From positions 278,177 through 342,176 of the forward strand of contig CAZAXH010000002.1 in assembly GCA_964489065.1 (NCBI GenBank): a stretch of 64,000 nt of DNA, given 5' to 3'. Position numbers and translations under genes: made by a program. This document shows positions 1 to 64,000 of this stretch, piece after piece. This stretch comes from an uncultured Planctomycetales bacterium. Its GTDB lineage: Bacteria; Omnitrophota; Gorgyraeia; Zapsychrales; JANLHA01. Positions within the stretch are counted from its first letter, which is position 1, and each line of letters opens with the position of its first letter. The notes beneath the pieces were generated by a model, which was not told where the DNA came from, searched no databases, and saw only the letters and a list, made by a program, of their open reading frames with translations.

Positions 1-470
1 TATCCATTTTTTTAAAGGCTGTTAAAAATTTTGGTTATTCAGTGAAACTGGATACGAACGGCAGTCAGCCTGACGTCCTGTCGAGCCTTTTTCAGCAAAA
101 CCTGGTGGATTATGTGGCGATGGATATTAAGACCTCGCTTCCATTGTATCAGAAAGCGTGTGGAGTGGATGTGGACACGGCCTGTATCGGAAGAAGTATT
201 GACCTTTTGAAAACATCGGGTGTTGATTATGCATTCCGCTCTACTGCGGTGAGGCCTTTTATAGAGGAGCGAACCCTGGCGGACATTCAAAAGGTGCTTG
301 GTCACCCCCAACGCTATATTCTGCAGGAATTTATCCTGCGGGATCAACTGCTCGCTGCTTCTCTTTTAGATCAAAAACAATATACTCCGGAAGAATTCAA
401 GGCGCTGAAAACGAAGTGGGATATGGCTCCCGGGAGTACCTTTTCGGGGCGCGGAAATAATTCTGAATAA
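1..470 (+). CDS. C-terminal fragment of a radical-SAM activating-enzyme family protein (NrdG/PflA-like); the 5' end lies outside the window
   Basis: The translation contains VKLDTNGSQP, resembling the KLDTNG motif of glycyl-radical activating enzymes and related radical-SAM maturases. The ORF is open to the window edge. Confidence 0.45.
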   Translation, partial: SIFLKAVKNFGYSVKLDTNGSQPDVLSSLFQQNLVDYVAMDIKTSLPLYQKACGVDVDTACIGRSIDLLKTSGVDYAFRSTAVRPFIEERTLADIQKVLGHPQRYILQEFILRDQLLAASLLDQKQYTPEEFKALKTKWDMAPGSTFSGRGNNSE

Positions 471-773
471 AAACCAGGAATTGCACCTGATGTCCTTTGG
501 CCGCGAATAATTTCTGGATTGCATTGTGGGGCGATTCCTCCTTTCCATCGTTGTCTATCACAGTCAGAAGTGTTTTTTTACATGGAAACGAGCTGCTGTC
601 TTAATTGGGAATGGTTTTTATGGCTTGTTTTGAAAGGGTCATATTGAGAATTCAGATTAAAGTTGCCATGGCCTGTCTGCACTTTAAGGATTTTTTTATA
701 ACCTGTATTTATTGTTTGTGGTATTTTACTCGAAGTGATATCATAAACCTCAAATCTAAATGACCATATAAAA

Positions 774-2162
774 ATGAAAATAAAATTTATTGTTTTGAGC
801 CTGATTTCATTGCTCTTAGGGGTTGTCGGATATAGGGGGGGGTTGACTGCGCAACAGGCGAGCGTTCTGGCGATTTTTTCTGTGTCGATCCTGGGGACCT
901 TGTTCTTTTGGGATTTCCGTTTGAGCTTTGTCTTTGTCGGATCCGGCGTCTTCCTCTTTATAAAGGCGGTTGTTCTGGAGGATTTTATCCAGTTCGCGTC
1001 TCTGGACGTTATTTTGTTTTTGATCGCGATGATGATTATCGTGGGGATGATGAAAGAGGCCGGTTTCTTCTATTGGCTGATTACGGTGCTGTTACGGGTC
1101 AATAACCTTGACGGGAAAAAGTTGTTTATTATTCTGATGCTGGCCTCGGCGCTTTTTTCGGCTGTCATGGATGAAGTCACTTCGATCATCGTGATGGTGA
1201 CCGTCATCCTCAATATTTGCATGTTTTTGGAAATCAACCCGCTGCCGTTGGTGATGTGCTCGGTTATGGCCACCAATATCGGGTCAGCCTCCACGGTGCT
1301 CGGGAATCCGGTCGGCGTCCTGATTGCCGCCCGCAGCGGCCTGTCTTTTGAAGATTTCCTCTCGCACGCTTTGCCGGTTTCGGTGGTTGTGCTTTTCGTT
1401 TCGATGGTGATCCTGGGGTTTGCCCATCGCCGTTACATTGGAAAACTTTCAACGCTTCTTAAGGAATACCAGAAAGACAAAGGATTCCTTTACCTTATTT
1501 CCATCCCCGCGGACCGCAAGACTAAAATAAGCATAGGGATTTTTGCCGTCACCATTTTTTTGATCGCTTTGCATAAGCGCTTGGAAATGCTGTTGGGAAT
1601 GCAGGAAAACACGCTCTTGATCATGATCCCGATTATTTCCGCGGGGGTTGTGATGTTTTACCGTCACGATAAAGCCCGGGATTACGTTGAGAAGGAGGTC
1701 GAGTGGAATTCCTTATTGTTTTTTATGTTCCTCTTTGCCCAGGCCGGGGTGATCCGGGCGACAGGGATTGCCGACTTTTTCGCCGAGAAAATCGTGGCGA
1801 CCTTCGGAAATTCTCCCCGCCTTTTATCCGGCATGGTGCTTTTTACGGCAGGGGCCTTTTCCAGCGTGCTTGATAACGTTGTCACAGTTGCCTCTTATAT
1901 CCCGATTGTGAAAAGCCTGTCCGTTTTGCATATTAATCTCAAACCGCTGTGGTGGTCACTTTTGTTTGGGGCCTGCTATGGGGGGAACATCACGATGATC
2001 GGTTCGACAGCGAATATTGTTGCCTTGGGCTTGATGGAGAAAGACCAGAATATTAAAGTGAATTTTTACCAGTGGTTGAAGCTCGGGTTGCTTATCGGGC
2101 TGGTCAGCTTGTTTGCCGCTTTTCTGGTTGTCTTTTTCATGTTCGGTTACTTTGAGATTTAG
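774..2162 (+). CDS. ArsB/NhaD-superfamily anion permease (SLC13/CitT-like polytopic membrane transporter)
   Basis: 462 aa with about 12 hydrophobic helices. The repeat architecture and GNPxG-type motifs are typical of ArsB/NhaD permeases. The ATG at 774 follows an AT-rich leader. Confidence 0.7.
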   Translation: MKIKFIVLSLISLLLGVVGYRGGLTAQQASVLAIFSVSILGTLFFWDFRLSFVFVGSGVFLFIKAVVLEDFIQFASLDVILFLIAMMIIVGMMKEAGFFYWLITVLLRVNNLDGKKLFIILMLASALFSAVMDEVTSIIVMVTVILNICMFLEINPLPLVMCSVMATNIGSASTVLGNPVGVLIAARSGLSFEDFLSHALPVSVVVLFVSMVILGFAHRRYIGKLSTLLKEYQKDKGFLYLISIPADRKTKISIGIFAVTIFLIALHKRLEMLLGMQENTLLIMIPIISAGVVMFYRHDKARDYVEKEVEWNSLLFFMFLFAQAGVIRATGIADFFAEKIVATFGNSPRLLSGMVLFTAGAFSSVLDNVVTVASYIPIVKSLSVLHINLKPLWWSLLFGACYGGNITMIGSTANIVALGLMEKDQNIKVNFYQWLKLGLLIGLVSLFAAFLVVFFMFGYFEI

Positions 2163-2218
2163 AAAAGAACTCCGGCTCTGAACCTTCCTGGAGTGATCCG
2201 GAGCAACGGGGTTTGCTT

Positions 2219-3031
2219 ATGTCTGCGCAGTCCTATCAATACATTTATGGGCCGGTCTATTCCTGGCGGCTGGGTGTTTCCCTGGGGGTTGACCCGTTAT
2301 CCACGCAGGAAAAATGTTGCAATTTTAACTGCCGGTATTGCCAGCTTGGTCCGACATTATTTTTTTGTTCCCAACGGGACATTTTCTTGCCGGCGGATAA
2401 AGTCGTTGATGAAATCCGGTCTCTCCCGGATTCTTTGCATTTAGATGTGATTACTTTTTCCGGCCGGGGGGAGCCAACCCTGGCGAAGAATTTAGGCGAG
2501 ATGATTCGGGCAGTTAAGGATATCCGGCCCGAGCCTGTTGCGGTGATCACCAACGCTGTCTTAATCGGTCGGCTGGATGTGCAGGAAGATTTGCTGGCCG
2601 CCGACTTTATCTTGGCCAAACTGGACGCCTTTGACCAGGCCTCGCTTGAGGAGATGAACGTTCCGGCGCCGGGGGTGACTTTTGACGCGATCCTGACCGG
2701 GATTAAGGCCTTCAGAAAAAGATATAAAAAAAAATTGGCTTTGCAGGTCATGTTCACCCGCGGTCATGAATCCTGGGCGGCAGGGATCGCCGATGCCGTC
2801 CGGGATGCCGGCGCGGATGAAATTGAGTTGAACACGCCGCTGCGGCCCAATCCCTGCCAGCCGCTTTCCGCGGAAGAGCTGGCCGCCATCAAACCGCTGT
2901 TCAGCGGTTGTTCTCCATCGGTCAAAACTGTTTACGAGCTTCAGCAGAAACCGGTCCCGCCGCTTAATAGAGAAGAAACAGTCAGGCGGCACGGTTTATA
3001 TAACGCGGACCCTCACGGGCAACCAGAATAA
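2219..3031 (+). CDS. radical SAM domain protein (Fe-S oxidoreductase, COG0731-like)
   Basis: CNFNCRYCQ (CxxxCxxC) cluster-binding motif near the N-terminus after a GPVYSWRLGVSLGVDPLS segment. The ATG is at 2219; the track ORF starts at an upstream TTG. Confidence 0.7.
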   Translation: MSAQSYQYIYGPVYSWRLGVSLGVDPLSTQEKCCNFNCRYCQLGPTLFFCSQRDIFLPADKVVDEIRSLPDSLHLDVITFSGRGEPTLAKNLGEMIRAVKDIRPEPVAVITNAVLIGRLDVQEDLLAADFILAKLDAFDQASLEEMNVPAPGVTFDAILTGIKAFRKRYKKKLALQVMFTRGHESWAAGIADAVRDAGADEIELNTPLRPNPCQPLSAEELAAIKPLFSGCSPSVKTVYELQQKPVPPLNREETVRRHGLYNADPHGQPE

Positions 3032-3122
3032 TTTTGCTTATATTTTTATCTTTTTCTCTTCCCGCGGTGGGGATTCCGTATATAATGACACTAAGAATAA
3101 AAATCATAAATAATAATCACTT

Positions 3123-3587
3123 ATGACGTCTTCAGAACAGGAAAACCAGAAACCAGAACAGCCCGATATTTCCCCGGCTCCGGAGACCCCCCAGGAGTCG
3201 GGGGCGGAGACAGTTTCGGAAACAGCGCCCGTTGATGGCGAGGAGGCTGCTACGGAACAAAATGTTTCTGCGCCGGAGCCAGTATCAGCCCCACAAACCG
3301 AAAGTGGCGACGGGAAAGGGGCTGCCCATGATTCATCCCCGCCACAGACGCCGGACTGGGGAAATAATCCCAGGAAAATTTTGCAGGAGCTTGAGAAGGA
3401 ATGTGACTCTGAAAAAGGGAAAAAAACGGCCCCTGTTTCGGATACCTCGTCCGTTCCCCCGGGCCCGGAAACTTCTCCTGTCCTTCCGGGTCATCCTTTA
3501 TCGGATGATGCTACCGCTGACGACCTGATTACAGAGGCGATGCGGGAATTGGATGTTTTAATCAAACAGATTAGAGAGAATCCATAA
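3123..3587 (+). CDS. hypothetical acidic, Pro/Glu/Ser/Thr-rich low-complexity protein
   Basis: 154-aa ORF in the coding orientation of its neighbours. The N-terminal two thirds are strongly compositionally biased; the C-terminal ~40 aa look helical. No recognisable motif. Confidence 0.4.
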   Translation: MTSSEQENQKPEQPDISPAPETPQESGAETVSETAPVDGEEAATEQNVSAPEPVSAPQTESGDGKGAAHDSSPPQTPDWGNNPRKILQELEKECDSEKGKKTAPVSDTSSVPPGPETSPVLPGHPLSDDATADDLITEAMRELDVLIKQIRENP

Positions 3588-3630
3588 TCTTCAGTCGCCG
3601 GTCTTTCCGTTTAATGTCCTGTTTTTTATC

Positions 3631-3662
3631 TTGATAGAATTTTGCGGCTATTTGTATATAAT
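3631..3662 (+). promoter_or_regulatory. sigma70-like promoter candidate upstream of pncA (TTGATA ... TATAAT)
   Basis: TTGATA at 3631-3636. A TATATA/TATAAT -10 at 3655-3662 lies 18-20 nt downstream, about 50 nt before the pncA RBS AAGGAGG. Confidence 0.3.
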
Positions 3663-3712
3663 AATGTTGATGGACTTGTGTTCAAGGCCGTTCAATAGAA
3701 GGAGGTGTTTTT

Positions 3713-4309
3713 ATGCCTCAAAAAGCGCTTGTTCTTGTCGATGTCCAGAATGATTTTTGTCCGGGAGGGGCGTTGCCCGTTCCAGAGGGGGATCAAATTA
3801 TTTTTTCCTGCAATCGGTATCTGGAGGAGTTTCAGAAGGCGGGGCATCTGATTATCCTTTCCCGGGATTGGCATCCCCGCCAGACCAGGCATTTCAAGAC
3901 GCATGGCGGGGTATGGCCAGCGCATTGCGTGCGGGATACGCAGGGTGCCGGGTTCCCCCCGGGCCTTCTTGGGCCGTCCCAGGCCATCATCGTGTCAAAA
4001 GGAGAGGGGGACGAGGATGGTTATTCGGCTTTTCAGGGCGGGGATGCCCGGGGACTGCGTCTTGAAAGGATTTTGAAGGACCACCAGGTGGATGAAATTT
4101 ATGTCGGCGGCCTGGCCACGGATTATTGTGTGAAAGCCACATGCCTTGACGGTGTTCGTTTGGGCTTCCGGGTTTTTCTGCTGAAAGACGCCGTCAGGGG
4201 GGGTAACATCAAGCCGGGCGATTCGGCCCAGGCCATCTCGGACATGGAGGCCGCGGGAGTAAAGATCCTGGAGCGGTTGATAGTGTCCGACCCGGGGACA
4301 CATCCATGA
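3713..4309 (+). CDS. pncA: nicotinamidase / isochorismatase-family hydrolase
   Basis: N-terminal ALVLVDVQNDFCPGGAL motif is typical of PncA. A catalytic Cys is present in the YVGGLATDYCV context. Strong AAGGAGG RBS. ATGA overlap with the downstream NAPRTase gene. Confidence 0.8.
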   Translation: MPQKALVLVDVQNDFCPGGALPVPEGDQIIFSCNRYLEEFQKAGHLIILSRDWHPRQTRHFKTHGGVWPAHCVRDTQGAGFPPGLLGPSQAIIVSKGEGDEDGYSAFQGGDARGLRLERILKDHQVDEIYVGGLATDYCVKATCLDGVRLGFRVFLLKDAVRGGNIKPGDSAQAISDMEAAGVKILERLIVSDPGTHP

Positions 4310-5676
4310 CCTCCGGGCGTGCTTTTATGACTGATTTTTATGAGTTCACCATGGCTGCGGGTTATTTTGAAAACCGGGTCAACCCCAAAGCCACCTTTGA
4401 ACTCTATTGCCACACTCTTCCGGCCGCGCGGTCCTATTTGCTGGTTTGCGGGCTCCAGGATATTGTTCGTTATCTTCTCCATTTTAAGTTCTCGGCGGCG
4501 GAGATCAAATTTTTGCAGGCCCAGCCGGCTTTCAAGAATGTCTCCCGGGATTTTTTTGATTACCTTCGGGGGTTTAAGTTTTCGGGGGATGTCTGGGCCA
4601 TGCCGGAAGGCGAGGCGTGTTTCGCCAACGAGCCTGTCCTGCAGGTTGAAGCCCCGATTATCGAAGCGCAGCTTGTGGAGACCTATCTGTTATCCATGAT
4701 TAATATTCAGACTCTGGTGGCCAGCAAGGCGGCCCGTATCGTTCAGGCCGCGCAGTGTGACGGCACGCGCCGTCCCGTCATCGATTTCGGTTCCCGCCGG
4801 GCGCACGGCCCCGAGGCCGGCGTGTTGGCCGCCCGGGGGGCGTATGTCGGAGGGTGTTTCGGAACGTCCAACGTGCAGGCCGGGCGTTTATATAAAATCC
4901 CGGTTCTCGGAACCATGGCCCATTCCTGGGTGCAGGCTTTTGCGAATGAAGAAGCGGCGTTTAAGAATTATCAGGATGTTTTCCCTGAAAATGCCATTTT
5001 GCTGGTGGACACGTATGACACCCTTCAGGGTGTCCGCCGGGCGGCGGCGCTTAAAAAGGCTTTTAATGGGGTCCGGCTTGATAGCGGGGATTTGCTTTCT
5101 TTGAGTATGCAGGCCAGACGTATTCTGGACCGGGCTGGCTGTTCGGAGGCGAAAATTATCGCCAGCGGGAATCTGGATGAATATAAAATTCAAACGCTGG
5201 TTAAAAGTAAAGCGCCGATTGATATTTTCGGGGTGGGGACAGAAATGGTGGTTTCGGGGGACGCTCCGTCATTGGATTTAACGTATAAGCTGGTTCAACT
5301 GGAAACAAGGCCGGGCAGTGTTTCTTACACGGCAAAACTCAGTTATGGCAAACATACGATTCCCGGCCGGAAACAGGTTTATCGCGTTTTTGACTCCAGG
5401 CATCAGTTTGAAAGAGATATTATAACTTTAGCCAAGGAAGTCGCCCCCGTCCGCGCTCGTCCTTTGCTTGCGCCGGTTATTCGCCAGGGCCGGTTGCTGA
5501 AGGCATTGCCGTCCCTTGCCGAGGCCCGCGCCCGGGCCGAGGAGAATCTCCGCTGTCTTCCGTCCCATTTCCTGCGTCTGAAACGATCTTCTCCCTATCT
5601 GGTTGAATACAGCCAGGAGATTATGGCTTTATCCCGGGCTGTGCATCAGAGGGGGAGAAAACGCTCGGGGCGTTGA
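4306..5676 (+). CDS. pncB: nicotinate phosphoribosyltransferase
   Basis: MTDFYEFTM N-terminal motif and overall length (456 aa) match NAPRTase. Co-operonic with pncA. Confidence 0.85.
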   Translation: MTSGRAFMTDFYEFTMAAGYFENRVNPKATFELYCHTLPAARSYLLVCGLQDIVRYLLHFKFSAAEIKFLQAQPAFKNVSRDFFDYLRGFKFSGDVWAMPEGEACFANEPVLQVEAPIIEAQLVETYLLSMINIQTLVASKAARIVQAAQCDGTRRPVIDFGSRRAHGPEAGVLAARGAYVGGCFGTSNVQAGRLYKIPVLGTMAHSWVQAFANEEAAFKNYQDVFPENAILLVDTYDTLQGVRRAAALKKAFNGVRLDSGDLLSLSMQARRILDRAGCSEAKIIASGNLDEYKIQTLVKSKAPIDIFGVGTEMVVSGDAPSLDLTYKLVQLETRPGSVSYTAKLSYGKHTIPGRKQVYRVFDSRHQFERDIITLAKEVAPVRARPLLAPVIRQGRLLKALPSLAEARARAEENLRCLPSHFLRLKRSSPYLVEYSQEIMALSRAVHQRGRKRSGR

Positions 5677-5721
5677 TGGGGACGGGGTCTTGGGACGGGA
5701 GACGGGGCTGCCAGTAAATGC

Positions 5722-5750
5722 TTGACAGCCTGTCTGTTTTAGAATATATT
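5722..5750 (+). promoter_or_regulatory. strong sigma70-type promoter (TTGACA-17-TATATT) driving the leader upstream of ribBA
   Basis: TTGACA at 5722-5727, a 17-nt spacer, and TATATT at 5745-5750. Confidence 0.55.
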
Positions 5751-5756
5751 ACACAG

Positions 5757-6062
5757 AAGCTTTCGGGATAACCGTACGGTGAAAGTACGGCGGGGTGAGA
5801 GTCCAAGCTGGCAGTGATCCGGGCTGACCGGTAAGCCTGCGAGCCCCCTTATCAGGGGCAGAGCAAGTGCGCTTGTTTTTAGCAACTCTTGAGCCAATAG
5901 TTCCATGCCCGGCATGGACACATTTGCAGGGAAAATAAATGTGAAAGCCTAGAAGAGAGAGAGCTTTGATAATGAAGGTGTCTGACGTCTGAACTGCTTG
6001 TATGATGTCAGCGTTGCGTTATCATGAAGTCCTTATCCCGAGCCCAGGCTCGGTTTTTTTTT
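5757..6062 (+). promoter_or_regulatory. about 300-nt GC-rich structured 5' leader of ribBA ending in an intrinsic terminator; probable riboswitch (FMN class expected from context but not verified)
   Basis: Lies between a consensus promoter and a hairpin plus T9 terminator immediately upstream of the ribBA RBS. It contains FMN-element-like words (GGTGAAAG, GAGAGTCC, ACCGGTAAGCCTGCGAGCC, GGGGCAGAGC). I could not fold it onto the RF00050 consensus by eye. Confidence 0.4.
6038..6062 (+). terminator. Rho-independent terminator / attenuator hairpin followed by a T9 run
   Basis: CCGAGC-CCAG-GCTCGG hairpin (6038-6053) followed by TTTTTTTTT (6054-6062), about 50 nt before the ribBA ATG. Confidence 0.55.
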
Positions 6063-6114
6063 GTCCCGGGTCCAATGGATTTTGGCAAAGGTTATGATGA
6101 GAGAGGGCAGGAAC

Positions 6115-7320
6115 ATGTTTAATTCAATTGAGGAAATTATTGAGGAACTTCGCGCCGGGAACATGGTTATCGTCATGGACGATGAAAACCGGGAAAATGA
6201 GGGGGACCTTGTGTGCGCCGCGCAATTTGTGTCTCCCGAAAAAATAAATTTTATGGCTAAATATGCCCGCGGGCTCATTTGCGTCCCGATGGAGGAAACC
6301 CGGCTGGATGAATTAGGGCTTCATCCGATGAAAGATAATGTTTTTTCTCATTATCAGCATCAATATAGCCACCTGGGCTGGACAATGTCTGTTGACGCGG
6401 CGCAAGGGGTGACAACCGGGATCTCAGCCTTTGACCGCGCGCACACGATTAAAGTTCTCATTGATTCTCAATCCACCCCGGCTGACCTGGAAACGCCGGG
6501 GCACTTGTTTCCATTAAGGGCCCGGAAGGGCGGTGTTCTGGTCCGGGCGGGGCATACGGAAGCTGCGGTCGATTTGATGCGGATATCCGGGCTGTTCCCG
6601 GCGGGTGTTATTTGTGAGATTATGAATGAGGACGGGACTATGGCGCGGATGAAGGAATTGGGCGAGTTCGCCCAAAAGTATAACCTTAAAATGTGTTCTA
6701 TCGCCAGCCTGATTGAGTACCGCCGCCGCTCTGAACGGCTGATTTCCCGGGGGGTCGAAGCCGTGCTCCCGACCAAGTACGGGACGTTTCGGTTATGCGG
6801 TTATGAGTCCCGGCTAGATAAGCAGGCGCATCTCGCCCTAATCATGGGGGAGATTGACGCCTCGCAGCCGCAACTGGTCCGGGTTCAGTCCGAATGCTTG
6901 ACCGGGGATGTGTTTGGTTCCCTGCGCTGTGACTGCAATGAACAACTGCATAGTGCGATGAGAATGATCCGGGACAATGGCTCCGGGATTTTGCTTTATA
7001 TGCGTCAGGAAGGCCGGGGTATAGGCCTGATTAACAAAATCAAGGCGTATCATCTTCAGGACGAAGGGATGGACACCGTGGAAGCGAACGAAGCTTTGGG
7101 TTTTGCTGCGGATTTAAGAGATTACGGGATCGGCGCCCAGATTCTTGTGGATTTGGGGGTTAAGCAGATTCGTCTTTTAACGAATAACCCCCGGAAAATT
7201 GTCGGGTTTGAAGGGTATGGTTTGAAAGTGGTGGAACGGGTCCCCCTGCAAGTGCCTCTCACGCCGGACAACACGAATTATTTGAAGACAAAGAAGGAAA
7301 AGCTAGGACATCTTTTATGA
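6115..7320 (+). CDS. ribBA: bifunctional 3,4-dihydroxy-2-butanone-4-phosphate synthase / GTP cyclohydrolase II
   Basis: DHBP synthase N-terminal half (RENEGDLV, a GHTEAAVDL-type motif) and GTP cyclohydrolase II C-terminal half (CxC ... CDCNEQL zinc motif, RQEGRGIGL). The ATG at 6115 follows a GAGAGGG RBS downstream of the terminator. Confidence 0.9.
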
Positions 7321-7373
7321 AAAGAGCCGGGCCCAGACGCGCTGGCGTGTTTCAGGAGGCATTTTAAAAAGTC

Positions 7374-7811
7374 ATGGCAGCAAAGAAAAATTATGTTATT
7401 ATTGTTTCACGTTTTAATGAGATGATTACCCACCGCTTGCTTGAGGGATGTGAGGGACAGCTCCTGAAACGAGGGATTCGTAAAAATGCTGTACGCGTTG
7501 TGTGGGTGCCGGGCGCTTTTGAAATCCCCGTGGCCGCGCTGAAAGCGGCCAGAAAACAAACAACGGCGGCCGTAATCTGTCTCGGAGCGGTTGTCCGGGG
7601 CGAAACGTATCATTTTGAGTTGGTGGCCCAGAACGCGGCGAAAGGGATTCTGGACGTTTCCCTTTTAACCGGCAAGCCAGTCATTTTCGGGGTTTTAACG
7701 ACGGAAACGCTGGATCAGGCTTATAAACGCTCGGATGTCAAAGGAGACCACAAAGGCCGGGACGCGGCCGATGTGGCCGTGGACATGGTTCAAACCTTGG
7801 TGAATATTTAA
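7374..7811 (+). CDS. ribH: 6,7-dimethyl-8-ribityllumazine synthase
   Basis: 145 aa. The VSRFNE ... WVPGAFEIP ... VICLGAVVRGETYHFE motifs are characteristic of RibH. Confidence 0.9.
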   Translation: MAAKKNYVIIVSRFNEMITHRLLEGCEGQLLKRGIRKNAVRVVWVPGAFEIPVAALKAARKQTTAAVICLGAVVRGETYHFELVAQNAAKGILDVSLLTGKPVIFGVLTTETLDQAYKRSDVKGDHKGRDAADVAVDMVQTLVNI

Positions 7812-8269
7812 TGGACGACGAGTCAATAAATAAAAGTAGTATGCGCAAACGGTCTTTGGCCAGGGAATACGCGCTGATTATCCTTTATCAGAAAGACGTA
7901 ACCGCCCAGGATGTTGATCATAAAGTCCGCCAGTTCTGGGAAGAAACCGAAGATACCCACACAGAGGTCAAGGAATTCGCGAACCGGCTGGTTTACGGCG
8001 TTAACCGGGAACTGGAAGAGATTGATAAAAAGATCGCTTATTACGCGACGAATTGGCAGTTGAAGCGGATGGCCACTATTGACCGGAATATATTAAGACT
8101 CGGGGTCTTCGAATTTTTTTATGCCCCGGATATCCCTCCCAAAGTCACGATTAATGAAGCCGTGGAGCTGGCCAAGAAATTCGGGGACTTGGAATCCAGC
8201 AAATTTGTTAACGGCATTCTGGACAAAATTCATAAAACCGAAGTGGTTCTTCTTAAAGAGCAGAAGTGA
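7811..8269 (+). CDS. nusB: transcription antitermination factor NusB
   Basis: 152 aa with NusB-family helices (REYALIILYQ ... DRNILRLGVFEF ... INEAVELAKKFG). Conserved position after ribH. Confidence 0.85.
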   Translation: MDDESINKSSMRKRSLAREYALIILYQKDVTAQDVDHKVRQFWEETEDTHTEVKEFANRLVYGVNRELEEIDKKIAYYATNWQLKRMATIDRNILRLGVFEFFYAPDIPPKVTINEAVELAKKFGDLESSKFVNGILDKIHKTEVVLLKEQK

Positions 8270-9090
8270 CCGGGTCCGCAGATCTCCATATTCACACGTA
8301 CTATTCCGATAGCACATATACCCCGGAAGAAGTGTTGCAGCATGCTGTTGCCGCCGGATTGGACTGTATCGCGATCACGGACCATGATACGGTGGAAGGG
8401 GTCCAACCCGTCAAGGATCTCGCTGTCCCTTATGATGTCGAAGTCGTTTCCGGCGTCGAGTTATCCAGCGAGGAAGAAGGTCGCGATATTCATGTCCTAG
8501 GATATTTCATTGACCAGGAGAACAGCGCTTTGCTTTCGGCGTTACGGCATTTCCAGGATATCCGGGTTGAACGCATTCACCTCATGCTGGAGAAGCTGGG
8601 CCAGATGGGAATCCATAATATTACGTTTGAAGAAGTTGATGCCCAAACCAAAGCGGATGTCGTCGGCCGTCTGCATCTCGCTCAACTGCTGATCCGGAAA
8701 GGCTGGGCCGCGGACCATCGGGAGGCGTTTGCGAAATATCTCGGGGAAGGCGCGCCGGCGTATGTGAAGAAAAGCCGTCTGAACGTGCGGGAAGCGATGG
8801 GGCTGATTCATCAGGCCGGAGGTTTGGCGGTGCTCGCTCACCCGATGGTGACAAACGTCGACCATTTAATCCCCCGTTTTGCCAGAGAGGGCTTGGATGG
8901 GCTGGAGGTCTATTATCCTCACACGTATGAGACGATTACGCAATATTACGAGCGGAAAGCGGATAAATACGGGTTGTTACGGACCGGAGGTTCAGACGCG
9001 CACGGCCAGCATAAAAATCATACTTATATAGGGAAGCTGAAAATACCTTATACCTTAGTGGATCAGATGAAAGAACGTTTGGAGAGCTGA
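8266..9090 (+). CDS. PHP-domain metal-dependent phosphoesterase (TrpH/YciV-like)
   Basis: N-terminal DLHIHTYYSD ... IAITDHDT PHP motifs and a C-terminal GGSDAHG motif. GTG start overlapping the nusB stop. Confidence 0.75.
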   Translation: MTGSADLHIHTYYSDSTYTPEEVLQHAVAAGLDCIAITDHDTVEGVQPVKDLAVPYDVEVVSGVELSSEEEGRDIHVLGYFIDQENSALLSALRHFQDIRVERIHLMLEKLGQMGIHNITFEEVDAQTKADVVGRLHLAQLLIRKGWAADHREAFAKYLGEGAPAYVKKSRLNVREAMGLIHQAGGLAVLAHPMVTNVDHLIPRFAREGLDGLEVYYPHTYETITQYYERKADKYGLLRTGGSDAHGQHKNHTYIGKLKIPYTLVDQMKERLES

Positions 9091-10196
9091 TGCAAGACCG
9101 CGTGGCGAGGGAGGAGTATTATATGCAGTTGGCCTATGAACTGGCTTTAAAAGGCCGAGGGAAAACATCCCCTAATCCTATGGTAGGCGCGGTGATTGTG
9201 AAACATAACCGCGTCATCGGCCGGGGCTGGCATCGCCGTTGCGGAGGCCCACATGCGGAAATTCTGGCGATGCGTCAGGCCGGCCCTCGCGCCGTCAAGG
9301 ATGCGGCGCTTTATGTCACCCTGGAACCGTGTTTCGTCCATGGCCGCACCCCGCCCTGCGTGGACGCGGTGATCGCCTCCGGCATTAAAACGGTCGTGAT
9401 CGGGGTGAAGGATCCCAATCCTGCGACGCACGGCAAGTCCATCAGGAAATTGCGCCGGGCCGGGATTGCGGTGCGGGTGGGTGTCCTCTCCGGCTGCCTG
9501 ACGGAAATGAACACAGCCTTTGAGAAATATATCCTGACCGGAATGCCGTGGGTTGTGGCTAAGACAGCCCAGACTCTTGACGGTAAGATTGCGTCTTCCA
9601 CCGGCCATTCGCAGTGGATCACTTCCCCGCAGGCCCGCCGGTTCGCCCGGACACTCCGCAACGAATTTGACGCCATTATGGTAGGTGTGGAAACGGTTCT
9701 GAAAGATGATCCGGCTTTGAACCCGGATTCTCCCCGGCGGCCGTTAAAAAAAATTGTGGTTGACAGCCGTTTGCGCACACCGTTGCACGCCCGGCTTTTC
9801 CAGGGGAGCGATCCGGGGGATTGCTGGCTGGCCACCTCGGCTCTGGCTGATCCGGCCCGCGTTGAACGGTACCGTCGCCGGGGGCATGAAGTTATGATTT
9901 GCCCGGGCCGGCAGGGCCAGGTTGATTTACCTTGGTTATTCCGTTCCCTCCCTCAAAAGGGTGTGACCAGTGTCCTGATTGAAGGGGGGGCTCGTCTGAT
10001 CGGCTCCGCGTTAAAAGACAAACTGGTGGACCGGATGCATGTTTATATCGCTCCCGCGATTTTGGGGGACGCCGGCGGTTTGAGTTCGGTCGTCGGGTTT
10101 CAACGGCTCAAGATCAATGAATGCACCCGGCTGTCCTGGTTGCATTCCCGCTTGATCGGTCAGGATATGTTTATTCAGGCCCAAGTGAATTATTAG
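9090..10196 (+). CDS. ribD: bifunctional diaminohydroxyphosphoribosylaminopyrimidine deaminase / 5-amino-6-(5-phosphoribosylamino)uracil reductase
   Basis: CMP/dCMP-type deaminase zinc motifs (HAEILA ... PCVHGRTPPC) followed by a RibD C-terminal reductase domain. An alternative start at 9123 sits behind a GAGGGAGGAG RBS. Confidence 0.9.
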   Translation: MQDRVAREEYYMQLAYELALKGRGKTSPNPMVGAVIVKHNRVIGRGWHRRCGGPHAEILAMRQAGPRAVKDAALYVTLEPCFVHGRTPPCVDAVIASGIKTVVIGVKDPNPATHGKSIRKLRRAGIAVRVGVLSGCLTEMNTAFEKYILTGMPWVVAKTAQTLDGKIASSTGHSQWITSPQARRFARTLRNEFDAIMVGVETVLKDDPALNPDSPRRPLKKIVVDSRLRTPLHARLFQGSDPGDCWLATSALADPARVERYRRRGHEVMICPGRQGQVDLPWLFRSLPQKGVTSVLIEGGARLIGSALKDKLVDRMHVYIAPAILGDAGGLSSVVGFQRLKINECTRLSWLHSRLIGQDMFIQAQVNY

Positions 10197-10210
10197 GGAA
10201 GGAGTCTTTT

Positions 10211-10810
10211 ATGTTTTCAGGAATTGTGGAAGAATATGGCGTGATCCAGAGTGTGCAGAAGAAGGAAAACCTTTTTGTTTTGGCTGTCCAGGGGAACAGA
10301 GTCCTGGGCGGCACGAAGGTCGGGGACAGCATTTGCGTGAACGGGGTATGCTTGACAGTCACGGGGAAAACACAAAAGCTGTTGATGTTTGACCTGATGA
10401 AGGAGACACTGGTGGCCACCAGTCTGAAGAATGCCGGGCCGGGCGGGAAGGTGAACCTGGAACGGTCGCTTAAAATGAGCAGCCGGATTGGAGGGCACTT
10501 CGTGACCGGACATGTTGACGGAACCGGCGAGATCCGTAAAATCGTGACCCTGCCGAATTATGTGGAATTCCGTATCAGCGCCCCGCGGGACCTTATGAAA
10601 TATATCGCCCCGAAGGGCTCGGTCGCCGTTGACGGCGTCAGCCTGACTATCGGCCGCGTGACCCGGGATTATTTCAGTGTTTATCTTATCCCGCACACCC
10701 TGGAGGTGACCACGTTTGGCCAGACCCGGGAAGGGGATCAGGTCAATTTAGAGACGGACATCCTGGCGAAATATTTGTTGCACAGTAATAGTTACTTGAA
10801 TTTGAAATAA
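10211..10810 (+). CDS. ribE: riboflavin synthase (alpha subunit)
   Basis: MFSGIVEE N-terminus and the duplicated lumazine-binding repeat (GxxxxVNGVCLTV / SVAVDGVSLT). GGGAAGGAG RBS before the ATG at 10211. Confidence 0.9.
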   Translation: MFSGIVEEYGVIQSVQKKENLFVLAVQGNRVLGGTKVGDSICVNGVCLTVTGKTQKLLMFDLMKETLVATSLKNAGPGGKVNLERSLKMSSRIGGHFVTGHVDGTGEIRKIVTLPNYVEFRISAPRDLMKYIAPKGSVAVDGVSLTIGRVTRDYFSVYLIPHTLEVTTFGQTREGDQVNLETDILAKYLLHSNSYLNLK

Positions 10811-10835
10811 TACGGATTTCCTTTATAATAATATT

Positions 10836-12077
10836 ATGAAAAAAATCGTAATTACCGGACTTGGTGTCCTCGCCTCGAACGGCCAGGGCAAAGACAATTT
10901 CTGGAGAGCCCTGCAGGAGGGGGTCGCCGGATATGGCCCGCTCACGGTGTTTGACCCTGAACCCTTCCGGGTGAAACAGGCGGCGGAGATTAAGGATTTT
11001 GACGCCAAGGTTTACTTGGGGCCGAAGGGGCTCCGGACCCTGGACCGCAGCAGCCGCTTGGCGGTTTCCGCGACGAAATGCGCAATTGAAGACAGCGGTT
11101 TTCAAATTGATGACGCCAACAGCGATGACGTGGGGGTGGCCCTCGGAACGACGTTCGGGAGCCTGCAGAGCATCGTGGATTTCGACACGGTGATTCTTAA
11201 AGAAGGGCCGCGTTATACCAACCCGGGCCTGTTTCCTAATACCGTGATTAATGCTCCCGGAAGCCAGATTTCTATCTGGCATAATATCCAGGGGTTTAAC
11301 ACCACGATTGCGACAGGCTTCACCGCGAGCCTGGACGCCATGAAATATGCTTATGATTTCCTGCAACTGGGCCGGGTTAAGGTTGTGTATACCGGGGGAC
11401 TGGAGGAACTCTGCTGGCCCACGTTTATGGGCTTCCATTCTTTGCAATTTCTGTCTGGATCCCGGGAAGGTCAGCCGTTTGTGAATTGTCCGTTTGATCT
11501 CCGTCGAAACGGGATTACTCTTGGGGAAGGGGCTTGCGTGGTGGCGATGGAAGATTACGACCACGCCGTTAAACGGGGTGCCCGCATCATGGCGGAGGTG
11601 TTGTCGTTTGGTCATTATTTTGATCCGTACCGGATTAATAAATACAATCCGCGGGGGACGGGCATGGGGAAGGCGATGCGGGCGGCCCTGGACGAAGCCG
11701 GCCTGGAGGCTGGGGATATTGATTATATTTGCGCCAACGCCAATTCCACTTTGGCGGCGGATAAAATCGAAAGCCAGGCGATTCAGGATGTTTTCGGCGC
11801 CCGGGCCAAGACGATTCCGGTCAGCGCGGTCAAGTCTATGGTGGGGGAATGTTATAGCGCTTCGGGGGCCTTAGCTGTGGCCGCCGGCCTGGGCGCTCTG
11901 GAAAAGGACTTTATCCCGCCGACGATTAATTATGCGAACCCTGATCCTGACTGCCTGCTGGATGTCGTTCCCAATACAGCCCGGTCAGCCCGGTTGAACA
12001 GGATTTTAATCAATAATTTCAGCCCTACGGGAAATCAGGCCTGCCTGGTGATAGCCCGGGCAGGGAGTGCCGTATGA
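10836..12077 (+). CDS. beta-ketoacyl-ACP synthase II (FabF)-like protein with all three catalytic triad residues substituted; predicted non-catalytic KAS paralog
   Basis: Aligns collinearly with E. coli FabF across its length. The active-site Cys position (IATAC in FabF) reads IATGF, the first His (NAHGTST) reads NANST, and the second His (KSMTGH) reads KSMVGE. Confidence 0.8.
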   Translation: MKKIVITGLGVLASNGQGKDNFWRALQEGVAGYGPLTVFDPEPFRVKQAAEIKDFDAKVYLGPKGLRTLDRSSRLAVSATKCAIEDSGFQIDDANSDDVGVALGTTFGSLQSIVDFDTVILKEGPRYTNPGLFPNTVINAPGSQISIWHNIQGFNTTIATGFTASLDAMKYAYDFLQLGRVKVVYTGGLEELCWPTFMGFHSLQFLSGSREGQPFVNCPFDLRRNGITLGEGACVVAMEDYDHAVKRGARIMAEVLSFGHYFDPYRINKYNPRGTGMGKAMRAALDEAGLEAGDIDYICANANSTLAADKIESQAIQDVFGARAKTIPVSAVKSMVGECYSASGALAVAAGLGALEKDFIPPTINYANPDPDCLLDVVPNTARSARLNRILINNFSPTGNQACLVIARAGSAV

Positions 12078-12826
12078 CACAGGCTTTCAAAGGAAAAGTG
12101 GCGGTTGTGACCGGCGGCTCCCGGGGGATTGGCCGGGCGATTGCCCTGATGTTCGCCGGGGAAGGTGCGGATGTCGCGTTCAGTTATTACACCCGGACCG
12201 AGGCGGCTGAATCTTTGGAGAAAGAGATCCTCGCGCGTGGCGTCCGGTGTGATAAGGCCTGCGTCGACGTGAAGGATTTCGCCGGTGTCAAAGAATGGAT
12301 TGCCGGGGTTAAGGAGCGTCTGGGCGGCGTAGATATTCTGGTGAACAACGCCGGGATCGTCCAGGATAAAGCGCTTATGCTCATGTCGCCGGAAGACTGG
12401 CAGGCGGTTATTGATACGAACTTAACCGGGATGTTTAACGTGACCCGGGCCTGCATCGTGACGTTTTTAAAACAGAAAAGCGGACAGATCATTCAGGTTT
12501 CTTCCGTCAGCGGGGTTGTGGGGCTTCCCCGGCAGACCAATTATTCCGCCTCCAAGGGCGGAGTGAACGCTTTTACAAAATCTTTGGCCAAGGAAGTCGC
12601 CGCTTACGGGATCCGGGTCAACGCGGTGGCTCCCGGGTATATTGAGACCGATATCCTGTCCGGCCTTTCTGAGGAGCAAAGGGAGACGTTCCTGAAAAAT
12701 ATTCCGCTGGGCCGGCTCGGCCGACCGGAAGAAGTGGCGGCTTGCGTGAAGTTTCTCGTGAGCAAAGCCGCGCAGTATATTACGGGCCAGGTGATTCAGA
12801 TGGATGGGGGCTTGGCGATCCGGTAA
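12074..12826 (+). CDS. fabG: 3-oxoacyl-ACP reductase (SDR family)
   Basis: TGGSRGIGRAIA Rossmann motif, NNAG, and a catalytic S ... YSASK triad. ATGA overlap with the upstream KAS-like gene. Confidence 0.85.
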   Translation: MTQAFKGKVAVVTGGSRGIGRAIALMFAGEGADVAFSYYTRTEAAESLEKEILARGVRCDKACVDVKDFAGVKEWIAGVKERLGGVDILVNNAGIVQDKALMLMSPEDWQAVIDTNLTGMFNVTRACIVTFLKQKSGQIIQVSSVSGVVGLPRQTNYSASKGGVNAFTKSLAKEVAAYGIRVNAVAPGYIETDILSGLSEEQRETFLKNIPLGRLGRPEEVAACVKFLVSKAAQYITGQVIQMDGGLAIR

Positions 12827-12885
12827 GTTTGAGTTATAATAAATTTTTTTCTTGTCAATAAAACCAATGAGGAATGGAGTCTGTC

Positions 12886-13320
12886 ATGGAATTAAGTGTT
12901 TGTGATATTCAGAAAATTATCCCGCATCGTTTCCCGTTTCTTTTGATTGACAGGGTGCTGGACATCCGCCCTAACGAGAAATTAGTGGCTTTAAAAAACG
13001 TGTCGATTAACGAGCAGTTTTTTGTCGGTCATTTCCCGGAAGAGAAGGTTATGCCTGGGGTTCTGATGATTGAAGCTATGGCGCAGGCGGGCTGCATTTA
13101 CTTTTATTACAGCAAGAATATGCAGGGCAAGAAGCTCACCTATTATCTGGCCAAGGTCACGGCCAAGTTCCATAAACCGGTTGTGCCGGGCGATCAATTG
13201 ATCATGGAAGTTACGACCATCAAGATGCTGCCGAAAGCCGGGTTTTTGAGAACTAAAGCCATGGTGGGAGAGTCTGTGGTGGCGGAAGCGGAAATCGGGT
13301 TTGGCATTAAAGAATCTTAA
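12886..13320 (+). CDS. fabZ: 3-hydroxyacyl-ACP dehydratase
   Basis: HRFPFLLIDRV ... FFVGHFP hot-dog motifs with the catalytic His and Glu. The ATG at 12886 is preferred (GGAG 7 nt upstream). Confidence 0.85.
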   Translation: MELSVCDIQKIIPHRFPFLLIDRVLDIRPNEKLVALKNVSINEQFFVGHFPEEKVMPGVLMIEAMAQAGCIYFYYSKNMQGKKLTYYLAKVTAKFHKPVVPGDQLIMEVTTIKMLPKAGFLRTKAMVGESVVAEAEIGFGIKES

Positions 13321-13356
13321 CGAAAAAATTGGGCTGTTTTTTTTCAGACTCAAAAA

Positions 13357-13383
13357 GGCAATCCGGAGGGATTGTCCTTTTTT
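13357..13383 (+). terminator. Rho-independent terminator after fabZ
   Basis: GGCAATCC-GGAG-GGATTGTCC hairpin followed by TTTTTT. Confidence 0.6.
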
Positions 13384-13397
13384 ATGATTGAGAACGC

Positions 13398-14672
13398 ATG
13401 ACAAGACGACCGCTTCAGGAAAATATGGGGCAGCACAATCCTTCCGTTATCGTGGTCGGCGGGGGCCCGGCCGGGATTATGGCCGCCATCAGGGCCGCTC
13501 AATTGGGCGCGAGCGTTGTGTTGCTGGAAAAAAATACGGGCCTTGGACGGAAACTGTTATTGACCGGGAAAGGCCGGTGTAACCTTACGAATGCCGCGGA
13601 CCTGGATGTTTTTTTGCTCAGTTATGGCGCTCATGGGGCTTTTTTGCGGGATGTCTTTAAAAAGTTTTTTAATGCCGAATTGATGCGGTTTTTTGAGGCG
13701 CGGGGCGTTGCTGTAAAAGTAGAGAGGCAGAAACGGGTTTTTCCCGTTTCCGACCGGGCTGGAAGCATCCTGGAAGCCTTAAAAAAGGAATTAAAGGCCT
13801 GCCATGTCAAGGTGCTGTCCCGGACAGAAGTCAGGGATGTCCTCGTGGAGCAGTCGGCCGCCGCAGGGGTGATTTTAACAACGGGGCAACAACTGAAGGG
13901 CGGGCGTGTGATTCTGGCCACCGGAGGGAAATCCTATCCTTTGACCGGATCAACGGGAGAAGGGACCCGGATGGCGGCCCGGTGCGGGCACCGGATCACC
14001 CCTTTACGCCCGGCGCTGGTTGGGCTGGAAACGCGGCAGACTTTCCCGGGAGACCTGCGGGGCCTGACCCTTAAAAATGTTCGCCTCTGCTTTTCAAACG
14101 GCAAGAATCATATCGTTTCAGAAATCGGTGAGTTGCTGTTCACCGATTTCGGGATATCAGGGCCGCTTGTGCTGACCCATAGCGGCCGGGTCGTAGACTG
14201 GGTGAATGCGTCCTCTCCGGTGACCGTGTCTTTGGACCTGAAACCTTCGTTGACAGAAGCCACGCTAAGTCACCGTTTCTTGAATAATGTGCGGGAGTCC
14301 CGTCACCAGAAGCTGAAAAACGCCTTGAAAGATTATTTACCGGCCCGGTTTGTGGATGTCTTTCTCCGGCAGGCGGGGGTATCTCCGGATAAAGCGCTTT
14401 ACCAGGTCAGCCCGGTGGAACAGAAGGCTCTACTCCGGCTTTTTAAGGACTTTAAAATGGATATCAAGGGCTTCCGAAGTTTTATGGAAGCGATGGTGAC
14501 TCAGGGCGGGGTGGACCTCCGGGATATCAATCCTCGGACCATGGAGTCCCGGCTGATTCGGGGGTTGTTTTTTGCCGGGGAGCTGATCGATATTGACGGG
14601 ACCACCGGAGGTTTTAACCTGCAGGCGGCTTTTTCCACCGGTTATATGGCGGGGGAAAAAGCCGCTGTATAG
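13398..14672 (+). CDS. NAD(P)/FAD-dependent flavoprotein of the HI0933/aminoacetone-oxidase-like family
   Basis: N-terminal VIVVGGGPAGIMAAIRAA dinucleotide-binding motif, a C-terminal GGxxxxxGxxAG-type motif, and a length of 424 aa. Confidence 0.8.
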   Translation: MTRRPLQENMGQHNPSVIVVGGGPAGIMAAIRAAQLGASVVLLEKNTGLGRKLLLTGKGRCNLTNAADLDVFLLSYGAHGAFLRDVFKKFFNAELMRFFEARGVAVKVERQKRVFPVSDRAGSILEALKKELKACHVKVLSRTEVRDVLVEQSAAAGVILTTGQQLKGGRVILATGGKSYPLTGSTGEGTRMAARCGHRITPLRPALVGLETRQTFPGDLRGLTLKNVRLCFSNGKNHIVSEIGELLFTDFGISGPLVLTHSGRVVDWVNASSPVTVSLDLKPSLTEATLSHRFLNNVRESRHQKLKNALKDYLPARFVDVFLRQAGVSPDKALYQVSPVEQKALLRLFKDFKMDIKGFRSFMEAMVTQGGVDLRDINPRTMESRLIRGLFFAGELIDIDGTTGGFNLQAAFSTGYMAGEKAAV

Positions 14673-14870
14673 CCATTATTTTCGCTTTGAATCCTGCCTT
14701 TGTTGCCCGGTTAGGACTGGGCCCCCCGGGGGGAAGATGTTTTCTCTCTTGTCGTCCCGTCCTGGGTTTTTAGGGCGCCTTCCTTATAAAAGCACAAATC
14801 CCCTTACGTCTGCGGTGTTTCTATGCTACACTTTGACTAGAGTAAACTGGTTTTTAAGGGGGGACTGGAG

Positions 14871-15455
14871 ATGCGTTTCCTTATTGTATCCATTCTTTTT
14901 CTTGGCGTGCCGGTGTGCGCCTTTGCCCAGGAGGTCGTCAGGAAGACGAAGGTCATCCGGGGGGAGGAATGCCTGATCGACGTGTTTTATAAAGACGGGC
15001 AGGAAGTCGGTCTGCAGCGGAGGACCGCGGACGGGGAAAAAGAGGTCGAAGGGAATATCCCCGAGGGGAAAGTGAAATTCATTGACCAGACCACAGGTAC
15101 ATATGGAGAAGAGTATTATAAACGGGGGCAAAAACACGGTGTAAGCCGGACATATTTCCCGACCGGGGAATTGATGAAGGAAGTCTATTACATTAAGGGG
15201 ATATTAATAACGGAAAAGGAATTCTTTAAAAACGGCCAGGTGCGTTTTGAGGCGGATTATTCACGGATGTGTGATAGTTGTAAGGGCGGGCATGAAAAAG
15301 GGGCCGGAAAAATTTTTTACTCTGACGGGAAATTAAAATATGAATGGAACTTTAACGTTGAGCAGGATAAAGGGTATCAGCGCGCGTACACGCGAGAGGG
15401 GGAATTGCGTTTTGAAGCGTATTATGACCGGGAGGGCCGGCGCCTTGATGAATAG
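14871..15455 (+). CDS. secreted MORN-repeat-variant (YwqK-family-like) protein
   Basis: Signal peptide (MRFLIVSILFLGVPVCAFAQE) followed by repeated Y-x-x-G-x-x-x-G-x-x-x-x-Y/F units of about 23 aa. Confidence 0.65.
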   Translation: MRFLIVSILFLGVPVCAFAQEVVRKTKVIRGEECLIDVFYKDGQEVGLQRRTADGEKEVEGNIPEGKVKFIDQTTGTYGEEYYKRGQKHGVSRTYFPTGELMKEVYYIKGILITEKEFFKNGQVRFEADYSRMCDSCKGGHEKGAGKIFYSDGKLKYEWNFNVEQDKGYQRAYTREGELRFEAYYDREGRRLDE

Positions 15456-15483
15456 ACACGCTTATCGAATTGTCGGGAAAAGA

Positions 15484-15960
15484 ATGAAACCGGTCGGGCG
15501 GTTCCCGATTGATAACAGAGGGATTTCCTTGACAGAAATCCTGATCTGCGCCGGGATCCTGGTGGTTGTTTTGACGGGGCTGTTCCGGCTTTTTATTTAT
15601 TCCACGGAGCTCAATGACATGTCACGTAATATAACGGTCGCGATGTCAGAGGTTCAGGGGAAAGTGGAGGAAATCCGTAATTATAATTTTAATTTGCTAA
15701 CCACGGATTATGTTTCAGGCGGAACGCCGGGAGATAAGTTTGCTTTGTCTCAAGTGACGGGGATGGGCGTGATTGCAATAGACGCGAGTAATTCTAAGCT
15801 TTTAGGAATTAGAATCGTGGCCTGCTGGCGTAACCAGAACGGCCGGGTGATCGGGGAAGATCAGAATTTAAACGGCACTCTGGATACGGGAGAGGATTTA
15901 AACGGGAACGGAGCCATTGATTCTCCGGCCGTTATTGAAACGTATGTCCCCAGGCTTTAG
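15484..15960 (+). CDS. prepilin-type N-terminal cleavage/methylation-domain protein (minor pilin / pseudopilin-like)
   Basis: RG-ISLTEILICAGILVVVL class-III signal with Glu at position +5 and a hydrophobic helix. C-terminal DxNxNG Ca-binding-like loops. The start at 15484 (after a GGGAAAAG RBS) is preferred over the overlapping 15340. Confidence 0.6.
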   Translation: MKPVGRFPIDNRGISLTEILICAGILVVVLTGLFRLFIYSTELNDMSRNITVAMSEVQGKVEEIRNYNFNLLTTDYVSGGTPGDKFALSQVTGMGVIAIDASNSKLLGIRIVACWRNQNGRVIGEDQNLNGTLDTGEDLNGNGAIDSPAVIETYVPRL

Positions 15961-15989
15961 GGGGCAGGGCGTTCCTAGGGAGGGAAAGG

Positions 15990-16547
15990 ATGTTCTGGAT
16001 GACGAAAGACAGTGTTAAAAAAATGTCCCGGTTCTCTTTGACCCGCGTTTCCGGCTTGACCCTGGTGGAGATTTTGGTGACGGTGGTCGTGTATTCGGTC
16101 GTGATGACCGCGGCGTATTCGGTTTTAACCTCTGGTATCATGACGTGGCAGGTGAATAATGTTAAAGTGGAGCTGCAGCAGGATTTGCGCAAGGCGATGG
16201 ATTGGATGATGCTGGATTTGAGGCAGGCTGGAGCGGTTTCGATTGACGACGTTCCTGTTTCCAACAGCTGGTCGACGGTCATCACGTTTAGTGTGGCCAA
16301 CGGCGTGTCCGGGGGGGGGACCACTTGGACGAGTGATAAAATTAAATATTACCTTTCAGGCGCGTTGTTAAAACGGCAGTACGGGGCGTCCGTCCGTGAT
16401 ATCGCACAGGACATTAGTGTGCTTCAGGTCAGACGGCCGGTTTTGGCCCCGAATACGGTGGAGGTGAATTTGCAGGCGCAAAGGCAGACGACCCAGGGAC
16501 ATACTGTACAGTTGAACCAGTCGTTTGTGGTTAAGTTGAGGAATTAA
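15990..16547 (+). CDS. prepilin-type N-terminal cleavage/methylation-domain protein (PilW/PilV-like minor pilin)
   Basis: SG-LTLVEILVTVVVYSVVM class-III signal peptide with E+5. An alternative start lies at 16023. Confidence 0.6.
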   Translation: MFWMTKDSVKKMSRFSLTRVSGLTLVEILVTVVVYSVVMTAAYSVLTSGIMTWQVNNVKVELQQDLRKAMDWMMLDLRQAGAVSIDDVPVSNSWSTVITFSVANGVSGGGTTWTSDKIKYYLSGALLKRQYGASVRDIAQDISVLQVRRPVLAPNTVEVNLQAQRQTTQGHTVQLNQSFVVKLRN

Positions 16548-16571
16548 AGGGGGCTGGAAAGGAAGCGGATC

Positions 16572-18116
16572 ATGAAAGTCAATAATGAGCGAGGCAGTTT
16601 ATTGGTGATGACGTTGCTTCTGGTGGTGGTGCTTTTGACGTTGGGCTCGGCCTTTGTAGCCATGAGCATGACGGAGAACCGGATTGCCGAACGGGAACGT
16701 CGGAGCGTGGTCGCCTTTCACATCGCGGAAGCGGGAATCGCGCGGGCCGTCTATGATTTGCGGGAGGATTTTTGGAACGATTCCTCCAGCCCGAGCTGGG
16801 CGGACGGAGATATAAACGGCAACGCCGTCAATCTCCCGGACACAACGAATTTTTATCCGATGCCGTATGCCAGCACATCGCTGAATGGCGGCTCTTATTT
16901 GGTTCAGGTGAAAAAGGAAACGGCAGACGGCCGGGCTGTTTCGATGCGGGCCACAGGGACTTTGGGCGATGCGTCGGAAACCATTCAGGTCTATGCCAGG
17001 ATGACATCGGTGTCCCCGTGGGATAATGCGATTTTTGCCGGGACCGGAGCTGACCCGGGGACCGGGGCGACCACGATCGCCGGATGCGTTAACATCAGCG
17101 GTTCGGTGCATATTTTGGGTACGGGGTTGGCCAGTACGGATTACGCCGTGGAGCTGGGAGGGACCGCCGAGTTGATCGGAAATAATTATTCCTCTTTGTC
17201 ATCAGACCTCCGGCGGCGGTTGCCCGCGCTCCCCACCACGGTTTTTAACGGGGAAACGGTGGAAACCCTGAGCGCGGTCCTCCGGGTGAAGCACGGCCTT
17301 GTGGTTTTGGACGGCAGTTCTTCGGTCGGCGTTTCAGATGTCCCGGGCAACTCCGTGAAAGAAACCGCGGACGCGGTTTACAGCACGGACGGGTTTGCCG
17401 GGAATTCCGGCATCGCCAATGTTTATTCTGACAACGGCTGGTCCAACGCCTATGATATGGGAGACGATATTTCGTTCCCCAGCCTTTCCGACCCGTATGG
17501 CGGGTACGCCAGTTATCAGCAGTATCTCCGGGATAATGCCTATGTGATTTCTGCCCCGGCTGATCTGGCCCTTTTGGCCAACATTACCTCTGCGTCAAGT
17601 TTTACGTTAACGGACGCGGGTGGGAAAGGCAGCATCAGTATGGACGGCAGTGGCCATTTAACCGTGGACGGGATCATTTATGTTGAAGGCGGGAACATGA
17701 GTTTTGGCGGAGGGAGTGACATCATTTATACGGGGAAAGCCTCTATTTTGGTCACCGGCAATATTAACGTGGAGACGAATTTAGTGACCCCGGCCGTCCC
17801 TGTCGGCGGGGAACACAATTTTCCGTATGTGCCGTCTACCGGGGATGAAAATATTATTGGGTTCATGACCCCGAATAACATTGCGCTTGGAACATCCTCT
17901 CAACTGGATGTTATGGGCCTTTTTTACGGGGAAACTAAAATCTCCATCAATAAACAGACGGATTTGATGGGGTCGATTGTGACCAACTTTTTTGACCTGA
18001 CTGGCCAGGTCCCGAACATTTATCAGGTTCCGGAGGCGAAAAATTATCTTCCTCCGGGCATGATCGGATCCACCGGAGGCTGGAATATGGCCCTGTTGTC
18101 CTGGCGGCGGATATAA
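16572..18116 (+). CDS. PilX-N-terminal-domain protein fused to a Gly/Ser/Thr-rich predicted beta-helical C-terminal domain
   Basis: N-terminus MKVNNERGSLLVMTLLLVVVLLTLGSAFVAMSMTENRIAERERRSVVAFHIAEAG matches the PilX_N pattern (RG ... hydrophobic ... E.R.A.N.R ... AF.AAEA). The remaining ~430 aa are G/S/T/N-rich repeats. Confidence 0.65.
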   Translation: MKVNNERGSLLVMTLLLVVVLLTLGSAFVAMSMTENRIAERERRSVVAFHIAEAGIARAVYDLREDFWNDSSSPSWADGDINGNAVNLPDTTNFYPMPYASTSLNGGSYLVQVKKETADGRAVSMRATGTLGDASETIQVYARMTSVSPWDNAIFAGTGADPGTGATTIAGCVNISGSVHILGTGLASTDYAVELGGTAELIGNNYSSLSSDLRRRLPALPTTVFNGETVETLSAVLRVKHGLVVLDGSSSVGVSDVPGNSVKETADAVYSTDGFAGNSGIANVYSDNGWSNAYDMGDDISFPSLSDPYGGYASYQQYLRDNAYVISAPADLALLANITSASSFTLTDAGGKGSISMDGSGHLTVDGIIYVEGGNMSFGGGSDIIYTGKASILVTGNINVETNLVTPAVPVGGEHNFPYVPSTGDENIIGFMTPNNIALGTSSQLDVMGLFYGETKISINKQTDLMGSIVTNFFDLTGQVPNIYQVPEAKNYLPPGMIGSTGGWNMALLSWRRI

Positions 18117-18184
18117 TGGCCTTCTTCTTGGCCGGATGGATAAGTTCCTGAATCCCTTCTTTTCACCAGTTCAGAGGGCTACTG

Positions 18185-18213
18185 TTGACGTCTTTGATGG
18201 TTAATGGTAAAAT
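18185..18213 (+). promoter_or_regulatory. promoter candidate for tRNA-Pro (TTGACG-17-TAAAAT)
   Basis: TTGACG at 18185-18190 and TAAAAT at 18208-18213, about 40 nt upstream of the tRNA. Confidence 0.4.
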
Positions 18214-18252
18214 GTTATTCTTCTTTTTTAGATTTTCCTTTCGTGTTGATCT

Positions 18253-18329
18253 CGGGAAGTAGCGCAGCTGGCTAGCGCGCAACGTTCGGGACGTTGAGGT
18301 CGTGGGTTCAAATCCCACCTTCCCGACCA
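18253..18329 (+). tRNA. tRNA-Pro (anticodon CGG), CCA encoded
   Basis: Cloverleaf read by hand: 7-bp acceptor stem CGGGAAG/CTTCCCG, anticodon loop TTCGGGA, T-loop GGTTCAAATCC, 3' ACCA. Confidence 0.9.
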
Positions 18330-18371
18330 TATATATCGAATAGAGTTATAAGCCAGGGCCCCGGAACTTCG

Positions 18372-18429
18372 GCCCCCAGCAAAGCCTTTGGGGTAAAAAA
18401 CGCTGGCCGGACGTTCTGGGGCTTTTTTT
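18372..18429 (+). terminator. putative compound terminator downstream of tRNA-Pro
   Basis: An outer GCCCCCAG ... CTGGGGC pairing encloses an inner hairpin and is followed by TTTTTTT at 18423-18429. Confidence 0.35.
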
Positions 18430-18457
18430 ATGGAGCGTTTTATCCGGCCTAATTTAT

Positions 18458-18760
18458 ATGACACAAAAACAGCAACGAAAATATTCTGAAGGGCTGGTTC
18501 AGGCGCATATTTTTTATTCCGGGATTGTCCAGGGCGTGGGGTTCCGGTATATGGTCCGGGGTTACGCGTCCCGTCTTGGGCTGGTGGGCTGGGTCAGGAA
18601 CCTCAATGACGGACGGGTTGAAATTTTAGTGGAGGGGGAGCAGGCCACTATTGAAAACCTCATGACAGATGTCGAGGAGTATTTTTCAGGATCGATCCGG
18701 AATCGTGACTTGTCCTATGGGGCCCCTTCCGGGGATTTTATAAATTTCAGGATTACGTAA
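18458..18760 (+). CDS. acyP: acylphosphatase
   Basis: 100 aa with the VQGVGFRY signature and a Gly-Trp-Val-Arg-Asn motif. Confidence 0.8.
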   Translation: MTQKQQRKYSEGLVQAHIFYSGIVQGVGFRYMVRGYASRLGLVGWVRNLNDGRVEILVEGEQATIENLMTDVEEYFSGSIRNRDLSYGAPSGDFINFRIT

Positions 18761-18784
18761 GCCTTTTGTTAATCTGGTGTTTAT

Positions 18785-22063
<3,279 letters not shown>

Positions 22064-22072
22064 GGAGAAGCG

Positions 22073-22960
22073 GTGCAGAAATTTATTGATGATTTTATAA
22101 GTTTTCTTTCGGTGGAAAGGGGCTTGGCCGATAACACATTGTTGGCTTATCGGCGGGATTTGGAAAGTTATCTGGCCTATTGTGAGCATGCGGGTGTCAA
22201 AGGGCTCCGGGAGGTCACCCGGCAGCATATTTCCGACTATGTTTATGCCCAAAAAAAATCCGGTTTGTCGGCCAGGTCCATCTGCCGGCGGCTGGCCGCC
22301 ATCAAAACCTTTCACCGTTTTCTTGTAAGGGAAAACCTTCAGCCGGAAGACCCCAGTTCTTTGGTGGAAACCCCAAAATTATGGAAGCGGGTTCCTGAAG
22401 TTCTTAATCAGGAGGAAATTGACGCAATGATTATGTCGGTCAAGGGCGATGCCTGGCAGGCGGTTCGTGACCGGGCTATTTTAGAAGTGTTTTATGCGAG
22501 CGGCATGCGGGTTTCTGAACTGGCTAACCTGCGGATGGATCAGATCAACCTTGAGTTGGGATATGTCCGGTGTATCGGGAAAGGGCGGAAGGAGCGTATT
22601 ATCCCGCTGGGGCAACGGGCCCGGGAGGCTGTGCGGGTTTACTGCGGGACTGTGCGGGGGGGGCTGTTGAAAGCCAGGCTCTCCTCGGATGTTTTTTTGA
22701 GCCGCCTTGGGAAAAAAATGAGCCGGCAGAGCTTATGGAAAGTTGTCAAGGTCTACGCCGGCAAGGCGAATATTAAAAAGGCGATTAAACCGCATACATT
22801 ACGACACACCTTCGCCACCCACTTGCTTGAGCACGGGGCGGACCTTCGGGCGGTTCAGGAGATGCTGGGGCACGCGGATATTTCCACCACGCAGATTTAT
22901 ACGCACGTGGACCGGGAGCGGCTGAGGAATATGCATAAACATTATCATCCGCGCGGATAA
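22073..22960 (+). CDS. xerD: site-specific tyrosine recombinase XerD
   Basis: N-terminal ERGLADNTLLAYRRDL matches the XerD signature (NTLNAYRRDL). C-terminal R ... HxxR ... Y catalytic residues (HTLRHTFATHLL ... IYTHV). GTG start behind a GAGGAG RBS. Confidence 0.8.
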   Translation: MQKFIDDFISFLSVERGLADNTLLAYRRDLESYLAYCEHAGVKGLREVTRQHISDYVYAQKKSGLSARSICRRLAAIKTFHRFLVRENLQPEDPSSLVETPKLWKRVPEVLNQEEIDAMIMSVKGDAWQAVRDRAILEVFYASGMRVSELANLRMDQINLELGYVRCIGKGRKERIIPLGQRAREAVRVYCGTVRGGLLKARLSSDVFLSRLGKKMSRQSLWKVVKVYAGKANIKKAIKPHTLRHTFATHLLEHGADLRAVQEMLGHADISTTQIYTHVDRERLRNMHKHYHPRG

Positions 22961-22974
22961 AAAAGGATAGCTTG

Positions 22975-24261
22975 ATGCGTAAGATTTCCTGGCAATATTT
23001 AAATCCTCCGGTTAAGGCCTTGCTGGAATGCGTGTCCCGCGCCGGGGAAGGCGCCGGGATCCCGGTTTATATCGTCGGAGGGACGGTTCGGGACATCCTC
23101 CTGCATAACAGGAATGTGGACATGGATTGTGTCGTGGAGGGGAACGCCATCGCCTTGGCCCAACATGTGGCAAAATTGGTTCGTGGGGAATTAAAAATTC
23201 ACGAACGCTTTCAGACCGCCACCGTCACGAGCCCTGATCAGGTTAGCATCGATTTCGCCATGGCCCGGGAGGAGCTTTATCCCCGCCCCGGCGTGCTTCC
23301 CGTTGTCAGGCCCGGCACTCTCGAAGCCGATTTAAAAAGAAGGGATTTTACAATAAACGCTATGGCGGCGGCCCTGTACGGCCCGACGGAGGGGGTTCTC
23401 CGGGATTTGTATGACGGAGCCCTTGATCTGCGGCACCGGTATATCAGGATATTACATAACGGCAGTTTTGTGGAGGACCCGACCCGTATTTTGCGAGGGA
23501 TCCGGTTCGAGCAGCGGTTGAATTTTAAGTTTGAACCGCGGACAGCCCGGCTTTTGAAGTCGGCTTTGCGCGAAAACGTCTTGGCCAGGATTCATCCGGC
23601 GCGATATTTTACGGATTTCCGCAAAATGCTTAAAGAAGAAGCCGCGTCCGCTTGTGTTCAAAGATTGCGCCGGCTTAGGGGGGGGATGGATGGTTTCTTT
23701 AAAGGTCAGGATATTAACGTCCGCATGCTGGTCTGTGTGGAACGGCAGCGGCGGACGCTCCCGGCTTCTTTGTGCCGCCAGCGCGAGGCTGATTGGGCTT
23801 TGATCCGCTTTATGGCGCTTCTGGCGGGACTGGATAAAACGCGAGTTGAGGATATTTTACAGGGAGTTCCCGTGTGCCGCAGGGAAAAAGAGTCGATCCT
23901 GGCCGGCCTGCAGGCCGGGGAGCACGTGAAAGCCTTATCGGATAAAAGGATGGCATCCAGCGATATTTATGCTATATTAAAACCTTTGGCGTTGGAAAAT
24001 ATTCTCTTTATTCGTTTGAGGACTTCCGTTAAGATAGTACAGGAACGGGTGGATTTTTTTTTAAAGAAGCTCAATAATACCAAGCTTGACATAACGGGAG
24101 AAGATGTCCGGCGGGTTTTGGGGAAACAATCGCCCCGGCTTATCGGGCGTATTTTGGCGGAAGTTATGGAACAGAAATTAAACGGCCGGTGCCCGCACCG
24201 AATGCACCAATTGGAGTTTATACGCAAGCGGGCCGGCCGGAACAACTCAGGGGAGTCTTAA
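22975..24261 (+). CDS. CCA tRNA nucleotidyltransferase / poly(A) polymerase family protein (PolyA_pol head domain)
   Basis: PVYIVGGTVRDILL ... DMDCVV nucleotidyltransferase head motif. Length 428 aa. Confidence 0.7.
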   Translation: MRKISWQYLNPPVKALLECVSRAGEGAGIPVYIVGGTVRDILLHNRNVDMDCVVEGNAIALAQHVAKLVRGELKIHERFQTATVTSPDQVSIDFAMAREELYPRPGVLPVVRPGTLEADLKRRDFTINAMAAALYGPTEGVLRDLYDGALDLRHRYIRILHNGSFVEDPTRILRGIRFEQRLNFKFEPRTARLLKSALRENVLARIHPARYFTDFRKMLKEEAASACVQRLRRLRGGMDGFFKGQDINVRMLVCVERQRRTLPASLCRQREADWALIRFMALLAGLDKTRVEDILQGVPVCRREKESILAGLQAGEHVKALSDKRMASSDIYAILKPLALENILFIRLRTSVKIVQERVDFFLKKLNNTKLDITGEDVRRVLGKQSPRLIGRILAEVMEQKLNGRCPHRMHQLEFIRKRAGRNNSGES

Positions 24262-24656
24262 TGGGACGGATGGAAAGAGTGAATGAGTTGGTCAAACGGC
24301 AGATCGGGGTCTTGCTGCAACAGGAGATTCAGGATCCCAGGTTACGGTTTGTGACAATAACGGAGGTCCACGTTAGCCCGGATTTGCATTATGCCCGGAT
24401 TAAGTTCAGCGTGTTGGACTCTCAAAGCAAGGTTGATGATGTGGCGCGGAGCCTGAACCATGCCGCGGGATATATTCGCAGGAGAATCGGGCAGAATTTA
24501 AGCTTGCGTTTTATCCCGGAGCTGGAATTTGTTTATGACCCGTCTATCGAATATAGCGCCAGGGTTGAACAGACGCTGCGGGATATCAAGAAATTGCCAA
24601 CGCAAGCGGCAGATAACAGTGAAACACTTGAACAAGGAGACGCGAGTGGCGCATAA
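24261..24656 (+). CDS. rbfA: ribosome-binding factor A
   Basis: RVNELVKRQIGVLLQQEIQDPRL ... TITEV ... SPDLHYARI KH-domain pattern. Overlaps the upstream stop. Confidence 0.85.
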   Translation: MGRMERVNELVKRQIGVLLQQEIQDPRLRFVTITEVHVSPDLHYARIKFSVLDSQSKVDDVARSLNHAAGYIRRRIGQNLSLRFIPELEFVYDPSIEYSARVEQTLRDIKKLPTQAADNSETLEQGDASGA

Positions 24657-25623
24657 AAAAAGTCATACTTTTAAAGAAATCTGCCGGGCGCTGAGAGAGC
24701 ATCATTCCTTTTTAGTATGCACCCATGTGAATCCTGATCCTGATGCCGTGGCGTCCCAGTGTGCTATGGTTAGGCTCCTTCGTCATTTGGGGAAGAAAGT
24801 CGTGGCGGTCAGTCCTGAGCCAATTCCCAAACGCTTCCATTTCTTGCCCGGGGTCAGACAGATCCGCCTGGCGTCCAGCATCAAGAATCGGGATTTTGAT
24901 ATGGCCATTATTTTGGATTGCGGGGATTTTACCCGTATTGGGGCCGTTCAGGCCCTCTTATCCCAACGCACGGTTTTAATGAACATTGATCATCATGTCA
25001 CCAATAGTTTTTTTGGGCAATACAATTGTGTCGTCCCTACATCGTCTTCCACGGCCGAGTTGCTTTATGATTTGCTGGCGTATATCCCCTGCCCCTTGAC
25101 AAAAGTTTTGGCGCAGTTGTTGTATACGGGCATCTTAACCGACACAGGATGTTTCCGTTACGATAACACCACCTCGCATACGCATGAAGTGGCTTCCCGC
25201 TTGCTGGCGTTCGGGGTGTCAGCCAATAAGTTGTATATTAAAATTTATGAGTCAATCCCACTGGAAGATTTAAAAAATTTTAACAAGCTGGTGAGCTCTT
25301 TTGAAAGGTATTTCGATAATAAAGTTGTCTGCCTGGTTTTGTCCCAAAATGATTTAAAGCGATTTTCAGAGGAGTTTGATCTCCGGGACAGAATTTTCCG
25401 GCATTTCCGGGCCATTAAAGATGTTGAAGTCATTGTAATCTTGACGGTGGAGAAGAAGGACGTCATCCGGGTTAACTTCCGGTCCCGGGCCAGGGTCAAC
25501 GTCGCCTGGCTTGCCTATCATTTTCAGGGTGGGGGGCACAGCCGGGCGAGCGGATGCCTGGTGAAAGGCGGTTTAAAGGATATCAAAAAACGCGTGCTGC
25601 AGGAAATCGAGAAAGTCATCTGA
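24646..25623 (+). CDS. nrnA: DHH/DHHA1 phosphoesterase (NrnA-like bifunctional oligoribonuclease / pAp phosphatase)
   Basis: [14 protein letters not shown] ... ILDCGD ... IDHH DHH motifs and a C-terminal GGGH DHHA1 motif. GTG start 7 nt after an AAGGAGA RBS. The track ORF start at 24529 overlaps rbfA. Confidence 0.8.
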
Positions 25624-25667
25624 CCCGTCCCGTGGTGCCGCCATTAATTTTGTCGAAAAAGGAATTT

Positions 25668-26357
25668 ATGAAAGACGAACCTTTATATAACGGTATTGTT
25701 GTTGTGAATAAACCATCGGGGATGACATCCCACGACGTCGTTTCCCGCGTGCGGCGTATTTTCCGGATGAAACGGGTTGGGCACGCAGGGACTCTGGACC
25801 CTTTGGCGACGGGTGTTTTGATTATTCTTCTGGGCCGCTGCACAAAATTGTTTAAGGAATTTGAGGCGTATGACAAGGGGTATAAAGCCAGCATGATTCT
25901 GGGGACAAAAACGACGACCGCTGATATTGAAGGGAAGATCCTGCAGCAGGTGGATTACAGCCAGGTAACCCGGGAGCAATTTGAAAATATTATGAAAGAG
26001 TTCCGGGGAGATATTCTCCAGGTTCCGCCGATGGTTTCGGCGATCAAGGTGAACGGTAAACGTTTATATGAGTTGGCCCGCAAGGGAATTGAAGTGAAAC
26101 GTGAACCCCGCTCGATTACAATCCGTGATTTGCAGCTTGTTGATTTTGTCTTGCCCCGGGTCACGTTTTATGTCGAATGTTCCAAGGGCACCTATGTGCG
26201 GCAACTCGCCGAGGATATGGCCGAGCGTCTGAATAATATCGCCTGTATTTCCCAAATTGAAAGAACCCGGGTTGGCCCTTTTCATATTGAAGAGGCCGTG
26301 GCCATTGAGGACTTGGGCCCGGCTCATGTAAAGCTTTGGAATGGAACCGTCCAGTAG
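25668..26357 (+). CDS. truB: tRNA pseudouridine(55) synthase
   Basis: [17 protein letters not shown] ... [14 protein letters not shown] catalytic-Asp motif. Confidence 0.9.
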
Positions 26358-26380
26358 TCCGGGGCGGTTTTTCAATAGAG

Positions 26381-27331
26381 ATGGAATTTATAACGCGTTT
26401 AAGTCAAGTCAGAAGGCAATATCCTCGTCCTGTCGTGGCCATCGGTATTTTTGATGGAGTGCATCGCGGTCATCAAAAGGTGCTCCGTCAGGTGATCAGG
26501 AAAGCGCGGGCATGTCGGGGGACGGCGGTGGTTATGACCTTTTATCCCCATCCGCTGCAAGTGCTCCAGCCCGGCTTGAACGTGCCTTTGATCACGACCT
26601 TGTCGTTGCGCGAAAAATTGCTTGCAGACATCGGCCTTGATGTTTGTTGGCTCATCCATTTTACCCGGGGCTTCTCCCGGATCCCGCCACGTCAGTTTAT
26701 TGAAAAATATATCGTCGAGAAGATGGCCCCGCATACCGTGATTGTCGGTGATGATTTCCGTTTCGGGAAGGACCGACTTGGGACCTTGGCACTTTTCCGG
26801 GAGGAAGGGAGAAAACACGGGTTTCATGTCCAGACGGTGCCCAGTTCAAACGGCACAAAGAAATTAATCAGCAGCACGAGTATCCGGCAATACGTCAGGG
26901 ACGGTGATTTCCCCCGGGCTTCTCGTCTTCTGGGTCGTCCTTTTGCCATTCAGGGGAGAGTGGTGCCTGGGGACAGGCTGGGGAGGGAATGGGGATTCCC
27001 GACTGCTAATGTTTTTTCTGCGAGGCAGTTGATGCCTCCGTGTGGGGTGTATATCGTTTATGTCCAGTACGCCGGCTGTCTTTTCCCGGGGATGGCATAT
27101 ATTGGGAGGAAACCGTCTATCCGTCCCGGTGCCAAGTTAAACATAGAGGTGAATATTTTTGATTTTAAGCGTAACATTTACGGTAAAGAAATTATTATTT
27201 TTTTTAATAAAAAAATCCGGGAAGAAATAAAGTTCGATTCTTCCCAGGCACTGATTCGGCAGATTCAGTGTGATGAAATAAAAGCTCGTTGTTGGTTTCA
27301 AAAAAATCATCCTGCCCCCCGATTGATCTAA
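26381..27331 (+). CDS. ribF: bifunctional riboflavin kinase / FMN adenylyltransferase
   Basis: An FAD-synthetase N-terminal domain (GIFDGVHRGHQKVL) precedes a riboflavin-kinase C-terminal domain. Conserved rbfA-truB-ribF neighbourhood. Confidence 0.9.
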   Translation: MEFITRLSQVRRQYPRPVVAIGIFDGVHRGHQKVLRQVIRKARACRGTAVVMTFYPHPLQVLQPGLNVPLITTLSLREKLLADIGLDVCWLIHFTRGFSRIPPRQFIEKYIVEKMAPHTVIVGDDFRFGKDRLGTLALFREEGRKHGFHVQTVPSSNGTKKLISSTSIRQYVRDGDFPRASRLLGRPFAIQGRVVPGDRLGREWGFPTANVFSARQLMPPCGVYIVYVQYAGCLFPGMAYIGRKPSIRPGAKLNIEVNIFDFKRNIYGKEIIIFFNKKIREEIKFDSSQALIRQIQCDEIKARCWFQKNHPAPRLI

Positions 27332-27498
27332 TCTCTTATACCTCTGTTTATTACATTTTTTATGCTGTTTTTCCTTATAAGTGGAGAAATAAGACAGAAG
27401 AATGCTGTTTTTTACGGGGTTCTCCCCACAATATGTAGTTGTGTGCTGTTTAATTAGGCACAAATTATTGTATTGCAATAAAATAGAATATTTTGCTG

Positions 27499-27527
27499 TT
27501 GACGGGGAATGGCATTTTCGATATACT
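27499..27527 (+). promoter_or_regulatory. Pmra-like promoter (TTGACG-17-TATACT) upstream of mraZ
   Basis: TTGACG at 27499-27504, a 17-nt spacer, and TATACT at 27522-27527, about 60 nt before the mraZ ATG. Confidence 0.5.
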
Positions 27528-27536
27528 TGAATACAA

Positions 27537-27561
27537 AGTGGTGGATAGTGGAGGACAGTGG
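27537..27561 (+). promoter_or_regulatory. MraZ operator: three direct AGTGG (GTGGN) repeats on a 10-bp register just downstream of the -10
   Basis: AGTGG at 27537, 27547 and 27557 (GTGGT-5nt-GTGGA-5nt-GTGGT). This matches the known arrangement of MraZ boxes (GTGGG x3 with 5-nt spacers) in the mraZ promoter region. Confidence 0.55.
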
Positions 27562-27587
27562 TTTAAGACGGCAGATAGGATTTAATT

Positions 27588-28028
27588 ATGTTTTACGGTG
27601 AATATCGCCATTCTCTCGATCAGAAAGGCCGATTAATCCTTCCGGCGCGGTTTAGAGATATTTGCCGGGACTCGGGTATCGAAAAATTTTTTCTTACCCG
27701 GGGCCTGGATAAATGTATCTTTATGTTTTCCGAGGAGGAATGGAGGATCCAAGAGAAGAAATTTAAAAGCATGCCCTTTACTAAACAGGAGTCACGCCAT
27801 TTTAACCGTTTGTTTTTTTCCGGGGCCGCAGATGTGGTTCCGGATAAACAGGGCCGTTTTATTATTCCGCCGTATTTGAAAACCTACGCCCGGATTCAAA
27901 AAGACACCCTGTTGGTTGGTGTATCCAATCGAATTGAGATTTGGGATGCCGACACTTGGGCGTCATTTTATGATAATAATTCCGAGTCCTTTGAACGGAT
28001 TGCCGAAAATATGATGGAATCGGATTAA
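27588..28028 (+). CDS. mraZ: transcriptional regulator MraZ
   Basis: MFYGEYRHSLDQKGRLILP duplicated SpoVT/AbrB-like MraZ domain. First gene of the dcw cluster. Confidence 0.9.
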   Translation: MFYGEYRHSLDQKGRLILPARFRDICRDSGIEKFFLTRGLDKCIFMFSEEEWRIQEKKFKSMPFTKQESRHFNRLFFSGAADVVPDKQGRFIIPPYLKTYARIQKDTLLVGVSNRIEIWDADTWASFYDNNSESFERIAENMMESD

Positions 28029-28112
28029 TCTGTTTTGGAAAGCACTCTGAAATACACGGGCAAAGTGAATAATTTTTCTATGGTCGATGTTGCCATAAAT
28101 ACGCTGTCGCAC

Positions 28113-29012
28113 ATGAAAGACGAGAATTCAGAACATACCCCTGTGATGTTAAAGGAAGTTTTGGAATATCTTCGCCTGCCGAGGGGCGGATGCCTGGTAG
28201 ACTGTACTTTGGGCTTAGGGGGGCATGCCGAGGCCGCAGCCGCCGTTTTGGGGGAACAGGGCAGGATTATCGGGATTGACCGGGACACGGATTCTTTGAA
28301 AGTTGCCCGTCGGCATTTAGAGCGACGGCCTTTGCGCTGTGATTTTGTGCATGAGGACTTCCGGAAGATTGATGTCATCCTGGAGCATCTCGGGGTGCCC
28401 CAGGTCGACGGTATATTGCTGGATTTGGGAATATCAAGTTTTCAGTTGGATAATCCTGAACGGGGATTCAGCCTTATGGCGGAAGGGCCGTTGGATATGC
28501 GTATGGACCAGGAGGCCGCTTTTTCGGCGTATGACTTGATCAATTCCCTTTCCGAAAAAGAGCTGTCAAGTATTTTAAAAAATTACGGAGAAGAACGTTT
28601 GCATAACCGCATTGCGCGGTTTCTTGTCGCGGAGCGAGGGCATCATCCTATCGAATCCACCAGTGAGTTGAAAGAGATTGTTTTGAAAGCTTTGCCCCCG
28701 CGTTATAAGCGGCAGAAGATACATCCAGCGACGAGGACATTCCAGGCGTTCCGGATTGCGGTCAACCGGGAACTCGAATCTTTGGAAATTGCTTTGGACA
28801 AGTGCATAGAATTTTTGCGGCCGGGAGCGAGGGTGGCGGTGATTTCATTCCATTCGTTGGAAGACAGGATCGTAAAGCATAAATTTCGTATGCTCAGTCA
28901 TGCAGGCATCCTCACGCTCGTCACCAGGAAGCCGTCCCGCCCTTCGGAAGAAGAGGTCCGGGATAATCCTCGTGCGCGTAGCGCCCGGCTCAGGGTTGGA
29001 GAAAAAAAATAA
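28113..29012 (+). CDS. rsmH: 16S rRNA (cytosine1402-N4)-methyltransferase
   Basis: HTPVMLKEVLEYL ... DCTLGLGGHAE SAM-MTase motif as in E. coli RsmH. The ORF extends upstream to 28035; the start at 28113 was chosen from the alignment. Confidence 0.85.
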   Translation: MKDENSEHTPVMLKEVLEYLRLPRGGCLVDCTLGLGGHAEAAAAVLGEQGRIIGIDRDTDSLKVARRHLERRPLRCDFVHEDFRKIDVILEHLGVPQVDGILLDLGISSFQLDNPERGFSLMAEGPLDMRMDQEAAFSAYDLINSLSEKELSSILKNYGEERLHNRIARFLVAERGHHPIESTSELKEIVLKALPPRYKRQKIHPATRTFQAFRIAVNRELESLEIALDKCIEFLRPGARVAVISFHSLEDRIVKHKFRMLSHAGILTLVTRKPSRPSEEEVRDNPRARSARLRVGEKK

Positions 29013-29052
29013 TATCCGGCGATGTCTTCGTCTGGAAAAAGAGAGTGTGTCT

Positions 29053-29469
29053 ATGAAATTAGTAAAATCTATACAGGTCATGTCTACCGTTACTGTTTTG
29101 GCTTTGATTTATACTCACCTGCAGATGCAGATATTTGACTATGCTTATCAGGGGAAGAAACGGGAAAAAGAAATTGTCGCCCTGAAAGGCGATAATGGCC
29201 GTGTGACATATGATATTTTGCAGTTGAAGTCTTCTCTTAATTTGGGAGTGACGCTGTTAACGGATGACTCGATTTTTAAGTTCAGCGATGATGAGAATAT
29301 CGTGCAGCTTGTCACGACGGAATCCTTGAACACGGATCATGAAGACGCGGTATCCCAAGAAGAAGGTCCAGTCAAACCTCTCCTGAGTTTCCTTTCATTT
29401 AAGTCTGAGGCCGAGGCGCGGTCTTTTGAGAAAAGCCGTATTCTTCGGTCTTGGCGAAGAGAACCGTGA
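29053..29469 (+). CDS. ftsL: FtsL-like cell-division protein (single-TM, coiled-coil)
   Basis: Small bitopic protein (TM at VMSTVTVLALIY) located between rsmH and ftsI, as is canonical. The track ORF start at 28900 overlaps rsmH and is rejected. Confidence 0.55.
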   Translation: MKLVKSIQVMSTVTVLALIYTHLQMQIFDYAYQGKKREKEIVALKGDNGRVTYDILQLKSSLNLGVTLLTDDSIFKFSDDENIVQLVTTESLNTDHEDAVSQEEGPVKPLLSFLSFKSEAEARSFEKSRILRSWRREP

Positions 29470-29561
29470 CCTCATGGCGGTTCTGGCGAAAGGGCGGGTG
29501 TTCGTGTGAAAGGCTGCGCGGTGTTGCCGCTGAAACCAGAATATAAAATGAGTCGTCGTGG

Positions 29562-31271
29562 ATGAATTCGGTTCGGAGTGGCCCGGTGTATATTCGTAAA
29601 CGAACCTTGCGTTTTGTTAGTGTTTTCCTTTTTTTGATTGCGTGTCTGCTGTATTTTTCTGCCAAGTTGGCATGGATGCAGGTTTTCCGTTCGACGCATT
29701 TGGCTAACTTGGCGGCAAAACAGCATAATCATTACATCAAGCTGGATCCGGTGCGTGGAACGATTTATGATCGGCGGTTCAGGCACTTGGCGTTGAATTT
29801 GACGGCGTATTCTTTGTTCGCGAATCCCCGGATCATGTCGCCGGAGGATAAAGAGAGAGCCGTGCGGGAACTTTCGAACCGGGCTCATCTGGATTGTGCT
29901 TTTGTCCGGGAGAGGCTTTCGCGTTACAAATATTTTGTCTGGCTGTCCCGTAAACTTCCGGATGAGCTGGTGGAAGAAATCCGGGCTTTGAAAATACCGG
30001 GGTTGGATTTTATTCGGGAGAGCAAACGGTATTATCCTAACCGGAATTTAGCGGCGCATATTATTGGATTTGCCGGGATGGATAATGTGGGGTTGGACGG
30101 GCTTGAACTCAAATATAACGAGGTCCTAAAGGGCAAGGAGGGCTGGACGCAGATTTTAAGAGACGCCAAGCAGCGGGATTTGATGATAGAGAAACAGTCC
30201 TCGCCGCCACAAGACGGGTTAAACCTTGTCTTGACGATCGACGAAACAATACAGTATATCGCCGAAAGGGCTTTGGATAAGGCTTTTCAGCAGAACAAGG
30301 CCAAGGGGGCGACGATTATTGTGATGGATCCCCGGACGGGTGAAATTCTGGCGCTCGCGAACCGCCCGACGTATGATTTAGAGAATTTTATCGAAAGCGC
30401 GCCGGAGCAAAGGACGAATCGAGGAATTTCTTACGTTTATGAGCCGGGGTCGGTTTTTAAAATTGTAACGGCTTCTGCAGCTCTTGAAGAGAAAGCGTTT
30501 CAGGAAGACGACAAGATATTTTGTGAGAATGGGGAGTATCGTGTCGGGAATCATATCTTGCACGACAGCCATCCGCACGGGACCTTGACGTTTCAGGGAG
30601 TGATTGAACAGTCCAGCAATATCGGGACCACGAAAATCGCCCAGAAACTGGGCCCGGACAAGGTTTACCGTTATGCCCGGGCGTTTCAGTTTGGGCAGAA
30701 AACCGGGATTGATTTACTCGGGGAAGTGGAGGGGACGATCCCTCCGCCTTCTACTTGGTCCAAGACCTCCATCGGCGCGGTTCCCATAGGCCACGAGGTT
30801 GCGGTGACTCCTTTGCAATTGGTTTGCGCCGTTTCCGCCATTGCCAACGACGGGATTGCCATGAAGCCTTTTGTCGTAAAATATATTAAAGACAACAAAG
30901 ATGAACTGATTCAGGAATTCTTCCCGGAAATCCGGGGGCGGGTTATCTCAACGGCCACAGCCGAGAGGATGAAAATCATTTTACAGGGGGTGGTTGAAAA
31001 CGGGACAGGGAAACGCGCCCGTATTGAGGGATTAGCCGTCGCCGGTAAGACCGGAACGGCCCAGAAGGTCGAAAACGGTCAGTATTCCCACCATAAATAT
31101 TACGCGACTTTTATCGGATTTGCTCCGGTTGATAACCCGCGGGTTGCCGCCGTCGTCGTTTTTGATGAACCCAGCCCTAATTATTATGGCGGGACGGTGG
31201 CTGCCCCCGTTTTTAGAGAAATGCTGATGGATACGATTAAATATTTAAGATCTTTAGACCCTTCCGGATGA
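29562..31271 (+). CDS. ftsI: peptidoglycan D,D-transpeptidase FtsI (class B PBP)
   Basis: N-terminal TM, dimerisation domain, and transpeptidase motifs SVFK, SSN and KTGT. Confidence 0.9.
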   Translation: MNSVRSGPVYIRKRTLRFVSVFLFLIACLLYFSAKLAWMQVFRSTHLANLAAKQHNHYIKLDPVRGTIYDRRFRHLALNLTAYSLFANPRIMSPEDKERAVRELSNRAHLDCAFVRERLSRYKYFVWLSRKLPDELVEEIRALKIPGLDFIRESKRYYPNRNLAAHIIGFAGMDNVGLDGLELKYNEVLKGKEGWTQILRDAKQRDLMIEKQSSPPQDGLNLVLTIDETIQYIAERALDKAFQQNKAKGATIIVMDPRTGEILALANRPTYDLENFIESAPEQRTNRGISYVYEPGSVFKIVTASAALEEKAFQEDDKIFCENGEYRVGNHILHDSHPHGTLTFQGVIEQSSNIGTTKIAQKLGPDKVYRYARAFQFGQKTGIDLLGEVEGTIPPPSTWSKTSIGAVPIGHEVAVTPLQLVCAVSAIANDGIAMKPFVVKYIKDNKDELIQEFFPEIRGRVISTATAERMKIILQGVVENGTGKRARIEGLAVAGKTGTAQKVENGQYSHHKYYATFIGFAPVDNPRVAAVVVFDEPSPNYYGGTVAAPVFREMLMDTIKYLRSLDPSG

Positions 31272-32746
31272 GGAAATATATGCGGCTTGCAGACCTGTTA
31301 AGAAACATTTATGAGGACGTCCTCCCGGAGGCGAGTGAAGATATTGATGTGCAGGGTGTGTGTTCGGATTCCCGCCAGGTTTCCCCGGGGAGTCTTTTTG
31401 TCGCTCTCCGGGGGCCCAAGGAGGACGGCATTCGTTATATCTCGGATGCCGTTCAAAAAGGAGCCCGGGTTGTTGTGACGGATGGCGCAGTCTGGCCTGA
31501 CGGAGTGCGCGTCCCTTGTGTCCTGAAAGTGCCGGACGCCCGGGATTGTTTGCAGAAGCTGGTATGGCGTTTTTACGGGGAGGCCTGCCGGGGACTGCGT
31601 ATTATCGGGGTTACGGGCACCAACGGGAAGACCACGATCACATATCTTGTTGAGTCTATTTTGAGTCAATCGGGAAAAAGTTGCGGGGTTGTGGGGACGG
31701 TGAATTCCCGTCTGGGGGACACGGTGTGGCCTTCTAAAAATACCACGCCTGGTTTAGTGGAGAATTTTCGGTTTTTATCGGACATTGTTTCCCGGGGGGC
31801 AGACGCCTGTGTTATGGAAGTATCGTCCCACGGGTTGCATCAGGGGCGGGTGGTCGGTGTCCCTTTTGCGCAGGCGGTTTTAACCAATGTCACGCAGGAC
31901 CACCTGGATTACCATAAAGACATGGAGGAATATTTCCTGGCCAAGTCACGGCTTTTTGTTACGCTTTCTCCGCAAAGCACAGCGGTGATTAATGGGGATG
32001 ACCTTTATGGCCGGAGATTGTGTTCTATGACGGCAGGACGGCTCCTGACCTATGGCATCGATAGCCCGGCGGATTTCATGGCCGAGGATATCCGCCTGAC
32101 ATTAAGCGGGACGGAATTCTTAGCCGTTGGCCCTTCCGGACGCTTTCCGGTTAAGACCGCTTTAATCGGTAAACATAATATTTATAATATTTTGGCCGCT
32201 TGCGCCGTTGGTGTCGGAGAGAATGTTTCTTGGCAGGATATTCAGCGCGGGATCAAGGCCTGCGAATCTGTGCCTGGGCGGATGGAAGCCATCCGTTGCG
32301 GACAACCCTTTCACGTTTTTATTGATTACGCGCATACGGACGACGCCCTGCGGAATGTTTTGTCTGCGATTAAGGCCATTTCCAAGACCAGAATTATTCT
32401 GGTCTTTGGGTGTGGTGGGGACCGGGATACAGGCAAAAGGCCGAAAATGGGACGTGTGGCATCTGAATGGGCCGATCGGGTGATTGTGACAAATGACAAT
32501 CCCCGGAGTGAACCTCCGCAGAAGATTATTGAGCAGATTTTATCAGGTTTTTCTCATCATCATTACCGGGTTATTGAGGACAGGGCCGCGGCGATTGAAG
32601 CTGCGATCCAGGAGGCTGGAGAAGGGGACGTCGTGCTTGTGGCCGGGAAAGGCCATGAGAATTATCAGATTTTCAGAGACCGGACCGTTCCCTTTGACGA
32701 GCATGCCATCGTGCGGCAGTGTTTATATAAAAAGATGTCGGGATGA
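31268..32746 (+). CDS. murE: UDP-N-acetylmuramoyl-L-alanyl-D-glutamate--2,6-diaminopimelate ligase
   Basis: Mur ligase with GVTGTNGKTT P-loop. The DNPR motif indicates meso-DAP specificity. ATGA overlap with ftsI. Confidence 0.9.
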   Translation: MRKYMRLADLLRNIYEDVLPEASEDIDVQGVCSDSRQVSPGSLFVALRGPKEDGIRYISDAVQKGARVVVTDGAVWPDGVRVPCVLKVPDARDCLQKLVWRFYGEACRGLRIIGVTGTNGKTTITYLVESILSQSGKSCGVVGTVNSRLGDTVWPSKNTTPGLVENFRFLSDIVSRGADACVMEVSSHGLHQGRVVGVPFAQAVLTNVTQDHLDYHKDMEEYFLAKSRLFVTLSPQSTAVINGDDLYGRRLCSMTAGRLLTYGIDSPADFMAEDIRLTLSGTEFLAVGPSGRFPVKTALIGKHNIYNILAACAVGVGENVSWQDIQRGIKACESVPGRMEAIRCGQPFHVFIDYAHTDDALRNVLSAIKAISKTRIILVFGCGGDRDTGKRPKMGRVASEWADRVIVTNDNPRSEPPQKIIEQILSGFSHHHYRVIEDRAAAIEAAIQEAGEGDVVLVAGKGHENYQIFRDRTVPFDEHAIVRQCLYKKMSG

Positions 32747-32779
32747 TCACAGCGGATGAAGGAGAATAAGGGGATTTCC

Positions 32780-34168
32780 ATGTGGACGATACGGGATATC
32801 TTGCAGGCGACCGGCGGCGTGCTTCAGCAGGGGGGCGAGGAACAGAGGCTGAAGAATGTTTCGATTGACAGCCGCACGATTAAACCCGGCGCGTTGTTTA
32901 TTGCCATTCAAGGAAAAAATTTTGACGGCCATCAGTTCGTGCTGCAGGCCCTCCGGAAAGGCGCCCGGGGTGTCGTCATATCAAAGCTGATGGAGGAGAA
33001 AAATTTCCTCCCCGGGGCCGCCGTTATCAAAGTGCGGGATACGAGCGACGCCTTGGGGGACATCGCCGGGTATACTCGGGGGCAATATCGTATTCCTGTC
33101 GTAGCGATCACGGGATCCGCCGGTAAGACTTCAACGAAAAACATGTTGGCAGCGGTGTTGGCGTCCCACTACCAGGTCCTGGTGAATCAGGGCTCTTTTA
33201 ATAATCAGATCGGGGTGCCGTTAACGATGCTTCGTATGACTCCGCGGCATCAAATCGCGGTCTTTGAGCTGGGAACCAATCAGCCTGGCGATATCCGGCG
33301 GCTGTCCTCCATTGTTAAACCAGACGTGGCGGTTTACACGAATATCGGCGAATCGCATCTGGAGAAATTGAAGAGTCCGGGATATGTTTTTAGGGAAAAA
33401 AGTCAACTGGTGAGGGATTTAACGCCGCACGGCCGGATTATTTTTAACAAGGATGATAAATATTTAAAAAAATTTAATAAGAAGTTTAATAATGATAAAA
33501 TCATTTCTTATGCGATTCAGGATCCGTCCGCCGATTACCGGGCGACAAATATCGAGCGGATCCGGCAGGGCAGAGCCTTGCGTTTTCTTGTTAACGGAAG
33601 GCATCCGGTGATCCTGCGGACCCCGGTCCAGGAGAACGTTTATAATGCCCTGGCAGCCATTGCCTGTGCCAGGCTTCAGGGGATTTCTTATGGGGCCGCC
33701 TCCGCGGCGTTGGAGAAACACCGGTTTTCAAATCAGCGGCAAGCGGTTCAGCGGTTGGGGTCATTCTGGTGTATTGATGATTCGTATAATGCGAATCCGG
33801 TATCGATGCGTAGCGCCCTTTCCACACTGGATGCGTTCCCCGTTAAAGGGAAACGGGTTTTGGTGTGCGGAGATATGCTTGAACTCGGGCCACGGTCTAA
33901 GGCGCTTCACCGGGATATGGGAAAATTTATCGCCCGGACGAAGATCGGGGTTGTTTTGGCTTATGGCCCGATGTCTTTTTGGCTCGCTGATCAGGTGAGA
34001 CAGGACAATAAGTCGGTACGGGTCGAGCATTTCTTGTCTTTGCCGGCCCTGCATCAGGATCTTTCGTCCTGTCTGGCTCCGGGCGATGCTGTTCTGATTA
34101 AAGCATCCCGCGGCATGCACCTGGAGGCCACGGCGGCTTTTTTAAAAAAACAATTGAGTGAAGGATAG
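32780..34168 (+). CDS. murF: UDP-N-acetylmuramoyl-tripeptide--D-alanyl-D-alanine ligase
   Basis: AITGSAGKTSTK P-loop. Mur ligase middle and C-terminal domains. The start at 32780 (GGGGA RBS) is preferred; 32756 is also possible. Confidence 0.9.
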   Translation: MWTIRDILQATGGVLQQGGEEQRLKNVSIDSRTIKPGALFIAIQGKNFDGHQFVLQALRKGARGVVISKLMEEKNFLPGAAVIKVRDTSDALGDIAGYTRGQYRIPVVAITGSAGKTSTKNMLAAVLASHYQVLVNQGSFNNQIGVPLTMLRMTPRHQIAVFELGTNQPGDIRRLSSIVKPDVAVYTNIGESHLEKLKSPGYVFREKSQLVRDLTPHGRIIFNKDDKYLKKFNKKFNNDKIISYAIQDPSADYRATNIERIRQGRALRFLVNGRHPVILRTPVQENVYNALAAIACARLQGISYGAASAALEKHRFSNQRQAVQRLGSFWCIDDSYNANPVSMRSALSTLDAFPVKGKRVLVCGDMLELGPRSKALHRDMGKFIARTKIGVVLAYGPMSFWLADQVRQDNKSVRVEHFLSLPALHQDLSSCLAPGDAVLIKASRGMHLEATAAFLKKQLSEG

Positions 34169-34173
34169 CCGGG

Positions 34174-35268
34174 ATGTTTTATTATTTTACTCAGTTAAGA
34201 GAATTCTTTTTTGTCTTTAATATTTTTAAGTACATTACTTTCCGGGCCACCATGGCGGCGGTGACGTCCTTTTTCATTTGCATCTTGGCCGCCCCTGTCG
34301 TGACCCGGATATTCCAGCAGTGGCGTATCCGCGAACACGCGCGGCGGAAGGACTGCCCTGGCTTGGCGTCTTTTCATGATAAGAAGGAAGGCATCCCGAC
34401 CATGGGGGGCATTTTTATCATGGGCAGCATCCTTGTGTCGGTCTTGTTGTGGGCGGATATCGGGAACCGGTATATTGTCTTGTCCCTCCTGACCGCCCTT
34501 TATCTGGCGATTCTTGGTTTTGTGGATGATTATGTGAAATTGACAAAATCCGGCCAGCACGGTATCCGAGCCAGGACAAAATTTCTATGGCAGATTCTTT
34601 TGGGATGCTTTATCGGTTCGTATGTCTTTTTTAATCCGGATACAACGCCGCATTTCGCCACGCAGTTGGATGTCCCTTTCTTAAAAAATATGCTGGGGCT
34701 GGGATGGCTTTATGTCCCGTTTATCGCGCTGGTCATCATCGGGACAAGCAACGCGGTGAACCTGACGGACGGGCTGGACGGGCTAGCCATTGGGTGTGTT
34801 TTGATTGTCAGTGGCACGTTGGCGATTCTCTGTTATATTACAGGAAACGTCAATTTCAGCCAATATTTGTTTGTCCCGTATGTCGCCAATACCGGGGAAC
34901 TGACGGTCTTTTGTGCGGCGATTGCGGGGGCCAGCCTGGGGTTTTTATGGTTCAATTGTCATCCGGCCACGATTTTTATGGGGGACACGGGGTCCTTGTC
35001 CCTCGGGGGATGCCTGGGGGTTATTGCGGTGTTTATTAAAAAAGAGTTGTGGCTGATCCTCCTGGGAGGGATTTTTGTGGCCGAAGCCATGTCTGTTATC
35101 CTGCAGGTTTTTTCGTTTAAGATGACCGGAAAACGTATTTTTAAAATGGCCCCGTTGCACCATCATTTTCAGTTGTCGGGATGGCACGAGTCCAAAATTA
35201 TCATACGCTTCTGGATTATCGGAATCATTTTTTCCCTTATGACGTTGGCGTTATTAAAAATCAGGTAA
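34174..35268 (+). CDS. mraY: phospho-N-acetylmuramoyl-pentapeptide transferase
   Basis: Ten-TM MraY with DDxxK-like (VDDYVKL), NAVNLTDGLDGLA and HHH motifs. Confidence 0.95.
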   Translation: MFYYFTQLREFFFVFNIFKYITFRATMAAVTSFFICILAAPVVTRIFQQWRIREHARRKDCPGLASFHDKKEGIPTMGGIFIMGSILVSVLLWADIGNRYIVLSLLTALYLAILGFVDDYVKLTKSGQHGIRARTKFLWQILLGCFIGSYVFFNPDTTPHFATQLDVPFLKNMLGLGWLYVPFIALVIIGTSNAVNLTDGLDGLAIGCVLIVSGTLAILCYITGNVNFSQYLFVPYVANTGELTVFCAAIAGASLGFLWFNCHPATIFMGDTGSLSLGGCLGVIAVFIKKELWLILLGGIFVAEAMSVILQVFSFKMTGKRIFKMAPLHHHFQLSGWHESKIIIRFWIIGIIFSLMTLALLKIR

Positions 35269-35269
35269 A

Positions 35270-36544
35270 ATGGACGTATTCAATAAAAAAGTAACGGTCC
35301 TGGGGGCGGCTAGAAGCGGATTGGCTGCAGCGGCGTTGCTTGGCCGGAAGGGGGCGAAGGTTTATGTGTCCGAACAGGGAGGGATTGAAAAATTCCCCCC
35401 TGATTTTTTGTCTTGGGCTCGGGCTGCCGGAGTTCAGATCGAGGCGGGAGGGCACACGCGGGAGTTTATCGCCGGGAGTACTTTGGTGGTGGCCAGCCCG
35501 GGGGTTCCTTTCTTGGCTCCGCCTCTGGTGTGGGCGAGGGAGCAGGGCATTAAAATTTGGGGAGAAATTGAACTGGCGTTCCATTATTGTCCGCCGCCGG
35601 TTATCGCCGTGACCGGCAGCAACGGGAAAACCACGGTCGTGACCCTGATCACGCAGGTTTTGAACGCAGCGGGCAAGAAGGCGGTGCTGTGCGGGAACGT
35701 CGGCACCCCGTTCTGCGACTGCGTGGACAAACTGGAGGACGCGGATTTCGTCGTGCTGGAAGTCAGTTCTTTCCAGTTGGAGACCATCGAAGATTTCCGC
35801 CCTTTTATCGGGGTGTGCTTGAATTTCAGCCAGAACCATCTTGACCGGCACAAGGACATGGAAGAATATTTTAACGCTAAAAAACGCCTGTTTGAAAATC
35901 AGGGACCCGGTGATTACGCCGTATTGAACGAACAATGCGAACGTTTTAAAGAAGCGGCGCAGGCGTTCCGTTCCCAGGTTGTTTTTTTTAACCGTCCCGG
36001 TGATGCGCTGGCTGGAGCGGGGGGAAATCCGAATTTTTTGGCTGTTTTAGCGGTCTCCCGGACGCTGGGGATCGCCGATGACATCGCTTGGAGCGTGTTC
36101 CGTTTATTTCCCGGCGTCGAACACCGGATGGAGAAAGTCCGGATTCTGGATGGCGTTGAGTATATCAATGATTCAAAGGCTACGACAGTCGAGGCCGGAC
36201 GGTGGGCGCTGGAGAGCCTGGAACGGCCGGTTATTTTGATCTGCGGGGGCCGGGACAAGCATCTCGATTATTCTGTCCTGGCGGGCCTTGTCGGCAGAAA
36301 AGTGAGGGCCATGATTGCGATCGGCGAAGCCCGGGGGAAATTCAGGCAGGCCTTTGCGGGATGTGTCCCTTTCGAAGAGGAGGGCAGTTTGGCGGCCGCT
36401 GTTGCTTTGGCTCGGCAGAAGGCGCGCGAGGGGGATTGTGTCCTTTTGAGCCCCATGTGCGCGAGTTTTGATATGTTTAAAAATTTTGAAGAACGGGGCG
36501 CTGTGTTTAAAAGCCTTGTTCGCGATTTGCCGGAGGGGGCGTGA
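35270..36544 (+). CDS. murD: UDP-N-acetylmuramoylalanine--D-glutamate ligase
   Basis: N-terminal Rossmann motif (VLGAARSG) and GSNGKTT P-loop. Confidence 0.9.
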   Translation: MDVFNKKVTVLGAARSGLAAAALLGRKGAKVYVSEQGGIEKFPPDFLSWARAAGVQIEAGGHTREFIAGSTLVVASPGVPFLAPPLVWAREQGIKIWGEIELAFHYCPPPVIAVTGSNGKTTVVTLITQVLNAAGKKAVLCGNVGTPFCDCVDKLEDADFVVLEVSSFQLETIEDFRPFIGVCLNFSQNHLDRHKDMEEYFNAKKRLFENQGPGDYAVLNEQCERFKEAAQAFRSQVVFFNRPGDALAGAGGNPNFLAVLAVSRTLGIADDIAWSVFRLFPGVEHRMEKVRILDGVEYINDSKATTVEAGRWALESLERPVILICGGRDKHLDYSVLAGLVGRKVRAMIAIGEARGKFRQAFAGCVPFEEEGSLAAAVALARQKAREGDCVLLSPMCASFDMFKNFEERGAVFKSLVRDLPEGA

Positions 36545-37632
36545 TGCGGGATATCCGGATATCCATAGCCACCATAACGTTATTTTTGATCTTTTTAGGA
36601 ATCACAATGATTTACAGTTCCAGCGGGATTTATGCGATGCAGGTCCTGGGGGACCGTTTGTTTTTTTTGAAAAGGCACATTTTTTTTGTTTGCGCCGGGT
36701 TGATCTCTGCCCTGGGTTGCATGGCGTTGGATTATCGCGAGTTCCGGAAGGTCGCCAAACCTCTCTTGCTTTTTGCGGTGTTCCTCCTGGTTCTGGTGTT
36801 GGTCCCAGGCATAGGGAAAGCCAGTTATGGGGCTCAGCGCTGGTTCAGATTGGGCCCGGTTTATTTTCAACCGTCGGAGATGGCCAAAATATGCGTGTTG
36901 ATTTATATGGCCGACTTTTTGGCCAGGAAACAACAGGAGGTTAAAAGTTTCCGGAAGGGGTTTCTGCCCGCGCTTCTGGTTTTGGGGGTGATTTCTCTTT
37001 TGATATTGAAACAGCCGGACCTGGGGAGTATGCTGTTAATTTTTTCCGTATCGCTGATTATGTTATTTGTGGCCGGGGCAAAACTGAAATATTTGTGGGC
37101 GCTGATACTGGCCGGGCTGCCCGGTTTTTATTTTATGGTTGTCAGGGTCCCGTACCGTTGGAGAAGAATCGTGGCCTTTCTCGACCCCTGGGAGGATGTG
37201 CATGGCGCGGGGTTTCAATTGATCCAGTCCCAGGTGGCATTCGGCAATGGGGGTTTTTGGGGGGTAGGCTTGGGGAAAAGCGTGCAGAAGCTATTTTATC
37301 TTCCGGCCGCCCACACGGATTTTATTCTGTCTATCATTGGTGAGGAATTAGGGTTTTTAGGGGCGTTTTTGGTCATTGCCCTTTTTATGTGTTTTATCTG
37401 GCAGGGAAGCCGTATCGCCAAAAGAACGCAGGATCTTTTCGGATATTATTTAAGCGTCGGGATTGTCGCTTTAATCGGCTTGCAGGCGGTGATCAATGTC
37501 GGGGTGAGTATTGGGGCGCTCCCCACAAAGGGGTTGCCGCTTCCGTTTATCAGTTACGGGGGGTCTTCGCTGGTCTTTAATATGATATCCGTCGCATTAT
37601 TGCTGAATGTTTCCCGTGTCGAAGACCTTTAA
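36541..37632 (+). CDS. ftsW: peptidoglycan glycosyltransferase FtsW (SEDS family)
   Basis: Ten-TM SEDS protein carrying the conserved LPxxHTDFIL and PLPFISYGGSS motifs. Confidence 0.9.
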   Translation: MMRDIRISIATITLFLIFLGITMIYSSSGIYAMQVLGDRLFFLKRHIFFVCAGLISALGCMALDYREFRKVAKPLLLFAVFLLVLVLVPGIGKASYGAQRWFRLGPVYFQPSEMAKICVLIYMADFLARKQQEVKSFRKGFLPALLVLGVISLLILKQPDLGSMLLIFSVSLIMLFVAGAKLKYLWALILAGLPGFYFMVVRVPYRWRRIVAFLDPWEDVHGAGFQLIQSQVAFGNGGFWGVGLGKSVQKLFYLPAAHTDFILSIIGEELGFLGAFLVIALFMCFIWQGSRIAKRTQDLFGYYLSVGIVALIGLQAVINVGVSIGALPTKGLPLPFISYGGSSLVFNMISVALLLNVSRVEDL

Positions 37633-37695
37633 GTATGATACAATGCATTTTTCTTGCGGGGACCGCCGGAAGCGCTGTGGTAGGCGGGACAAGCC

Positions 37696-38757
37696 ATGAC
37701 ATTTGTTTTTGCCATATCAGGGAGCGGAGGGCATATTTTACCGGCTCTTAAAGTCGCCGAGCATATGTCCGGACGGGGACACCGGGTCGTTTTTATGGGG
37801 GATGTCCGGGATTTTTCCTCTTTAGTGGAGAAAGGCGGCATCCCGTGTTATCCGTTAGATGTCTGCGGTTTGTCAGCCCGTTCTTTGAATACGATGGGCG
37901 TGTGGTTTTTTAAGATGATTTTAGCCGTGAGAACGGCGGGGCGGCTTTTAAAAGAGCTGAATCCCGCGGTTGTGGCCGGATTCGGCGGCTATGGAAGCGC
38001 GCCGGTGGTGCTGGCCGCTATTTCCCTCCGAATCCCGACGCTGATTCACGAACAGAACGTGCTCCCGGGGCGGGCGACGAAAGCATTAAGCCGGTGGGTG
38101 ACAAAGGTTGCGGTCAGTTTTGAAGAAACGCGCCGGTATTTAAAATCGGCTGCGGTTGTCACGGGGTGTCCGGCCCATGAACCGCGGGACCATTGGGATA
38201 GGAAACAGATTTTAGCCGGCTTTGGCCTGGACGAAGGCGTGTACACAATCCTTGTTTTGGGCGGCAGTCAGGGCAGTCAGGCGATTAATTCCGCGTGGCT
38301 GAAAAGCATATCGTTGCTCAAGGAGCGCATGGATTTTCAGGTCATTCATCTTGCGGGGTCCAAAAATTATGAGCTGGTAAGAGAGGAATACGGCCGCATG
38401 CGTTTGCGGGCTTGCGTGCTGCCTTTCCTCGAGGATATGCCGTCGGCCTACAGTGTGGCGGATATGGCTGTTTCCAGGGCCGGTGCCGTTTCCGTCACGG
38501 AATTGTCGCTTTTCGGCGTGCCGGCCATCCTGATTCCGTATCCGCATGCCGGAGGGCATCAGAAAGAAAACGCTGCTGTCCTGGTGAATCAGGGATTAGG
38601 GCTGATGATTGAGGAAAGCCGTGTGTCCCCGGAGGCCTTGATGGCTGCGGTTGAGAAAATAAAAATGGCCAGGGAGGCCCCAAGGCAACGGGGTGCTGAA
38701 TGGGGTCGTGAGGCGGGGGCCAGGCTTGCTGAAGAAATTCTGGAATTAACGAAATAA
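37696..38757 (+). CDS. murG: UDP-N-acetylglucosamine--N-acetylmuramyl-(pentapeptide) pyrophosphoryl-undecaprenol N-acetylglucosamine transferase
   Basis: GT28 fold with N-terminal GGSGGHI motif and C-terminal donor-binding region. Confidence 0.9.
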   Translation: MTFVFAISGSGGHILPALKVAEHMSGRGHRVVFMGDVRDFSSLVEKGGIPCYPLDVCGLSARSLNTMGVWFFKMILAVRTAGRLLKELNPAVVAGFGGYGSAPVVLAAISLRIPTLIHEQNVLPGRATKALSRWVTKVAVSFEETRRYLKSAAVVTGCPAHEPRDHWDRKQILAGFGLDEGVYTILVLGGSQGSQAINSAWLKSISLLKERMDFQVIHLAGSKNYELVREEYGRMRLRACVLPFLEDMPSAYSVADMAVSRAGAVSVTELSLFGVPAILIPYPHAGGHQKENAAVLVNQGLGLMIEESRVSPEALMAAVEKIKMAREAPRQRGAEWGREAGARLAEEILELTK

Positions 38758-38842
38758 GCGGGGCTTTCTTAATCAGAGAGCCGGTGATTTTTTTAATATG
38801 CCGATAAATGTGGTGGAAGATCATAAACACCGGGTGGGGACC

Positions 38843-40222
38843 ATGCAACAACAGTATCATTTTGTAGGCATCGGCGGCATTGGTATGGGGGCCTTGGCTT
38901 CGCTTCTTTTATCCCGGGGAGAAAAAGTGTCCGGGTCCGACGTGAAGGACGGCCCGATGATCCGCACTCTGGTGGAGCGCGGAGCCGTTGTGCATATCGG
39001 GCACGATGCCGGGTATCTGGGGCAGGCAGATAAAGTGGTTTACTCGTCCGCGATTAAAGACGATAATCCGGAGATCCTGTCTGCCCGGGCTGCGGGGATT
39101 CCCCTCATGAGAAGAGCTGAGCTCCTTGCGGAATTGATGGGTGGAGCCACGGGCATCACGGTCGCCGGAGCGCACGGTAAGACCACTACCAGTTCGATGA
39201 TCGCCCATATGCTGCTGACCGCTGGATTAAAACCCACGGTGGCGGTGGGAGGGGTGATCCGGGGGCTTGATGTGAACGCCGTGCTGGGGGCCGGGCAGTA
39301 TTTTGTCGCGGAACTGGATGAGAGTGACGGCAGTTTCCTTTTATTCCATCCTAAAATTTCTGTTGTGACTAATATTGATTTTGAACATGTGGATTATTAC
39401 CAAACATGGGCCAATATCCTGCAGGCTTATCAGCAGTTTTTGTCCCAGACCCAGCCGGACGGCACGGTTATCGTCTGCGGGGAAGATCCCCGTCTTATGG
39501 CGCTGCTTAGAACTATCCGCGGCAGGGTTTTGTCTTATGGCTTTCAGCCGCAGCATGACCTGAGCGCCGTGGATATCAAAGTCAGCATGGCTGACCGTCC
39601 GCAGACTGTTTTTACCGTCATGAAGGACGGTCGGCCTTTAACGGAAGTCGTTCTTCCGGTCTTGGGGCAGCACAATGTCTTGAATGCCCTAGCCTGCCTG
39701 GGGGCCGGCCTGACTTTGGGGCTGGATGTCCGGGATGCCGTTCAGGCCCTGAGCGTTTTCCCGGGCGTGAACCGCCGGTTGCAGTTGAAAGGGCGTGTGG
39801 CCGGGGTGGCGGTGTACGATGATTATGGACACCATCCGACGGAAATACGGGCTGTCCTTAATGCGGCCCGGATGCTCGCCCAGAAACGTTTGATCACGGT
39901 GTTTCAGCCGCACCGTTACTCCCGGACGAAGTTTTTATTGGAAGAATTCGTTTCTGCCTGGAAACAGACCGATGTTTTATTTATAACCGACATTTATGCT
40001 GCCAGCGAGGCCCCCTTGGCGGGGGTTAGTGCGGAGAGCCTGGCGGCGCGGATTCGGGAGGCGGGCATGAAAGAGGTATATTATATGTCCCGGGAAACCC
40101 TTGTCACGGAATTGTGCTCTATTCTGGAAGTGGGAGATACTGTTTTAACCCTGGGGGCGGGGGATATCTATAAGACCGGAGAAAACCTTTTGGCCTGTTT
40201 GCCCACGGCAGCTAACCTTTGA
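38843..40222 (+). CDS. murC: UDP-N-acetylmuramate--L-alanine ligase
   Basis: HFVGIGGIGMGALA N-terminal motif and GAHGKTTT P-loop. The start at 38843 was chosen from the alignment. Confidence 0.9.
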   Translation: MQQQYHFVGIGGIGMGALASLLLSRGEKVSGSDVKDGPMIRTLVERGAVVHIGHDAGYLGQADKVVYSSAIKDDNPEILSARAAGIPLMRRAELLAELMGGATGITVAGAHGKTTTSSMIAHMLLTAGLKPTVAVGGVIRGLDVNAVLGAGQYFVAELDESDGSFLLFHPKISVVTNIDFEHVDYYQTWANILQAYQQFLSQTQPDGTVIVCGEDPRLMALLRTIRGRVLSYGFQPQHDLSAVDIKVSMADRPQTVFTVMKDGRPLTEVVLPVLGQHNVLNALACLGAGLTLGLDVRDAVQALSVFPGVNRRLQLKGRVAGVAVYDDYGHHPTEIRAVLNAARMLAQKRLITVFQPHRYSRTKFLLEEFVSAWKQTDVLFITDIYAASEAPLAGVSAESLAARIREAGMKEVYYMSRETLVTELCSILEVGDTVLTLGAGDIYKTGENLLACLPTAANL

Positions 40223-40235
40223 TGCGAGGATCGTT

Positions 40236-41231
40236 ATGACACAGGATAACACTATTTCTTTAGGCCGGATCGGAGTTCTGATGGGTGGCCCGTCTTCAGA
40301 ACGGGACATCTCAATCAAGTCGGGGAAAGCGGTGACGGCGGCCCTGCAGGAGCGGCGTTGTGATGTGGTTCCGGTTGTTTTGGATTCAACGGAGGAAGAT
40401 GTCCTGGCCACCCGTCTCAAGGAGGAAGCAGTTGACATCGTTTTTATTGCTTTGCATGGGGCTTTTGGTGAGGACGGGACTGTGCAGAAAATTTTGGAGG
40501 AGAGGCATATCCCTTATACCGGGTCGGGATCTGCGGCCAGCCGGGTGGCCATGAACAAAATTTCTACATTGGAGAGATTAAAGCCGGTGGATATCCCGTC
40601 CCCGGGGCATGTTGTTTTGTCTTTCGGCGAACAGAAGGGTTTTCAGGAAGTGTCTGAAAAGCTGGGCGGAACGACGTTTGTGGTCAAACCGGCTTCGCAG
40701 GGATCCAGCATCGGCATCAGCCTTGTTTCTTCCGGGGAGGCTTTCCAGGAAGCACTTCGGAATGCGTTTGCCCTTGATACGGAGGTTTTGGTGGAACGGT
40801 ATGTCCGGGGAAAAGAGATCACGGCGGGAATCCTCGGCGGGGAGGCGCTGCCGCTGGTGGAAATCCGTCCTCGCTGTCCGTTTTTTGATTTTCAGGCGAA
40901 GTATCAGTCGGGCATGAGCGAGTATATTGTTCCGGCGGAAATCTCTGCTTCCGCCACGCGGCGTATTCAGGGGTTGGCCGCTCAGGCCTTCCGGACGCTG
41001 GGATGCCGGGATTTCGCCAGGCTTGACTTTATCCTGGATGGGCAAGACCGGCCGTTTTTCCTGGAGGCCAATACGATCCCGGGATTCACGGCCACCAGCC
41101 TGTTGCCCATGGCGGCCCGGGCGGCCGGGTATGATTTTGGAACTTTGTGCCTGAAAATCCTGGCCTTGGCGCAGGAAAGGGAGAGCCGGACGTCTTCGAC
41201 GTCTCATGAGGGGAATGCCGTTAAATCATAA
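40236..41231 (+). CDS. ddl: D-alanine--D-alanine ligase
   Basis: ATP-grasp fold with VLMGGPSSERDIS ... ALHGAFGEDGT and ... EANTIPGFT motifs. Confidence 0.9.
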   Translation: MTQDNTISLGRIGVLMGGPSSERDISIKSGKAVTAALQERRCDVVPVVLDSTEEDVLATRLKEEAVDIVFIALHGAFGEDGTVQKILEERHIPYTGSGSAASRVAMNKISTLERLKPVDIPSPGHVVLSFGEQKGFQEVSEKLGGTTFVVKPASQGSSIGISLVSSGEAFQEALRNAFALDTEVLVERYVRGKEITAGILGGEALPLVEIRPRCPFFDFQAKYQSGMSEYIVPAEISASATRRIQGLAAQAFRTLGCRDFARLDFILDGQDRPFFLEANTIPGFTATSLLPMAARAAGYDFGTLCLKILALAQERESRTSSTSHEGNAVKS

Positions 41232-41263
41232 GGGCTATAACTTTTGAGGAAGTGGAGTTTACG

Positions 41264-42028
41264 ATGGCACGAAAAAAGGTGAAACAAGAACAGGGGAGCA
41301 GAAAAGCCGTTAAGGGCATTATGGCAGGAATCGTGGTCGTTGCCGCCGTTGTTTTTACCGGCGACCGGATCATCTGGTTTTTTAATAATGCCGACGTTTT
41401 TAAGATCAAGGACATTCAGAAAGAACCGTCCCTCCAGTATATGCAGTCCGATCTTATCGATCGGTTGCCCGGCCGGAACATTTTCTCCGTGGACATCAGA
41501 TCATTGCAGCGGCGTTTTCAAATGCAGTTCCCGGAGGTGGACAGCTTAAAGGTCAGCAGGAAGTTCCCGGATACGATTGTGCTGTCCGCCAGGAAAAGGG
41601 AGCCGTTTGCCATTCTGACCAATAACGAGCAGGATGTGTTGTTGGACCGGGAAGGGTATATCTTGTCTTTCAAGAATCTCCCGTCGTCCCGCTACCCGCT
41701 GATCGCAGGATATGCCGGGCAGAATGATTATATCCTGGGGCGGCCGTTGCGGGACGATAAAGTTCAAGTCGCCTTAAAGATTATTTCCTCCGTGGGGGAG
41801 CAGGCCTCCCTGACAGACTGGTCTTTAAAACAAATCGATGTCGGCAACCTGTCGCAGATTCATTTGTTGTTTTCGAATGATTTGAAGATTATCCTGGACC
41901 GGGACAGGATCCCCCAAAAAGTCAAGACGCTGGCTGTTCTCATGACGCAGGGAAATTTCGACATTAAAAATATTAACTACATTGATTTGCGGCTTAAAGA
42001 CCCGGTGATCAGTTATCTTAAACAATAA
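41264..42028 (+). CDS. ftsQ: cell-division protein FtsQ (POTRA-domain bitopic protein)
   Basis: N-terminal TM (GIMAGIVVVAAVVF) followed by a POTRA-like domain. Canonical position between ddl and ftsA. Confidence 0.7.
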   Translation: MARKKVKQEQGSRKAVKGIMAGIVVVAAVVFTGDRIIWFFNNADVFKIKDIQKEPSLQYMQSDLIDRLPGRNIFSVDIRSLQRRFQMQFPEVDSLKVSRKFPDTIVLSARKREPFAILTNNEQDVLLDREGYILSFKNLPSSRYPLIAGYAGQNDYILGRPLRDDKVQVALKIISSVGEQASLTDWSLKQIDVGNLSQIHLLFSNDLKIILDRDRIPQKVKTLAVLMTQGNFDIKNINYIDLRLKDPVISYLKQ

Positions 42029-42069
42029 AGAAAAACCGTTTGTGTTTTTCCGTATGTCCTGGGGGGAAG

Positions 42070-43308
42070 ATGTTAAAAAGCATAATGGGAGAAAAATATT
42101 TCTGCGGCCTGGATATCGGGGCCCAATCTATCAAGGCCAGCCTTTTGACAGCTGCGGAGCATAATAAACCGCAATTGCTGGGTGTCTTTGAGGTGGGAAC
42201 CGGCGGATTTGATCACAACTCTGTGACGGATCTGGGGGAATTCTCGGAATGTGTTCATCAGGCTGTTTCCGGGTTGAGCAATAAAGTCGGGGTCAAAATC
42301 AAAGACGTCCACCTGGGCATTAATGGGGAGTTGATCACCCAGCGCCCTGCCGCCGCAGTCATCCCCCTTTTGGAGAGAGGGACAAAAATTATCGCCTCCG
42401 TGGATGTCAAGAAAGTGCAGTCTCAAGCCCGGTTGCTGGGTGTGAATATGGAAGAAGTGATCCTGCATGAAATCCCTCAATATTATAAAGTGGACGATGT
42501 TAATATGGCGATGAATCCTGTCGGGCTCTACGGCCGGAAGCTGGAAATTCATACGCTGATCATTGTCGTTCACGGCACCCTTCTTAAAAATATTATTAAA
42601 GGGGTGGCGCAGGCAGGGTACGATGTCGGGCCGGTTGCCCTGTCCACGATCGCGGCCGCGGAAGCGTCTCTCAGCCGTTTTCAGAAACGGCAGGGGTGCC
42701 TGCTGCTCGATGTCGGTTCGGCCGTGACCAATATGCTTGTGTTTAAAGATGAGAATCTGAAACAGCTTTTCACGATCAACTGGGGGGGGCAGGTCATCAC
42801 GCAAAGTATTGCGCGGGCTCTCGGGATTCCTTTTGGTTTGGCAGAGGAGATAAAGAAATCCTATGCTTCGGCGGTTGAGTCGGACCGGGGCCGGGATGAG
42901 GAACTTCTTATCAAGAAAGATGAAGGCTATGTCCCGGTTAAGCGGGATACGATTATTCTTGCGATTGAGCCGGTTATTCATAAATTTGTCTCTTCTTTAA
43001 AGGAATCTTTGGAAAAGACGGGGCTTAATGAACAGATGAACAGCGGGATTATTATGATCGGGGGCGGGGCCATGCTCCCGGGGCTCCCGGAATGCATTGA
43101 GCAACGGATTGGCTTACCGGTGAAAATCGGGATGATCGAAATATCGTCCCGCCGGCTTCATAATGCCTCAAAATTCGCCGCGGCGGTGGGGCTGGCTTAT
43201 AGCGGATTCAATAAAGCCCAGGGCGCCAAGGCATCTTCCGGTGGACAGGGCCGTGGTGCGGCTCTCCTCGTCCAAAAAGTAAAAGAAATATATCTGGAAT
43301 ATTTTTAA
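42070..43308 (+). CDS. ftsA: cell-division protein FtsA (actin-like ATPase)
   Basis: FCGLDIGAQSIKASL phosphate-1 motif, a DVGSAVTNM-type motif and the GGGA adenosine motif. Confidence 0.9.
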   Translation: MLKSIMGEKYFCGLDIGAQSIKASLLTAAEHNKPQLLGVFEVGTGGFDHNSVTDLGEFSECVHQAVSGLSNKVGVKIKDVHLGINGELITQRPAAAVIPLLERGTKIIASVDVKKVQSQARLLGVNMEEVILHEIPQYYKVDDVNMAMNPVGLYGRKLEIHTLIIVVHGTLLKNIIKGVAQAGYDVGPVALSTIAAAEASLSRFQKRQGCLLLDVGSAVTNMLVFKDENLKQLFTINWGGQVITQSIARALGIPFGLAEEIKKSYASAVESDRGRDEELLIKKDEGYVPVKRDTIILAIEPVIHKFVSSLKESLEKTGLNEQMNSGIIMIGGGAMLPGLPECIEQRIGLPVKIGMIEISSRRLHNASKFAAAVGLAYSGFNKAQGAKASSGGQGRGAALLVQKVKEIYLEYF

Positions 43309-43349
43309 TCCCGGCGGATCCAGCTGGAATTTAGAGACTGTTGAGAAGT

Positions 43350-43709
43350 TTAATCGGACGGGTCAGCGTTCCGGGGCCGGCGTTTCGACAGGTTGAAACT
43401 GATCTCTTTGAGTAATGCTCTTAACCTGTTCATCCCATTAAAAATATAAAGCATCCAGAAGGAATTGAGTAGCAGCAGCACGACGATAAGGCGGATATTA
43501 AAAACCACTTGAGCGAGGAGATATTCGGACGTGGTGTTGCTCGACGGAGGGTAAGGCAGGAAGAAAGACCGGATGGTATCATAGAAAAAGGTGAAGAAAA
43601 TTATGACAAGGACAAATTCGAAAAAAATGATAAAGAAATGACGCACCATCCACCGGGCACACAAGTTATCGATATGACGAACTTTAGCCATAAAATCTTG
43701 GAAAGCCAT
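43350..43709 (-). CDS. hypothetical small membrane protein (the only plausible minus-strand gene in the window)
   Basis: 119-aa ORF with two strongly hydrophobic segments (FFIIFFEFVLVIIFFTFFY, LIVVLLLLNSFWMLYIF) in an AT-rich spacer between ftsA and the MORN gene. No homolog recognised. Confidence 0.35.
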   Translation of the reverse strand: MAFQDFMAKVRHIDNLCARWMVRHFFIIFFEFVLVIIFFTFFYDTIRSFFLPYPPSSNTTSEYLLAQVVFNIRLIVVLLLLNSFWMLYIFNGMNRLRALLKEISFNLSKRRPRNADPSD

Positions 43710-43837
43710 AATGTCTCCTTAAATACAGTAAACCGAATAATTAAATTTTGTGCTTGTGTCCCTAGGTATTTATTATACAATATAATATTAATAAAATACT
43801 TCTGCAACCATTTTGATAAAAATAATCAGTCCTTATT

Positions 43838-44761
43838 ATGAACACACAGAACCATTTTTGTTGTTGGGGCGTCTTCCCCCTGATCTTTTTGGTAAGTCTG
43901 GGGTTAAGCTGCGAAAAGAAGATCGCGGACGGGGTCCAACGAACGTATTTCAAGAACGGCAAAATTCAGGGAGAGTACACGTATAAAAACGGAGTCAAGC
44001 AGGGGCTTTTCCGGGAATTTGATGAAAGCGGCGACCTGATTCGGGAGGGTTTGATCCAGGGGGATAAAACCCAGATGACGGAATATACCTATTATTATGA
44101 CGGCGGTTTGAAATCCATGGTCACGTATTTGGATGGGAAGAAAGAAGGCGTATCCAAAAATTTTTATGAATCCGGGGCCGTGCATATTGAAGCGTCCTAT
44201 AAAGATGACATGCTCCACGGCATGGTGAAAGAGTTTGCCGTGACCGGGACCTTGCTGGTTGAAAAAGTCTATAGCCATGACAAGTTGAACGGGATTTATC
44301 GGCAGTATATTGATGGCCAGGTCCATTTTGAAAAAACATACGGAAACGACAAGCTCAACGGGGTTACGAAAGAATATTCCAAAGAGGGCAAACTTATGTT
44401 TGAGCGGACATATAAGAATGACGTTTTGGAAGGCGTGACCAAAGAATATGCCCAGGGTAAGGTTGTGCACGAAACCGTTTACGTTGACGGGCAGGTTGGG
44501 ATTGAGCGGGAGTTTTACGATGATGAAACCGTGATGCGTGAAACGTATCTGGAAAACGGAAAATCCACGAAGATAAAAGAATACTATCCCAGCGGCGCTA
44601 TCATGCGGGACCAGAAATTGCAGGACGGCCGCACCATGGAAATTGCCGAATTTTATGAGAACGGCGCGGTGATGTACAGAAAATACTATGACAACGGCGT
44701 GCTGATCAAATCCGAGAAATACGATCCTTACGGGAATTTTCTGAATTCAGACAGCATGTGA
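43838..44761 (+). CDS. MORN-repeat-variant (YwqK-family-like) lipoprotein
   Basis: Lipoprotein-like signal (LGLSCEKK) and about 11 tandem repeats of roughly 23 aa (YxNGxxxGxxxxYxxxGxLxxE). Paralogous to the gene at 14871-15455. Confidence 0.65.
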   Translation: MNTQNHFCCWGVFPLIFLVSLGLSCEKKIADGVQRTYFKNGKIQGEYTYKNGVKQGLFREFDESGDLIREGLIQGDKTQMTEYTYYYDGGLKSMVTYLDGKKEGVSKNFYESGAVHIEASYKDDMLHGMVKEFAVTGTLLVEKVYSHDKLNGIYRQYIDGQVHFEKTYGNDKLNGVTKEYSKEGKLMFERTYKNDVLEGVTKEYAQGKVVHETVYVDGQVGIEREFYDDETVMRETYLENGKSTKIKEYYPSGAIMRDQKLQDGRTMEIAEFYENGAVMYRKYYDNGVLIKSEKYDPYGNFLNSDSM

Positions 44762-44846
44762 TGTCCCCTCCGGCGCGGCGCAGCCGTTCCCCTTCGAATA
44801 TTCTTCCTTTTTTATATCCAAGTGGTTGTCTGACGGTGATTTCGGA

Positions 44847-45494
44847 ATGATGGATAAGTTTTCTTGGCAACGGGCGCATATGATTGAGAGCCAAATTAAA
44901 GGCCGGGGCGTACTGGCCCGGAACGTCCTGGAGGTTTTGGCGGATGTCCCCCGCCATCTTTTTGTGCCGGAAGAGTTGCAGAAATACGCTTACGATGATC
45001 ATCCGGTTGACATCGGGTACGGGCAGACGGTTTCACAGCCTTATATCGTCGCTTTTATGACGGAAATTCTGCATCTGCGCGCCGGACATCGTGTGCTGGA
45101 GATCGGCACCGGTTCCGGGTATCAGACGGCGGTCTTGTCCCGGCTGGCCGATTTTGTGTATACGGTGGAAATTGTGGAGCCGTTGTCTATGAAAGCCCGG
45201 GCCGCGTTAACCCGGCTGGGATACGATAACATCGCGTTCCGCTGCGGGGACGGGCGGCTGGGTTGGCCCCAGGAAGCCCCGTTTGACGCGATTATTGTGA
45301 CGGCCGCGCCCGGACAGATCCCCCCGGATTTGTGCGCGCAGTTGAAGGACGGCGGGCGCATGGTTTTGCCTGTCGGAGAGGCGTATCAGGAACTGATGCT
45401 GGTCAGGAAGGAAGGGGAACGGATGATTCAGAAATCTTTGTTCCCGGTCCGGTTTGTCCCGTTGGTTTCGGGGCCGGATATTCACGGAGAGTAA
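44847..45494 (+). CDS. pcm: protein-L-isoaspartate O-methyltransferase
   Basis: VPRHLFVPEE ... SQPYIVAFM ... LEIGTGSGYQTAVL SAM-binding motif. Confidence 0.85.
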   Translation: MMDKFSWQRAHMIESQIKGRGVLARNVLEVLADVPRHLFVPEELQKYAYDDHPVDIGYGQTVSQPYIVAFMTEILHLRAGHRVLEIGTGSGYQTAVLSRLADFVYTVEIVEPLSMKARAALTRLGYDNIAFRCGDGRLGWPQEAPFDAIIVTAAPGQIPPDLCAQLKDGGRMVLPVGEAYQELMLVRKEGERMIQKSLFPVRFVPLVSGPDIHGE

Positions 45495-46715
45495 ATGCCG
45501 ATGGTTGATCGAACCCCTGAGCTGGTTTGCCCCGCCGGAGATTGGGCCTCCCTTACGGCCGTTATGGAGGCCGGTGCGGACAGTGTTTATTTTGGGGTCC
45601 AAGGGCTTAATATGCGCTATTATGCGAAAAATTTTGATCCCCTGGAACTGAAAAAAGTCATGACGGTTTTGCATGAAAATCATATCAGGGGATATTTGGT
45701 GGTAAATTCTATTGTCATGACTTCTGACCTTCCGAAGGTTGAGCGTGTTTTAGGCTTAGCGAAGGATGCGGGTGTGGATGCCGTGATCCTCTGGGATATG
45801 GCGGTGCTGGCGGCCGCCCGTGATCTGGGATTAAACATCCATCTTTCCACCCAGGCCGGCGTGGCCAATTTTAAAGCGCTGAAGGAATATGCCCGTTATG
45901 GCGTTAAAAGGATCGTTCTGGCCCGGGAATGCACCTTGGAGGATATCCGCGCGATCGCCCGCCGCAGGGATGAGGAAAAAATTCCGTGCGAACTGGAATG
46001 TTTCATCCACGGGGCGATGTGCGTCAGCGTCTCGGGCCGGTGTTTTTTGTCCTATTTTTCCCATGGCGAGTCGGCGAACATGGGCCGCTGCGTTCAGCCC
46101 TGCCGGCGGGAATATTTGATTAAAGACCTGTCCGGTGACTGCGAATACATCCTGGGGCAGGATTATATTTTAAGCCCCCGGGATTTATGCACGATAGGGT
46201 TTCTGGATGAACTGCTGGCCGCCGGTATTGACGCGTTTAAGATTGAGGGCCGGATCCGGGCCGCGGAATATTTCCGGGTCGTCGCCTCTTGTTACCGGGA
46301 AGGGATCAACGCGTGTCAGCGCGGAGCTTTAACGGAGGCGGTGAAGCAAGACCTGCGGGCCAGGCTCCAGGAGGTGTATAACCGCGGGTTTTCCACCGGG
46401 TTTTATTTCGGCCGCCCCCAGGACGAGGTGAGCCGGGGGCTGGAGCACACCCGCAAGAAAATTTTTGTCGGGGAGGTCCGGCGTTATTATAAAAGGATAG
46501 GTGTCGCGGAAATCACGGTTGTGCATGACGTCATCCGGGTGGGAGACCTTTTGCTTTTTATCGGCCGTTCCACGCCGGCCTTATCGGCCCCTGTGGAGGA
46601 AATGCAGTTGGACCATCGCCCCCTGGATCAGGCCTTGAAGGGGCAGACCGTGGGGGTCAAACTTCCTTTTCCCGTAAAACCTCAAGATAAGGTTTTCCTT
46701 TGGAAAAAAATTTAA
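45495..46715 (+). CDS. U32-family peptidase (collagenase-like, PrtC/YhbU/UbiU family)
   Basis: N-terminal ELVCPAGDW ... AGADSVYFG motif, a conserved Cys cluster (CVSVSGRC ... C ... C), and a C-terminal EGR motif. Confidence 0.8.
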   Translation: MPMVDRTPELVCPAGDWASLTAVMEAGADSVYFGVQGLNMRYYAKNFDPLELKKVMTVLHENHIRGYLVVNSIVMTSDLPKVERVLGLAKDAGVDAVILWDMAVLAAARDLGLNIHLSTQAGVANFKALKEYARYGVKRIVLARECTLEDIRAIARRRDEEKIPCELECFIHGAMCVSVSGRCFLSYFSHGESANMGRCVQPCRREYLIKDLSGDCEYILGQDYILSPRDLCTIGFLDELLAAGIDAFKIEGRIRAAEYFRVVASCYREGINACQRGALTEAVKQDLRARLQEVYNRGFSTGFYFGRPQDEVSRGLEHTRKKIFVGEVRRYYKRIGVAEITVVHDVIRVGDLLLFIGRSTPALSAPVEEMQLDHRPLDQALKGQTVGVKLPFPVKPQDKVFLWKKI

Positions 46716-46725
46716 TAAAATAAGG

Positions 46726-47508
46726 ATGATGATGGAATCTTCAGGCCAGCCGAGGACCGGGGCAACGATCATGTTTTGTAAATATCACGCGCAGACCATC
46801 GCTCTGGATAAGTGTGAACGGTGCGGCGCCCCGGTTTGCCGGGAATGCGCCCTTATGGTGCAGGGCAAGACCATTTGTTTTCAGTGCGCTGATTATGTCA
46901 GCGAAGGAGAGGAGCTCCTGGCTCCCCGGAAACCCTGGCAGGCGGCCCTGTTGTCGGCCCTGTTCCCGGGCATGGGGCAGTTTTACAACGGGCAATTCCT
47001 GAAGGGCCTGCTCATCCTGTTGACATCGGTGACCATTTTACCGTGGCTTTACGGGATTTACGACGCTTATCAGTCCGCCCAAGGCATGACCCGGGGGGAG
47101 ATGCGCCGCAGCGGCTCCACGCTGTCGCTGGGGGCCTGCCTTCTCATGATTGTCATATTCGTCGGGACGCCGTTCCTTGTTTTTAATGCCATGCGGCATT
47201 ACCGCGAAATCGCGCATGTCCCGCCCCGGGACAAGTCTCCTATCGTAACGCTTAAACATATTTCCGCGGCGATTGAGAGTTATGCCAAAGCGCAGGGCCG
47301 CTATCCGAGCCATTCCAACGCGCTTTATTTTAATGACCCTCCTTATCTGGAAGAGATGTATTGCAATATCGAACGGGACGGGTTTCGTTTTAACTGCCTG
47401 ATGTCCGAAACAGGTTATCTGATAACCGCCACGCCTGTTTCGGGGGAGGAGGGTCAGATATTGAAAACTTACAGCATCTCCACCGGAGGGATCCTTTCGG
47501 AAGAATAA
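46726..47508 (+). CDS. membrane protein with an N-terminal 4xCxxC zinc-ribbon, a TM2-like domain and a C-terminal GspG/pseudopilin-like globular segment
   Basis: CKYH ... CERC ... CREC ... CFQC. Then two TM helices with a GMGQFYNGQF TM2 motif. The C-terminal AAIESYAKAQGRYPS resembles the GspG ALESY ... G.YP motif. Confidence 0.5.
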   Translation: MMMESSGQPRTGATIMFCKYHAQTIALDKCERCGAPVCRECALMVQGKTICFQCADYVSEGEELLAPRKPWQAALLSALFPGMGQFYNGQFLKGLLILLTSVTILPWLYGIYDAYQSAQGMTRGEMRRSGSTLSLGACLLMIVIFVGTPFLVFNAMRHYREIAHVPPRDKSPIVTLKHISAAIESYAKAQGRYPSHSNALYFNDPPYLEEMYCNIERDGFRFNCLMSETGYLITATPVSGEEGQILKTYSISTGGILSEE

Positions 47509-47552
47509 CGCGTTTCGTATTTAAGGAAGAGCAGAAACAAGGACGGGGCCGG

Positions 47553-48077
47553 ATGGGCCATATCAAGGTTATTCGGGGGGATATTACCGCTTTGGATGTT
47601 GACGCGATCGTCAATGCCGCCAACACATCTCTGCTTGGCGGCGGGGGGGTGGACGGTGCCATCCACCGGGCCGCCGGGCCGCAGCTTCTGGCCGAATGCC
47701 GGGCCTTGGGGGGCTGTGAAACAGGGCAGGCGAAAATAACTTCCGGGGGCCGCCTTCCGGTGCGCTATGTTATTCATGCCGTCGGCCCGGTCTGGAAAGG
47801 CGGGCAGCACGGCGAGGACGAACTTTTGGCCGGCTGTTACCGGTGTGCGTTCGACATTGCAGGACAGAAAGGGATTCAATCCATCGCCTTCCCTTGCATC
47901 AGCACCGGGGTGTACCGGTTCCCGAAACAGCGGGCGGCTTCTATCGCGGTCAGGACGGTGCGGGAGGCGTTGGCCCAGGGGAGCCCGGTCCAAACCGTGG
48001 TGTTCGTCTGTTTTTCTCAAGAAGATTACGAAATATACCTTTCGTTATGCCCGGGGACGGGGCTGGAGTCACGCTAA
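47553..48077 (+). CDS. macro-domain protein (O-acetyl-ADP-ribose deacetylase, YmdB-like)
   Basis: GDITALDVDAIVNAANTSLLGGGGVDGAIHRAAG macro-domain signature. Confidence 0.85.
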   Translation: MGHIKVIRGDITALDVDAIVNAANTSLLGGGGVDGAIHRAAGPQLLAECRALGGCETGQAKITSGGRLPVRYVIHAVGPVWKGGQHGEDELLAGCYRCAFDIAGQKGIQSIAFPCISTGVYRFPKQRAASIAVRTVREALAQGSPVQTVVFVCFSQEDYEIYLSLCPGTGLESR

Positions 48078-48117
48078 CGGTTTCCCCGGTGGACGGGATC
48101 ATATCAGGAGTTGGGGC

Positions 48118-48543
48118 ATGAGGCGTTTTATGATGTTCCCCTGGTTAAGGCAATCTCGGGAAAAGAAAAAGCAGGCGCGGGACAGGCAGCGGCTTATCCA
48201 GGAGATCGACGGGAATCTGGAAACTTATTATGTTATGACGCAACGGGATGTCCGCAAACCTTTGCGGATATCATTCTGGGACGGGGAGCCGCCGGCCCGG
48301 ACCGTCTTCCCGGAGGCGTTTTGGGAATACCGGAAGCGCGTGGAACGGTATAACGCGCGGCTGAAGGAATTTTTGGATTATCAAAGGTGGTATTCCGGGG
48401 ATATTGATCGCCAGACCCGGGAGCACGCCCTGGTCCTGGAAGATAAAAGGGACCGGGTGGATGAGGTGTTACGGGAGTTGAAATCCGTGATGGCCGCGGC
48501 TAAGGAAGTTCTTGCCGAAGCCGGGGGAAACAGGCCCGTTTAG
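48118..48543 (+). CDS. hypothetical basic protein
   Basis: 141-aa ORF starting after an AGGAG RBS. The upstream part of the track ORF (47767-) overlaps the macro-domain gene out of frame and is rejected. Confidence 0.45.
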   Translation: MRRFMMFPWLRQSREKKKQARDRQRLIQEIDGNLETYYVMTQRDVRKPLRISFWDGEPPARTVFPEAFWEYRKRVERYNARLKEFLDYQRWYSGDIDRQTREHALVLEDKRDRVDEVLRELKSVMAAAKEVLAEAGGNRPV

Positions 48544-48572
48544 TCCTGGGGCCATTATCAGCGGAGGGAGCC

Positions 48573-49049
48573 ATGCAGCTTATTCTTGTCAGACACGGAC
48601 ACGCTGTTTCAGAAGATGTCGACCCGTCCCGTCCTTTAAGCGACACCGGCCGGGAAGAAGCCCGGAAGACCGCCGCGCAGTTGAAGGCCCAGGGTTTTTC
48701 CACGGCCGTGATTTACCATAGCCAGAAAAAACGGGCCCGGGAAACCGCGTGTATTTTAAAAGAAGTTTTTTGCCCGGAGGCCCGTCTGGTGGAGAAAGAG
48801 GGGCTGGGGCCGAATGACAGGACGGGCGGCCCGGCCGAAGCGCTTGATCAGGAAACCGGCAATGTGTGCCTGGTCGGGCACCTGCCGTTTGTGGCCTGCC
48901 TTTTGTCCCGGCTTGTCACCGGCTACGAAAATGAGATCTTTGTGCATTTCCGGACGGGAACAGCCGCTGTCCTGGAGAAGGATGCGGCCGGGCGCTGGGA
49001 CATCCATTCCGTCATTCATCCTGAAACAGGGAAGCAGGGGGCTTCATGA
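48573..49049 (+). CDS. sixA: phosphohistidine phosphatase SixA (histidine phosphatase superfamily)
   Basis: LILVRHGHA RHG catalytic motif. 158 aa. GGAGGGAG RBS. Confidence 0.75.
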   Translation: MQLILVRHGHAVSEDVDPSRPLSDTGREEARKTAAQLKAQGFSTAVIYHSQKKRARETACILKEVFCPEARLVEKEGLGPNDRTGGPAEALDQETGNVCLVGHLPFVACLLSRLVTGYENEIFVHFRTGTAAVLEKDAAGRWDIHSVIHPETGKQGAS

Positions 49050-49053
49050 ACCG

Positions 49054-50409
49054 ATGACATTGTATGATGAAAACATTTTGACTGTCTCCCAGTTGAACGG
49101 GTTTATCAAGGACGTCCTGACGATGGGTTTCCCCCAGAAGGTATGGGTGTGCGGCGAAATCCAGGGGTATGACCGGAACCGGAACAAACCCCACGTCTTT
49201 TTTGACCTGTGCGAGAAGGAGGCCCAGTCTCACGCGGTGGTCGCCCGTATCGGGCTGGTCATTTTCTCCGGGCGGAAAGCCGTTATCGAGGAGGTGCTCG
49301 CGCAGGCCCAAAACGCGTTCAGCCTCAAAGACGATATCGAAGTGAAGTTCCTCTGCCAGGTGGATTTTTATCCGCCGCACGGCGCTGTGCGCCTGATCGT
49401 CGAAAGCATTGACCCGACGTACACGCTGGGGAAGATCGCGCAGGAAAAACAGCGGCTCATCGCCCTGTTGAAAAAGGCGGGAACCCTTGACGCCAACAAG
49501 GCGCGGCCATTTCCCCTGGTCCCGTTGCGGATCGGGCTGATCACGGCGTTTGATTCCGCGGCTTACAATGATTTTGTCTCGGAGCTGTCCGGCAGCGGAT
49601 ACGGCTTTAAGGTGTTCTGCCGGGACACGCTCATGCAGGGGGCCAGAGCGGAAAAGGACGTGGTCGCGGCTTTGAAAATATTTGAAAAGACGGAAGGGCT
49701 GGACGTGGTTGTGATCACCCGCGGCGGGGGGGCGATCGCCGAACTGAGCTGTTTTGACTCTCGCGCGATCGCGGAAACCATCGCCGCCATGCCGGTGCCC
49801 GTGGTGAGCGGCATTGGGCATGAAATCAACATCACGGTTACGGACCTGGCGGCGCACGCTTATCATAAAACCCCGACGGCCGCGGCCCGTTCTTTCGTTG
49901 AGCGCGTCGGCGGGTTTGTCGCGGGGCTTGAAGAAAAATCACGGGACCTTAAGGATAAGGCACAGGCGATGATCGTCGGGAAAGAGCGCCGTTTGCGTCA
50001 GGCGGCGCAGGATTTGCAGCAGGTCGCGTTTTTCAGCTTAAAGTATCAGGACCAGGAACTCAAAAGGGTGGAGAAAGGGCTGACCGTGATTCCTTTAAAG
50101 CTGGTGAGGGATGCCGCCAAGGTGGTGGAAACCAGGAATTCGGCGTTGAGCTCCGCGCTGCGGGCTTTTCAGAAGGCGGCCTCCGCGCGGCTGCGGCATT
50201 ACCGCAGCGTGATCGATTTGGCCGACCCCGCCAACATTATTAGGAAAGGATTTTCTTTAACCCGTCTTCCCGATGGCACTCTGGTCAGGAATTCAGGCCA
50301 GGTGCGGCCGGGAGACACAGTGCGAACCGAATTATCCGACGGCTGTTTCGACAGCCGTGTCAACATTATTGTGAAGGAGGCCCGGAGTGAAGGAGATAAA
50401 ATACAGTAA
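49054..50409 (+). CDS. xseA: exodeoxyribonuclease VII large subunit
   Basis: N-terminal OB-fold (LTVSQLNGFIKDVL ... VWVCGEIQ) and the tRNA_anti/ExoVII_L architecture. The track ORF start at 48814 overlaps sixA and is rejected. Confidence 0.9.
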   Translation: MTLYDENILTVSQLNGFIKDVLTMGFPQKVWVCGEIQGYDRNRNKPHVFFDLCEKEAQSHAVVARIGLVIFSGRKAVIEEVLAQAQNAFSLKDDIEVKFLCQVDFYPPHGAVRLIVESIDPTYTLGKIAQEKQRLIALLKKAGTLDANKARPFPLVPLRIGLITAFDSAAYNDFVSELSGSGYGFKVFCRDTLMQGARAEKDVVAALKIFEKTEGLDVVVITRGGGAIAELSCFDSRAIAETIAAMPVPVVSGIGHEINITVTDLAAHAYHKTPTAAARSFVERVGGFVAGLEEKSRDLKDKAQAMIVGKERRLRQAAQDLQQVAFFSLKYQDQELKRVEKGLTVIPLKLVRDAAKVVETRNSALSSALRAFQKAASARLRHYRSVIDLADPANIIRKGFSLTRLPDGTLVRNSGQVRPGDTVRTELSDGCFDSRVNIIVKEARSEGDKIQ

Positions 50410-50590
50410 GGCTATCGAAAAGCTTGACGAAATCATCCGCCGGATTGAGCAGGAGGAGATTGATGTGGATGAGCTTTCGGTGAAAGTCAAGGAGGCGGTG
50501 GATCTGATCGAGCTGTGCAAAAGCAAGATCGAGAAAGCCGAGTGCGAAGTGCGCCAGGTGGTTGACGCTTTTCAGGAAGGGGAATCGTGA
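50387..50590 (+). CDS. xseB: exodeoxyribonuclease VII small subunit
   Basis: 67-aa helical protein (KLDEIIRRIEQEEIDVDEL). GTG start behind a GAAGGAGG RBS. Overlaps the xseA end. Confidence 0.85.
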   Translation: MKEIKYSKAIEKLDEIIRRIEQEEIDVDELSVKVKEAVDLIELCKSKIEKAECEVRQVVDAFQEGES

Positions 50591-51186
50591 GCGCGAAGGC
50601 CGGCCTTCCGGGCCGCCGGAACCGGTTTGCCCGGCGCGCGGGCCTGTTTTTGTTTTGGACCCTGCTTCTCTTTCCCGCGGTCAGCGGATGTGAATCCCGG
50701 CAGGCGGATTTTCTGACCGTCACGAAAGTGTTCGACGGGGACACGCTTCTTTTATCCAGCGGGGAAAAGGTGCGGCTCATCGGCATTGACTGCCCGGAAG
50801 CGTATGAAAGCGACAAGCTTTTCCGGGACGCCCGGAGGACTCACAACGATGTCGAGGTGATCAAGGCGCAGGGCCGGCAGGCCAAAGAGGTCATGGTTAA
50901 GCTGGTACAGGGAAAACGGGTTGTGCTGGAATACGACCTGGAAAGAAGAGACCAGTACGGCCGTCTTCTGGCATACGTTTATGTCCCGCTGACGTCTTCT
51001 TCCGCCGGGGGGGCGGACATGTTTGTGACGGAGAAAGACGGCGCGCCATGCGTTTTTTTGAACGCGTCTCTTCTTATGATGGGCTACGCTAGCCCCATGA
51101 CGATCCCTCCCAACACGCGCTATGCCGATCTTTTTAAATCTTTGCACCAGAAAGCCCGGCAGGGGAGGAAAGGGCTTTACCGGTAA
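50587..51186 (+). CDS. thermonuclease (SNase-like) family lipoprotein
   Basis: Lipobox AVSGC. VFDGDTLLL ... VRLIGIDCPE staphylococcal-nuclease motif. GTGA overlap with xseB. Confidence 0.75.
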   Translation: MSAKAGLPGRRNRFARRAGLFLFWTLLLFPAVSGCESRQADFLTVTKVFDGDTLLLSSGEKVRLIGIDCPEAYESDKLFRDARRTHNDVEVIKAQGRQAKEVMVKLVQGKRVVLEYDLERRDQYGRLLAYVYVPLTSSSAGGADMFVTEKDGAPCVFLNASLLMMGYASPMTIPPNTRYADLFKSLHQKARQGRKGLYR

Positions 51187-51270
51187 GGTGGGGGATGAGA
51201 GGTAGGGCAGGTTCTCTCCGGGGTTGAGTTTATGCTATATTATAATCACAACACGCAAAGGGCTGAAGGA

Positions 51271-51882
51271 ATGCGAATCACACGGATTTTTGCAGGCGGC
51301 CTGTGCGCCGCTCTTCTGTTCATGACGGGATGCGGGAAGATGGATATCGCTAACCGGGACAACCCGGGCCGCAATATTATCTGTTTCGGCGACAGCATCA
51401 CCGAAGGGTTCGGGGCCGGCGCCGGCGAGGATTATCCTTCGCTCCTCCGGAAACGTGTCAGCCGCCCGGTGATCAACGCCGGGCACTCGGGAGACACGAC
51501 CCGGGACGCTCTGCGGCGGCTGGAAGCAGACGTGCTAGCGGCTGACCCGTATCTTGTGATCGTGGAACTGGGGGCGAACGATTATCTTAAACAGGTCCCG
51601 CGCAAACAGACGTTTAAAAACCTGGATGAAATCGTTTCCCGTATTCAGGATCAAGGCGCGATGGTTGTCCTGGCGGAGGTGCGGGTGGGGCTGCTCCGCG
51701 ACGAGTATTACGAAGGCCTGCGGGCGATCGCGGAAAAACGCCGCGCTCTTTTTATCCCGGATATCATGCGGGGCATCACATGGAACACGGACTTGAAGTC
51801 GGACGGCATCCATCCGAACGCCAAGGGATACGCCGTGATCGCCGAAAAAATATACCGTTATGTCACGGCGCTCTGTGATTGA
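51271..51882 (+). CDS. SGNH/GDSL hydrolase-family lipoprotein (arylesterase/TesA-like)
   Basis: Lipobox MTGC and a block-I ICFGDSITEG motif with the catalytic Ser. C-terminal DGIHP (Asp/His) motif. Confidence 0.75.
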   Translation: MRITRIFAGGLCAALLFMTGCGKMDIANRDNPGRNIICFGDSITEGFGAGAGEDYPSLLRKRVSRPVINAGHSGDTTRDALRRLEADVLAADPYLVIVELGANDYLKQVPRKQTFKNLDEIVSRIQDQGAMVVLAEVRVGLLRDEYYEGLRAIAEKRRALFIPDIMRGITWNTDLKSDGIHPNAKGYAVIAEKIYRYVTALCD

Positions 51883-51957
51883 TGAAGCGCGCTGTTTCCG
51901 CGCTTGATTGTTAGCCGGGGATATTGTTATAATGATATTGTCAAGGGGTGCATGGTC

Positions 51958-52332
51958 ATGAAAAAGAAAATTCTGCTGGTTGAGAATGAACAGGGGATCA
52001 TTGATTTCATGGAGAAAGGCCTGAAGGCCGTGGGGTATGACTTTATCTATGCCACGGACGGGGCCACCGGCCTGGAACGGGCCAAGAACGAGGCCCCGGA
52101 TTTGGTGATCCTGGACGTGATTTTGCCGGATGTCAACGGCTTTTCGATCTGCGGTTTTTTGAAGGGGAACGATAAGTACCGTTCCATCCCTTTGATCATC
52201 CTGACCGGCCATTACGAAGCCAAGGAACAGGTATTTGACGACGCCTATAAACCTGATGCTTTTTTTAATAAGCCCTTTGATTTCTCACAGCTTCTGGAAA
52301 CGATCCAGAAGCTTATAGGAAAACCTAAATGA
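51958..52332 (+). CDS. stand-alone response-regulator receiver domain (CheY-like)
   Basis: KILLVENE ... DLVILDVILPDVNG ... phospho-acceptor Asp and a conserved Lys (FFNKPF). No output domain. Confidence 0.75.
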   Translation: MKKKILLVENEQGIIDFMEKGLKAVGYDFIYATDGATGLERAKNEAPDLVILDVILPDVNGFSICGFLKGNDKYRSIPLIILTGHYEAKEQVFDDAYKPDAFFNKPFDFSQLLETIQKLIGKPK

Positions 52333-52712
52333 CCTTTTCTCGCCGCCCGGCTTTCCGCCGGGCCTGTGTTATCCTTTTGTTTTACGCCACTTTCGTTTCG
52401 GGCTGTTCGGCGGCCCGCCCTCCCGCGCCTGCCTCGCGCCTTTCCGCGGATTTAATGGACGCTTACCTGTCGAAAGTCGTTAAGTTCGACGGGATCGATA
52501 AAGAGGAAGCCCTGATCCTGGCCAGAAGCCAGCTGTTTTTTCAGGGCCGCGCCCGCGACTTTGACGTGGATCATCCGCAATGGCTCTCGGACGACACCTA
52601 TTGGGTTTTGAGTTTTAAAGCCGTCCGCCGGACTTTGGCCGATGTCATCGCCAACAGGGCGATCGTGATCATGGTCGACAAACAAAACGGCACGGTGATC
52701 GTGGAGGAATAA
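52329..52712 (+). CDS. hypothetical lipoprotein
   Basis: Signal peptide with lipobox FVSGC. 127 aa. Overlaps the receiver-gene stop. Confidence 0.5.
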   Translation: MTFSRRPAFRRACVILLFYATFVSGCSAARPPAPASRLSADLMDAYLSKVVKFDGIDKEEALILARSQLFFQGRARDFDVDHPQWLSDDTYWVLSFKAVRRTLADVIANRAIVIMVDKQNGTVIVEE

Positions 52713-52903
52713 GGGGAGAAAGATACTGCCCTTATCGCCGTTTTCAATTTGATTTAGGCAACGGGGAGTCGTCAGTGCGATAGGTCATAACTGTGACAAG
52801 TTTTTTTATACGAACGTTCAACTGGCCCTTTGCCCTTTATGGTTTGTATGTTCATCAGTAAAGAGAATCGTAGACTATCGAAGACATGCAAAGGAGGAGA
52901 TGT

Positions 52904-55900
52904 ATGAAATACGCATTCATTCACGTGGCAGACATTCACTATCGCAAAGACGCTCCTGAAGGTGCAGCTAGCATCATGCAGGCGTTTCTTGGAGACTTGG
53001 GTAAGCAGATGGAAGTGCTACCTAATCACCAGTTTTACATCGCTTTCGCTGGGGATATTGTTCGAGCAGGAGAGGACTCCAGCACTTTCGACGCTTTTAT
53101 TCACGAGATGGATGGCCAATTGGACGCCATGGGGCTTAAAAAAGATGTCAGGATTATTGTCCCTGGAAACCACGATCTTAACCGTCGTGCTATGGAGGAG
53201 GCGTTAGACCAGTGCATTAAGGTGCATGATGACCACACTATAGAAGAAGAAAGATTTAACGATTTTATCGACAAAGAACCCTTTTTTATGGGGTACTTCT
53301 CGAATTATGAAAAATTCGTGCGGCAATTTGCACGATGTGATGAGTCCTTTCAGGTTCGGGGCTGGGGGTACAAATTAAACGAAGATGTCGCGGTATATTG
53401 CTTGAATACTGCCCTCTGCTCATTGGGTGGGTTAAAAGATATTAAAGACGAGGGGCGCTTGGCTATCTACACACGGGATTTGGTCGAATGGTGTAGAACA
53501 ACGACTTGTCCCGTAAAAATCCTGCTGCACCACCATCCTTTTGACCACCTCAATTCTTGGAGCCGGACTGAACTCCAAGATATCATTGATAAATATTTCC
53601 AGATTTGTCTCTCTGGGCATAATCACCTCCCTGAAGTGTTCTACAGTCATGTTCCACTGAGAGCGCTGATATGTACGGCTCCACCGCTATTCTGTGGCAA
53701 GAAGACTACTTTGGGATATTCCATTGTACTTATTGAGAACGATGAACCATCTGCCATTCTTTACCGCGAGTACTCTGGCGGTACGTTTTTCCCAGGCTCC
53801 CGCCTCGCGAAAGCCGATAACGGCAGGGTCGATTTGGGAACCCCTTACCGACTGCATATCAAAGAGATGGATATACAACTCCAGCATGCCCTTAAAGCCT
53901 TTAAGGGGCAAACACCAGTATTCATTGAACCAAAACTATCAAAGGAACGTGAGTTCAATGATGATCCAAATGAACTCGATGCGTTGATCGAGTCTCCTTG
54001 CGATACACTGATTATTGCCCCTAGCGATTTTGGATTAACATGCCTCGGTCTGCATATGCGACTAGAAGCATTTAAGAAGCATAAATTTTGGTTATATATT
54101 GATGCAGAACACACAAAGGGCCGGAAAATTTCCGATCTTATAGATAAGGAACTTTTGCATTACGATCAATGTCCTGCTGCCCTCAAATGTATTGTTCTGG
54201 ATAGTTGGAATGTCGGCAATGTCGACCACCTCACAATGGTTAGGAATATTACCGCTAAATGCCCAGGTCTACCTCTAGTTATCCTCGCGGAAGACTCTGT
54301 AGTCCTCGATACCACAGAAGATCTATCCAAACTGAACAGGGACTTCAAACTTCTGCATCTTCAAGCGCTTAGCAGAAGCTCCATGCGGCAATTAGTCGCT
54401 GGCTATAATGCAATTAAACACATCGGCACGGAAGATGTTGTGCTGTCGGGCTTGGTTGAATACTTGGAATCTATCAATGTCCACCGGACACCACTCAACT
54501 GTTATACTCTCTTGCGCGTCTTAGACAGCAGCTATAACGAGAAACTTCTTAATAAGACCAACCTGTTAGACGCAATATTGTTTTTGCTTTTCACGGACTC
54601 CGACAGTTTCTCGTATTTGAGCGATAAACCAGACGTTAAGGAGTGCAAGTATGTGTTGGGACGCTTTTGTAAGGATCTTGTCATGCAGAGGAAGCGTAGC
54701 TTTGACGCGCCGACGTTTGTCTCAAAACTAAACGACTTTTGTAAGACGAACTCCATTCCGCTTGACGTCAGGGCAATGCTTGATGTTTTCCTTGAAAATA
54801 ATATCCTTGTACTGCACGGTAGTGAGTATGAGTTTCGGCATAGATATTGGATCTTTTATTTCGCCGCAGAATGGATGAACCATGACGAAGAATTCGGACG
54901 CTTTGTCCTGGAAAATCGAAATTATGTAAACTATCCAGAAATTATAGAGTTCTACTCGGGAATTGATGGGAGGCGCGCAGACGCAATGGGAACGCTTCTC
55001 TCTGACCTGACCTCGCTGATTAATCAGGTGGACAGCAAAATCGGGATCAAGGGTTCTTTCGATCCGTTATCACCATTACTCTGGAATCCGACTGATGAGT
55101 ACATTCAAAGAGCGAAAAGTCAGATTGCCGAGAGAGTAGGCTCGTCCAACCTTCCTGCGGAAATCAAGGATAAACATGCAGACACGAATTATCAGTCAGA
55201 AGCACCTTATGATCAGAGTATCAGAAAGTTCTTGAACGATTATTTAGTATTGAGTCTCCTGCACAGCATTAAAGCTGCATCCCGAGCGTTGCGGAACAGC
55301 CCCTTCGTTGACGTTCAATTAAGACGGGAAGTAATCTCCACAATCCTTCGCGGCTGGGAAGAGATTTCAAAAGTGGTTTTTTGGCTTTCCCCTTTACTCG
55401 CAAGGGAAGGCCGGGCGGTGCACGACGGGTTAGCATTAAGGCTTGCTGAAGGATTCTCATCTGACTTAAATCAACGTTTCAAAGAGATTATAATCGCGAA
55501 TCCTCATAACATCGTCAGTAAACTGGGAGGGGATCTGGCATCGAAGAAGATTGGTCTACTTCTCAATGAATGTTTTCAGACAACTGACTCCAAACTTCAG
55601 AAACATATGATCGTATTATTTATTGTCGCTTTCCGGCCAATTGGTTGGTACGATGCGATACTTCTTTATATGAATCTTCTCCATCCGAGGTCTTTCTACC
55701 TTGGGAATTTATTGGGTGCACTGACCGAGCAAGTCAAACTTGGCGATTTGGATCAAGGGGAAGAAAGTACACTAAAACAGCTCATCGGTGCAATTCTTTC
55801 TAAATGTGAGTATGCACCCAAGGTATCGGCGGCCGTTAAAGAAATCCCGCTCAATAAAGTCTTGAACGAAGAGAATATAATGCCGATAGATAAGCTATTG

Positions 55901-55933
55901 AAAGGCCATAAGAGAAAGTGGCCAGCTATTTGA
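52904..55933 (+). CDS. large (1010 aa) protein: N-terminal calcineurin-like metallophosphoesterase domain plus ~750-aa uncharacterised C-terminal region; compositionally foreign
   Basis: Complete phosphoesterase motif set (DIHYR; GDIVRAGED; GNHD; HHHP; GHNH) within the first ~260 aa. The remainder is alpha-helix-rich with no recognised motif. By hand-count of sampled stretches, GC is about 43-47% versus >60% in flanking genes. AAAGGAGGAG RBS. tRNA-Arg lies 215 nt downstream. Confidence 0.8.
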   Translation: MKYAFIHVADIHYRKDAPEGAASIMQAFLGDLGKQMEVLPNHQFYIAFAGDIVRAGEDSSTFDAFIHEMDGQLDAMGLKKDVRIIVPGNHDLNRRAMEEALDQCIKVHDDHTIEEERFNDFIDKEPFFMGYFSNYEKFVRQFARCDESFQVRGWGYKLNEDVAVYCLNTALCSLGGLKDIKDEGRLAIYTRDLVEWCRTTTCPVKILLHHHPFDHLNSWSRTELQDIIDKYFQICLSGHNHLPEVFYSHVPLRALICTAPPLFCGKKTTLGYSIVLIENDEPSAILYREYSGGTFFPGSRLAKADNGRVDLGTPYRLHIKEMDIQLQHALKAFKGQTPVFIEPKLSKEREFNDDPNELDALIESPCDTLIIAPSDFGLTCLGLHMRLEAFKKHKFWLYIDAEHTKGRKISDLIDKELLHYDQCPAALKCIVLDSWNVGNVDHLTMVRNITAKCPGLPLVILAEDSVVLDTTEDLSKLNRDFKLLHLQALSRSSMRQLVAGYNAIKHIGTEDVVLSGLVEYLESINVHRTPLNCYTLLRVLDSSYNEKLLNKTNLLDAILFLLFTDSDSFSYLSDKPDVKECKYVLGRFCKDLVMQRKRSFDAPTFVSKLNDFCKTNSIPLDVRAMLDVFLENNILVLHGSEYEFRHRYWIFYFAAEWMNHDEEFGRFVLENRNYVNYPEIIEFYSGIDGRRADAMGTLLSDLTSLINQVDSKIGIKGSFDPLSPLLWNPTDEYIQRAKSQIAERVGSSNLPAEIKDKHADTNYQSEAPYDQSIRKFLNDYLVLSLLHSIKAASRALRNSPFVDVQLRREVISTILRGWEEISKVVFWLSPLLAREGRAVHDGLALRLAEGFSSDLNQRFKEIIIANPHNIVSKLGGDLASKKIGLLLNECFQTTDSKLQKHMIVLFIVAFRPIGWYDAILLYMNLLHPRSFYLGNLLGALTEQVKLGDLDQGEESTLKQLIGAILSKCEYAPKVSAAVKEIPLNKVLNEENIMPIDKLLKGHKRKWPAI

Positions 55934-56147
55934 CGAAAGCATCAAGAACTGAGAACGGGAAAGGCCAAAACTGGATACGAATTCCCTGCGGTTATTTCCT
56001 ACCAATTGCCTGATAAATGATTATCATTAGCAAAACTATTCCTCCCGATTCTCCTTGACTCGACCCTTGTTATTTTAAAGACTCCTGATATAATAAGGCC
56101 GTTAATCATTCGTTCCCAAACATGATTTTGAGAATTTTTTTCATTCT

Positions 56148-56221
56148 GCGCCTGTAGCTCAGCTGGATAGAGCACCAGTCTTCGGAACTGGGTGTCGGGA
56201 GTTCGAATCCCCCCAGGCGCG
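56148..56221 (+). tRNA. tRNA-Arg (anticodon UCG)
   Basis: Acceptor stem GCGCCTG/CAGGCGC. D-arm TAGCTCAGCTGGATAGAGCA. Anticodon stem-loop CCAGT-CTTCGGA-ACTGG. T-arm GGGAGTTCGAATCCCCC. No encoded CCA. Confidence 0.85.
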
Positions 56222-56279
56222 TTTTTATAACTCTCCTGCGCCCCGCTTTGCCGGCGGGGCCGCCCGGCAATAAAACGTT

Positions 56280-58391
56280 ATGTCTATCACTCGGACGACC
56301 GCATGTGTAGTGTTGATCGCCATAGGGCTGGCCGCCGTGCTCGGCGCGGCCACGAAAGATATTAATTTCTGGCCGACGGACGCGAAGGCCTATTATTTCG
56401 ACGCGGTTGTCCGGCTTCCTCAATTAAAGCACCTGTCGCAGATCCACACCCTCATGGATTCGGAGCGCGTCCGCTGGCTGCACGGAAAAGAGATTCTGAT
56501 CTTGGCTTTGTCCTGGATGCAGCGGCTGACCGGCGATTATGAAAGCCTGCGCCCTTTTATTTGGCTGTTCATCCTGGCCAACTTTTTTTCTTCGCTTCTG
56601 GTTTACGGCATCGCCCTGCGTTACTGGGGCCGCCCGGCCGCGCTTGTCTGCTTCACCGCTTTCGCGGGGTCTTTCTGGCCGTATATTTATATCCTTTTCG
56701 CGAAACACCAGCCGCTGGGCCTGGTGTTTTTTCTTTTCGCCGTTTTCCTGGCGCAGCGGGCTTCGGCCGGGCGTGTCTGGGTTTTTCCCGCCGCCGGTGT
56801 GAGCATGGGGTTGTCGCTTTTTTCCTCGCCGGCGTCCACGTTGTATGTGCCGTGGTTCGCGGCCGCCTGCGCGCTCAAGGCGTGGCCCGGGGCGTGCGGC
56901 CCGCGGGGATGGAGGGGCGCCTTTAATTTTTTATGGGCCGTCGCGGCCGTGATTTCAGGAATTCTGCTTGTCGTTGTTTACGTGAACTGGCCGGATGTCG
57001 CCGGCCATGTCCGCGCGTTTCTGGACTACGTGTCCATCAGCGGGTCGCACAACCATTTCTTCTATAATCAGCCGTTCCTCCAGCAATGGTTCGGCGCGCG
57101 GCCAGTGGCGGATATAAGAGGAGGGTGGGCGTGGGTTTTCCGTTATTTCATGCTCATCATGCCGGTCTTGTTCCCCCTGTATCTCTTGACTGTCCCGGCC
57201 TGCCTCCTGGCTTTGCTGAAAGAAAAATCCTCGTCCCGGCGGCTGAAGACCGCGGGCGCCGTTTTATTAAGCGCCCTTCTTCCTGTTGTCCTGATCGAAC
57301 GTGTGCGCGTCGCCCAATACGGCGGCAATTATTTCCCCTGCTTTATGGGGATTGTTTTCATGCTCGGCTACGGGTTTAACGCGCTGCGTGACCGGTGGCC
57401 GGCCCTGCCGGCGCGGCCCGCCGTGAAAACGGCGCTTATCGCCGCGGGCCTTCTCATCGCCGCCGGGCATGTCCTGGTCAACGCGGTTATTTTTGCGTCT
57501 GATATTTATCCTTCCCGCCTGGCTTCGACTTTTTTCTCGGACCAGTTAAGGAAGATGAATGTCCGCAAAATTTACACCTACCGGGTGCATCCTCACCGGG
57601 ACCACTTTGTGCCGTATTTAAGCCCGGACCTTTACAAGAATATCCAGATCGTGCCGGTGGATTCTTTGCTTCAGGCCGGGGACGGCTATGTCCTCCTGCC
57701 GCCGGTCACCGGCGATTCGATTTATATCCCGGCTACCAGCGCTTACGCGGATTTTGACCGGGATGATCTGTTGAATGAAATCATGGCGCAGGGGCGGTTG
57801 CGCGATTACGCGGTCCTGGACCGCAAGACCATCGCCAGTTCCCGAATCTGGCTGCATGAGGAAGAAATTTTGAGCTACCGGAAATTGATGCTCGGCCACG
57901 CGTTGCCGGTCGATGACCTCCGGAGCCACGTGCTTCTTCTGGACGGCGTCAAAATATGGCGCGACATCAAATCGCTCATCCCCCGGCAGGAGTTCCGGCG
58001 GGCCCGTGAGCGGGATATCCGTTTCGTGGGCAACGAGCCCCCGCTGTATGTTTTCCGGGGTCGGCTGGAGCGCGTCCGGGAACCGGCGATCATACGTTCG
58101 TTTGCGGTGCGCATGAGCAAGCAGGGTCACCCCGCGGATGCCGTGCGGATGTACGCCTACCGGCTGGACAGCAAGCAGCCGGTCTGGGTGCCTTTGGGGC
58201 CGGTGTTCGCGTCTCAGGAAGTGCAGGGGGCGGAGATGAGCGGCGCGGCTGACGGTGAGGCGGTTGTCTTTTCTTTTGAGCCGGCGTTGAGCGTTCCGCC
58301 CGGGTATTATTTATTCATGATCTACCGGACCGGCGCGAAGGATAAAGACAATTATTATAAAGTTTTCTCCGGGGACATCACACGCTTGTAG
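56280..58391 (+). CDS. large polytopic membrane protein, possibly a GT-C-fold glycosyltransferase (PMT/ArnT-like)
   Basis: 703 aa. About 12-14 TM helices fill the first ~450 aa, followed by a soluble C-terminal domain. High GC. Function inferred from architecture only. Confidence 0.55.
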   Translation: MSITRTTACVVLIAIGLAAVLGAATKDINFWPTDAKAYYFDAVVRLPQLKHLSQIHTLMDSERVRWLHGKEILILALSWMQRLTGDYESLRPFIWLFILANFFSSLLVYGIALRYWGRPAALVCFTAFAGSFWPYIYILFAKHQPLGLVFFLFAVFLAQRASAGRVWVFPAAGVSMGLSLFSSPASTLYVPWFAAACALKAWPGACGPRGWRGAFNFLWAVAAVISGILLVVVYVNWPDVAGHVRAFLDYVSISGSHNHFFYNQPFLQQWFGARPVADIRGGWAWVFRYFMLIMPVLFPLYLLTVPACLLALLKEKSSSRRLKTAGAVLLSALLPVVLIERVRVAQYGGNYFPCFMGIVFMLGYGFNALRDRWPALPARPAVKTALIAAGLLIAAGHVLVNAVIFASDIYPSRLASTFFSDQLRKMNVRKIYTYRVHPHRDHFVPYLSPDLYKNIQIVPVDSLLQAGDGYVLLPPVTGDSIYIPATSAYADFDRDDLLNEIMAQGRLRDYAVLDRKTIASSRIWLHEEEILSYRKLMLGHALPVDDLRSHVLLLDGVKIWRDIKSLIPRQEFRRARERDIRFVGNEPPLYVFRGRLERVREPAIIRSFAVRMSKQGHPADAVRMYAYRLDSKQPVWVPLGPVFASQEVQGAEMSGAADGEAVVFSFEPALSVPPGYYLFMIYRTGAKDKDNYYKVFSGDITRL

Positions 58392-58439
58392 CCCTCCCGG
58401 AACAGGCGGGCGGCGGGGATTAAAATACAGGGATTATTC

Positions 58440-58468
58440 TTTACAAGAATAAAAGATTCTTATATGAT
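58440..58468 (+). promoter_or_regulatory. promoter candidate for the gcv operon (TTTACA-17-TATGAT)
   Basis: TTTACA at 58440-58445 and TATGAT at 58463-58468, about 55 nt upstream of gcvT. Confidence 0.4.
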
Positions 58469-58521
58469 ACCAACAAAAACGGGTGGCGGGAACCCGCATA
58501 AAACTGGAAAGTTATATACCG

Positions 58522-59619
58522 ATGCTGACGCAAAACGTGGATAAACAAACCCCCCTTCATGACGAGCATTTGAGGCTGTCCGCCCAGATGATGTCGTTCG
58601 GCGGATGGGTCATGCCTTTGAAATATTCCGGGATTCTGGATGAGTATGAGCACGCCCGGCACGGCGTCACGGTTTTTGACACGTCCCATATGGGGGAGTT
58701 CATCATCGAGGGGGACGCGCGCGCGACCGGTTTGGACCGCGTCGTGACCCAGTCTCTCGCGGACATGCCCCTGAAGTCCTGCCGTTACGGGCTGATGCTC
58801 AACGCCCAAGGCGGCGTTAAAGATGATCTGGTGGTGTACCGCCTGGCCGCTAACCGGTGGATGCTGGTTGTGAACGCGGGAACCATGGAGTCGGACGCTC
58901 TTCATATTCAGGAAAGTCTGGCGGACCGCCGGGCGTTTCAGAATGTTTCCGATGATATCGTCAAGCTGGATGTGCAGGGGCCGCGCTCCCGGGAAATTTT
59001 ACGCGCCATCGTTCCGGGAATTGAGAAGCTGGATTATTATACATTTGACGAATTCTGTGTCCTGGGGCAGAATATGATCGTGAGCCGCACCGGTTATACC
59101 GGTGAACTGGGCTACGAAATTTACGGCCCGGCCGATGCCGTGCGGCCCTGCTGGCAGCGCTTGCTTGAAAGCGGCGTTGTGCCGGCCGGCCTTGGCGTCC
59201 GGGACGTCCTGCGTGTTGAGATGGGCTATCCGCTGTACGGCCATGAAATCAGCGAGACGATGTCGCCTCTGGAAGCCGGGTTGGGCAAGTTTATGGATTG
59301 GGAAAAGGATTTTATCGGGAAAGAAGCCGTTGGCCTTGAAAAAGCCCGGGGCGCGCGCCGCAAGAGCGTGATGCTTTTGTCGGATTCGCGGCGGGCTCCG
59401 CGGGCGGGGCATTCTGTTTTTGCGGAAGACGGCCGGGAGATCGGGGTGCTGACCAGCGGAACGTTTTCGCCCTTTTTTAAAAAAGGTGTTGGTTTGGCTT
59501 TGGTGCAAACGGAGTGCGGTCAAGCCGGGCAAAGAGTCGCTTTTGGTGAAAAGACAAATCGGTCTGATGCGGTGATTGTCCGTCGTCCTGTTTATCAGCA
59601 GGGTTCATTGAAACATTAA
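58522..59619 (+). CDS. gcvT: glycine cleavage system aminomethyltransferase T
   Basis: TPLHDEHL ... GGWVMPLKY ... EYEHARHGVTVFDTSHMGEF GcvT N-terminal signature. Confidence 0.9.
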   Translation: MLTQNVDKQTPLHDEHLRLSAQMMSFGGWVMPLKYSGILDEYEHARHGVTVFDTSHMGEFIIEGDARATGLDRVVTQSLADMPLKSCRYGLMLNAQGGVKDDLVVYRLAANRWMLVVNAGTMESDALHIQESLADRRAFQNVSDDIVKLDVQGPRSREILRAIVPGIEKLDYYTFDEFCVLGQNMIVSRTGYTGELGYEIYGPADAVRPCWQRLLESGVVPAGLGVRDVLRVEMGYPLYGHEISETMSPLEAGLGKFMDWEKDFIGKEAVGLEKARGARRKSVMLLSDSRRAPRAGHSVFAEDGREIGVLTSGTFSPFFKKGVGLALVQTECGQAGQRVAFGEKTNRSDAVIVRRPVYQQGSLKH

Positions 59620-59670
59620 ACGTAAAAATATGGCAATGGCGTTGTTTAACGGACGTAAAGGAGTCAAGGT

Positions 59671-60057
59671 ATGGAAGTGATGGAACATTATCATTATACC
59701 AAAGAACATGAATGGGTCTATCTGGAAGACACGATCGCGACGGTCGGGATCACGGAGTACGCGCAATCTTCTATGGGGGAGGTCACTTTTGTGGAGTTGC
59801 CCGCTATTAACGCCGAAGTTGAGCAGTTTGAGCAGTTCGCTTCGGTGGAATCCGTTAAGGCAGCCAGCGACATTTATTGTCCTATGTCGGGGAGGGTCGT
59901 GGAAGTGAACTCCGAGTTGGAGGAGGACCCGGAGCTGTTGAATAAGGATTGTTATGAAGCGGGATGGATTGCCAAGATTGAAATTTCCAGTCCCGAAGAG
60001 TTGTCGAAGCTCATGACTGCTGAAGAATATGAGAATTATTTGGAAAGCATCGGATAA
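59671..60057 (+). CDS. gcvH: glycine cleavage system H protein
   Basis: HYTKEHEWV ... ESVKAASDIY lipoyl-lysine motif. 128 aa. AAGGAG RBS. Confidence 0.9.
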   Translation: MEVMEHYHYTKEHEWVYLEDTIATVGITEYAQSSMGEVTFVELPAINAEVEQFEQFASVESVKAASDIYCPMSGRVVEVNSELEEDPELLNKDCYEAGWIAKIEISSPEELSKLMTAEEYENYLESIG

Positions 60058-60172
60058 ATCTCTTTGGTGAAATCTTTTTGTCTTTCTCATGCCCGCCTGT
60101 GGTGTCTGCCACAGCGCTTACATCCTAACCTTTTATCTTTGGTCAGGGACTGTTCATCTTAAAGGAGGCTTT

Positions 60173-61513
60173 TTGAACCCTTATATTGCTAATACCGCTG
60201 ATGACATGCGGGCCATGTTTCAGGCGATAGGAGTTTCTTCGGTCGATGATTTGTTTGCGGATATTAAGGAAGAATACCGCCCGCGTTCTTTTGATTTGCC
60301 GGACGGGCGTTCCGAGCAGGAGGTCGTTTCCCACCTGGATCGTTTGGCCGGGAAGAACGCGTATGGCCTCAAGCTCTTTATCGGGGGGGGGTATTATGAC
60401 CATTATATTCCCGCGGCCGTGACGGCGGTGATGTCCCGGGGAGAATTTTTGACGGCGTATACCCCTTATCAGCCGGAATGTTCCCAGGGGACATTGCAGG
60501 CGCTTTATGAATTTCAAAGCCTGATCTGCGCCCTGACGCGCATGGAGATCGCCAACGCGTCTTTGTATGACGGCGGCACGGCTTTATATGAGGCGATGAT
60601 GATGGCGGTCCGGACGACCGGGAGACAACGCGTTGTCCTGGACGGGGGCGTCAGCCCGATTTACCGGAAGATCATCCGGTCTTACACGAAAAATCTCGAT
60701 ATTGCCCTGGTGGAGGCTCCGGTGGCGCACGGCCAGGCACACCGACCGGATATCAAGGCGTTGCTGAATGATTCGACGGCGGCGGTGATCCTGCAGAACC
60801 CAAACTTCTTCGGTGCGGTTGATGATTTTTCGGATATCGCCGCCATGGCCAGGGCCTACGGGGCTTTGACCATCGCCAGTGTGTATCCGGTGTCTTTGGG
60901 GCTGCTAAAAACTCCCGGGGAGATGGGCATAGATATCGTGACTGGGGAAGGTCAGAGCCTGGGGCTGCCTTTGCATTTCGGCGGGCCGTACCTCGGGTTT
61001 ATGGCGACGAGCAAGCAATATATGCGCAAGATGCCCGGCCGGATTGTCGGCCAGACCGTGGACAGGGAGGGACGCCGGTGTTTCGTGAACACGCTGCAGG
61101 CGAGGGAGCAGCATATCCGCCGGGAGAAGGCTACGTCCAACATTTGCACGAACGAGGCCCTGTGCGCGATTCAGGCGGCGGTCTTTATGTCGCTTCTCGG
61201 CCCGGACGGGATGAAAGAACTGGCCCGCCTTAATCTTGCCAAGGCCGAGTTTGCTCGGAAAACGCTGGAGCAGATTCTGGGCGTGCAGGTGAAGCGGAGC
61301 GCCCCGACGTTTAACGAGTTCACGGTGTGCCTCCCGAAGGACGCTCAGGATGTCGTTGAGGCGATGATTCGGAAAGGTTTTGCCGCCGGATTTCCCCTGG
61401 GCCGGTATTATCCGGGGATGGAACGTTACATGATCGTGGCGGTGACCGAAAAAAGAACGCAAGAGGACATCCTGCAATATGCGCAGGCCCTGCGTGAAGT
61501 TCTGGGGACATAG
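60173..61513 (+). CDS. gcvPA: glycine dehydrogenase (decarboxylating) subunit 1
   Basis: NPYIANTADDMRAMFQAIGV matches the GcvPA N-terminus. The only start compatible with the conserved N-terminus is a TTG at 60173, 4 nt after an AAGGAGG RBS. Confidence 0.85.
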   Translation: MNPYIANTADDMRAMFQAIGVSSVDDLFADIKEEYRPRSFDLPDGRSEQEVVSHLDRLAGKNAYGLKLFIGGGYYDHYIPAAVTAVMSRGEFLTAYTPYQPECSQGTLQALYEFQSLICALTRMEIANASLYDGGTALYEAMMMAVRTTGRQRVVLDGGVSPIYRKIIRSYTKNLDIALVEAPVAHGQAHRPDIKALLNDSTAAVILQNPNFFGAVDDFSDIAAMARAYGALTIASVYPVSLGLLKTPGEMGIDIVTGEGQSLGLPLHFGGPYLGFMATSKQYMRKMPGRIVGQTVDREGRRCFVNTLQAREQHIRREKATSNICTNEALCAIQAAVFMSLLGPDGMKELARLNLAKAEFARKTLEQILGVQVKRSAPTFNEFTVCLPKDAQDVVEAMIRKGFAAGFPLGRYYPGMERYMIVAVTEKRTQEDILQYAQALREVLGT

Positions 61514-61535
61514 CGCCCGTTTTAAGGATTACGAT

Positions 61536-63038
61536 ATGGGAAATAATTGCAACACATTTAATATTACGGGAAAAAAAACGGGGGAACTGATTTTTGAGAA
61601 ATCGGTTCCGGGCCGCCGGGGGTTCCGCTGCCCGGCGCCGGATATTGACGGGGAGTCTGCCCTCCCGGGAAAGTATTGCCGTGAAGCGCCACTGCCGTTC
61701 CCGGAAGTCACCGAGCTCGATTGCCTCAGGCATTTTACGGGCTTGTCGCAGAAAAATTTTTCCGTTGACACCCATTTTTATCCTTTGGGGTCCTGCACGA
61801 TGAAATACAATCCCCGTTTTTCGGAGCACTGTGCTAAGCTCCCCGGGTTTTCTGAATTTCATCCGTTGCTTCCGCAATTGCGGCAGGGGGAACAGTACGC
61901 GCAAGGGGCCCTGCAGGTCTTGTTTGACATGGACCGGTTTCTATCGGAGATCACGGGGATGGACGCTTTTACGCTGCAGCCTCTCGCCGGGGCCCATGGC
62001 GAGCTTACCGGCGTGATGCTTATCGCGGCCTATCATAGGGCCAAGGGGAATAATAAAAAAATTATTTTAATTCCTGATTCCGCCCACGGGACAAACCCGG
62101 CGTCCGCTGCCATCGCCGGGTTTGAAACGGTTTCGATCCCGACGGATGACAAGGGTGTCATGGACATGGATATCCTGAAAAAGAACATCACCCCAGAGGT
62201 CGCGGCCGTCATGCTCACCTGCCCGAACACCCTGGGGTTGTTTAATGCCGGGATCGATAAGATCGCGGAGTTGGTCCATTCTGTGGATGGGCTGATGTAT
62301 TATGACGGCGCGAATCTTAACGCGCTGTTGGGGCGGTGCCGCCCGGGGGACCTGGGTTTTGATGTCGTTCATGTGAACCTTCATAAGACGTTCTCGACGC
62401 CGCATGGGGGCGGAGGCCCGGGGGCCGGGCCGGTGGGTGTCAAAAAAGCCCTGATCCCGTTTCTTCCGATATCGCGGGTTGTTCGCAGGGAGGACGGCCT
62501 TTTTGCCCTTGATTACGACGCTCCGGAATCCATTGGATATATTGCTTCCTTTTACGGGAATTTTGGGGTTATTGTCAAAGCCTATGCGTACATTTTGCTG
62601 TTGGGGCGAGAAGGGCTGATGGAAACCAGCAATCACGCGGTTCTGAACGCTAATTACATGTTGAGCCGGCTGAAAGACGTTTTGCCGCCGGCGTTCGACC
62701 GCACATGCATGCATGAATGCGTTTTGACGGCCAAAGCGCTTCTCTCCCGCGATGTTCATGCGCTTGACCTGGCTAAATATTTGATCGACCGCGGGTTTCA
62801 TCCTCCGACGATTTATTTCCCCCTCATTGTCAAAGAGGCGATGATGTTTGAGCCGACGGAATGTGAATCCAAAGAGGAGATGGACCGCTTTATTCAGGCT
62901 TTGCGGGAGGCGGTCGCCTTAAGCGCCTCCGACCCGCAGATATTGAAGCAAAGCCCTTCCACGATGCCTGTTTCTCGTCCCGACGAAGGCCGGGCCGCCA
63001 GAGACCTCAACGCCAATTTTTTCCGGACATGCGTTTAA
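61536..63038 (+). CDS. gcvPB: glycine dehydrogenase (decarboxylating) subunit 2
   Basis: PLP-dependent fold with the PLP-lysine in the HVNLHKTFSTPHGGGGPG motif. Confidence 0.9.
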   Translation: MGNNCNTFNITGKKTGELIFEKSVPGRRGFRCPAPDIDGESALPGKYCREAPLPFPEVTELDCLRHFTGLSQKNFSVDTHFYPLGSCTMKYNPRFSEHCAKLPGFSEFHPLLPQLRQGEQYAQGALQVLFDMDRFLSEITGMDAFTLQPLAGAHGELTGVMLIAAYHRAKGNNKKIILIPDSAHGTNPASAAIAGFETVSIPTDDKGVMDMDILKKNITPEVAAVMLTCPNTLGLFNAGIDKIAELVHSVDGLMYYDGANLNALLGRCRPGDLGFDVVHVNLHKTFSTPHGGGGPGAGPVGVKKALIPFLPISRVVRREDGLFALDYDAPESIGYIASFYGNFGVIVKAYAYILLLGREGLMETSNHAVLNANYMLSRLKDVLPPAFDRTCMHECVLTAKALLSRDVHALDLAKYLIDRGFHPPTIYFPLIVKEAMMFEPTECESKEEMDRFIQALREAVALSASDPQILKQSPSTMPVSRPDEGRAARDLNANFFRTCV

Positions 63039-63754
63039 AAGACGTGAGTTTTGTTTCGCCTGAAGAGAATCTGTTGTTTGATGATATTCTTCTGCACAGG
63101 GCTGACCAGGGAGAGTCCGGCGAGGTTCTCCGGTTTTGGGAATCCCCCACTGTCTGCGTGGTCATGGGGCGGACGGGACATCCGGAGAAGGAACTGTTGC
63201 GCGGGGCCATGGACAGTGACGGAGTTCGGGTTTTCCGCCGGTCCTCCGGCGGAGGGACGGTTGTGCAGGGGCCCGGGTGCCTGAACTATGCGTTGGTCCT
63301 CGACAAGCAATCGGATGCCCGGTTACAGGATATCCGTAAATCTTACGAAGTCATCCTTGAACACGTGATCCGCGTTTTGTCTTCCTGCGGCGTCCGTGCG
63401 GAGTTCCGTCCGGTGTCTGACCTGGTTGTCCCGGGAAAAGAGATGAAATTTTCCGGGAACGCTCAAAAACGGGGGAAGCGGTTTATCCTTCACCACGGCA
63501 CGTTACTTTATGATTTCCCGGTGGCGTTGATCTCAAGATATCTGCGGATGCCCGAGTCTGCTCCCGAATACCGGCAAGGGCGCGCGCATCAGGAATTCGT
63601 AATTAATATTCCTGTTCCCCGGGAGCGGATTAAAAATGCGTTTGTCAAGCATTACGGTATCCGTTTGACCGAACGCACTCTTTCCGCGCAGGAAGCCCGG
63701 TGTTTATTGGGAATAATGGACCGCAGGTCTGATGTCTCTGGATACTCTATATAA
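63029..63754 (+). CDS. lipoate-protein ligase family protein (LplA catalytic domain only; LipM/LplJ-like)
   Basis: RRSSGGGTV ... KFSGNAQ ... HHGTLL motifs of the BPL/LPL catalytic domain, lacking the LplA C-terminal domain. Overlaps the gcvPB stop, implying coupling to GcvH lipoylation. Confidence 0.75.
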   Translation: MRLKDVSFVSPEENLLFDDILLHRADQGESGEVLRFWESPTVCVVMGRTGHPEKELLRGAMDSDGVRVFRRSSGGGTVVQGPGCLNYALVLDKQSDARLQDIRKSYEVILEHVIRVLSSCGVRAEFRPVSDLVVPGKEMKFSGNAQKRGKRFILHHGTLLYDFPVALISRYLRMPESAPEYRQGRAHQEFVINIPVPRERIKNAFVKHYGIRLTERTLSAQEARCLLGIMDRRSDVSGYSI

Positions 63755-63806
63755 TATCTCGTCGGTAAAAAGTTTGAAAAAAGGTGATTTTATTCTTTGT
63801 TAATTA

Positions 63807-63834
63807 TTGACATCTATGAACCCAATTGTATAAT
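63807..63834 (+). promoter_or_regulatory. near-consensus sigma70 promoter (TTGACA-16-TATAAT)
   Basis: TTGACA at 63807-63812 and TATAAT at 63829-63834, upstream of the partial secreted-protein gene. Confidence 0.5.
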
Positions 63835-63902
63835 GAGTACAGTTCCCAAAAGGTAATATCACTATATCCATATAAAAAGAGTGATCTGATGCAAGGAGGT
63901 GG

Positions 63903-64000
63903 ATGATGAAAAAGAAGTTAACTTTGGTTATGGCAGTTATTTTCTTGTTCTTCATCAGTGTCCAGTCTGCCCGGGCCCAGCTGATTGATTATAGCCGGCG
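63903..64000 (+). CDS. 5' end of a gene for a secreted protein (open to the window edge)
   Basis: AAGGAGG RBS then ATGATG. MMKKKLTLVMAVIFLFFISVQSARAQ is a classic Sec signal peptide with an AxA cleavage site. The ORF is open to the window end. Confidence 0.45.
   Translation, partial: MMKKKLTLVMAVIFLFFISVQSARAQLIDYSR

Follow-up and report, generated by a model that had tools for sequence, protein, structure and literature searches.

The gene at positions 10836-12077 of the window (the whole 64-kb stretch of DNA that was analysed) encodes a non-catalytic paralogue of the ketosynthase (KS) FabF, here called KSmut, which on the evidence of its sequence is an orthologue of the anammox protein amxFabFmut and is predicted to serve, in the manner of a chain-length factor, as one subunit of a heterodimeric ketosynthase. 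The reading proposed here, with a probability of about 0.75, is that KSmut forms the non-catalytic half of a two-subunit FabF-type enzyme, that its ancestral operon has been split, and that the enzyme most likely serves ordinary fatty-acid synthesis (FAS). The family itself is already known: amxFabFmut was first noted by Rattray et al. in 2009 (PMC2649909), and its structure and biochemistry are described in a 2026 preprint (Granatino et al., bioRxiv 2026, doi 10.64898/2026.05.19.726425), so that the protein is not of an unknown kind.

In the proposed mechanism, KSmut would pair with an amxFabF2-type paralogue of FabF that is active and keeps all of Cys-His-His (here called FabFp), and the role of KSmut would be structural. 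The helix-loop-helix bearing F133, T136 and V137 would form part of the wall of the FabFp acyl tunnel, so that KSmut would enable FabFp activity and shape its chain-length preference in the manner of a chain-length factor (CLF). An ancestral operon, KSmut-fabG-ACP-fabZ-FabFp, would have been split in the Omnitrophota lineage of the window, with KSmut-fabG-fabZ placed behind the riboflavin operon and FabFp predicted in an rpmF-plsX-fabH-fabD cluster elsewhere. Within one elongation cycle, the window operon would account for three components: the inactive KS subunit, the ketoreductase and the dehydratase. The features concerned are the following.

6061-10810, plus strand: riboflavin operon ribBA-ribH-nusB-PHP-ribD-ribE, context only, ending 25 nt before KSmut
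10836-12077, plus strand: KSmut, FabF-like ketosynthase gene, 413 aa, full length, covered end to end by Pfam PF00109 and PF02801
11232-11252, plus strand: codons of F133-P-N-T136-V137-I-N139 in the helix-loop-helix, invariant in the KSmut alignment and used as scan pattern
11307-11321, plus strand: IATGF, nucleophilic Cys163 replaced by Phe162 (alignment to E. coli FabF)
11730-11750, plus strand: CANANST, His303 replaced by Asn301 and Thr305 by Asn303 (alignment to E. coli FabF)
11832-11849, plus strand: KSMVGE, His340 replaced by Glu338, Lys335 kept as Lys333 (alignment to E. coli FabF)
12074-12826, plus strand: fabG, 3-oxoacyl-ACP reductase, 250 aa, TIGR01830 score 304.3 against a cut-off of 297.75, with TGGSRGIG, NNAG and YSASK motifs
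12874-13320, plus strand: fabZ, 3-hydroxyacyl-ACP dehydratase, 148 aa, TIGR01750 score 165.4 against a cut-off of 155.15, with catalytic His (GHFP) and Glu
13357-13376, plus strand: terminator-like hairpin with T-run, likely operon end (consensus scan only)

The earlier note had described KSmut as a collinear FabF homologue of 413 aa with Cys, His and His changed to Phe, Asn and Glu and the catalytic-pocket Lys retained, and both points are confirmed by the Pfam matches and the alignment with E. coli FabF, the triad positions being located also in HMMER alignments with solved FabFs. KSmut cannot condense, since Phe, Asn and Glu stand where a working enzyme has the Cys that accepts the acyl group and the two His used in decarboxylation. 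In the same alignments the gating Phe400 is replaced by Pro397. Assignment as a canonical FabF was rejected, as the triad is absent and the score against the NCBIfam fabF equivalog model (TIGR03150) is 349.9, below the cut-off of 493.75. The AF2 monomer model (pLDDT 90.6, pTM 0.93) superposes on B. subtilis FabF (4ls5/4ls8) with a Foldseek TM of 0.95; the PDB library searched ran to April 2026 and did not hold 9S5H, and this comparison could confirm the FabF fold only.

The start of fabG overlaps the KSmut stop by ATGA at 12074-12077, and KSmut is paired with fabG in nearly all Omnitrophota loci. The coupled gene order proposed earlier, with FabG and FabZ followed by a terminator, is thus upheld by the overlap, by equivalog scores above both cut-offs and by the hairpin. 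It had also been stated that acpP, fabD and a functional KS are missing from the window, and searches of the 64 kb agree: tblastn with KS and E. coli AcpP and phmmer with the PlsX, FabH and FabD of a relative found no second KS, ACP, PlsX, FabH or FabD. The order of riboflavin operon and KSmut marks the 'split' Omnitrophota clade. A small radical-SAM gene lies about 8 kb upstream of the operon, with unrelated genes between.

The best solved relative of KSmut is 9s5h_C (E 1e-121, 410 bits, 48% identity over the full length), well ahead of the best catalytic FabF (271 bits) and of amxFabF2, chain 9s5h_B (263 bits). Chain 9s5h_C is the Brocadia fulgida amxFabFmut (Kuste3606 / Broful02170; PDB 9S5H, 9S5I chain C), the inactive half of amxFabFhet in the anammox 'Cluster I'. 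According to the preprint (doi 10.64898/2026.05.19.726425), amxFabFmut co-purifies with amxFabF2 and is inactive alone, with neither activity nor crosslinking in vitro, and the pair is active only as a heterodimer; the reactions detected there in vitro were limited to malonyl-ACP decarboxylation and the making of acetoacetyl-ACP, without full elongation.

The helix-loop-helix links KSmut to this mode of action. In Brocadia, Phe135, Thr138 and Val139 of amxFabFmut form part of the lining of the active subunit's acyl tunnel, and mutating them in the B. fulgida protein shifts chain-length preference (doi 10.64898/2026.05.19.726425); these residues are kept in KSmut as F133, T136 and V137 of the invariant FPNTV. 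Among 120 KSmut proteins, conservation peaks in the helix-loop-helix (0.90-0.97), and its equivalent is the least conserved region among 174 FabFp proteins (0.26-0.49), an asymmetry which is predicted by obligate heterodimers and not by FabFp homodimers. The AF2 monomer model is confident throughout except at residues 110-140, with the lowest pLDDT at 133-138; residues 110-130 are disordered in the amxFabFmut homodimer crystal (doi 10.64898/2026.05.19.726425). The preprint also describes a positive/negative electrostatic asymmetry at the heterodimer interface, which was not reproduced by the net charge of the helix-loop-helix and contact helix calculated from sequence.

The two subunit families co-occur across genomes. 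One scan of GTDB species representatives returned 360 stretches with the KSmut pattern, the best of which outside anammox bacteria belong to Omnitrophota and Thermodesulfovibrionia. Among the best 80 of these loci, the gene order is ACP-FabZ-FabF(CHH)-KSmut in anammox bacteria, KSmut-FabG-ACP-FabZ-FabF(CHH) in several Omnitrophota and KSmut-FabZ-FabF(CHH)-ACP in Thermodesulfovibrionia; there, CHKHF is kept in 47/47 neighbouring KS proteins and the triad is absent from every KSmut. Metagenome loci found via FabFp (n=80) had KSmut adjacent in 41 cases and a plsX-fabH-fabD-FabZ2 cluster in 9, while 30 were too short upstream and none showed another arrangement. Co-phylogeny points the same way: in a neighbour-joining tree without bootstrap, KSmut and FabFp form parallel clades with the same taxon order, and the FabF of E. 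coli and that of Listeria fall outside both. Furthermore, in many fusion proteins of ~800-830 aa an active KS forms the N-terminal part, and a dead KS which keeps the FPNTV-type motif forms the C-terminal part.

The split is observed in a relative of the window organism. Contig JBFOMO010000179.1 (229,850 bp) carries the riboflavin operon followed by KSmut-FabG-FabZ at ~29-50 kb, with a KSmut 66-67% identical to that of the window, and also rpmF-plsX-fabH-fabD-FabZ2-FabFp at ~157-178 kb, ~128 kb from the dead-KS locus. Four further long contigs carry the same FabFp cluster, which contains neither fabG nor acpP. Two members of the window's clade (L069 and L092) have FabFp adjoining KSmut; no KS was found within 10 kb of KSmut in 30-odd loci of this clade, and the adjacent partner typical of amxFabFmut is absent from the 64-kb window.

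Within the window's own subclade (the window and P0001-P0005), no FabFp gene was found in two FabFp searches, each taken to its top 120 hits, down to ~54-59% identity. The only KSmut-bearing contigs also matched by these searches, among the top 120 hits, were the one of 229,850 bp and one of 11,956 bp. KSmut contigs of 3.36 Mb (the one with the 76%-identical P0005, missing from both searches), 1.2 Mb, 592 kb and 401 kb were not among the top 120, and the JGI contig with P0030 was not matched by the metagenome FabFp scan. The missing FabFp is weak evidence, because the hit lists end at ~54-59% identity and sequence divergence is quicker in FabFp than in KSmut (identities of 58% and 71%, respectively, for the same genome pair). 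The active half of the window organism's enzyme is, judging by these relatives, probably encoded elsewhere in its genome, and we infer that KSmut would form a heterodimer with it; by analogy with the relative's contig, the partner gene may sit in an rpmF-plsX-fabH-fabD cluster. The earlier suggestion of a KS/pseudo-KS heterodimer with its partner elsewhere is therefore strengthened by the amxFabFmut orthology and by FabFp on the contig of a clade relative, the pairing itself being predicted and the partner of the window's lineage not located among the FabFp hits.

The gene content of the partner's cluster bears on what the operon is for. In the window's clade, FabFp occupies the classical fabF slot of the rpmF-plsX-fabH-fabD cluster, which has no fabG of its own and mostly no intact fabZ, so that the cell's own FAS would seem to need the window operon; together with the housekeeping-like, conserved synteny of the operon with the rib genes and ligA, this suggests an ordinary fatty-acid elongation cycle. 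A primary-FAS role of the window operon would fit this arrangement, and a specialised acyl-chain modification module, as had been proposed earlier, is not favoured. It is nonetheless conceivable, if rather unlikely, that the operon belongs to a dedicated special-lipid or polyene pathway, or makes short C6-C8 chains (e.g. octanoyl-ACP for lipoate), with the same dead-partner mechanism. KS, dead KS, KR, ACP and DH are all present in the joined operons, which lack an ER, and KS/CLF, KR, DH and ACP without ER is the set of the highly reducing type II PKS (ishigamide, aryl polyene). Moreover, the ishigamide KS is the nearest structural neighbour of amxFabF2, and a preference for C6-C8 substrates is described for the heterodimer as well as for amxFabZ (doi 10.64898/2026.05.19.726425). 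The amxFabZ Ile signature is present in joined-type FabZ proteins, lipB-like and lpdA-like genes lie just upstream of KSmut in one locus (L080), and a methyltransferase and a third KS are added in some loci. In the window itself, however, fabG and fabZ exceed strict NCBIfam equivalog cut-offs, and the operon has no radical-SAM, phytoene-desaturase-like, thioesterase or tailoring genes with it. The best solved relatives of the window FabZ are the anammox amxFabZ (7qv0, E 1.9e-35), with ordinary FabZ only ~8 bits behind, and of the two amxFabZ signature positions only one is matched: the residue equivalent to position 115 is hydrophobic in the window FabZ, but Ile69, in the tunnel, is replaced by Cys.

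Improbable on present evidence is that the dead KS of the split lineage has lost its partner and acts as a homodimer, as a scaffold for ACP or acyl-ACP or as a regulator of FabG/FabZ. The failure to find a partner, both within 64 kb and for the window's subclade among the top 120 FabFp hits, agrees with it, as does the tight and conserved ATGA coupling to fabG, and the Scalindua amxFabFmut was crystallised as a homodimer (doi 10.64898/2026.05.19.726425). The interface of that homodimer is disordered, however, and it showed no activity. The sole known role of the helix-loop-helix, best-conserved region of the 120 clade proteins, is to complete the active site of a partner; clade members do have FabFp, on the same contig in one case and adjacent in L069 and L092. 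For a regulatory pseudo-enzyme, another suggestion of the earlier note, nothing was found in support.

A new catalytic activity of KSmut, by way of Glu338 and Asn301 in a remodelled pocket, is very improbable. In its favour, nearly every member of the family has Lys335 and carries Glu where His340 would be, and a tunnel to the dead site with bound PEG is seen in the crystal (doi 10.64898/2026.05.19.726425). Against this, residues vary freely at the Cys position (F, V, I, E, Y, M, A, G and others) and at that of His303 (N, S, G, C, A, T, D), unlike what an active site shows, and amxFabFmut alone is inert in vitro, as noted above.

The KSmut gene is strongly conserved and is not a decaying gene. 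Its 120 closest homologues (60-96% identity) are all Candidatus Omnitrophota where named, and the comparison across orthologues, which the earlier note had recommended, shows Phe, Asn and Glu kept in 120, 115 and 118 of them respectively. More broadly, all 86 full-length family members examined have lost the triad, kept Lys335 and have an acidic residue in place of His340. The dN/dS of KSmut is 0.06-0.12, similar to that of fabG, as expected under purifying selection. That KSmut is a recently inactivated fabF drifting to a pseudogene, or that its substitutions are sequencing errors, has nothing but the triad loss itself in its favour and is refuted by the intact full-length frame, by the low dN/dS and by conservation of the substitutions over Omnitrophota, Thermodesulfovibrionia and anammox bacteria, sequencing error being excluded by this conservation and by the identical protein in two independent Logan assemblies.

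On a wider scale, the preprint describes the amxFabFmut gene cluster as unique to ladderane producers and the protein as the first chain-length factor in fatty-acid synthesis (doi 10.64898/2026.05.19.726425). Searches of the literature on amxFabZ, ladderane ketosynthases and a FabF chain-length factor found no link of the KSmut family to Omnitrophota or Nitrospirota. Judged by sequence, the two-subunit ketosynthase family extends beyond ladderane producers, to hundreds of genomes not known to make ladderanes, and its active subunit often stands in the classical rpmF-plsX-fabH-fabD slot. This argues against amxFabF2/amxFabFmut-type genes as ladderane markers and offers easier, non-anammox sources for the study of the heterodimer. 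It also suggests that in certain phyla a FabF made of two different subunits may be a normal form of bacterial lipid synthesis. A more tentative extension, for which the odds are somewhat less than even, is that in Omnitrophota, and probably in Thermodesulfovibrionia, housekeeping type II FAS runs on a heterodimer of FabFp and KSmut and not on a homodimeric FabF. If this is true, the FAS-like half of the anammox 'ladderane cluster' (amxFabF2, amxFabFmut, amxFabZ and amxACP) would be an offshoot of a widespread module and no ladderane-specific invention, leaving the radical-SAM and desaturase-like enzymes as the genes specific to ladderane formation. KSmut proteins are now annotated as 'beta-ketoacyl-ACP synthase family protein' or 'synthase II', and metabolic reconstructions should not take them for working condensing enzymes.

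Among known systems, amxFabFmut is the closest. Both proteins share a FabF-like fold, that of amxFabFmut being nearest to B. subtilis FabF according to the preprint (doi 10.64898/2026.05.19.726425); both lack Cys-His-His, have Lys335, Glu at the His340 position and the invariant FPNTV, and fall in one tree clade. An amxFabF2-type active KS and a FabZ are found together with both families, and relatives of the window locus carry an ACP that resembles amxACP (motif DS(M/L)(M/L)ALE(I/V)LA). They differ at the Cys position, which is Phe in KSmut and Val, Ile, Thr or Glu in anammox bacteria, so that details of the dead pocket may differ, and at the Phe400 position, which is Pro in KSmut and Arg, Asp or Tyr there. 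The host of KSmut is an Omnitrophota, not known for ladderanes, and in the window KSmut comes first and is coupled to fabG; the locus has neither the partner KS nor an ACP. Membership of the anammox 'Cluster I' was rejected, since the window operon has no ACP, B12 radical-SAM or phytoene-desaturase-like gene and its FabZ has Cys in place of Ile69.

A second anammox protein, Kuste2805, is the 'non-canonical FabB' of Kuenenia stuttgartiensis and adjoins the FabF gene kuste2804 (Rattray 2009 Table 2, PMC2649909; Javidpour 2016, PMC4790861). Its published replacements Phe163, Asn298, Asn300, Lys328 and Glu333 form the same set as in KSmut, and it too is a dead KS beside an active KS. In this comparison by published residues, however, Kuste2805 has Cys302 and Phe392 where KSmut has Thr and Pro, and the Kuenenia cluster has acpS and a radical-SAM gene. 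Library representatives with the FNNKE[YQC] pattern are ~36-41% identical to KSmut, against 48% for amxFabFmut.

The type II PKS CLFs (actinorhodin CLF 1TQY_B, ishigamide Iga12 6KXD-6KXF, aryl-polyene ApeC) are likewise inactive KS paralogues in obligate heterodimers and shape the substrate tunnel of the active KS, and the highly reducing type II PKS also use KR, DH and ACP. Aromatic CLFs, however, have Gln at the Cys position (decarboxylative priming), where KSmut has Phe, and CLF genes normally lie directly beside KS-alpha, whereas KSmut sits among fatty-acid synthesis genes. Membership of this family (KS-beta) was rejected on the Phe in place of Gln, the missing adjacent KS and a score of only 129 bits (E 2e-36) against 1tqy_B, far under the scores with ordinary FabFs; the KSmut family is separate from the CLFs. 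The canonical homodimeric FabF of E. coli and B. subtilis, finally, has the same fold (TM 0.95) and length and is collinear with KSmut at ~33-37% identity; in contrast to it, KSmut has neither the triad nor the gating Phe400 and is predicted to work only as one half of a heterodimer.

The window protein (KSmut, a name extended here to its relatives in the family of dead FabF paralogues that includes amxFabFmut of anammox bacteria) is encoded by the first of three co-directional genes which follow a riboflavin operon:

Operon features in the window
6061-10810, + strand: riboflavin operon ribBA-ribH-nusB-PHP-ribD-ribE, upstream of KSmut with a 25-nt gap between
10836-12077, + strand: KSmut, FabF homologue of 413 aa, both ketosynthase (KS) domains end to end (Pfam)
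12074-12826, + strand: fabG, FabG equivalog score 304.3 against a cut-off of 297.75 (NCBIfam), catalytic motifs kept
12874-13320, + strand: fabZ, FabZ equivalog score 165.4 against a cut-off of 155.15 (NCBIfam), catalytic motifs kept
13357-13376: hairpin with a T-run, downstream of fabZ

The ATGA overlap of KSmut and fabG was read directly in the sequence and, together with the equivalog scores and the hairpin, it upholds the coupling to an intact fabG, then fabZ and a terminator, described in the earlier note. The same note reported no acpP, fabD or functional KS in the window; accordingly, tblastn and phmmer detected no second KS, ACP, PlsX, FabH or FabD in the 64 kb. A near-consensus sigma-70-like site at 10802-10829 (+ strand; TTGAAA, 16 nt, TATAAT; 11 of 12 consensus matches) runs across the stop codon of ribE, its end 6 nt short of the KSmut ATG. 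The 25-nt gap is AT-rich and shows no Shine-Dalgarno sequence; the transcript may lack a leader, or AT-richness may account for the match.

Catalytic positions were read from HMMER alignments to solved FabFs and from a MAFFT alignment with E. coli FabF, and both bear out the inactivation first proposed from the sequence (Cys163 to Phe, His303 to Asn, His340 to Glu, Lys kept). The E. coli residues Cys163, His303, Thr305 and His340 correspond to Phe162, Asn301, Asn303 and Glu338, the gating Phe400 to Pro397, and Lys335 is retained as Lys333; the protein scores 349.9 against the FabF equivalog cut-off of 493.75 (NCBIfam). The conservation of these replacements, which the earlier note had suggested checking, is high in the 120 closest database clusters (60-96% identity; named ones all Candidatus Omnitrophota), with Phe in 120/120, Asn in 115/120 and Glu in 118/120. 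Two independent assemblies code for exactly the same protein, and dN/dS is 0.12, 0.09 and 0.06 against orthologues of 95%, 85% and 66% identity, compared with 0.07-0.17 for fabG. KSmut is a conserved gene and is not decaying.

KSmut is most likely one half of a heterodimeric FabF, the half that is non-catalytic and resembles a chain-length factor. It would pair with an active FabF subunit, and the window operon would add the ketoreductase (fabG) and dehydratase (fabZ) of the same cycle. Its best solved relative is chain C of 9s5h (E 1e-121, 410 bits, 48% identity), against 271 bits for the best catalytic FabF, and the entry holds a second KS chain, 9s5h_B. Chain C is amxFabFmut of Brocadia fulgida, the Kuste3606 orthologue (Granatino et al., bioRxiv, May 2026, doi 10.64898/2026.05.19.726425). 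In that study, amxFabF2 and amxFabFmut co-purify and each is inactive alone, and together they perform malonyl-ACP decarboxylation and acetoacetyl-ACP formation; in the crystal, Phe135, Thr138 and Val139 of amxFabFmut line the acyl tunnel of amxFabF2, and their mutation alters chain-length preference.

Several further observations suggest the same pairing. In a neighbour-joining tree without support values, KSmut and the active amxFabF2-type partners (FabFp) form two clades with the same taxon order, and E. coli and Listeria FabF fall outside each of them. Conservation along KSmut (120 proteins) is highest in the helix-loop-helix (E. coli positions 121-150; 0.90-0.97), whereas along FabFp (174 proteins) this element scores lowest (0.26-0.49). 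[quoted passage not shown] The element would thus be constrained in KSmut because it guards a working site, and free to drift in FabFp because it guards a dead one; FabFp homodimers would not show this asymmetry. An exhaustive search of representatives also recovered many proteins of 800-830 aa, in which an intact N-terminal KS (CHTKHF) with a degenerate helix-loop-helix is fused to a dead C-terminal KS keeping the FPNTV-type motif (P0295, P0298, P0301, P0303, P0305, P0308 and about 60 more representatives). The AlphaFold monomer of KSmut (pLDDT 90.6) is confident everywhere but at residues 110-140, with its minimum at 133-138, the invariant FPNTVI motif; this stretch matches the disorder of amxFabFmut without its partner (10.64898/2026.05.19.726425).

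An alignment with 9s5h_C at its head, scanned against the species representatives of GTDB, matched 360 stretches encoding KSmut relatives. The best 80 belong to Brocadiales (62-94% identity), then to Omnitrophota and to six Thermodesulfovibrionia/Nitrospirota MAGs (46-52%). Four gene orders were observed:

Gene orders around KSmut
Anammox: ACP-FabZ-FabF-KSmut
Joined Omnitrophota (KSmut and FabFp in one operon): KSmut-FabG-ACP-FabZ-FabF
Thermodesulfovibrionia: KSmut-FabZ-FabF-ACP
Split Omnitrophota (window and about 30 loci): riboflavin operon-KSmut-FabG-FabZ

The triad is absent from every KSmut in the annotated loci, and the full Cys-His-Lys-His-Phe set is present in 47/47 neighbouring KS proteins. 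In the ACPs of joined operons the motif is DSMMALE(I/V)LA, which is close to the DSLLALEILA of amxACP and differs from the canonical DSLDTVELV. Further genes, a methyltransferase and/or a third, more divergent KS, extend many joined operons (L092, 4954-7430) and suggest extra chain-modifying steps in some lineages; the third KS examined, that of L092, has an intact Cys-His-His triad. A weaker second KS follows FabFp in L103, L111, L121, L125-L127, L130, L131, L143, L151, L154, L156, L165 and L175.

Split loci, the window included, have no KS or ACP within 10 kb of KSmut. The partner was sought with the active KS of L069, a locus in which the dead KS is a member of the split clade. A dead KS (P0009) and a FabFp (P0159) were found on one contig, JBFOMO010000179.1 (229,850 bp):

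Split genes on JBFOMO010000179.1
About 29-50 kb: riboflavin operon-KSmut (P0009)-FabG-insertion-FabZ
About 157-178 kb: yceD-rpmF-plsX-fabH-fabD-FabZ2-FabFp (P0159)

FabFp is of the amxFabF2 type: against anammox amxFabF2, P0159 reaches 450-480 bits, and against joined-type partners 480-540 bits, compared with about 305-325 bits for E. coli FabF against the same amxFabF2 proteins. The plsX-fabH-fabD type of cluster, FabFp included, was seen again on four further contigs (188 kb, 917 kb, 659 kb and 312 kb), and neither fabG nor acpP occurs in the clusters examined; the ACP of split genomes was found neither there nor within 10 kb of KSmut. Two split-clade loci keep the genes together, as FabG-ACP-KSmut-FabZ2-FabFp-methyltransferase-KS3 (L092) and KSmut-toxin/antitoxin-FabZ2-FabFp (L069), and FabFp genes of both types, joined and split, share downstream neighbours, including a HisKA_7TM kinase. 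Most simply, KSmut-fabG(-fabZ) would have moved to a place behind the riboflavin operon. Among 80 metagenomic FabFp loci, 41 are adjacent to KSmut and 9 lie in the plsX cluster; upstream sequence is too short in the other 30, and no locus belongs to any further class. FabFp of the window's own subclade was not found among the matches listed (down to about 54-59% identity), and FabFp diverges faster than KSmut (58% vs 71%). The closest relatives of the window KSmut include P0005, 76% identical and carried on a 3.36-Mb contig (ERZ21862645 ctg38531l).

FabZ2 is a FabZ-like hot-dog gene that lies directly upstream of FabFp in split-type Omnitrophota and often overlaps it. Its catalytic His is missing from four of five copies (L088, 9562-10008; L092, 3249-3692; L093, 7573-8004; L095, 7570-8001; the exception is L094, 6896-7336). 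GHFP is replaced by GQGY, GQAD, DRCR or GDPE, with the Glu kept. FabZ2 may be a second pseudo-enzyme of this pathway and could form a pair with the intact FabZ of window-type operons. Small genes for 23S rRNA intervening sequence proteins (PF05635/bAvd-like) are scattered through the Omnitrophota FabFp neighbourhood in several copies per locus (L088, L093, L094, L069); one of them separates fabH from fabD, and another separates FabZ2 from FabFp.

Since the split plsX-fabH-fabD-FabFp cluster is devoid of fabG and FabZ2 is mostly His-less, we infer that ordinary fatty-acid synthesis in the cell runs on the FabFp/KSmut system. A pathway dedicated to short chains or polyenes, which we consider unlikely, would fit the KS/CLF, KR, DH and ACP composition with no enoyl reductase, the preference of the anammox enzymes for C6-C8 substrates and a lipB-like neighbour in the joined-type locus L080; it concerns the product and not the role of the KSmut protein. 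In L080 alone, dihydrolipoyl-dehydrogenase-like and lipoyl/octanoyl-transferase (LplA-B_cat) genes (7340-9266) lie just upstream of KSmut-FabG-ACP-FabZ-FabFp, which with the C6-C8 preference raises the idea of a link to octanoyl-ACP/lipoate supply. As to the protein itself, a stand-alone scaffold is disfavoured by the conserved tunnel-lining motif, and a new catalytic activity by the free variation of the Cys and His303 positions across the family. Pseudogenisation is excluded by the conserved substitutions, dN/dS of 0.06-0.12 and the same protein in two assemblies.

Around the operon, a PHP-domain phosphoesterase gene (8266-9090, + strand) between nusB and ribD, a position kept across Omnitrophota loci (L001-L006, L090), might encode the missing phosphatase of riboflavin synthesis. 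Directly past the terminator, an HI0933-like/TIGR00275 "aminoacetone oxidase family" flavoprotein gene (13398-14672, + strand) occupies this position only in the window's subclade (L001-L003; absent there in L004, L006 and L090), so its link to the fab operon is doubtful. After a MORN-repeat-like lipoprotein come several pseudopilin-like genes in a row (15340-18116, + strand), with hydrophobic helices at the N terminus; a 514-aa PilX_N protein is among them, and the run is conserved in both L001 and L003. Almost all 2-kb bins of positions 1-64000 have a positive GC skew (cumulative skew up to 4.2) and the genes listed around KSmut are all on the + strand, consistent with a long stretch of leading-strand genes.

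The amxFabFmut-type family is already known, its mutated triad having been tabulated in 2009 (Rattray et al., PMC2649909), and the window KSmut is a further member. Neither the family's wide spread in non-anammox phyla nor its embedding in housekeeping fab clusters is stated in the literature that could be searched, and both conflict with an anammox cluster described as exclusive to ladderane producers (10.64898/2026.05.19.726425). Anammox "Cluster I" encodes amxFabFmut, amxACP, amxFabZ, amxFabF2, a phytoene-desaturase-like protein and a B12 radical-SAM enzyme (10.64898/2026.05.19.726425), whereas the window operon lacks ACP, radical-SAM and desaturase-like genes, and its FabZ is not of the Ile69 type. 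KSmut does not qualify as a canonical FabF, and a type II PKS chain-length factor is excluded (Phe rather than Gln; 129 bits against the act CLF). It agrees with amxFabFmut in the four sequence and structure features tested and differs from it in having no adjacent partner KS. Its model is closest to B. subtilis FabF (TM 0.95, Foldseek; structural library older than 9S5H), likewise the nearest fold of amxFabFmut (10.64898/2026.05.19.726425). A second dead anammox KS, Kuste2805, which adjoins the FabF gene kuste2804, carries Phe163, Asn298, Asn300, Lys328 and Glu333 (Rattray et al. 2009, PMC2649909), the same replacement set as the window KSmut.
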